DNA from: Thermosulfurimonas dismutans | Lineage (GTDB): Bacteria > Desulfobacterota > Thermodesulfobacteria > Thermodesulfobacteriales > Thermodesulfobacteriaceae | Assembly: GCF_001652585.1 (NCBI RefSeq) | Contig: NZ_LWLG01000006.1 | Coordinates: forward strand, 1-32,000 | Direction of reading: 5' to 3' | Length of the DNA: 32,000 nucleotides | Shown here: positions 1 through 32,000 of the stretch, piece after piece | How the letters are laid out: every line of letters starts with the position of its first letter | Position numbering within the stretch: the first letter of the stretch is position 1 | Notes under the pieces: generated by a model | What the model was told of the DNA's origin: nothing | Databases searched by the model: none | Seen by the model: only the letters and a program-made list of their open reading frames with translations | Translations under genes and position numbers: made by a program

Positions 1-1083
1 TAGAGAACCCTTATAAGTCAAACCTTCAATATTATAAATAGCTTTACCAAGAGCAATAAGAGGCTTTTTATGATATAATACCTGAGTTCCTACCGTGCTA
101 TTGATAAGTACTACTCCTAATGAATTTTTTATAAAAGTAGGCAAATGACAATCGTGAATATAAAAAACCCTTCTTTCAATCCTTAATTCTTTGGCTAAAT
201 TTTTAATTAACTTAGTGTAATCTTTATATCCTCTGTCTCTGGGGTGATGCTTGAACACTAAATAATGCTCTTTTTTTGCATGTATTGCAAAGGAATTCAT
301 TACATATTTAATGAAGTTTTCTACACAACTGAAATCTGAATGGATAACTACCTGAGAATCATTGTGAACCTGCAATGGAATTAAGAAATATTTATTTTTA
401 AGTTTTTTTAATATGTATTCCTTAAGTTCCTTCTCTTTTATTTGATAATAATACTTTCTGAAAATAGACCTAATCCAAGGAAGAGCTTCTTTATATAGAC
501 AAAAAGGGAAATATAAGCTCTTATGATGGCGATAGCGAGGAAAGATAGGATAAAGAATGTTAGCTGCTAAGTAATAAAGAATAGCCCAGATTACTTCGTG
601 CCAGAAAGGATTTCCTATCGGATTTGGATTTTCTATAAATTTTGGGGGTATATTTACCTTAGAATAATCAATATGTTGATTACACAATACCGAATAACCA
701 TTTACTCCATTTAACTCTAAAGTGACATAATTTGGTCTTATATAACCCTCTTCAAAAGAGCCAACTATAATCTTTTTTCGTTTACAAACTTCGCAAGCAA
801 TCTTATGCCATGGTCTCCAATCACTAAAAAGAAGAACAATATCAATCTTATATTTATCTATTATATCTTCCAAAAATTTTCTCCAGTGTTTCAAACTTTT
901 TCGGAAATTTATACACTCAAAAGGATAAAATAAAAGATCCCCACCATTAAAGTTAACCTTATAAACTTTGGCTCCAGCCTTTTCCAAATCTTTTTTTAGC
1001 CACCAGAAAAAGGGACCTCTTGGCCCTTGAAGAAGCAAAACATTTTTATTTTTGTAAAAATTCAGATTTTTTAAATAGGCCAT
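1..1083 (-). CDS. Capsule polysaccharide biosynthesis protein, KpsS-like (Capsule_synth family); 3' end runs off the window
   Basis: My own translation of the minus strand from ATG 1083..1081 stays open to position 1 (361 codons, no stop). It is absent from the ORF track. It starts MAYLKNLNFYKNKNVLLLQGPRGPFFWWLKKDLEKAGAKVYKVNFNGGD and later reads HHPRDRGYKDY...VVLINSTVGTQVLYHKKPLIALGKAIY. This is the pattern I recall for KpsS/KpsC capsule (Kdo-transferase type) proteins. About 30% GC. Confidence 0.6.
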   Translation of the reverse strand, partial: MAYLKNLNFYKNKNVLLLQGPRGPFFWWLKKDLEKAGAKVYKVNFNGGDLLFYPFECINFRKSLKHWRKFLEDIIDKYKIDIVLLFSDWRPWHKIACEVCKRKKIIVGSFEEGYIRPNYVTLELNGVNGYSVLCNQHIDYSKVNIPPKFIENPNPIGNPFWHEVIWAILYYLAANILYPIFPRYRHHKSLYFPFCLYKEALPWIRSIFRKYYYQIKEKELKEYILKKLKNKYFLIPLQVHNDSQVVIHSDFSCVENFIKYVMNSFAIHAKKEHYLVFKHHPRDRGYKDYTKLIKNLAKELRIERRVFYIHDCHLPTFIKNSLGVVLINSTVGTQVLYHKKPLIALGKAIYNIEGLTYKGSL

Positions 1084-1100
1084 TTCGACCAGAAATTATA

Positions 1101-2147
1101 TCAAAATTTTCTAATTTTTAAAAAGGGATCGAAAAGATTTTGCAATAATCCCCACAATTTTAACTTAAAAGGCAAATTTTTCTTCAAGTTAACAAGTTCA
1201 AAAATAGCTTCTTCCGCACTTATTCGGTTGCCATCTATCAAGCTTACATACATAGGATAAAGTAATAAAGCCCCAGCTACAAGCTCCTGAAGGCTTAATT
1301 TAATATTTCTTCTGGGATGAGGATAAATATCAGTGGTCAAGCCATAACCAGCATAAAAAGGATGTCCGTAGCAAGTTACGGGTTTTCCGGCAATGAGCGC
1401 TTCGAAACCGAACAAGGAGGTAAGAACATGCACCTCATCTGCGTATGAAATGATATCGTAACTGGAAGAATTTACACAGATCTCATCACAAAATTTCAAA
1501 AGCTCGCCTGGCTTATAACTTCCTTTCCGGTATCCTCCCACTACATCCGGATGTGGTTTATAAACTATGTAAGCATTTGGATTATGTTCTCTCACACTTT
1601 TTAGTAACTCTAAGTTAGTCTTTATATAAGGAGATCCGAACTTAATAGAAGCATCACTTTCTACTTGACCGGGAACAACAATTATTTTTTTATCCGTTCT
1701 TGGGGGTCTCCATTTTTTGTCAGTTGAGATATTATACTTCGTTATCTTGTAACGCCTCAATAATTCTATTACCCTCTGCGCTCGTTCCAAAATAACATTG
1801 TCAAATTTTCTCGCGAGCAAAATTTCCTCTAGATAGGAGGGCTTGGTTGCATCATAGTATATACCTATAGGATCAGCCACCAGAGAAATGGGTATAGATA
1901 ACCTTATGCCCAGTCCTATGGATCTAATAAACCCATCCTCTAAACGATACACTTCTACCGATTTATTGAAATTGACTCTTTCGTTCTCTAATGTACTTCC
2001 CCAGACCAATAATCTTATTTTGCCCTTCTTTTGACAGAGATCCTCGACTTCCTGCCTAGAAGATAGATTTCCTTTTACGGTGGGAAAAAATCTTTTTATT
2101 ATTCTTATTTTCCAGAGAGAAAATTTGTAGGTATAAAAGTCTTCCAC
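1101..2147 (-). CDS. Capsule polysaccharide biosynthesis protein, KpsC/KpsS (Capsule_synth) family
   Basis: 348-aa ORF containing VYRLEDGFIRSIGLGIRLSIPISLVADPIGIYYDATKPSYLEEILL. This fits the EDGF.RS.GLG...D..GIYYDA..PS.LE signature recalled for KpsC/KpsS. It ends 17 nt upstream of the co-oriented KpsS-like gene. Low GC. Confidence 0.6.
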   Translation of the reverse strand: MEDFYTYKFSLWKIRIIKRFFPTVKGNLSSRQEVEDLCQKKGKIRLLVWGSTLENERVNFNKSVEVYRLEDGFIRSIGLGIRLSIPISLVADPIGIYYDATKPSYLEEILLARKFDNVILERAQRVIELLRRYKITKYNISTDKKWRPPRTDKKIIVVPGQVESDASIKFGSPYIKTNLELLKSVREHNPNAYIVYKPHPDVVGGYRKGSYKPGELLKFCDEICVNSSSYDIISYADEVHVLTSLFGFEALIAGKPVTCYGHPFYAGYGLTTDIYPHPRRNIKLSLQELVAGALLLYPMYVSLIDGNRISAEEAIFELVNLKKNLPFKLKLWGLLQNLFDPFLKIRKF

Positions 2148-2369
2148 AGTAAGCTTCTTTATTCCGGGAATTTGGACCTTTTAATTACAAAATTTCCGGG
2201 TGCTTTTCAAGCCCCTTTTTGCAGAAACGAAGATCTTATATCGTAAGGTTTTAGGTTCTAAAGAGCTCGGTGCTGAGGTATCTCTCCCCGGTGACCTGCC
2301 CCTCATTTTTCGAACCACTTGGAGTGTTAGGATTTATAGATCCAAAATCTAAATCGATGGAGGTAAGCA

Positions 2370-2756
2370 ATGAAAAAGTTCTCTATTGACCAGCTCATCA
2401 AAATCCTGGCCGAGGCAGACACCCCAGGAAACTCCGTAGCCGCTACCGCCAGAAAATACGGCGTTTCCGAGCAAACCATCTATAGATGGCGAAAAAAATA
2501 TCGCGGTTTCTCTGCCTCCGAAGCTAAACGCTTAAAAGCCCTCGAAGAAGAAAATGCACGCCTCAAACGATTGCTCGCCGAAAAAGAACTCGAAATCCAG
2601 GCCTTAACACAGGTGATTAAAAAAATTTCTGACTCGGGAGGAAAAGAAAATGTTGGCTTCCCTATTGGTACAAGAGGGTCTTTCTCTAAACAAAGCCCTC
2701 CGCCTCATAGGCCTTTCCAAGTCTTCCTACTTTTATCGGAGCAAAAAGGCCTCTGA
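2370..2756 (+). CDS. IS3-family transposase OrfA (HTH_Tnp_1-like)
   Basis: MKKFSIDQLIKILAEADTPGNSVAATARKYGVSEQTIYRWRKKYRGFSASEAKRLKALEEENARLKRLLAEKELE is a typical IS3/IS911 OrfA helix-turn-helix plus coiled coil. GGAGG lies upstream of the ATG. Confidence 0.75.
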   Translation: MKKFSIDQLIKILAEADTPGNSVAATARKYGVSEQTIYRWRKKYRGFSASEAKRLKALEEENARLKRLLAEKELEIQALTQVIKKISDSGGKENVGFPIGTRGSFSKQSPPPHRPFQVFLLLSEQKGL

Positions 2757-2943
2757 GGAAGAAAAATTGGCTAAAAGGCTAAGGGAGCTTGCCCTGGAAA
2801 AGCCAGTTTATGGTTATCGGAGGCTCTGGGCTCTTCTTAAGCGAGAAGGCTTTAAGGTGGGTCTTAAAAGGCTTTACACCTTGTATCGGAAGTTAGGCCT
2901 GGGGCTTTCTTCCCGCAAGAGACGAGGCTACCGAAAGACCTAA
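2617..2943 (+). pseudogene. IS3-family OrfB, N-terminal fragment only (no integrase core)
   Basis: This frame is open from 2617, directly after a TGA. It reads ...SLNKALRLIGLSKSSYFYR...PVYGYRRLWALLKREGFKVGLKRLYTLYRKLGL..SRKRR and stops at 2943, where IS3 OrfB proteins normally continue into the DDE domain. Confidence 0.65.
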
Positions 2944-3083
2944 AATCCGGCGCTTGTCAAGTTTTCTGTGTCTAGACCAAGAGGTTCTCATTTTTTAACC
3001 TTTCCTCGAAAAGATATCTCAGGAGGTGAGCCACCCGCTGGTATTTCCAGTTGACCCTCCTCCACCTGCCCTCTAGCAATTCC

Positions 3084-3410
3084 TTAGCTAGCACCCCATA
3101 CCTGAAGTCCCGATCCCGTTCCGAATGGAAATAACCCCCACAGGCCTACCTTATAAAGTTGAATATCCGTCTGAGGAAAAAGGCTTGAGGTGAGGCCCAG
3201 GAGTCCAGGGTAAGCCCTAGAGCCACCTATCTGTAGTGTTCTTTCGTAGAAGCCGTTTCCCTTGTCATGGGGATGTTTCTTGAGGTGGATGGCGCGGTGT
3301 GCCAGAGCCAGGCCATTAAAGATGGAGGTGAGGAGGTTTTTAGGGGTGAAGTTTTCCCAGTTCTGGATTTCCTCTAGCAATTCTTCGGGGAAGGGGTTAT
3401 GCTTTTTCAT
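3084..3410 (-). pseudogene. IS256-family (mutator-type) transposase, N-terminal fragment
   Basis: GGAGGTGATACC precedes ATG 3410 (MKKHNPFPEELLEEIQNW...). LALAHRAIHLKKHPHDKGNGFYERTLQIGG resembles the N-terminal NG.YER.L region of IS256-type transposases. After about 65 aa the sequence stops looking like protein and ends at ~108 aa, against ~400 aa for intact enzymes. Confidence 0.45.
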
Positions 3411-3558
3411 GGTATCACCTCCGTTTGTAGTTTTTTCCTTGTGGAGGGGCCCCACTAGGGGCTCCCTCTCCTTTTATCCCCCGGACACAAAATTTTGAAT
3501 ACCACCCGGAAAGTCAAAGTTGATCAAAAACGAATACTGGCGGTTATTAGGGCCAGGT

Positions 3559-3582
3559 TATGGACACCAATATGGACACCAA
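3559..3582. repeat. Perfect tandem direct repeat TATGGACACCAA x2
   Basis: Read directly: 3559..3570 and 3571..3582 are identical 12-mers. They lie between the IS256-type fragment and tRNA-Glu. Confidence 0.9.
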
Positions 3583-3626
3583 GGCAAGTTATAAAGCAGG
3601 GGGTGTCCGGAAACCCTTGAAACCAC

Positions 3627-3702
3627 TGGCGGCCCCACCGGGACTCGAACCCGGGTCTCTGGCGTGAGAGGCCAGTATCCTAGGCCGCTAGACGATGGGG
3701 CC
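3627..3702 (-). tRNA. tRNA-Glu (anticodon CTC)
   Basis: The reverse complement folds as a cloverleaf: GGCCCCA UC GUCU AGCGGCCUA GGAU A CUGGC CUCUCAC GCCAG AGAC CCGGG UUCGAGU CCCGG UGGGGCC G CCA. It resembles E. coli tRNA-Glu closely, and CCA is encoded. Confidence 0.9.
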
Positions 3703-3788
3703 GCAGACGCTATAAAACTAACCTCCGCCTCGTTACCTGTCAAGGAAGACTTGCGGTCTTTTTGTCCTCCGGTTTATCCTTGGGCTAA

Positions 3789-6074
3789 ATGAGATTCCAG
3801 GATGTCACCACTCACAACCTCAAAATCGAAGAGCTGAGCCTTCCGGAAAGGGCCCTCATTGTGATTACCGGGCCCTCTGGTTCAGGAAAGAGTTCGCTAG
3901 CTTTAGATACCATTGTAGTCGAAGGGCAGAGACGTTACCTCTCGGCCCTAGCCTTATCTCAAGAGGTGAAGATTCCTCCCCCACCGGATCTAAAGGAGGC
4001 TTCGGGCATACCACCTACCGTAGCTCTCCCTCAGAGGGTTCCCCCTCCGAATCCCCGTTCCACGGTAGGCACGGTAAGCAGGCTTTTAGAAGTGCTGAGG
4101 AGTCTTTTTTCTGAGCTCGGAGAAACTACCTGCCAGGGCTGCGGAGAACCTGTTCGGACTTCCACTATCTCCGAACTTTTGGCCTTTTTTGGGGAGCTTT
4201 TGCCCGGAACCAAGCTTATCGTTCTGGCTCCACTTAGCAAACCCTCCCCCAAGGCCATTTCCTATTTGCTCTCGGAAGGTTTCGGCCGTTTCGTAATCGA
4301 CGGCCAGGAGCTTGACCTCACGGAGGAGCCCCTACCGGATAGCTTTGAACGGGTGGAAGTAGTTATCGACCGCTTGATAAAGAGAGAAGGCACTGAAATC
4401 CGTTTCCTTGAAGCCCTAAGGCTTGCCGAAGGCCTATCCGGAGGGCCAGTAAAAATAAAAGTCCTAGAGGGATCAGAATATAAATTCACCCTCAAAAACC
4501 GATGCCCTCATTGCCTTTTAGAAGTCCCAGGACTCTCTCCAGAAAGTTTTTCTTTCAACCATCCCCGGGGTGCTTGCCCGGAATGTGGAGGCCTCGGGGA
4601 AAAAGACGGAAGCCCGTGTCCCCACTGCGGTGGGCTGAGGCTCAGGCCGGAAAGTCTTTCGGTTCGTTTCGGTGGGAAACAGGTCTCGGAGATCCTTGAG
4701 CTCCCACTTGAAGAACTCCATGACTTCCTTGAAGAGCTGACCTTTAGCGGCCTTGCGAAAAGGCTCTTCCTCCCCTTTAGGGAAAGGGCCTTATCGGTCC
4801 TTACCACCCTTATCGAGCTCGGTCTGGGGCATCTCCACCTTCTTTCCCCTTTTCATCGACTCTCCACCGGCGAGAGAAAGCGGATAGAGATTGCAAGCCT
4901 CCTTTCAACCGGGCTTTCGGGCTGTGTCTTCGTGCTGGACGAACCCAGTCTAGGACTTGCCCTTCAGGAAAAGGAAAAACTCCTGGTTTTCATAAAGAAA
5001 CTCGTACTTTCCGGAAACACGGTTATCCTGGTGGAACACGACCCCTTCTTCATCAAGGCTGCGGACTTGATAGTAGAACTCGGCCCAGGGGCCGGAGAAC
5101 ATGGAGGCCGGCTTCTTTTTGTGGGGTCTCCGGAGGAGCTTTCCCTAAGGGCGGATCTTCCCACCGGGGCCTTTCTTTCCGGCACAAGACGCCTAAAACG
5201 TCAAATCCGACCAACCAAAGGCACGTTAACAGTCCTCTGTGGACCTTCCGGAAGCGGAAAGACTCAGTATCTCAAAAAACTCGCAGAAGACCTCTCCGCC
5301 GAAGGGCAGGCCGTTCTTTTCATTTGCGGCGAGATCCCGGGAAAGTTAAAAGGCCTAGTAGCCAGTTTCATCGGTATCTTCAACGAGATACGCCGTCTTT
5401 TTGCCGAGACCCCCAAGGCCCGAGCCTTGAACCTCAAGCCCGCACACTTCAGTCCATTCTCCCCGGAGGGCAGATGCCCGCTCTGCCGGGGCGAGGGCCG
5501 AAGGATACTTCGAATCTCGGGAATACCAGAAACCGAAGTCCTCTGTGAAGAATGTGGAGGCACGGGTCTCAAACCCGAGGTCATGAAAGTCACCTACCGA
5601 GGGCTCACCCTCCCTGAGGTCCTTGGACTTACCGTGGAGGAGGCCCTCAATCTTTTTGCCCGCATTCCGAAGATAAACGAAACCTTGCTCTTCCTCTCAG
5701 AAAACGGCCTCTCCTACCTTAGGCTCGGTCAGCCCTTAAGGACCCTTTCCGGCGGAGAGAAGCTCCGCCTACGACTCTTTCGAGAGCTTTCAGCCCGCAG
5801 GTCAGCCGATTTCATCCTCCTCGACCTACCCTCCATGGGGCTTCACCTTACGGACCTCGAAAGACTTCTAGCCCTCTTCGAAAAACTTACGGCCGCGGGC
5901 AAAAAACTCATCCTGGCCGAAAACCATCCGGCCCTCATTCTCCTCGCAGATGAGGTCTGGCTCATGGAAAGAGGCCGCCCCGTATTTCGGGGAAAGGCAA
6001 AGGAATTACTGGAATTCGAACACCCCTTTACCAGGGGACTTGAGAAATACCTTTCCTTGGTGGAGATTCCATGA
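3789..6074 (+). CDS. UvrA-like ABC ATPase, short and divergent (761 aa)
   Basis: N-terminus HNLKIEELSLPERALIVITGPSGSGKSSLALDTIVVEGQRRYL plus NPRSTVGTV. Zinc-finger cysteines CPHC...CPECGGLG...CPHCGG. First ATP site: LSTGERKRIEIA and VFVLDEPSLGL...LVEHD...GPGAGEHGG. Second Walker A: GPSGSGKT. Second signature: LSGGEKLRLRL. It is about 180 aa shorter than the canonical ~940-aa UvrA. Confidence 0.7.
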   Translation: MRFQDVTTHNLKIEELSLPERALIVITGPSGSGKSSLALDTIVVEGQRRYLSALALSQEVKIPPPPDLKEASGIPPTVALPQRVPPPNPRSTVGTVSRLLEVLRSLFSELGETTCQGCGEPVRTSTISELLAFFGELLPGTKLIVLAPLSKPSPKAISYLLSEGFGRFVIDGQELDLTEEPLPDSFERVEVVIDRLIKREGTEIRFLEALRLAEGLSGGPVKIKVLEGSEYKFTLKNRCPHCLLEVPGLSPESFSFNHPRGACPECGGLGEKDGSPCPHCGGLRLRPESLSVRFGGKQVSEILELPLEELHDFLEELTFSGLAKRLFLPFRERALSVLTTLIELGLGHLHLLSPFHRLSTGERKRIEIASLLSTGLSGCVFVLDEPSLGLALQEKEKLLVFIKKLVLSGNTVILVEHDPFFIKAADLIVELGPGAGEHGGRLLFVGSPEELSLRADLPTGAFLSGTRRLKRQIRPTKGTLTVLCGPSGSGKTQYLKKLAEDLSAEGQAVLFICGEIPGKLKGLVASFIGIFNEIRRLFAETPKARALNLKPAHFSPFSPEGRCPLCRGEGRRILRISGIPETEVLCEECGGTGLKPEVMKVTYRGLTLPEVLGLTVEEALNLFARIPKINETLLFLSENGLSYLRLGQPLRTLSGGEKLRLRLFRELSARRSADFILLDLPSMGLHLTDLERLLALFEKLTAAGKKLILAENHPALILLADEVWLMERGRPVFRGKAKELLEFEHPFTRGLEKYLSLVEIP

Positions 6075-6628
6075 GAATCACTGGCGGCACGGTCAGAGGG
6101 CTGAAACTCATTTCCCCTAGAATCTCGGGAGTCCGACCCATGACCGAAAGGACGAGAAAGGCCCTTTTCGATATCTTAGGCCCGCGGGTCTGCGGGGCAA
6201 GGGTGCTCGATCTTTTTTCCGGGACAGGAGCCCTCGGGCTTGAGGCCCTGTCCCGGGGAGCAGAAGAAGTCATCTTTGCAGAGGCCTCTCCTCGCATGGT
6301 GAAGGTCATCCTTGAAAATCTCAAAAGGGCCGGATTCCAAAAGAAGGCCCGGGTGCTTAAGGCCCAACTTCCCCGCGACCTCAAGCGTCTTCCAGAAGGA
6401 CCCTACGATCTCATCTTTATCACACCACCTTACGGTACGGGCCTGGGTCAGGAAACTCTAGTCCAGATAAAAGCCTCCTTTCTTGCCGAAGGGGGACTCA
6501 TCGTGGTAGAAGAAAGAAAGCAAGAGAGCTTCTCAGTAGAGAATACCCCTTGGGAACTAGTGGAAATCCGGAAGTATGGTGAAACAGCACTCTATTTCCT
6601 GAGGAGAAAAGATGGAGCACGAGATTAA
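6071..6628 (+). CDS. rsmD: 16S rRNA (guanine966-N2)-methyltransferase RsmD
   Basis: MRITGGTVRGLKLISP...RPMTERTRKALFDILG...VLDLFSGTGALGLEALSRGA...ITPPYG. There is an ATGA overlap with the upstream stop. The rsmD-coaD pairing is a conserved arrangement. Confidence 0.8.
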   Translation: MRITGGTVRGLKLISPRISGVRPMTERTRKALFDILGPRVCGARVLDLFSGTGALGLEALSRGAEEVIFAEASPRMVKVILENLKRAGFQKKARVLKAQLPRDLKRLPEGPYDLIFITPPYGTGLGQETLVQIKASFLAEGGLIVVEERKQESFSVENTPWELVEIRKYGETALYFLRRKDGARD

Positions 6629-7124
6629 GATTGCAGTATATCCCGGAACCTTCGATCCTGTAACCTACGGACACCTCGATCTCATCAAGCGAGCCCTAAA
6701 GCTCTTCGACCATGTCATCGTAGCCATTGGGGAGAATCCGACCAAAAAGCCCCTATTTTCCCTAGAAGAAAGACTCGAAATGCTGCAAGAAGCGGTCAAA
6801 GAGATACCGGACAGAGACCGACTGGAGATCACGAGTTTCTCGGGCCTGCTGGTAGATTTCGTCCGGAAAAGGGGGGCCCGAGCCATCGTGCGGGGACTGA
6901 GAGCGGTCTCGGATTTCGAATACGAGTTCCAGCTGGCCTTGATGAATCGACGTCTGGCCCGGGACATAGACACTATCTTCCTTATGCCTGGTTTCCGGTG
7001 GATCTTCATCAGTTCCACCATCATCAAGGAGGCCGCCAAATTTGGAGGTTCGGTGGATGGCCTGGTCCCTCCAGTGGTGGCGAAGAAATTAAAAGAGAAA
7101 TTCTCTTCTCAAGAAGGTTCCTAA
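6612..7124 (+). CDS. coaD: Phosphopantetheine adenylyltransferase
   Basis: IAVYPGTFDPVTYGHLDLIKRA...AIVRGLRAVSDFEYEFQLALMNR...ISSTIIKE is the canonical CoaD pattern. 170 aa. Confidence 0.92.
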   Translation: MEHEIKIAVYPGTFDPVTYGHLDLIKRALKLFDHVIVAIGENPTKKPLFSLEERLEMLQEAVKEIPDRDRLEITSFSGLLVDFVRKRGARAIVRGLRAVSDFEYEFQLALMNRRLARDIDTIFLMPGFRWIFISSTIIKEAAKFGGSVDGLVPPVVAKKLKEKFSSQEGS

Positions 7125-7877
7125 GTGTTTATCTTCCTCTGCCTTCTGTTGGTATCTCTATCCATCCAGTCTGCCAAAGCCCAGGACCTTTACTTTGAGT
7201 ACCGGGTCTCCTGGGAGTTTATCTTCATAGGGAAGATCGAAATTTGGAAAAAGGAAGGTCAGGCGGTGGCCTATGCCCGCACCACCGGGCTAGGGGCCTT
7301 CATTTTCCCCTTCAAATCTCTCTGGCGAACGGAGACCAACCAGGCAGGAGAACCCGTAAAGACCGAAATAGAAGTCCTAGAAAGAGGGCACCCGAAAAGA
7401 AAACGTATATTCTTTGACCGAAAAAATGGTTGCGTAATTAAAGAAAAGATCACTTTCGAAAAACATCGGCGCGATACCTTTCCGGCAAATTTTCCCCTTT
7501 TTGACGAACTTACCGGATTCCTGGCAGCCCTTACCTTAAACTGGGACTCCCCGGGGCAGATCTATACCCTCCCCATCTTTGCGGGGAAAAAGACACACTT
7601 CGCTCGTCTCCTCTTCAAAGGGCAGAAAGAGATCAAAACTTTCCGGGGATGGGAAAGGGTTTTGGAAATTGAGGTAAGCCTTCCTTTTGAAAGTGAACTC
7701 ATCAAACGCTCACAAAAAATTCGAGTCTATCTTTCGATGGAGGGACTCCCTGTGGTAGTAGAAGGTGATATTCGTCTGGGACATCTTACGGCCTATCTCA
7801 CGCGGGTTTCAACTTCAGGCTCTGCCCCGCCACCACCAGAAGCACTTCTTCACAGCGTTCTGAAAGCTCCCGATTGA
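7125..7877 (+). CDS. Hypothetical exported protein (possibly DUF3108-like)
   Basis: GTG start immediately after the coaD stop. The N-terminal signal peptide is FIFLCLLLVSLSIQSAKA/QD. The family call rests on weak memory only. The last ~26 codons overlap cobU antisense. Confidence 0.5.
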   Translation: MFIFLCLLLVSLSIQSAKAQDLYFEYRVSWEFIFIGKIEIWKKEGQAVAYARTTGLGAFIFPFKSLWRTETNQAGEPVKTEIEVLERGHPKRKRIFFDRKNGCVIKEKITFEKHRRDTFPANFPLFDELTGFLAALTLNWDSPGQIYTLPIFAGKKTHFARLLFKGQKEIKTFRGWERVLEIEVSLPFESELIKRSQKIRVYLSMEGLPVVVEGDIRLGHLTAYLTRVSTSGSAPPPPEALLHSVLKAPD

Positions 7878-8301
7878 GTTCCCCGAGGAGATTGACGTAG
7901 CGTCGGGTCAAGGCATCGGCCGCTACCGGAGCCAAACCGATTTCGTTTGAGACCAGAATAAGCCGGCCCGCAAAATCTTTAACCGCGGAATAGAGACTTC
8001 CAAAGTACTCATGAGGTTCCTTCCCGTAATGGAGAAGGTTCCCTAGCCATACCGTAAGGCAGTCCACCACCACAGTCTTTCCGGAAATACGCCTCAAGAC
8101 CTCCGGAAGCTCCAACGGTTCTTCCACCGTGAGGAAAGTCTCTCCCCGCTCTCGCCGGTGTCTCTCAATCTTTTCGGCCATTTCAGGATCAGTGGCCTCC
8201 GCGGTGGCCACAAAGATCCTGGGGGATGGAGCCGAAAGGGCCAACTTCAACGCCAGATGACTCTTTCCCGAAGCTATGCCACCCAGGATCAGAGTTCGCA
8301 T
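7798..8301 (-). CDS. cobU: Adenosylcobinamide kinase / adenosylcobinamide-phosphate guanylyltransferase
   Basis: MRTLILGGIASGKSHLALKLA (P-loop)...IFVATAEATDPEMAEKIERHRRERG...TVEEP. 167 aa, a typical CobU/CobP length. Confidence 0.85.
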   Translation of the reverse strand: MRTLILGGIASGKSHLALKLALSAPSPRIFVATAEATDPEMAEKIERHRRERGETFLTVEEPLELPEVLRRISGKTVVVDCLTVWLGNLLHYGKEPHEYFGSLYSAVKDFAGRLILVSNEIGLAPVAADALTRRYVNLLGELNRELSERCEEVLLVVAGQSLKLKPA

Positions 8302-8371
8302 CTTGAAACCTTGCTTTTACTTTATTTTTGGCTTAAAGAAAAGGCAATCTCTCAAAAAGGGAGGGCCCTCG

Positions 8372-11014
8372 GTGAAGGAACTTCCAAAGGCTTACGACTT
8401 TCGGGGACTTGAAGAGAAATGGTACCGGTACTGGGAAGAACAGGGGTATTTCCGGCCCAAACTCGACCCCAGGAAACCCAAGTTCTGTGTAGTCATTCCA
8501 CCCCCTAATGTTACCGGGTCGCTTCATATCGGACACGCCCTGAACAATACCATCCAGGACATCCTAGTACGCTATCGGCGTATGGACGGCTATGACGTCC
8601 TCTGGCTTCCCGGGACGGATCACGCTGGAATCGCCACTCAGAACGTGGTGGAGAGAGAGCTTGCCCGCGAAGGAAAGACCCGCCATGATTTAGGCCGTGA
8701 GGCCTTTCTTCAGAGGGTCTGGCAATGGAAAGAACGTTTTGGGAACCGCATCATAGAGCAGTTGAAACGTTTAGGGGCCTCCTGCGACTGGTCGCGGTTG
8801 CGTTTCACCATGGATGAAGGGCTCTCCCGGGCCGTACGAGAGGTCTTCGTTAGACTCTGGGAGGAGGGCCTCATCTACCGGGGGGACTACATCATCAACT
8901 GGTGCCCTCGTTGTCACACGGCGCTTGCGGACATCGAGGTGGAGCACAAGCCCATCGCCGGAAACCTTTGGTACATTCGCTACCCTCTCACCGATGGCTC
9001 AGGCGAGGTAGTAGTGGCCACTACCCGTCCAGAAACCATGCTAGGAGACACGGCGGTGGCCGTCCATCCTGAGGACGAGCGTTATCGGAACCTCATAGGT
9101 CGCAAGATAAAACTACCCCTCATCGGACGGGAAATACCTATTATCGCGGACAAGAGCGTGGACCCCGAGTTCGGAACCGGAGCGGTCAAGGTCACCCCGG
9201 CCCATGACTTCGCGGACTTCGAGATGGCTCGCCGTCACAATCTTCCTTTCGTAAAGATCATGGACGAAAACGGACGGATGACCGAAGAAGCCGGGCCTTA
9301 CGCCGGCCTTGATCGCTTCGAGGCCAGAAAGAAGGTAGTGGCGGACCTTGAGGCTCAGGGATTTCTCGTCAAAACCGAAGATTACGAGGTCATGCTTGGC
9401 CATTGTTACCGTTGCGACTGCGTGGTGGAGCCGCTTCTCTCAAAACAGTGGTTCGTGCGCATGAAACCCCTGGCTCAGCCGGCCACAGCGGCCGTAGAGA
9501 ATGGCTTTATCCGGCTCGTCCCCGAGCAATGGAACAACCTCTATTTCGACTGGATGTACAAGATTCGGGACTGGTGTATCTCGCGGCAGATCTGGTGGGG
9601 ACACCGCATCCCGGCCTGGACCTGCCAAGACTGTGGAAAGACCATAGTGGTCAGGGAGGATCCCGAAAGCTGTCCAGAATGCGGGTCGAAAAACCTTCGG
9701 CAGGAGGAAGACGTCCTTGACACCTGGTTCTCCTCGGCCCTCTGGCCCTTTTCCACCCTGGGTTGGCCGGAAAAAACCGAGGACCTCAAGGCCTTTTATC
9801 CTACCTCGGTACTGGTCACCAGCTTTGACATCCTCTTTTTTTGGGTGGCCCGAATGATCATGATGGGCCTTCATTTCATGGGGAACATTCCCTTTCGCAC
9901 GGTCTATATCCACGCCCTGGTACGGGACGAGAAGGGCCAGAAAATGAGCAAGAGTCGAGGCAACGTCATCGATCCGGTGGTCATGATCGAAAAATACGGA
10001 GCGGACGCCCTGCGGTTTACACTTGCGGCCCTAGCGGCCCAGGGCCGGGATATAAAGCTTTCGGAATCTCGGATCGAGGGTTTCAAACACTTCGTCAACA
10101 AGATCTGGAACGCCGCTCGGTTCGTACTCATGAACCTTGAGGACTATGAACCTCGAGAACTCAAATCCGAGGCCTTACCGCTTCCATCGCGCTGGATCCT
10201 CTCGCGCCTTCAGAAGACCATTCAGAAGGTGCGGGACCGACTTGAGGCCTACGAATTTGACCAGGCAGCCCTGGCCATCTATCACTTCTTCTGGCACGAG
10301 TTCTGCGATTGGTACGTGGAAGCCTCCAAACTCTATCTTCGGGAGGGCGGAGAGGCCAAGCGTCTTGCCCAGAACGTCCTCCTTCACGTGCTTGAGACCT
10401 CGCTGAGACTCCTTCATCCCTTCATGCCCTTTGTGACCGAAGAGCTCTGGCAGGCCCTTCCCCATGAAGGCCAATCTATCATGGTAGCTCCCTATCCCAA
10501 GGTAGAAGAGAAGTTCGTTTCTCCAGAGACCGAAAAGGAAATGGACCTCGTTCGGGAAGTTGTAGTGGCGGTCAGAGGTATCCGGGCGGACTATCGCCTT
10601 CACCCCACCCGCAAGCTCCCGGTGGTAATTCTCACCTCAGAAGAGTCGGTTAAAGAAGTCCTTAGGGAGCATAGCCCCCTAATAGAGCTTCTGGCCGGAA
10701 CGGAAGCCCTGCAGATAGAGGTGTCCGGGGAAAGACCTCGGGGGGCGGCCTCAGTGGTTTTGACAGAGGCCGAAGTCTTCGTACCGTTGGCGAACCTGGT
10801 GGATGTAGCCCAAGAGATCAAGAGACTCTCCAAAGAAAAGGAAAAGTACTCCAAAGAACTTGCCCGTGTTCGGGCCAGACTTGAAAATCCAAATTTCATC
10901 GAAAAGGCCCCAGAAGAGGTAGTAACTAAGGAAAAGATCCGAGCTGAGGAGCTTACGGAGAAACTAAAACGCCTAGAGGAAAACCTTGAACGTCTGAAAG
11001 AGATCGAAACTTGA
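8372..11014 (+). CDS. valS: Valine--tRNA ligase
   Basis: PPPNVTGSLHIGHALN (HIGH motif), KMSKSRGN (KMSKS motif) and a C-terminal coiled coil. I place the start at GTG 8372 (VKELPKAYDF...) because GGAGGG lies 6 nt upstream. The ORF-track start at 8276 adds 32 non-conserved residues and overlaps cobU. Confidence 0.95.
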   Translation: MKELPKAYDFRGLEEKWYRYWEEQGYFRPKLDPRKPKFCVVIPPPNVTGSLHIGHALNNTIQDILVRYRRMDGYDVLWLPGTDHAGIATQNVVERELAREGKTRHDLGREAFLQRVWQWKERFGNRIIEQLKRLGASCDWSRLRFTMDEGLSRAVREVFVRLWEEGLIYRGDYIINWCPRCHTALADIEVEHKPIAGNLWYIRYPLTDGSGEVVVATTRPETMLGDTAVAVHPEDERYRNLIGRKIKLPLIGREIPIIADKSVDPEFGTGAVKVTPAHDFADFEMARRHNLPFVKIMDENGRMTEEAGPYAGLDRFEARKKVVADLEAQGFLVKTEDYEVMLGHCYRCDCVVEPLLSKQWFVRMKPLAQPATAAVENGFIRLVPEQWNNLYFDWMYKIRDWCISRQIWWGHRIPAWTCQDCGKTIVVREDPESCPECGSKNLRQEEDVLDTWFSSALWPFSTLGWPEKTEDLKAFYPTSVLVTSFDILFFWVARMIMMGLHFMGNIPFRTVYIHALVRDEKGQKMSKSRGNVIDPVVMIEKYGADALRFTLAALAAQGRDIKLSESRIEGFKHFVNKIWNAARFVLMNLEDYEPRELKSEALPLPSRWILSRLQKTIQKVRDRLEAYEFDQAALAIYHFFWHEFCDWYVEASKLYLREGGEAKRLAQNVLLHVLETSLRLLHPFMPFVTEELWQALPHEGQSIMVAPYPKVEEKFVSPETEKEMDLVREVVVAVRGIRADYRLHPTRKLPVVILTSEESVKEVLREHSPLIELLAGTEALQIEVSGERPRGAASVVLTEAEVFVPLANLVDVAQEIKRLSKEKEKYSKELARVRARLENPNFIEKAPEEVVTKEKIRAEELTEKLKRLEENLERLKEIET

Positions 11015-11138
11015 TGTTTATTTCCTTAACTTCTTCCTCTTCCGTGAAATCGACAGGTTTTCGGCCCGGCTGAAGGCCTGGGAAAAACTGGAGGGCCTCA
11101 AAAAATGTGAGGAGATACTTTTACATGAGGTAGAAATG

Positions 11139-11218
11139 GAGGGGAAAGGGAGAAAGTTCGTCCTCAACTTCCGGATGATCGTTTAATTTCTCTCGCTCGC
11201 CCCTCATTTTTTTATTTT
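11139..11218 (+). terminator. Putative intrinsic terminator after valS (long imperfect hairpin plus T-run)
   Basis: GAGGGG(11139..11144)...GAGAAA pairs with TTTCTC...CCCCTC(11200..11205). It is followed directly by ATTTTTTTATTTT. The stem is interrupted by internal loops, so this call is tentative. Confidence 0.35.
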
Positions 11219-11350
11219 AATGCTAGCTCTCAAATTCGAAGATCACTCCATTCTCAAAAGAATAGTAAAAATATCCAATAAAATTTAAGAAAATTAGAAG
11301 TTAATCTCAATTAATAGGACGAAATCCTGAAACAACTCCTTCCAAAAAAT

Positions 11351-11378
11351 TTGGAAATTTTAATTTAATGAATAAAAT
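11351..11378 (+). promoter_or_regulatory. Candidate sigma70-type promoter for the PilZ gene
   Basis: TTGGAA (11351..11356), a 16-nt spacer, then TAAAAT (11373..11378), about 40 nt upstream of GTG 11418. It sits in a ~27-32% GC tract. Pattern match only. Confidence 0.3.
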
Positions 11379-11417
11379 GAAAAGAATGAGGTTTTTCGTT
11401 AGTGAGCGAGTTAGTTA

Positions 11418-11759
11418 GTGGCTGAAAGAAGGTGGTTTAACCGTTATAAAGTTAGAGCCTCGGGGGCCCTAGCTAATAACACTTATATGTGTAAGGTAGA
11501 ACTTTTAGACTTGAGTGCAGCAGGGGCCCGGGTAAGGGGAAATTTATACCGAATAAAAGAAGGCGATGAGATCTATTTATCCATCGCCTTCAAACCTCCG
11601 ATTAAAGCCAAAGGCATTATACGCTGGTGCAAGAAAACCGAAGAGGGCCTAGAAGCGGGTATCGAATTCACCTATATGGATTTTAAGACCCAGCAACATC
11701 TCCAGGCCTTTCTCTCCCAAATAGCCTTGGCCAGTATGTCCGACGCTTATCTTCGATAG
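11418..11759 (+). CDS. PilZ domain protein (c-di-GMP binding type)
   Basis: RRWFNR (RxxxR) followed by LLDLSAAGARV (DxSxxG), which are the two PilZ signature motifs. 113 aa, GTG start. Confidence 0.75.
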   Translation: MAERRWFNRYKVRASGALANNTYMCKVELLDLSAAGARVRGNLYRIKEGDEIYLSIAFKPPIKAKGIIRWCKKTEEGLEAGIEFTYMDFKTQQHLQAFLSQIALASMSDAYLR

Positions 11760-11826
11760 GTCTTGTCGCCAACCTTAAATCCCGTTAGGTTTTTAAGAAA
11801 AATTTCTGGGGAAAGGAGTAGCTTCT

Positions 11827-13134
11827 ATGAAGGTAAACGTAGAAGACATAAGTGCCGTGGAAAAACGCTTGCAGGTAGAAATTCCTCCAGAGGAAGTGCT
11901 TAAGGCCATTGATCGTACCTGTCAGAAACTTTCCCAAGAGGTAAATCTCAAAGGCTTCCGTAAGGGACGGGTACCCAAATCGGTGCTAAAACGTCTCTTC
12001 CGGGAACATATCGAAGATCGAGTGGCCGAACTTCTGATCTCGGAATCCCTCCCCAAGGCCGTCAAGGAAAGCGGTCTGGAACCTATCCTAAGGCCCGTAG
12101 TGGAAAGTCATGGCCGAGTAAACGAAAATGAGGCCTTTCAATACACGGCCGCTGTAGATATCCGTCCGGAGTTCGAGCTGCCGAGGGAAGTCTATATCGG
12201 ACTCGAAGTGGAAAAACCCTCGGAGGAGGTCTCCGAAGAGGAGGTAGAACAGTACCTCGAGGCCTTGCGTTACACCTTCGCGGATGTCAAAAAGGCCCCG
12301 GAAGATCACGAACTCCAAGAACGGGATGTAGCCATTCTCTCCTTTCGGGCCTTTGATGGGGATAAGCCCGTTCCAGGACATGAAGCCGAGGCCCTTTATG
12401 TGGACGTAGGCACAGGGGAATTCGATGAAAGGGTGGAAAAGGCCCTCATTGGCCACAAAGCCGGGGATGAAATAGAAGTAGAAGTGGAATATCCCGAGGA
12501 TGCCCTGAACGAGCTTCTGGCCGGCAAAAAGATAAGGTATGAGGTAAAAATTCGCGAAATCTACATTCGGGAATTGAGCCCTCTCAATGACGAATTCGTG
12601 GAAAAGATGAAACTAGGTTTTAAATCCGCCGAGGACTTAAAACAACGGGTTAGAGCCAGATTGGAAGAGGAGAGGAAACGCAAGGCCGAAGAGACCCTTA
12701 GAGAAAACCTCCTCTCCAAGATCCTCGAAAAGGTAGATTTTCCGGTCCCTGAGCGTTATATCGAATTCAAAATCGCCCAAATGCTCGAGGGCATCGAACA
12801 AGACCTCCAGCAAAAAGGGCACACCTTCGAGTCCGCGGGTATTTCTGTGGAAAGGCTTAAAAAACGGCTACGGCCCGTAGCTGAAAGACAGGCCCGGGAA
12901 GAAATGGTTCTTGAAAAGATCGCCGAGCAGGAAAACATCACCATCACCCAGGAGGACCTAGAGAAGAAGGCCCAGGAAATGGCCAAGGCCTCGGGGGGCA
13001 AACCCGAGGACGCCATGCGAGTGATCATGACTTACATGGTTCCGAAGCTTCTGGCAGAAAAGACCTTGCAGTTCCTGGTATCCCAAGCTACCCTTAAAAA
13101 TGGCTCTGAAAATCAAGAAAAAAGTGAGGATTAA
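11827..13134 (+). CDS. tig: Trigger factor
   Basis: [24 protein letters not shown]...[16 protein letters not shown] is the typical trigger factor N-terminus. 435 aa, directly upstream of clpP-clpX. Confidence 0.93.
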
Positions 13135-13136
13135 GA

Positions 13137-13748
13137 ATGCCTCTTATTCCTATCGTCATTGAACAAACCGGCCGGGGCGAAAGGGCTTATGACATCTATT
13201 CCAGGTTGCTCCGAGAGCGAATTGTTTTCATCGGAGGCCCCATCGACGACCAACTGGCCAATCTGGTGATCGCCCAACTCCTATTCCTCGAGGCCGAAGA
13301 TCCGGAAAGGGACATCATGCTCTACATCAACTCCCCCGGAGGGATCGTGACCGCAGGGCTGGCCATCTACGACACCATGCAGTACGTGAAACCTGACGTC
13401 TGTACCATATGCCTGGGGCAGGCCGCCAGTATGGCGGCGGTTTTACTTGCGGCAGGGGCTAAGGGTAAGCGCTACGCCCTACCCCATTCCCGGATCATGC
13501 TACATCAGCCCATGGGAGCTTTTCAGGGACAAGCCACGGACGTGGACATCCAGGCCCGAGAAATCATCCGCCTTCGGGAACTCCTCAATAACATCTTAGC
13601 TAACCATACCGGACAGCCGGTCGAACGCATAAAGGAAGACACCGAGAGAGATTTCTATATGTCAAGCCATGAAGCCCTAAAATATGGTCTCGTTGATAAG
13701 ATCATCGAACACCGGGAAAATAAAAAGGAGGCTCAAGAAAAATCATGA
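13137..13748 (+). CDS. clpP: ATP-dependent Clp protease proteolytic subunit
   Basis: [24 protein letters not shown]...INSPGG...[14 protein letters not shown]...IMLHQP carries the catalytic Ser/His context. Confidence 0.97.
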
Positions 13749-14992
13749 ATCGTTCTAGGACAACCTCCGAACTCCATTGTTCCTTTTGTGGAAAAAGTCA
13801 ACAGGAGGTCCGCAAGCTCATCGCCGGACCTTCGGTCTATATCTGTGACGAATGCGTGGAACTCTGCAACGAGATCATCGCCGAGGACTACGAAAAAGAA
13901 CTCGCGGACGAAAAACTAAAACGTATCCCTAAACCTTCGGAGATCAAGGATTTTCTCGATCAATATGTCGTAGGGCAAGAACGGGCCAAAAAGATCCTGG
14001 CGGTGGCGGTCCATAACCATTACAAACGCATTGAAAGTGGCCTCAATCTCAAGGATGTAGAGCTCCAGAAGAGCAACATCCTCCTCATAGGCCCTACGGG
14101 TTGCGGAAAAACCTTACTGGCCCAAACGCTCGCTAAGTTCTTGAACGTACCCTTTACCATTGCCGACGCCACTACCCTTACTGAAGCTGGATATGTAGGC
14201 GAAGACGTGGAAAACATCCTCCTCAATCTGCTTCAGGCCGCAGACTTCGACCTTGAGCTTGCCCAGAGAGGGATCGTTTATATCGATGAAATAGACAAGA
14301 TCGCTCGCAAATCCGAAAGCCCCTCCATCACGCGGGACGTCTCCGGAGAGGGGGTGCAGCAGGCCCTCTTAAAGATTCTTGAGGGCACCATTGCGAACAT
14401 CCCTCCCAAAGGAGGTCGCAAGCATCCCCAGCAGGAATATATTCGGATGGACACCACCAATATCCTCTTTATCTGTGGTGGGGCCTTTGTAGGTCTGGAA
14501 GAGATCATCAAACAGCGCCTTGGAAAAAGCGGGATCGGCTTCGGAGCCAAGATCAAGAATGTAAACGATATGAGTATTGGTGAGATTCTAGCCCAGGTAC
14601 AGCCGGAAGATCTCATCAAGTACGGCATGATTCCGGAATTCGTAGGCCGGATTCCGGTAGTGGCTACGTTAGACGAGCTTACTGAGGACGAATTGATAAA
14701 GATCCTCACCGAACCCAAAAACGCCTTGGTCAAACAGTATCAAAAGCTTTTTGAAATGGATGGGGTGGAGCTCCGTTTCACCGAGGGAGCCCTTCGGGCC
14801 ATTGCCCGGGAAGCCACGCGCAGAAAAACCGGAGCTCGAGGACTTCGAGCCATCCTGGAAGAGGCTATGGTGGACGTGATGTATGAGTTGCCTTCGCTTG
14901 AAGGCGTAAGGGAGTGCGTCATCACCGAAGAGGTCATCTTGCGGAAGGAAAAACCAATCATAATTTATGAAAAGAAAGCCCAGGAGGCTTGA
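13745..14992 (+). CDS. clpX: ATP-dependent Clp protease ATP-binding subunit ClpX
   Basis: Zinc finger [30 protein letters not shown]. Walker A GPTGCGKT. Walker [10 protein letters not shown]. 4-nt overlap with clpP. Confidence 0.97.
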
Positions 14993-15027
14993 ATAAATGC
15001 TAAAGGCCACCAGGCCGAAGGAGGGTT

Positions 15028-17445
15028 ATGAGTACGGAGCAGAATCAGCTTTTAAGATTGCCCCTTTTACCCTTAAGGGACATCGTCCTTTATCCTAATT
15101 CTTTGGTTCCGCTCTTTATCGGACGGGAAAAGAGTATCCTAGCCGTTGAGCACGCCCTCTCTACTGGAAAAGAAATTTTCTTGGCAGCCCAAAAAGATGC
15201 TCAGCTAGACAATCCCAAAGAAGATGACATCTACCGTGTAGGCACCATAGGACAGATTATTCAGGTGCTGCGGCTGCCAGACGGAACCATCAAGGCCCTG
15301 GTGGAGGGCAAGCAGCGCGGTCGCATCGTGCGGTTCATCCCGGATTACGAATTCTTCGTAGTGGAGGTGGAACCCAAGACCGAGGTTATCGAAGCCGGAC
15401 CAGAGCTTGAGGCTCTGGTGAAGCTCACCCATGAGGCCTTTCAGGAATACAGCCAGATCAACAAGAAAATACCCTCGGATCTGGTAAACAATATCCTTAA
15501 GATCAACGAGCCGGCCAAGCTCGCCGATCAGGTGGCCACGGTCCTCAATCTCAAACTCTCTCAAAAACAGCGGCTCCTTGAACTCACCAGTGTACGCAAG
15601 CGGCTCGAAATGGTCTACGGCTACCTCAGGGGCGAGATCGAGGTGGCCAAGGTGGAACAGCGGATCAAAGACCGGGTCAAGAAGCAGATGGAGAAGACCC
15701 AGCGCGACTACTACCTCAACGAGCAGATGAAGGCTATTCAGAAGGAACTGGGAGAGCGGGAAGACGGACGTTCTGATCTCGCGGAACTCGAAAAACGGAT
15801 TAAGAAAAAACGCCTCCCGAAAGAAGCGGCGGCTGTGGTCCGGCGGGAGTTCAAGAAACTCTCCATGATGTCCCCCATGTCCGCCGAGGCTACGGTGGTG
15901 AGAAACTATATCGACTGGATCCTAAGTCTTCCGTGGTTCGAAAAAACCAAGGATAAACTCGATATCGAGGAAGCCGAAAGGATCCTAAACGAAGATCATT
16001 ACGGTCTTGAGAAACCCAAACAGCGCATCCTTGAACATTTAGCGGTCCAGAAACTGGTCAAGAAGATCAAAGGGCCGATCCTTTGCCTAGTTGGTCCTCC
16101 GGGCGTGGGTAAGACCTCGCTGGCCCGTTCGGTAGCCCGGGCCTTGGGGAGAAACTTCGTGCGAATGTCTCTGGGTGGAGTTCGAGACGAGGCTGAGATC
16201 CGTGGACACCGCCGTACCTATATCGGGGCGCTTCCAGGAAAAATCATCCAAGGTATGCGCAAGGCCGGTACCATCAACCCGGTCTTCTGCTTGGACGAAG
16301 TGGACAAGATAGGAACGGACTTTAGGGGTGATCCGGCGGCGGCCCTGCTTGAGGTCCTCGATCCTGAACAGAACCATTCCTTTCAAGATCACTATCTGGA
16401 GTTGGGCTACGACCTCTCACAGGTCTTTTTCATCACCACTGCCAATGCCCTACACACTATCCCGGCACCGCTCCTTGACCGTATGGAGATTATCGAGATC
16501 CCGGGCTACACCGAGGAGGAAAAACTCGAAATTGCCAGACATTATTTACTCCCACGTCAGCTCGAGGCCCACGGTCTCAAACCTGATCAGGTTCCGCTAC
16601 CGGACAAAACCTTGCTAGAAATCATTAGGCGTTATACCAGGGAAGCCGGAGTAAGGAATCTGGAGCGGGAACTGGCTACCATCTGCCGTAAGATTGCCAA
16701 AGAAGTGGCTAAGGATCCCAAGGCCTTCAAGCCTTTCACTATCACGATTCGAAGGCTCAATCAGCTTCTAGGGATGCCCCGTTATCGATACGGGGTGGCC
16801 GAAGGCAAGCCCGAAGTAGGTATGGCCACCGGCATGGCCTGGACCGAGACCGGAGGGTCGCTCCTTCAGATCGAAGCTGTGATCATGCCCGGAAAGGGAC
16901 AGCTCAATATCACTGGTAAGCTTGGTGAAGTTATGCAGGAATCGGTTCAAGCAGCCATGAGCTACGTACGTTCCCGGGCTCATCAGTTGGGGCTTCCTCC
17001 AGACTTTTACCAGAAAATAGACATCCATGTCCACGTCCCTGAAGGAGCCATTCCCAAGGACGGCCCCAGCGCCGGGATTACCATTGCTACGGCCATCGTC
17101 TCGGCGCTTCTCAAAATCCCGGTTAAGAATACGGTGGCCATGACCGGAGAGATCACGCTGAGAGGTCGAGTCCTTCCGGTGGGTGGTCTCAAGGAGAAAC
17201 TTTTGGCTGCTCGGCGCGGAAACATCGAAACCGTAATTCTGCCCAAGGAAAACGAGAAGGATCTTAAGGAGATTTCTCCCAAGATCACCCGAAAACTGCG
17301 GATAATAATGGTGGAACACATGGATGAAGTCCTCAAAGAGGCTCTTGTGCTGGAGGATCCGGAGAAACTCTTCAAGGATGTACCGCCCCTTGATATCTGG
17401 ACCCTACTCAAGAAAGGTGAAGGCGAAGAAATTCGAGCTCATTGA
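15028..17445 (+). CDS. lon: Lon protease (LonA)
   Basis: N-terminal [26 protein letters not shown]. Walker [10 protein letters not shown]. Protease site PKDGPSAGI. 805 aa. Confidence 0.97.
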
Positions 17446-17481
17446 CAGGTAAGCGATTTTTGGTTAATTTAGGCCCCCGAA

Positions 17482-17556
17482 GGGCGGATAGCTCAGTGGG
17501 AGAGCATCGGCCTTACAAGCCGGGGGTCAGAGGTTCGAATCCTCTTCCGCCCACCA
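17482..17556 (+). tRNA. tRNA-Val (anticodon TAC)
   Basis: Acceptor stem GGGCGGA/TCCGCCC, anticodon loop CTTACAA, T-arm AGAGG TTCGAAT CCTCT, encoded CCA. Confidence 0.9.
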
Positions 17557-17584
17557 AATTTTGTGTTATAATAAAAAAGACGGC

Positions 17585-17662
17585 GGGGCTGTAGTTCAGC
17601 ACGGTTAGAACGCCGGCCTGTCACGCCGGAGGTCGCGGGTTCAAGTCCCGTCAGCCCCGCCA
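17585..17662 (+). tRNA. tRNA-Asp (anticodon GTC)
   Basis: Acceptor stem GGGGCTG/CAGCCCC, anticodon arm CCGGC CTGTCAC GCCGG, T-loop GGTTCAAGTCC, encoded CCA. It is collinear with E. coli tRNA-Asp. Confidence 0.9.
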
Positions 17663-17681
17663 TTTTGTTTAAATCAATCCC

Positions 17682-18467
17682 ATGTCGAACACCTTCCTGA
17701 TAAAAAAGATTGCTCTTTATTTGCTCTATCCCTCGGGCTTGATTTTTCTTCTCCTCCTGGGGGTAAGCTTCTATGCCCTGTGGGGCAAGAGACGAGGGCG
17801 GCGGAGAGCGCTGTTATTCACGGCTCTCCTTCTCTATTACCTAGCAAGCACCCCCTTTCTACCCTACTATCTCCTCAGGCCTCTTGAGGCTGGCTTCAAG
17901 CGCCCGAATCCGCAGGAGCTATCCCAAGCTCGGGCCATTGTAGTTCTTCCAGCCAAGATCTATGGTCAAAAGGACCTCCTTCTTGAGGAGCGCTTTAGTC
18001 GAGAGACTTGGGCTCGGTTCATAGCGGCCTTAAGGCTTAAGAAACGTTTGCCAGAGATACCCCTTATCGTGGCCGGGGGGTCCCTTGAGGGGCCAGGGGC
18101 AAAATATCTCAAGGAAATAGGCGAAGAACTGGGCTTTAAAGTTGAAGCCCTCGATGCCCCCTTAGATACTATTTCCACCGTAGCGGCCCTGAAGGAAAGA
18201 CTTAGTGACCAGCCTTTTGTTCTACTAACCAGCGCTCACCACCTCCGGCGCTCGATGTATCTTTTTAAGCGCGAAGGACTATCTCCTATCCCCTATCCGG
18301 CGGTGTACGTCTCCCACACCTGCCGTTTCACCCCTTTCCACATCCTTTATCTCTTTCCCTATCCGGTATATCTTGAACTTACCAATGAGGCCATACATGA
18401 ATATCTTGGCTTGTCCTTCTATCGTTTGAGGGACCTCGTTTTCGGGAGAGATGATGGAAAAAATTAA
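17682..18467 (+). CDS. DUF218 / YdcF-ElyC family membrane protein
   Basis: Two N-terminal hydrophobic helices, then AIVVLPA...PLIVAGGS...VLLTSAHHLRRSMYLFKREGL, which is the DUF218 pattern (..TS..H..R....F...G). Confidence 0.65.
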   Translation: MSNTFLIKKIALYLLYPSGLIFLLLLGVSFYALWGKRRGRRRALLFTALLLYYLASTPFLPYYLLRPLEAGFKRPNPQELSQARAIVVLPAKIYGQKDLLLEERFSRETWARFIAALRLKKRLPEIPLIVAGGSLEGPGAKYLKEIGEELGFKVEALDAPLDTISTVAALKERLSDQPFVLLTSAHHLRRSMYLFKREGLSPIPYPAVYVSHTCRFTPFHILYLFPYPVYLELTNEAIHEYLGLSFYRLRDLVFGRDDGKN

Positions 18468-19023
18468 GGCCATCCTTTCGGCCTCACACGAGGTCACGGC
18501 CCGCTTTGTCGAAACCGAAGGACCGAAGATCCTCTCCCTAGTGGAAAAGACCTGTGAAGTTTTCAGGAACGGGGGCAAACTTTTGGTATTTGGAAACGGG
18601 GGCAGTGCCGCGGATGCCCAGCACCTGGCAGCTGAGCTAGTAAACCGTTTCAAGAGGGAACGGACTCCGCTTCCAGCGCTGGCCCTTACCACTGACACCT
18701 CCATCCTTACGGCCGTAGCCAATGACTACGACTTCTCTCTGGTTTTCGTAAAACAGATCGAGGCCCTTGGTAGAGCCGGGGACATCGCCCTCGGGATAAG
18801 CACCAGTGGTCGTTCACCGAACGTGCTCAAGGCGCTGGCCCGGGCTAGGGAGCTCGGGCTCTTTACCGTAGGACTTACTGGAGGAACAGGCGGAGGGATG
18901 CCCGAGGTTTCGGACCTAGTAATCACCGTGCCTTCCGAGGAAACCCCTCGTATTCAGGAGGGCCATCTCCTTTTCATCCATGTATTCTCCGAACTCATAG
19001 AGGAGGCCTATTTTGGGAAATAG
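18451..19023 (+). CDS. gmhA: D-sedoheptulose-7-phosphate isomerase (SIS domain)
   Basis: GGKLLVFGNGGSAADAQHLAAELVNRF...ALALTTDTSILTAVANDYDF..VF.KQIEALG..GD...GISTSGRSPNVL. Confidence 0.88.
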   Translation: MMEKIKAILSASHEVTARFVETEGPKILSLVEKTCEVFRNGGKLLVFGNGGSAADAQHLAAELVNRFKRERTPLPALALTTDTSILTAVANDYDFSLVFVKQIEALGRAGDIALGISTSGRSPNVLKALARARELGLFTVGLTGGTGGGMPEVSDLVITVPSEETPRIQEGHLLFIHVFSELIEEAYFGK

Positions 19024-19975
19024 GCCAGAACCTTTAAGTTTTAAAGATCTCAAAAGCTATTCCCTTTATGAACGCAAAAGCAAGGTTTCTCTAGAAAAAC
19101 TGGGCCACCCCTTTCAGCGCGGGGCCCGTTTCAGGGAGTTTCTGGAGAGTCTTCCGCAGGAGCTAGCCGCTCGCGATCTTCTCGAGATCGCCCAGGCCGT
19201 AGTCGAGGCGCGAAAGGCGAAAAGACCTTTCATCTTCGCCTTCGGGGCCCATGTCATCAAGGTGGGCGTGAGCCCCTTCATCCTATCCCTTATGGAAAAG
19301 GGCATTATCTCGGCGCTTTCCACCAACGGGGCGGCCATGGTTCACGACGCCGAACTGGCTATGGCCGGTATTACTTCCGAAGACGTGGCCGAAGCCCTGA
19401 AAGACGGAAGTTTCGGGGCTGCACGGGAGACCGGCGAACTCCTAAACGAAGCCGCCCGCCTCGGGGCCGAAGGCCCGGGTCTGGGCAGAGCCCTAGGTAA
19501 ACTCATCGCCGAGTCCGATTTTCCCTATAAACACCTTAGCCTCTTTGGAAGGGCCTACGAGCTGGACCTTCCGATCACGGTGCATGTGGCCCTAGGAACG
19601 GATATCGTCCACATTCATCCCTCGGCCGACGGGGCGGCCATCGGACGGGCCTCCTATATAGATTTTCAGATTTTTTCCCGCCTAGTCTCCGAACTTGAGG
19701 GCGGGGTGTTTCTCCTCGCAGGCTCCACGGTCATCCTGCCGGAGGTCTTTCTCAAGGCCCTGAGCGCCGTGCGAAACCTCGGTTTCAAGGTAGAAAAGTT
19801 CGTAACCGCCAATTTTGATTTTATCCGCCATTATCGTCCTCTTACCAACGTGGTCCATCGCCCTACCCTTTCCGGCGGAAAGGGTTATAGTATTACTGGA
19901 CACCACGAGATTTTGATACCGCTCCTTTATGGAGCCTTAATCGAGTTGTGGGAGGAAGAAGATGCCCATCTATGA
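19013..19975 (+). CDS. Conserved hypothetical; possibly deoxyhypusine-synthase-like fold
   Basis: TTG start 6 nt after AGGAGG. FIFAFGAHVIKVGVSPFILSLMEKGIISALSTNGAAMVHDAELAMAG resembles the DHS-family core from memory. The assignment is uncertain. Confidence 0.35.
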   Translation: MGNRPEPLSFKDLKSYSLYERKSKVSLEKLGHPFQRGARFREFLESLPQELAARDLLEIAQAVVEARKAKRPFIFAFGAHVIKVGVSPFILSLMEKGIISALSTNGAAMVHDAELAMAGITSEDVAEALKDGSFGAARETGELLNEAARLGAEGPGLGRALGKLIAESDFPYKHLSLFGRAYELDLPITVHVALGTDIVHIHPSADGAAIGRASYIDFQIFSRLVSELEGGVFLLAGSTVILPEVFLKALSAVRNLGFKVEKFVTANFDFIRHYRPLTNVVHRPTLSGGKGYSITGHHEILIPLLYGALIELWEEEDAHL

Positions 19976-20183
19976 ATTCGAATGTGAGGCCTGCGGGGAA
20001 GTATTCGAGGAACTAGTTTTCGGAGGGAAAATCGAGGGTATCAAGTGTAAAAAGTGTCAGTCCGAAAAGGTCAAAAAACTCATGTCGGCCTGCGGGTTCA
20101 AGAGTGAAGGGAAGTTTGTGAGCACGGCTTCCGGCGGAGCCTGTAGCGGCTGTGCCGGAGGATCCTGTAGTACTTGCCACTGA
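19962..20183 (+). CDS. FmdB-family zinc-ribbon protein
   Basis: MPIYEFECEACGEVFEELV...KCKKCQSEKVKKLMS (CxxC...CxxC), with a Gly/Cys-rich tail. Confidence 0.8.
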   Translation: MPIYEFECEACGEVFEELVFGGKIEGIKCKKCQSEKVKKLMSACGFKSEGKFVSTASGGACSGCAGGSCSTCH

Positions 20184-21103
20184 TGAAAAAACTACTACGT
20201 GTAGGCACCCGAGGAAGCAAGCTAGCCCTAGCCCAGACCAACTGGGTAGTTAATCAGATTAGGACCCGTTATCCAGAGGTCCAGATCGAAAAAGTCATTA
20301 TCAAGACCAAAGGGGACAAGATCCTGGACGTGCCACTGGCCAAGATCGGGGGCAAAGGGCTTTTCGTTAAGGAGATCGAGGAGGCCCTCCTCCGGAAGGA
20401 GATAGACTTTGCAGTCCACAGCATGAAAGATGTGCCCTCGGAGTTGCCGGAGGGACTAGGTATCGTGGCCATCCCGGAAAGAGAAGATCCCCGAGACGTA
20501 TTTGTGGGACGAGAGTTAAAGAGTTTTTCCGAACTCCCTGAGGGAGCCAAGGTAGGTACCAGCAGTCTTAGACGCCAGGCCCAGCTCAAACGACTAAGAC
20601 CAGATCTTGAGATCCTCCCCCTTCGGGGAAACGTGGATACCCGGCTGCGTAAACTCTCGGAAGGTCAGTACGAGGCCATCATTCTAGCCGAAGCCGGCCT
20701 TAAACGTCTTGGTCTTGACGTAGAAAGGGAACCCTTGTCTCCCGAAATTATGCTTCCAGCGGTGGGGCAAGGAGTACTGGCCATTGAGGCCAGAGAAGAA
20801 GATGTAGAGACCAGGGAAATCCTTGCTAGCCTTCACCATCCAAAAACGGCCCTTTGTGCCCAAGCGGAAAGGGCCTTTCTCAAAAGGCTTCAAGGTGGTT
20901 GCCAAGTACCACTGGCGGCCCATGCAACCTTAACAGATGGTCTTCTTGTGATCGAGGGTTTCATTGCCGATACCGAAGGCCGCAGGTTTTATCGGGAGAG
21001 ACTGGAGGGTTCTCCGGAAGAAGGCGAAGCCTTGGGTATAAAACTTGCCGAGATTCTCCTTGAAAGGGGTGGTCAAGAAATCTTGGCGGAGCTTCTCGCA
21101 TGA
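20183..21103 (+). CDS. hemC: Hydroxymethylbilane synthase (porphobilinogen deaminase)
   Basis: MKKLLRVGTRGSKLALAQTNWV...GDK...GGKGLFVKEIE...AVHSMKDVP. I prefer ATG 20183 (TGATG junction with the upstream stop) over the TTG at 20174. Confidence 0.93.
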   Translation: MKKLLRVGTRGSKLALAQTNWVVNQIRTRYPEVQIEKVIIKTKGDKILDVPLAKIGGKGLFVKEIEEALLRKEIDFAVHSMKDVPSELPEGLGIVAIPEREDPRDVFVGRELKSFSELPEGAKVGTSSLRRQAQLKRLRPDLEILPLRGNVDTRLRKLSEGQYEAIILAEAGLKRLGLDVEREPLSPEIMLPAVGQGVLAIEAREEDVETREILASLHHPKTALCAQAERAFLKRLQGGCQVPLAAHATLTDGLLVIEGFIADTEGRRFYRERLEGSPEEGEALGIKLAEILLERGGQEILAELLA

Positions 21104-22620
21104 AAAAGGGCAAAGTCTATCTGGTAGGCGCAGGCCCGGGAGATCCAGGGCTCATCACTCTCAAGGGTATCAAGGCCTTGAACAAAGCCGAGGTGGTGGT
21201 CTACGACTATTTGGCCAACCCCAAGTTACTCTCGCACGTTCCGCCGGAGGCTGAAAGGATCTATGTAGGCAAGAAGGGAGGCTGTCATACCCTATCCCAG
21301 GAGGGCATAAACCGGCTTCTGGTAAAGAAGGCCCTAGAGGGCAAGACCGTAGTGCGGCTCAAGGGAGGAGATCCCTTCATCTTCGGTCGAGGGGGGGAGG
21401 AAATCGAGGCTCTATTGGCCGAAGACATTCCTTTTGAAGTCATCCCGGGAATCACCTCGGCCTTTGCCGTTCCGGCCTACGCCGGCATTCCAGTAACCCA
21501 CCGGGAATACACCTCCACCTTGGCCCTCATTACCGGACATGAGGCCGAAGGTAAAGAGGATTCGGCCATCGACTGGGAGGCCCTCGCCCGCATCGGAACC
21601 CTCATCTTCCTCATGGGCATGAAAAACCTGCCCCGTATCTGTGAAAACCTCCTCCAGAACGGCAGATCCCAGGATACTCCGGTGACGGTCATCCAGTGGG
21701 GGACCACTCCCAGGCAGCGGGTGGCGGAGGGAACCCTCTCAAATATCGTGGAGCGGGTTAATGAAGCCGGGCTTTCGGCTCCGGCCATCATCCTGGTGGG
21801 CGAGGTGGCCCGTCTGCGTGAAAAATTCAGGTGGTTTGAGACTAAGCCGCTTTTCGGGAAAAAGGTCGTGGTGACCCGCACTCGGGAGCAGGCCAGTCAA
21901 CTGGTGGAGGCCTTAGAGGAGGCCGGGGCGGAATGCATCGAGATCCCGACCATCAAAATTGTGCCTCCTGAAAGTTTCGAGCCTCTGGATCAGGCCATCC
22001 AAGAGATCGAGACCTTTGACTGGGTGATCTTCACTTCCCAGAATGCTGTTAAATATTTTGGGGAGAGACTCTGGGCTCTCGGAAGGGACGCGCGCAGTCT
22101 ATACCGGACAAAGCTGGCCGTCATAGGAACGGCCACCGCGGCCTCGCTTGCGGAAATGGGTCTCAAAGCGGATCTCATTCCGTCGGAATTCAGGGCCGAG
22201 GGACTCATCGCGGCCTTTGAAAAGATGGAGATTGCCGGCAAGAAGATCCTCCTTCCTCGAGCTGAGGAGGCCAGGGAGATCCTGCCGAAAAAGCTCAGGG
22301 ACTTCGGAGCCGAGGTCAGTGTGGTTCCGGCCTACCGTACGGTCCTTCCCGAAGAGTCCCGGGAGGCTCTACTTTCGGCCCTGAAAGAGGGCGTGGACCT
22401 CATCACCTTCACCAGTTCCTCGACCGCCAAGAACCTCTTCAAACTCCTTGAGGGACACGAATCCCTGCTCGAAGGGGTAGTTCTGGCCTCTATAGGCCCC
22501 ATCACCAGTGAGACCCTTAGAAAACTAGGCCATCCACCGCAGATTGAGGCACGGGAATATACCATTCCGGGGCTGGTCTCCGCCATATTGGATTATTTTT
22601 CTGAGAGTGTTCGAAAATAG
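21100..22620 (+). CDS. cobA-hemD: Bifunctional uroporphyrinogen-III C-methyltransferase / uroporphyrinogen-III synthase
   Basis: N-terminal half KVYLVGAGPGDPGLITLKG...VVRLKGGDPFIFGRGGEE (SUMT). C-terminal ~250 aa is HemD-like (KKVVVTR...WVIFTSQNAVKYF...ITFTSSSTAKN). The last 6 codons (ESVRK plus stop, 22603..22620) are supplied by the inserted IS. Confidence 0.9.
   Translation: MKKGKVYLVGAGPGDPGLITLKGIKALNKAEVVVYDYLANPKLLSHVPPEAERIYVGKKGGCHTLSQEGINRLLVKKALEGKTVVRLKGGDPFIFGRGGEEIEALLAEDIPFEVIPGITSAFAVPAYAGIPVTHREYTSTLALITGHEAEGKEDSAIDWEALARIGTLIFLMGMKNLPRICENLLQNGRSQDTPVTVIQWGTTPRQRVAEGTLSNIVERVNEAGLSAPAIILVGEVARLREKFRWFETKPLFGKKVVVTRTREQASQLVEALEEAGAECIEIPTIKIVPPESFEPLDQAIQEIETFDWVIFTSQNAVKYFGERLWALGRDARSLYRTKLAVIGTATAASLAEMGLKADLIPSEFRAEGLIAAFEKMEIAGKKILLPRAEEAREILPKKLRDFGAEVSVVPAYRTVLPEESREALLSALKEGVDLITFTSSSTAKNLFKLLEGHESLLEGVVLASIGPITSETLRKLGHPPQIEAREYTIPGLVSAILDYFSESVRK
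22592..22602. repeat. Target-site duplication, left copy (ATTATTTTTCT)
   Basis: This 11-mer is identical to the one at 23553..23563. It directly abuts the left inverted repeat of the IS. Confidence 0.8.
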
Positions 22621-23528
22621 TTTTTAAGGAGCAACGAGATATAGAGGAGGGTAGCCAGGAGGTACATATTATAGAGCACAAAAGCGGCCAGTCCTCTCTT
22701 CTGGGCTATTTCTTCCTTTCTTACCCTAAAATGCGAGCCTATTTTCAGTTTTACCGTACCAAACAAACTTTCAATCAGATATCTATTTCGGCCCCATTTC
22801 TCCCAGAAAATTCTGGAATCTTTCCGCAGAGGATGTTTTACCTTCTGCCTGAAGGTTTCTTTTACTTTTATGGCCGGTTTTAATCCAAGCTCTACAAGTT
22901 TTTCCATGACCTTGAGACTATCATAGCATTTATCTGCTATAAGACATTCGGCTTTAAAAGTGACCGGATCAATCTCTGTCAGAGCTTCCAGGAGAAGTTT
23001 TACCTCGCTGGCATAGGGACCTCCGGTTTCAGCGGTAATGACGATTCTTTTTCCGGATGAAGTTACTCCGATTATGGGGACCACTCTTATATGGGCTTTT
23101 ACTTTTCTGATTTCTGAGCCTCTTAAGAATTTTAAAGGATAGAGGTCATGATAACTAAAACCGGTGCCATCAGAGATAAAGAAAAAGAGGTGATGTTCTT
23201 TTGCTAGAAGTTTTCGGGCCAATTCTTGGAGAAGGATTTTCAGGGATTGTTTAGGGAATTTTGAGACTCGGTAGTGGTAGGTAGAAAGGGCGGGTCTTCG
23301 TCCCAATATATCGAAGGCCTCTTCTAGGGCTTCTCGGTAGGATAGATTTTTTAGGGTTTGGTAGAGGAAGATAGAGATAATGAAGGCATCGGAATAAGTT
23401 TTTGGGCGACCTCGAAAGGCCAGAGGCTTTTCATTTATTATAGCTCGGGTTATTTTGAAGATGGTCTTGAGACGCAGTTTGCTTCTTCTCATGTTGGGGG
23501 AGTTAATTCTAGGCTCCCCCAACGTCAA
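22593..23528 (-). CDS. DDE transposase (IS4/IS5 superfamily)
   Basis: Candidate DDE residues lie in FFISDGTGF, LIADKCYDS and NRYLIESLFGTVKLK (YREK-like tail). The ORF-track start at 23528 is a TTG; ATG 23492 (MRRSKLRLK...) is more likely. The stop codon falls in the flanking duplication. Confidence 0.8.
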   Translation of the reverse strand: MTLGEPRINSPNMRRSKLRLKTIFKITRAIINEKPLAFRGRPKTYSDAFIISIFLYQTLKNLSYREALEEAFDILGRRPALSTYHYRVSKFPKQSLKILLQELARKLLAKEHHLFFFISDGTGFSYHDLYPLKFLRGSEIRKVKAHIRVVPIIGVTSSGKRIVITAETGGPYASEVKLLLEALTEIDPVTFKAECLIADKCYDSLKVMEKLVELGLKPAIKVKETFRQKVKHPLRKDSRIFWEKWGRNRYLIESLFGTVKLKIGSHFRVRKEEIAQKRGLAAFVLYNMYLLATLLYISLLLKNYFRTLSEK

Positions 23529-23552
23529 TATCTAGTTTTTTCGAACACCCTC
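22603..23552 (-). mobile_element. Intact-looking 950-bp IS element (IS4/IS5-superfamily DDE transposase)
   Basis: The terminal inverted repeats are GAGAGTGTTCGAAAA (22603..22617) and the reverse complement of 23538..23552, GAGGGTGTTCGAAAA (14/15 match). The element has a single transposase ORF and is flanked by the 11-bp direct repeat. Confidence 0.85.
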
Positions 23553-23563
23553 ATTATTTTTCT
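23553..23563. repeat. Target-site duplication, right copy (ATTATTTTTCT)
   Basis: Identical to 22592..22602. It directly abuts the right inverted repeat. Confidence 0.8.
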
Positions 23564-23600
23564 TGACAGTCCTTGAGAGGGTGTTATCTTAGACCCTGGT

Positions 23601-23676
23601 GGGCCGCTAGCTCAACTGGTAGAGCAATGGACTCTTAATCCATAGGTTGGAGGTTCGAGTCCTCCGCGGCCCACCA
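23601..23676 (+). tRNA. tRNA-Lys (anticodon CTT)
   Basis: Acceptor stem GGGCCGC/GCGGCCC, anticodon arm ATGGA CTCTTAA TCCAT, T-arm GGAGG TTCGAGT CCTCC, discriminator A plus CCA. Confidence 0.9.
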
Positions 23677-24192
23677 GCAATTCCTTGCCTCTCTAGGGCT
23701 CAAATTTGTCCCAGAATCGATTTTTTTACCCATTTCTTGGCGATTTCGGGATCTTCTTGGGCGGCTAGCTTGATCTTTATCGTTTTCGTTTCTTGTCAAT
23801 ACCGGAATCCCTAAAACCCTAGCCGAAGCCGCAATAAAAATGTCGCTCCACCTGCGGCGAAACTCCCCTCCGGTTTTCTTTTTTACCCTGAAAGCCAGGT
23901 CCGCCGCCGTCTCGCAAATTTCTTCCGTGGAATGAATTACTTCGACTTCCGCCAAAAAGCTCATCAAATCATTTTTAAGAGCTTGTTTTTCTTCTGCCGA
24001 AAGAGATTCTTCCTCTTCTATCAATTTGACCCATAGAAGAAGCTCGGTAAGAGTGGCAAACGAAATAAAGATGCGAAATTTGTCGGGGAAGTCTTTGGGT
24101 AGGAAATAGGTTTCTCCTCGGAGGTAATTGTTAACGACATTTGTGTCGGCTACAACTTCGATCAACTTCCCCAAAGAGTTTCCTTCTGCCAT
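23635..24192 (-). CDS. PIN-domain (VapC-like) ribonuclease; 3' end anomalous
   Basis: A strong SD (ACGGAGGAA) lies 10 nt before ATG 24192. The PIN acidic residues appear in VVADTNV, TLTELL, WSDIFIAASA and LTRNENDKD. After ~aa 140 the ORF becomes an Arg-rich low-complexity tail that reads 42 nt into tRNA-Lys (see findings). Confidence 0.7.
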   Translation of the reverse strand: MAEGNSLGKLIEVVADTNVVNNYLRGETYFLPKDFPDKFRIFISFATLTELLLWVKLIEEEESLSAEEKQALKNDLMSFLAEVEVIHSTEEICETAADLAFRVKKKTGGEFRRRWSDIFIAASARVLGIPVLTRNENDKDQASRPRRSRNRQEMGKKIDSGTNLSPREARNCWWAAEDSNLQPMD

Positions 24193-25004
24193 TCTGTTAT
24201 TTCCTCCGTACTTCTAGCAGAGGCCACCTCTTGGAAAATGCCCTCAAACCTTCTGAGCTCCTGCGGACGCTTCCTTGCTCTCTCTAGATCTTCTCTGCTT
24301 GTGATACCGTAAGGCTCAATAGCCTTGAGCTTGAAAGAAAGGATACGAAATGTGGTGGGATCTACCAGAGCTGTTCCATAGGCCCGCACTGTTTTCCTAA
24401 GATACCGGCAGACTTCTTCTTCTAGCCCCAGAGGATAACTGACCGAGATTTCTTCCCCCAGCAGGGTTTTAAGGGTAAAAGTACGTCTGTTCGGATGAGT
24501 GTCGATTTTCTTGATCGTCCCCAAAAGGACTTTGTCTTCCTCAAACGGTTCTTTTCTTGCTTTTTCTACCGCTTGAAAGAAAGTTTTAGCAGAAACCGTG
24601 GTTTTTCTGTTCCCAAGCATATCCACAGCCTCAATCGCTTCCCAGTCTTTATTGAAAAGGCCCTGCATTTTGGCTATACGCAAAATTTTACGGGCATAAG
24701 TTTTCTGATTTCCGTTGTTCATGGCTACGAAAACTCCGTAAACCTCTCCCCAAAACCACTTTTCCAGTTCTTCTGTAAACAGTTCTGATTGATCTTCATT
24801 ACTGAAGAGAAGACCCGTTGACCCCTCTTCAATTCCCACAAAAACAGGACGGAATTTTCTAAAAAACGCTTTGTAAGTTGACGGGGCCTCTTCTTTAAGC
24901 AGAGAAAAAAGCCCCTTCAGGGCTTGGGCTACCGTAGAAAGGTGCTCTAGAGGGATAGCTCCCCGCAGCCGACCTTTAAGGATGAGCTTAAATTTAGGTT
25001 CCAT
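24162..25004 (-). CDS. Hypothetical 280-aa protein, upstream partner of the PIN gene
   Basis: The ORF overlaps the PIN start by 31 nt. I recognise no family or motif. The composition is protein-like throughout. No SD precedes ATG 25004. Confidence 0.6.
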   Translation of the reverse strand: MEPKFKLILKGRLRGAIPLEHLSTVAQALKGLFSLLKEEAPSTYKAFFRKFRPVFVGIEEGSTGLLFSNEDQSELFTEELEKWFWGEVYGVFVAMNNGNQKTYARKILRIAKMQGLFNKDWEAIEAVDMLGNRKTTVSAKTFFQAVEKARKEPFEEDKVLLGTIKKIDTHPNRRTFTLKTLLGEEISVSYPLGLEEEVCRYLRKTVRAYGTALVDPTTFRILSFKLKAIEPYGITSREDLERARKRPQELRRFEGIFQEVASARSTEEITEWQKETLWGS

Positions 25005-25019
25005 GAATCTAATTCAAAC

Positions 25020-25213
25020 ATCCTTTCCCAAAATGTTATCCTCTTCGTGTCGAAACTGCAAGTTAAGAAATGAAAAGTTTTCGAAAAAATTCCCCAATCC
25101 TTGGCCCGGTTGAAGGCATAGCGCACGGTGGCCAAGGCTATTTCGATGCTTCGAGGGCTCCTTTCCACATCCTGCATGGCCTTCTTGAACTTTTCCAGAA
25201 GGAAAGGGGGCAC
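25020..25213 (-). pseudogene. Tyrosine recombinase (integrase) N-terminal SAM-like fragment
   Basis: FLLEKFKKAMQDVERSPRSIEIALATVRYAFNRAKDWGIF resembles the core-binding/SAM-like helix pair of phage integrases. It is preceded by an in-frame stop. There is no catalytic domain downstream. Confidence 0.35.
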
Positions 25214-25267
25214 TACAGGTCTCTAGAAGATTCATTTTTTTGGAATCTGGTGTCCTGTCATACCCAA

Positions 25268-25290
25268 ATTGCCTGCGCTCTGCAGGCAAT
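25268..25290 (-). terminator. Hairpin 14 nt downstream of the hsdR stop (weak terminator candidate)
   Basis: ATTGCCTGC-gctct-GCAGGCAAT forms a perfect 9-bp stem with a 5-nt loop. On the minus strand only TTT follows the stem, so it is weak as an intrinsic terminator. Confidence 0.35.
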
Positions 25291-25303
25291 CGGCAGGCAA
25301 TGA

Positions 25304-28300
25304 TTAAGGGTTCATTTTTACCCATTCTTCAGATAAAACTTCGGCCTGCTTAAGTACCGTCTGCGTGGCTTCTTCCTGTTTGTCCGGGGGGTAGCCGTAT
25401 TTACGAAGGGTCCGTTTCACCAACACTCTCAAATAGGCCCTTACGTTTTCGCGCTGGGCCCAGTCCACGGTGACATTCTCTCGTACCAGGCGCACCAGCT
25501 CCTGGGCGATCTGGCGCAAAGTTTTATCTCCCAAGACTTCCACCGCGCTCTCGTTGGCCGCTAGGGCATCGTAAAAGGCCACCTCTTCCTCGCTTAAACC
25601 CAATTCTTCCCCTCTCCGGTCGGCCTCACGCATCTCGCGGGCAAGCGCAATCAGCTCTTCAATGACCTGGGCGGCTTCAATGGCGCGGTTCTGATAGCGA
25701 CGAACAGCGCGCTCAAGCATCTCGGAAAAACGCCGGGCCTGAACCACGTTTTTGCGCCGCCGGGTGCGGATTTCTCCCTGCAAAAGTTTGCGCAAAAGTT
25801 CCACCGCTAGATTCTTTTGAGGCATATCCCGCACTTCCGCCAGGAATTCCTCCGAAAGGATGGAAATGTCCGGCTTTTTAAGGCCTGCGGCGGCAAAAAT
25901 ATCCACTACTCCCTCAGGGGCCACGGCCCGATCCACCAACTGGCGGAGGGCGTGATCCAATTCTTCTTCGGGACGGGCGTCAGAAGGTGAACGTTTCACC
26001 AGGGCGGAGCGTACGGCCTGAAAAAAGGCCACGTCGTCACGGATGCGTAGGGCCTCTTCATGAGGAACGGCCAGGGCAAAGGCCTTAGAAAGTTCAAGCA
26101 CCGCCTTGACAAAACGTTCTTTTCCATCCGGCTGGGCCAAAATATGTTCCTGTGCAGCGGGAAGGAGGGCCAGACGTTCTTCAGGAGCTCCGGTTTTCCA
26201 GGCCGACCAGTCAAAGCCGTGGAAAAGGTCACAACAAATTTCGTATTTCTCCTGCATGACCGCCACCGCTTCTTCCTGATCAAGGGCCGTGCGGCCTCTA
26301 CCTCCGCTTTCGGTATAAACCGCAAGCGCTTGTTTTAATTCGCGGGCCAGGCCAATATAGTCCACCACCAGCCCTCCGGGTTTGTCCCGGAAGACGCGGT
26401 TCACCCGGGCGATGGCCTGCATGAGCCCGTGGCCGCGCATGGGTTTGTCAATGTACATAGTATGAAGGCTCGGACAATCGAAGCCCGTAAGCCACATGTC
26501 GCGCACGATTACCAGTCTCAAAGGATCGTTTGGGTCACGAAAACGCCGGGCCAGGAACTCCCGTCTTTCTTTGTTGCGGATGTGGGGCTGCCATTCCGGA
26601 GGATCCGAAGCCGAACCGGTCATTATCACTTTAATTACGCCTTTATCGTCATCCTCATGGTGCCATTCAGGACGCAGGCGAATAATCTGGTGGTAAAGAT
26701 CAACGCATATGCGACGACTCATGCAAACGATCATGCCCTTGCCATCGAGGGCTTCCAGACGACGCTCAAAATGCTTCACTATATCTTCGGCGATCATGCG
26801 GAGGCGTGGTTCCGCCCCCACAACGGCTTCAAGTTGGGCCCATTTGGTTTTGAGTTTCTCTTTGCGCTCGACCTCTTCTCTCTCAGTAACTTCCTCAAAT
26901 TCTTCGTCGATTTTGGGCTTTAGCTCCTCGGGTAGCGCAAGCTTTGCCAGCCGGCTTTCGTAGTAGATGGGCACCGTCGCGCCATCTTCTACGGCTCGCT
27001 GGATATCGTAAATGGAGATGTAGTCGCCAAAGACAGCTCGCGTGTTGCGATCCTCAAGCTCAATCGGTGTTCCCGTGAAAGCAATAAAAGAGGCGTTGGG
27101 TAAGGCATCCCGAATATGGCGGGCAAAACCGTCAATGAAATCGTACTGACTGCGATGAGCTTCGTCGGCCATGACCACAATGTTGCGTCGGAGAGAAAGT
27201 AGTGGATGACGGTCGCCTTTCTCGTCAGGAAAGAACTTTTGAATGGTAGTGAAGATGATACCTCCGGCTTCTCGTGAAAGAAGCTCGCGCAGGTGGGCCC
27301 GACTTTTGGCCTGAATAGGCTCCTGGCATAGAAGTTCTTGGCAGCGAGAAAAAACTCCAAATAGTTGATCATCGAGATCGTTTCGGTCGGTGAGTACCAC
27401 CACCGTAGGATTTTGCATGGCCGGTTCACGAATGATGCGCCCAGCATAGAAGACCATGGTCAAGCTTTTGCCGGACCCCTGCGTATGCCACACTACCCCG
27501 ATACGCCGGTCGCCGGGCCGCCCACCCTGGCCCCGCACTTCATAACGGCCTATTTCTTCTCTCACGCGCAAGCCTTCGTCTTGGGTTAACGCGGCCGCCC
27601 TCAGAGTCTCCCGCACCGCTACGCGCACGGCATGGAATTGGTGGTATCCAGCCACTTTTTTGGTGAGTCGACCGCCGTCGTCTTCATAAACCATGAAATC
27701 CCGGATCAGTTCCAAAAAACGCCCCGGCTCGAAAACACCCTTAAGAAGCACTTCAAGTTGGGGGACGCCTTCGTCCTCCACCCGCTCGCCCGAGATCGTG
27801 CGCCAGGGTTTGAACCATTCCCGCCCGGCGGTCAAGGTACCCATTCTGGCTTCCAGCCCGTCCGAAATGACTAAAAGTTCATTGAAGGTAAAGAGAGTAG
27901 AAAGCTCCACTTTGTAAGTCTGGAGTTGCTGATAAGCAGTCCAGATGGTGGCTTCTTCGTCCGCCGGATTTTTCAATTCGATGATGACTAGCGGAAGCCC
28001 ATTTACAAAAAGCACTATGTCCGGCCGGCGGGTATGGCGGCCTTCGGTAACGGTAAATTGGTTGACGGCCAGGAAGTCGTTATTTTCGGGATCGTCAAAG
28101 TCTATTACGCGCGCCTGGGCACCGGCTATGGAGCCATCCTCCCGGCGATATTCCACCGTGACACCGTCCACGAGCATTCGGTGGAAGGCCCGGTTACGAG
28201 CCTCTAAGGTGGCGCCGGGAGGGTTTACGAGCTTTCGGAAAGCCTCATCTAGGGCCTCGACAGGAAGTTCCGGGTTTAGCCGGGCCAGAGCATCCTTCAG

Positions 28301-28459
28301 ACGTTGTGGGAGAAAGGGCTTCCGATAATCGTCTCGCTCGGCGAAAGGCTCCCCGGGGGCGATCTCCGGCCCGTGCTTTATTTGCCAGCCTAGGGATTCG
28401 AGCCAGGCCAGCGCCGCCGATTCAACTTCGGATTCAGCCATTTTATAAGGATTACTCAC
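25304..28459 (-). CDS. hsdR: Type I restriction enzyme, R subunit
   Basis: 1051 aa. The N-terminal nuclease core is [22 protein letters not shown] (D...E.K). Walker A is [14 protein letters not shown]. The DEAH box is [11 protein letters not shown]. The C-terminal helical domain is typical. The GTG start overlaps the upstream stop as GTGA. Confidence 0.95.
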
Positions 28460-29151
28460 GATTGTTGCTCCTTGTTCGATTCTATAAACGCCTGGAGATA
28501 ACTTTCATAGGCTCTTAGATCCAAATAAAAAAGCACCTCGCTAGGCCTATATTCCAAAATATCTCCCAAGACATTTATACGAACGTATTCGCCATTTTCC
28601 TCATCTACGTATTCATTAAATACAGAGTTATCTTCGTATTCCAACGGTTTTTCCGGTTCAGAGAAAGGGAACCGATGGACTGTAAAAAGGAAATGTACAA
28701 TTGCGTCTACAGCCCTAGCAACAAGAAAGGCATGGACCTTATCAAGACCTTGAAAGTCTGGTCCCTTGCCATGAGATGCGAAACCATAAGTATTCCTTAA
28801 CTCAACTATACTTTGAACAACAGTTTGAAGGCTCCCGTTTAACTTACGTATTGATTCGTTTGCTTGTTCTTCTCTAATTACATAGTTTGGTACGAGTTGG
28901 AGAGCGTCAAGGGAGGTTTTAAAAAGTTTGGGAAGCTCCCATTTTTCTTCGTATGGAATACCTCTCTCAGAAAGAATGGCTTTGCATACACTCTCAAGGA
29001 GAGTTCTAGCCAAGTCAAACACCAGGCCTGGGTTAGCCTTATTCAAAGCATCTTCAAGAGCTTCAATTTGTTCGTGAATATGAGTAAAACCGGATTCACT
29101 TGCTTCTCTGGCTCCATACATTACAAATTTAGTAAAACCCCTATTGTTCAC
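28456..29151 (-). CDS. Abi_C-like (abortive-infection C-terminal, HEPN-like) protein, 231 aa
   Basis: GTG 29151 lies 5 nt after GAGGAAAG; ATG 29121 is an alternative start. [20 protein letters not shown]...LPKLFK and [15 protein letters not shown] match my recollection of the Pfam Abi_C family (RN......HG motif). Not verified by HMM. Confidence 0.55.
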
Positions 29152-29259
29152 AAGGCTTTCCTCTTCGAGGAGATTCTCCTATTTTTGTTCGGGCTTTTTT
29201 GTACATGTCTTTAAGTTAGGATGGATTACACTCGTATATTATTCATTTCAAATAGCTAG

Positions 29260-30900
29260 CTAACACTCTTCTTCTGCGACCACCTGAAGAGCAACTTTAT
29301 ATCCCATTCCTTGCAAAAACCTCGCATTTTGCACAAGATTTAATTGACTAAAAAATGGAAGTAAAGATGTTACATCGCTTCCGATTTTCTTGCTAATAAT
29401 TACATAAGTAACCTCATAACTCGAAGGATTTGGTCTTTGTGAAGCATCAGGAATCAATTCTAAAAACCTCTCTCCGTTATCCATAGTTGCTATTTTTTCA
29501 CGTATTTTCTCTCGAACAGAACTATCTTGTAAAAACACTCTCGCAGATACTGTTCCTTGAGCAAATAAATGACTTAAAGTAGCGGATCTTGTTTTCTTTT
29601 TAACGTGAATAATCTGCTTTTTATCGGATAACAAATCGCAAAATTCTATAGAAGATACAGCATCTGTAGGCTTAATAAGAATTTTATCTAAACAGATAAA
29701 ACTATCATCTTCTTGAGCTACACGTAGATTATATTCAGATTCTCGCTCTCCAGTTCTAGCAGTAGGTAAATTATAAACTGGAGGAGGTATTGACTGGACA
29801 AAACTTTTTACGCGTTCGGCAAAGCTACTGTCAATTTCGAACCATTTTCCCTCGATTAAAACATATAAGCGACCTTCATGTATTATTTCCCACACAATGC
29901 AATTGAAAAGTGACCACTTATCCTGAAATTGTTCATTATTAATCCATCGGACTGAAACTCTATAGTTTTTTAATTTTTCAACTGTTAGGTTATTTGTCTT
30001 GTCTCCAAGTACATTTAGATATTCTTCAATATCAAGATCGTCGTACTCTTGTTGTCTTGTTCCGGTAATACGAAATTTGTCTATGGATTGCCAATCAACA
30101 ACTTCAGGTGGAGCTAAGTGAAGTTTTTCTATATTTTTGTTTTTTATTGCCTCCTCTAATTTAGAGTTTAGGAACTTAATTAGACTTAGATCTCTTACTT
30201 CGTTTAAATAGTCTACCCAGCCGAAATATTGTTTATATCGATTATCATAGTAAGCCTCTAAAATTTGCTTGCACTTTTCTCCAAGCTGATCAATTGTGAT
30301 TTGTGCAGTAAAAGTCAGAGCATCAGCTCCAGTTAATCGCTTTGCAAAAGCTTCATCTTCAGGCTCTCCTGTTACAGCCCGAAGTAAATCTCTCGAAACA
30401 TCTAAACCAAAAACTCCTAAATCTGCTCCTCGACTTGTTTGTTTTCGGGTAGCAAGCATCATGTCTTCATAAGTTCTCAAATCTAAGCTGCGCAATCTAT
30501 TCGGATGAATTCGATTTAGAACTACTTTTAGACCAAAATTAAGCTCATAACAATCTGGCTTTAAAAGATTACGGCCATAACCAAAGGTAAACGCAAAAAT
30601 CCTTTTTTCAGTTTTTATAAAAAGTACACCTGAAGCATTTGAAACACTTATCTCATTAAGATCCAAATCTAATGAGGGTTGAATAAACTCGATCCATTTA
30701 GGAGGTCTACTTAACGAAGTTGAATACCAAAACTCTCCTTCAAAAGGAAGTTCCGACCTAAGAGGAATTCTCTTAAGTGCATCAGGATTTCGTAATGCGT
30801 CCTGAAAAGAACTTATGTTATCTTTCAGCAGCAAGACCGTTAGCTTTTGTGTTTTTTTCTTAGTTGAGCTCACAAAATTTCCCCACAAACTTTTCCGCAT
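29260..30900 (-). CDS. Large uncharacterised protein (~547-564 aa), possibly TIGR04141/DUF6119-like
   Basis: Long low-GC ORF. Candidate starts are ATG 30954 (ORF track), ATG 30900 and GTG 30873; all overlap the hsdS 3' end. Motifs: KLTVLLLKDN, IFAFTFGYGRNLLKP, FGLKVVLNRIHPNRLRSLDLRT, and C-terminal SIEFCDLLSDKKQIIHVKKKTRSATLSHLFAQG. The family name comes from memory only. Confidence 0.6.
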   Translation of the reverse strand: MRKSLWGNFVSSTKKKTQKLTVLLLKDNISSFQDALRNPDALKRIPLRSELPFEGEFWYSTSLSRPPKWIEFIQPSLDLDLNEISVSNASGVLFIKTEKRIFAFTFGYGRNLLKPDCYELNFGLKVVLNRIHPNRLRSLDLRTYEDMMLATRKQTSRGADLGVFGLDVSRDLLRAVTGEPEDEAFAKRLTGADALTFTAQITIDQLGEKCKQILEAYYDNRYKQYFGWVDYLNEVRDLSLIKFLNSKLEEAIKNKNIEKLHLAPPEVVDWQSIDKFRITGTRQQEYDDLDIEEYLNVLGDKTNNLTVEKLKNYRVSVRWINNEQFQDKWSLFNCIVWEIIHEGRLYVLIEGKWFEIDSSFAERVKSFVQSIPPPVYNLPTARTGERESEYNLRVAQEDDSFICLDKILIKPTDAVSSIEFCDLLSDKKQIIHVKKKTRSATLSHLFAQGTVSARVFLQDSSVREKIREKIATMDNGERFLELIPDASQRPNPSSYEVTYVIISKKIGSDVTSLLPFFSQLNLVQNARFLQGMGYKVALQVVAEEEC

Positions 30901-32000
30901 CTTTGATGCGGATTTGACCGGAAATGAGTTTGGGAAGGAGGGTGTCGCGTACACCTGATAATGTTTGCGATTCTTTGTTGTTAGATTTTATTTTCAAAAA
31001 TAGGGGGTCAACGGTTTTTTCAAATTGGATTAATATTTCTGAAGGAGCTTCAGGAATATAGAAATGTTCAAAGGCTTCTTTAGAAACTCTTTGACGGCCA
31101 GATGTTCCTTTCATAGTTTTTACCGCAAAGTCTCTCAATTTTTCCCATCGAGACAAACAATAAATAAAATATGATCCAGCTCTTTTAGGTGAAAACACCA
31201 AAAATTCCGTTGATCCCCATCCTACTTGATCTTCTTCTAAAAAGTTAACTAAAGTTGTTTTGCCGTTTTCTAAACAGGGAGTTATGCGTGCAAATAAAAC
31301 GTCACCATTTTTAAACTTACTTCCGGAAGTAAATTCTCGGAGCTTGGGGGGAGATAGCAATTCCAATCCCGATGTGGGCAAAGATGCCATATCTACATAA
31401 GGAGCAATTTTCCCTTTGGAAAGGGAATATTTAGGATTTATCTCAATAATTTCTGTAAAAGAACTAACCCTCCACCCCTTCGGTATCGGGCCGAGGGGGG
31501 AATCCTCAAAGGAATCAGGGAAGAGCCGGGCGATTTCGGGAGAAAGTTTGGGGGTGGAGATGGCGCGGCGGCGGGCGGCCTTTTCCGCCAGGGCGTCGGG
31601 AATGGGGTTTCCGGCCTTAAGGGCGTTGTCAATCACCGGGGCAAAGTCCACAAACCAGGACTTAAAGATGGCCTTCGCCATCTCCTCCAGCGTCTCATTC
31701 ATCCGCCGATTAAGCTCTATCTTGTCATCCAGCGTGCCGAGTATGTGAGCGATGGCTTTTTGTTCGGGGAGGGGTGGAAGAGGAATTTGAATCTCATCAA
31801 ATGATTTCATGGTAATAGTATCAAATACCGTCCCATAAGAAACCGCATGCATTTCCTGTATAGAGGCTTTTAAAGCGTAGTAGAGATAATCTTGATCTAT
31901 TTTGTTTGTGTCTTTAGGAATCAAGCCATAACAAGTTTGATTAAACGCCATATTTTCGCCCAATTGGGCAATAGCTCCCACTGTTCCGCGTGCAGTAATA
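30860..32000 (-). CDS. hsdS: Type I restriction enzyme, S (specificity) subunit; 5' end beyond the window
   Basis: The frame stays open to position 32000 (..ITARGTVGAIAQLGENMAFNQTCYGLIP). Central conserved region: LPPLPEQKAIAHILGTLDDKIELNRRMNETLEEMAKAIFKSWFVDF. The second target-recognition domain and the C-terminal repeat LLPKLISGQIRIKDAE are present. Confidence 0.9.
   Translation of the reverse strand, partial: ITARGTVGAIAQLGENMAFNQTCYGLIPKDTNKIDQDYLYYALKASIQEMHAVSYGTVFDTITMKSFDEIQIPLPPLPEQKAIAHILGTLDDKIELNRRMNETLEEMAKAIFKSWFVDFAPVIDNALKAGNPIPDALAEKAARRRAISTPKLSPEIARLFPDSFEDSPLGPIPKGWRVSSFTEIIEINPKYSLSKGKIAPYVDMASLPTSGLELLSPPKLREFTSGSKFKNGDVLFARITPCLENGKTTLVNFLEEDQVGWGSTEFLVFSPKRAGSYFIYCLSRWEKLRDFAVKTMKGTSGRQRVSKEAFEHFYIPEAPSEILIQFEKTVDPLFLKIKSNNKESQTLSGVRDTLLPKLISGQIRIKDAEKFVGKFCELN

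Follow-up and report, generated by a model that had tools for sequence, protein, structure and literature searches.

VapBC is the largest family of toxin-antitoxin systems, and its antitoxins are viewed as small DNA-binding proteins that fall into four fold classes. In the 32,000-nt stretch of Thermosulfurimonas dismutans DNA analyzed here (the window), a VapC-like PIN gene is preceded by a gene for a 280-aa protein, and the question is what a partner of this size would do for a PIN nuclease. We propose that the locus is a rare two-gene type II toxin-antitoxin module pairing a large, new antitoxin with a VapC-type RNase, and that the T. dismutans copy is probably decaying, a reading that we favor on balance and hold with modest confidence.

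Gene layout and genomic setting

The module and its neighbors comprise the following features.

24162..25004, minus strand: partner gene, 280 aa (open reading frame; "hypothetical protein" WP_068670094.1 at NCBI)
23635..24192, minus strand: PIN open reading frame, 185 aa (open reading frame and Pfam match; "VapC family toxin" at NCBI)
23779..24192, minus strand: family-like coding part of the PIN frame, residues 1-138 (Pfam PIN, family profile, and PDB profile matches)
23635..23778, minus strand: unrelated tail of the PIN frame, 47 residues (139-185) plus stop (family profile)
24203..24207, minus strand: GGAGG Shine-Dalgarno motif for PIN, in the 3' end of the partner gene (sequence reading)
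25033..25061, minus strand: putative promoter-like TTGCAG-17 nt-TAACAT, 5' of the partner gene (by eye)
23601..23676, plus strand: tRNA-Lys(CTT), next to the module, with the PIN tail running over it (ARAGORN; Rfam tRNA, 74.6 bits)
25304-28459: HsdR of a type I restriction-modification (R-M) system, neighbor of the module
30860-31981: HsdS of a type I R-M system, neighbor of the module

An earlier sequence-only reading had described a 280-aa frame overlapping the PIN frame by 31 nt and a strong Shine-Dalgarno motif ahead of the latter, and both were verified on the sequence: the overlap spans 24162-24192, and CCTCC on the plus strand at 24203-24207 gives a coding-strand GGAGG 10 nt 5' of the PIN ATG at 24192. 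The motif is kept in the sister-strain contig L003 and in L034, a relic of the family. A second possible PIN start, TTG 24165, would leave a 4-nt TTGA overlap, and the N-terminus read from this codon resembles the N-termini of other members of the PIN subfamily. The promoter-like block, which does not derive from a consensus scan, is shared with L003 and L002 (78% identical). No operator-like palindrome 5' of the partner gene is conserved in comparison with L003 and L002, a 10-bp palindrome at 25078-25087 (TTTTCGAAAA) being absent from both.

The module in T. dismutans is horizontally acquired DNA, with tRNA-Lys and an island of type I R-M and Abi genes beside it. Its G+C content is 0.45, compared to ~0.53 in the flanks, and an Abi_C/AbiJ-like gene and a DUF6119 gene sit between HsdR and HsdS. 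Of the defense-type island suggested earlier, the tRNA-Lys and the type I R-M genes held up, but the integrase fragment (~25080-25222) was a visual impression only, with no match in Pfam, PHROG, or tblastn searches of plasmids. Among RNA families in Rfam, the tRNA was the sole match in the region. Within the PIN tail (23758-23770), 13 nt of the tRNA-Lys 5' end recur, a repeat too short to bear any reading.

The PIN protein and its large partner

The earlier assignment of a VapC-like PIN gene was borne out by a match to Pfam PF01850 above the cut-off (E 7e-10; 40 bits vs. 23.6), in agreement with the NCBI annotation. All five active-site positions (D16, E50, D117, N135, and D138) are present and align with D6, E43, D99, N117, and E120 of the VapC proteins from Haemophilus influenzae and Rickettsia felis, with catalytic equivalences following PMC5499597. 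Profile searches of the PDB retrieved the VapC structures 6nkl (1.2e-14), 3zvk (2.5e-9), and 3tnd (1.9e-7). The protein is a VapC-type PIN of the COG1487 clade, which takes in tRNA-fMet endonucleases. The reading frame is PIN-like to residue 138, but residues 139-185 are unrelated to PIN proteins: against a family profile of 140 positions built without the window sequence, residues 12-138 correspond to positions 3-124, the last 16 conserved positions are missing, and the remainder is read-through that ends in 14 codons antisense to tRNA-Lys. The same unrelated tail is present in L003, whereas the PIN proteins of L001, L006, and L010 are complete. A candidate for the original C-terminus in another frame ("KNRFWDKFEP*", frame 0, ~23700-23730), which needs a 62-nt insertion, was rejected because it is unlike the C-terminus of the closest relative and lacks a GL-I strand.

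The description of the partner as a large protein without recognizable motif stood up equally well. It has no family match in Pfam, NCBIfam, PADLOC, PHROG, or PDB sequences, and the search for membership in a known, unrelated family placed it in no described family. None of the canonical VapB domains (RHH, AbrB, PhD/YefM, and HTH) was found in it by sequence-family or fold searches. The partner is the founding member of a rare, unnamed protein family (9 matches among 1.84 billion representative proteins), whose members are ~270-300 aa long and share 21-57% identity across lineages, with 74% in a truncated homologue. In GTDB genomes, a scan with the single protein turned up no relative, and no family member came up by tblastn among phage and plasmid records. 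Scanning with a back-translated C-terminal motif gave 5 matches in genomes, all by chance, 0 in viral contigs, and 12 in metagenomes, where the sole true member was L021, the same organism as L007. With ~8 lineages in the family, the statistics are thin.

Structure prediction and Foldseek searches, proposed with the sequence-only reading, returned a confident three-part model of the partner with an OB-fold and an N-domain lacking a PDB match (whole-protein AF2 model, pLDDT 83.3, pTM 0.65). The partner is thus modeled as an N-terminal alpha/beta domain, a central OB-fold, and a C-terminal helix.

24549..25004, minus strand: N-terminal alpha/beta domain, residues 1-152 (domain-only AF2 model)
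24309..24548, minus strand: predicted central OB-fold barrel, residues ~153-232 (AF2 model, Foldseek)
24165..24308, minus strand: C-terminal tail, residues 233-280, presumed by analogy to be the PIN-binding segment (AF2, alignments)

Modeled alone, the N-domain reached a pLDDT of 89.8 and a pTM of 0.87; its conserved residues in the alignment are G15, P18, and G61-S62, and Foldseek found no credible match for it in the PDB (best E 0.039, probability 0.28, TM ~0.25). The central region (pLDDT ~85-93 over residues 151-240) is modeled as a five-stranded beta-barrel (strands 154-168, 175-180, 185-189, 205-214, and 221-231) with a helix (192-200) between strands 3 and 4, and its invariant residues are G162, Y190-P191, L194-E195, and G210. 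Nearly all of the best 50 Foldseek matches in the PDB are OB-folds, with TMt of 0.45-0.68 and E of only ~1e-3, among them IF1 (4ql5, E 1.1e-3), RPA14/32, SSB, and the LysRS N-domain; the predicted OB-fold is a putative nucleic-acid binder. The C-terminal tail carries a conserved F-x-G (253-255) and two helices (256-261 and 266-278), the latter bearing the family signature [DE]EIT-W---T-WG. This terminal helix is the most conserved linear motif of the partner and lies in a poorly ordered part of the monomer model (residues 241-280, pLDDT 49-67). A profile of the tail found no VapB-like sequence in the PDB. Near-full-length structural matches to the model of the partner were confined to two viral proteins in BFVD, A0A8S5QA00 (annotated DUF6575) and A0A8S5T657 (Foldseek E of 1e-9 and 2e-8 over 258-283 aligned columns), at a low TM of 0.36-0.41 and an rmsd of ~12 A. 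An anti-phage system of E. coli is reported to contain DUF6575 (PMC9519451). The resemblance to A0A8S5QA00 is structural only: the partner family has no match to DUF6575 at the sequence level in Pfam, nor to PADLOC models.

Linkage and decay of the pair

A PIN gene of the same subfamily, or a decayed copy, lies directly downstream of the partner in every locus with downstream DNA (the window, L001, L004/5, L006, L007/8/21, L009, L010-14, and L032), always with the partner first. The possibility that the partner might lack conserved linkage to PIN genes thus fell away: linkage is strict, and it holds down to 21% partner identity. The PIN subfamily is rare in turn and was found only with a partner of the 280-aa type, and pairwise identities of partners and PIN proteins correlate (r = 0.81). 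The two genes are coupled at every locus, and their junction elsewhere is a 16-34-nt overlap, a 4-nt overlap, a direct abutment, or a 1-nt gap.

The surroundings of the pair vary, with defense-rich contexts in 3 of ~6. A HEPN protein gene is the next gene after the module in L001, and a type II methyltransferase lies nearby in L007, whereas in L004/5 the pair sits amid ordinary chromosomal genes. The pairs of candidate division WOR-3 bacteria occupy a fixed chromosomal site, also amid ordinary genes, and are coupled to a membrane-protein gene downstream; of their two proteins, the partner is the better conserved. A conserved 243-aa gene 5' of the partner in WOR-3 was considered as a paralogue of the partner and rejected (hhalign probability 0.1).

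The downstream PIN is intact in five lineages, mutated or deleted in three, and reduced to a stub in one relic. In L032, an in-frame 34-aa deletion takes out the catalytic Glu of the PIN, and in L009 Gly replaces its first catalytic Asp; the partners of L009 and L010 are nonetheless 85% identical, compared to 56% for their PIN proteins. Decay strikes the PIN first and leaves the partner intact, the pattern expected if an un-neutralized PIN is harmful. In L003, from a 98%-identical strain, both genes are broken, the partner by a nonsense codon and the PIN by a frameshift and a 157-nt deletion. As the window PIN lacks its last ~16 conserved residues, the module is probably decaying in T. dismutans too.

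Competing readings of the pair

Compared to VapBC systems of COG1487 (6nkl, H. influenzae VapBC1; 3zvk, R. felis VapBC2; 3tnd, Shigella flexneri VapBC), the PIN is homologous and its active site is laid out alike (D/E/D, together with an N..[DE] motif), the partner gene likewise comes first and overlaps the PIN gene in a bicistronic arrangement, and the partner likewise ends in a conserved C-terminal helix. In contrast, the partner is 3-4 times the size of VapB (~70-100 aa), carries an N-domain without PDB match and an OB-fold instead of an RHH, AbrB, PhD, or HTH domain, and has no sequence similarity to any VapB, while the window PIN has an incomplete fold, lacking the segment beyond the fourth acidic residue. 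In VapB and FitA, the C-terminal helix fills the PIN cleft (PMC5499597), and by analogy we presume that the C-terminal segment of the partner binds its PIN in the same way. We infer a mechanism in which the PIN would be an RNase toxin, translationally coupled to the upstream partner gene, and the large partner a protein antitoxin whose C-terminal tail and helix would lie on the nuclease and keep it inactive; the N-domain and OB-fold would stand in for the usual small DNA-binding domain, and would probably bind a ligand, nucleic acid or other, through which the pair is regulated.

In favor of such a toxin-antitoxin pair are a real VapC-like PIN, the antitoxin-like gene order, strict linkage, the C-terminal helix, PIN-first decay, a patchy distribution, and a setting in foreign DNA with R-M, Abi, and HEPN neighbors. 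Against it, the partner has no known antitoxin DNA-binding fold, no operator-like palindrome is conserved, and the C-terminal profile of the partner resembles no VapB in the PDB. The usual charge pattern of toxin-antitoxin pairs, an acidic antitoxin with a basic toxin, is reversed (partner pI 9.2, PIN pI 5.3). The family is also small (~8 lineages), its WOR-3 members sit at a fixed site amid ordinary genes and are coupled to a membrane-protein gene, and the better conservation of the partner in WOR-3 could equally reflect a function independent of the PIN.

Other systems have brought PIN domains together with compact binding modules, namely, PIN_15/PIN_17 with PUA-like domains and the PIN-TRAM fusions of PIN.COG4956 (Matelska et al. 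2017, PMC5499597). There, too, a small beta-barrel of nucleic-acid-binding type goes together with a VapC-like PIN in an operon that breaks the small-antitoxin rule, but the PUA and TRAM modules are mostly part of the PIN protein itself or have GNAT or HTH proteins alongside them (PMC5499597), whereas the OB-fold here would be on a separate upstream protein with a further domain and a C-terminal helix, and no sequence relationship to the partner-PIN pair exists. These systems bear on a reading of the pair as a two-subunit ribonuclease, in which the OB-fold partner would be an RNA-binding specificity or adaptor subunit that supplies the PIN with a substrate (for instance, tRNA or ribosome-bound RNA), and activity would reside in the complex. 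PIN domains joined to RNA-binding modules in other families (PMC5499597), best OB matches that bind RNA or ssDNA (IF1, SSB, RPA, and the anticodon-binding domains of LysRS/AsnRS), an OB segment that is mildly basic in most members (+2 to +5), and the conserved synteny of the WOR-3 and L004/5 pairs with ordinary chromosomal genes are all consistent with this arrangement. Yet the OB matches are weak (E ~1e-3), the invariant Y190-P191 and L194-E195-E196 lie at the junction of beta3 and the helix, off the usual ligand-binding face, and the closest solved PIN relatives act as toxins on their own, with no need of an adaptor. Inactivation of the PIN with retention of the partner in three lineages is a poor fit to an obligate complex, and the distribution is too sparse for a housekeeping function, leaving an adaptor role for the partner rather unlikely.

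We also think it unlikely that the pair serves in abortive infection, with the partner as sensor and antitoxin in one and a phage product (ssDNA, RNA, or a phage protein) freeing the PIN upon binding to the N-domain or OB-fold. CapRelSJ46, in which a RelA/SpoT-type toxin and an antitoxin part that also senses phage are joined in one polypeptide, resembles the pair in concept only, as a large antitoxin moiety with an extra, potentially signal-receiving domain, and no homology between the two was found. The window module abuts a type I R-M operon with Abi_C/AbiJ-like and DUF6119 genes, a HEPN gene and a type II methyltransferase accompany it in L001 and L007, respectively, and the near-full-length structural matches are viral, one of them annotated DUF6575. 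But about half of the contexts are not defense-like, the viral matches combine low TM and high rmsd with no sequence backing, no family member occurs in viral, phage, or plasmid collections, and neither the partner, the PIN, nor any other family member matches PADLOC (PADLOC-DB v2, E up to 1). No result points to a trigger, and nothing supports the sensor or abortive-infection idea directly. We regard as quite improbable its furthest extension, an undescribed PIN-based abortive-infection system in which a new class of ligand-sensing antitoxins would bind phage nucleic acid or protein through the OB-fold and N-domain and let go of a tRNA-cleaving VapC. Separately from what the family does, the window copy itself could well be an inert relic, a fragment captured beside tRNA-Lys with an inactive PIN and heading to loss, a prospect to which we give somewhat less than even weight. 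Its PIN lacks 16 of the 140 profile positions and ends in a 47-residue unrelated tail running over the tRNA, similarity to L002 and L003 ends abruptly ~80 nt 5' of the partner start, and L034 is a precedent for relics of the family; given the truncated PIN C-terminus and two pseudogenes in L003, the window copy may not be functional. Weighing the other way, both window frames are open with a full-length partner, all five PIN active-site positions are present, the Shine-Dalgarno motif and promoter-like block are intact, and loss of the final strand need not abolish PIN activity.

Most likely, then, the pair is a rare new variant of the PIN toxin-antitoxin pair with a large antitoxin, so far found mostly in thermophile and uncultured lineages. 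Because the family is tiny and the window copy partly decayed, the value of the finding lies in the family, with its intact pairs in L001, L006, and L010, rather than in the T. dismutans locus or organism. If the proposed function is true, the partner would represent a fifth, structurally distinct way to control a VapC nuclease, and would provide a test case for bulky antitoxins as signal receivers.

The gene pair and its surroundings

The module consists of two overlapping minus-strand genes, encoding a 280-aa protein (the partner) and a VapC-type PIN protein, and lies among the following features:

Upstream of tRNA-Lys, the housekeeping genes hemC and cobA-hemD
22593-23528, minus strand, DDE_Tnp_1 transposase (311 aa), between cobA-hemD and the tRNA-Lys promoter
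23601-23676, plus strand, tRNA-Lys(CTT)
23635-24192, minus strand, PIN ORF (185 aa; WP_084270983.1, "VapC family toxin")
24162-25004, minus strand, partner ORF (280 aa; WP_068670094.1, "hypothetical protein")
24203-24207, GGAGG Shine-Dalgarno, 10 nt before the PIN ATG, within the 3' end of the partner ORF
25304-28459, HsdR of a type I restriction-modification (R-M) system, downstream of the module
28456-29151, Abi_C/AbiJ-like gene, inserted between hsdR and hsdS
29260-30954, DUF6119 gene, inserted between hsdR and hsdS
30860-31981, HsdS of the type I R-M system

Two minus-strand ORFs sharing 31 nt, a GGAGG motif and a PIN product had been read from the sequence alone, and all are borne out by the ORFs, the sequence and Pfam (PF01850, E 7e-10), with weak matches to NCBIfam VapC models. 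Starting the PIN instead at TTG 24165 would shorten the overlap to 4 nt (TTGA) and leave an N-terminus resembling those of other family members; ATG 24192 has the better Shine-Dalgarno of the two, and the extended overlap also occurs at L001, a locus with a partner homologue.

The defence-type setting proposed for the pair holds for the tRNA-Lys flank and the R-M operon, but not for an integrase fragment claimed at ~25080-25222, which had no Pfam, PHROG or tblastn match. The transposase gene suggests that the tRNA-Lys locus is a site of repeated rearrangement, and G+C content is 0.45 at 23-25 kb against ~0.53 on both sides. It is very low in the DUF6119-hsdS stretch (0.35-0.36 against ~0.53 elsewhere) and just 0.30-0.37 at 1-2000 (~0.53 over most of the window), a stretch that may likewise be foreign. 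A perfect 10-bp palindrome, TTTTCGAAAA, at 25078-25087 lies exactly where similarity to the related contigs L002 and L003 ends (~25081-25089) and may mark the acquired module's 5' junction; it is not conserved in those contigs.

A rare partner linked to PIN genes

As the sequence-only reading had supposed, the partner falls outside known families: neither the single sequence nor its family profile matched Pfam, NCBIfam, PADLOC, PHROGs or PDB sequences. When 1.84 billion representative proteins were scanned exhaustively with HMMER, just nine matched, one of which (P0008) was rejected as a spurious repeat protein, and a profile search of a 5.8-billion-protein set added three members, from candidate division WOR-3 bacteria. 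Identity to the window partner is 21-57% over the full length, and 74% for the truncated match P0003; G162, Y190-P191, L194-E195 and G210 are invariant, and the C-terminus carries the signature [DE]EIT-W---T-WG. The partner is thus a real gene of a very rare family.

The pairing had been staked on conserved linkage, and a PIN gene of the same subfamily directly follows every partner homologue for which downstream DNA exists, with the two genes overlapping, abutting directly or separated by 1 nt at all loci. The proposed refutation, a lack of such linkage, thus does not hold, and the pair is a genuine module.

Table. Partner homologues by locus: identity of the partner to that of the window, and length of the downstream PIN.
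L001: 57%; 148 aa
L004/L005: 29%; 148 aa
L006: 26%; 137 aa
L007/L008/L021: 25%; 136 aa
L009: ~22%; 136 aa
L010-L014: ~20%; 138 aa
L032: ~22%; 104 aa

Pairwise identities of partners and PINs are correlated across loci (r = 0.81), and the PIN subfamily is rare like the partner, a word-index search having matched only the window PIN itself and that of L001. Downstream of the L001 module come a Cthe_2314-like HEPN gene (2204-2914) and then an opposite-strand tRNA-Thr (3381-3454), such that two family members, those of the window and L001, adjoin tRNA genes.

An AlphaFold2 model of the partner, built on an 11-sequence alignment, was confident (pLDDT 83.3, pTM 0.65) and comprised three parts. The N-terminal alpha/beta domain (residues 1-152; pLDDT 89.8 and pTM 0.87 when modelled alone) had no credible Foldseek match in the PDB (best E 0.039, probability 0.28, TM ~0.25). 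Residues ~153-232 form a predicted OB-fold barrel, matching in the PDB IF1, RPA14/32, SSBs and the anticodon-binding domains of LysRS and AsnRS (E ~1e-3, TMt <=0.68). The helical tail (233-280), modelled with low confidence, ends in a conserved helix at 266-278. Near-full-length structural matches were limited to two BFVD viral metagenome proteins (E 1e-9 and 2e-8, yet TM just 0.36-0.41), one annotated DUF6575, a domain known from an anti-phage system of E. coli (PMC9519451); as a sequence-level link is absent, we treat this resemblance as a lead only. As modelled, the partner is structurally new.

Decay of module copies

Several copies of the module are damaged, and it is mainly the PIN that is hit. 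In the window the partner is intact and the PIN C-terminus has been replaced: residues 12-138 correspond to positions 3-124 of a 140-position family profile made without the window sequence, the conserved family C-terminus (..kDF..fe.lGL.I..) is absent, with 47 unrelated residues instead, and the 63% identity to the nearest full-length relative (L001, 148 aa) is confined to residues 1-137. The final 14 codons run antisense through tRNA-Lys(CTT), a 42-nt overlap (23635-23676 within 23601-23676), and because the tRNA-overlapping part is not PIN-like, the C-terminus of WP_084270983.1 is probably spurious. All catalytic positions are kept (D16, E50, D117, N135 and D138, equivalent to D6, E43, D99, N117 and E120 in H. 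influenzae and R. felis VapC; PMC5499597). Within the unrelated tail, 23758-23770 is a 13-nt near-copy (12/13) of the tRNA-Lys 5' end (23600-23612), which may be a scar of the truncating event or chance. The window copy is probably decaying.

Elsewhere, L032 (WOR-3 MAG GCA_039803105.1, 2328-2642) has an intact partner, but its PIN lacks 34 aa, the catalytic Glu among them, through an in-frame deletion. The L009 PIN (3352-3759) has its first catalytic Asp changed to Gly, and the partners of L009 and L010 are 85% identical, their PINs just 56%. In two of three candidate division WOR-3 genomes the PIN is damaged, although the partner is well conserved in these bacteria. In a 98% identical strain (L003, Logan SRR26701689, 1-1302, equivalent to window 23647-25081) both genes are pseudogenes: the partner has a stop codon at Q27, and the PIN shifts frame by 1 nt at codon 35 and has lost 157 nt between two copies of GGGTAAAAAA (window 23879-23888 and 23722-23731). 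The relic L034 (Logan SRR26701711, 3614-4100) retains only the partner OB-fold and tail (130 aa) and approximately the first five PIN codons, and sits directly behind a ParM/MreB-like actin gene, a position suggestive of a plasmid- or phage-like element. Such toxin-first decay would be expected of a downstream gene that does harm when its partner is missing, and lends a toxin-antitoxin relationship indirect, though independent, support.

Proposed mechanism and relation to known PIN systems

The PIN falls in a VapC clade whose structurally solved members act alone as RNase toxins, in several cases with initiator tRNA as the specific target. Given this clade, the gene order, translational coupling, conserved C-terminal helix and decay pattern, we infer, with a slight lean in its favour, a type II-like toxin-antitoxin arrangement in which the large partner would use its C-terminal tail to neutralise the PIN, much as VapB and FitA neutralise PIN toxins via C-terminal helices (PMC5499597); the monomer model leaves the conserved partner helix disordered. 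The N-domain and OB-fold would take the place of the usual RHH, AbrB, PhD or HTH domain, and could serve regulation or triggering by binding nucleic acid or some other ligand. That the partner is an antitoxin is plausible, though unproven; that it acts as a sensor or in defence is speculation.

The sequence-only reading had suggested that the partner could be a sensor/antitoxin fusion in a toxin-antitoxin or abortive-infection pair; the linkage of an unfamiliar large partner to PIN stands, but PADLOC, phage and plasmid searches gave no signal, so that a sensor-antitoxin abortive-infection system seems unlikely despite the R-M, Abi and HEPN neighbours. We regard as improbable that the partner is the adaptor subunit of a two-part RNase: its OB-fold would suit such a role, as would the ordinary chromosomal surroundings of the L004 pair and of those in candidate division WOR-3 bacteria, whereas partners kept next to dead PINs speak against it. 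Compatible with any of these readings, the window copy may itself be an inert relic, a prospect somewhat short of even.

The surveyed partners of PIN toxins (RHH 29%, AbrB 24%, PhD 22%, HTH 16%, and UPF0175), together with extended operons with GNAT/PUA or DUF955, include none resembling the partner (Matelska et al.; PMC5499597), and a full-text literature search for PIN or VapC with an OB-fold antitoxin found nothing relevant. The module resembles canonical VapBC in toxin domain and operon layout but is without its small DNA-binding antitoxin, and therefore lies outside canonical VapBC, yet is not categorically new; the window copy further differs from canonical VapBC, in which the PIN is complete. 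What emerges is a genuine PIN module, both conserved and very rare, whose partner is, by its predicted fold, structurally new.
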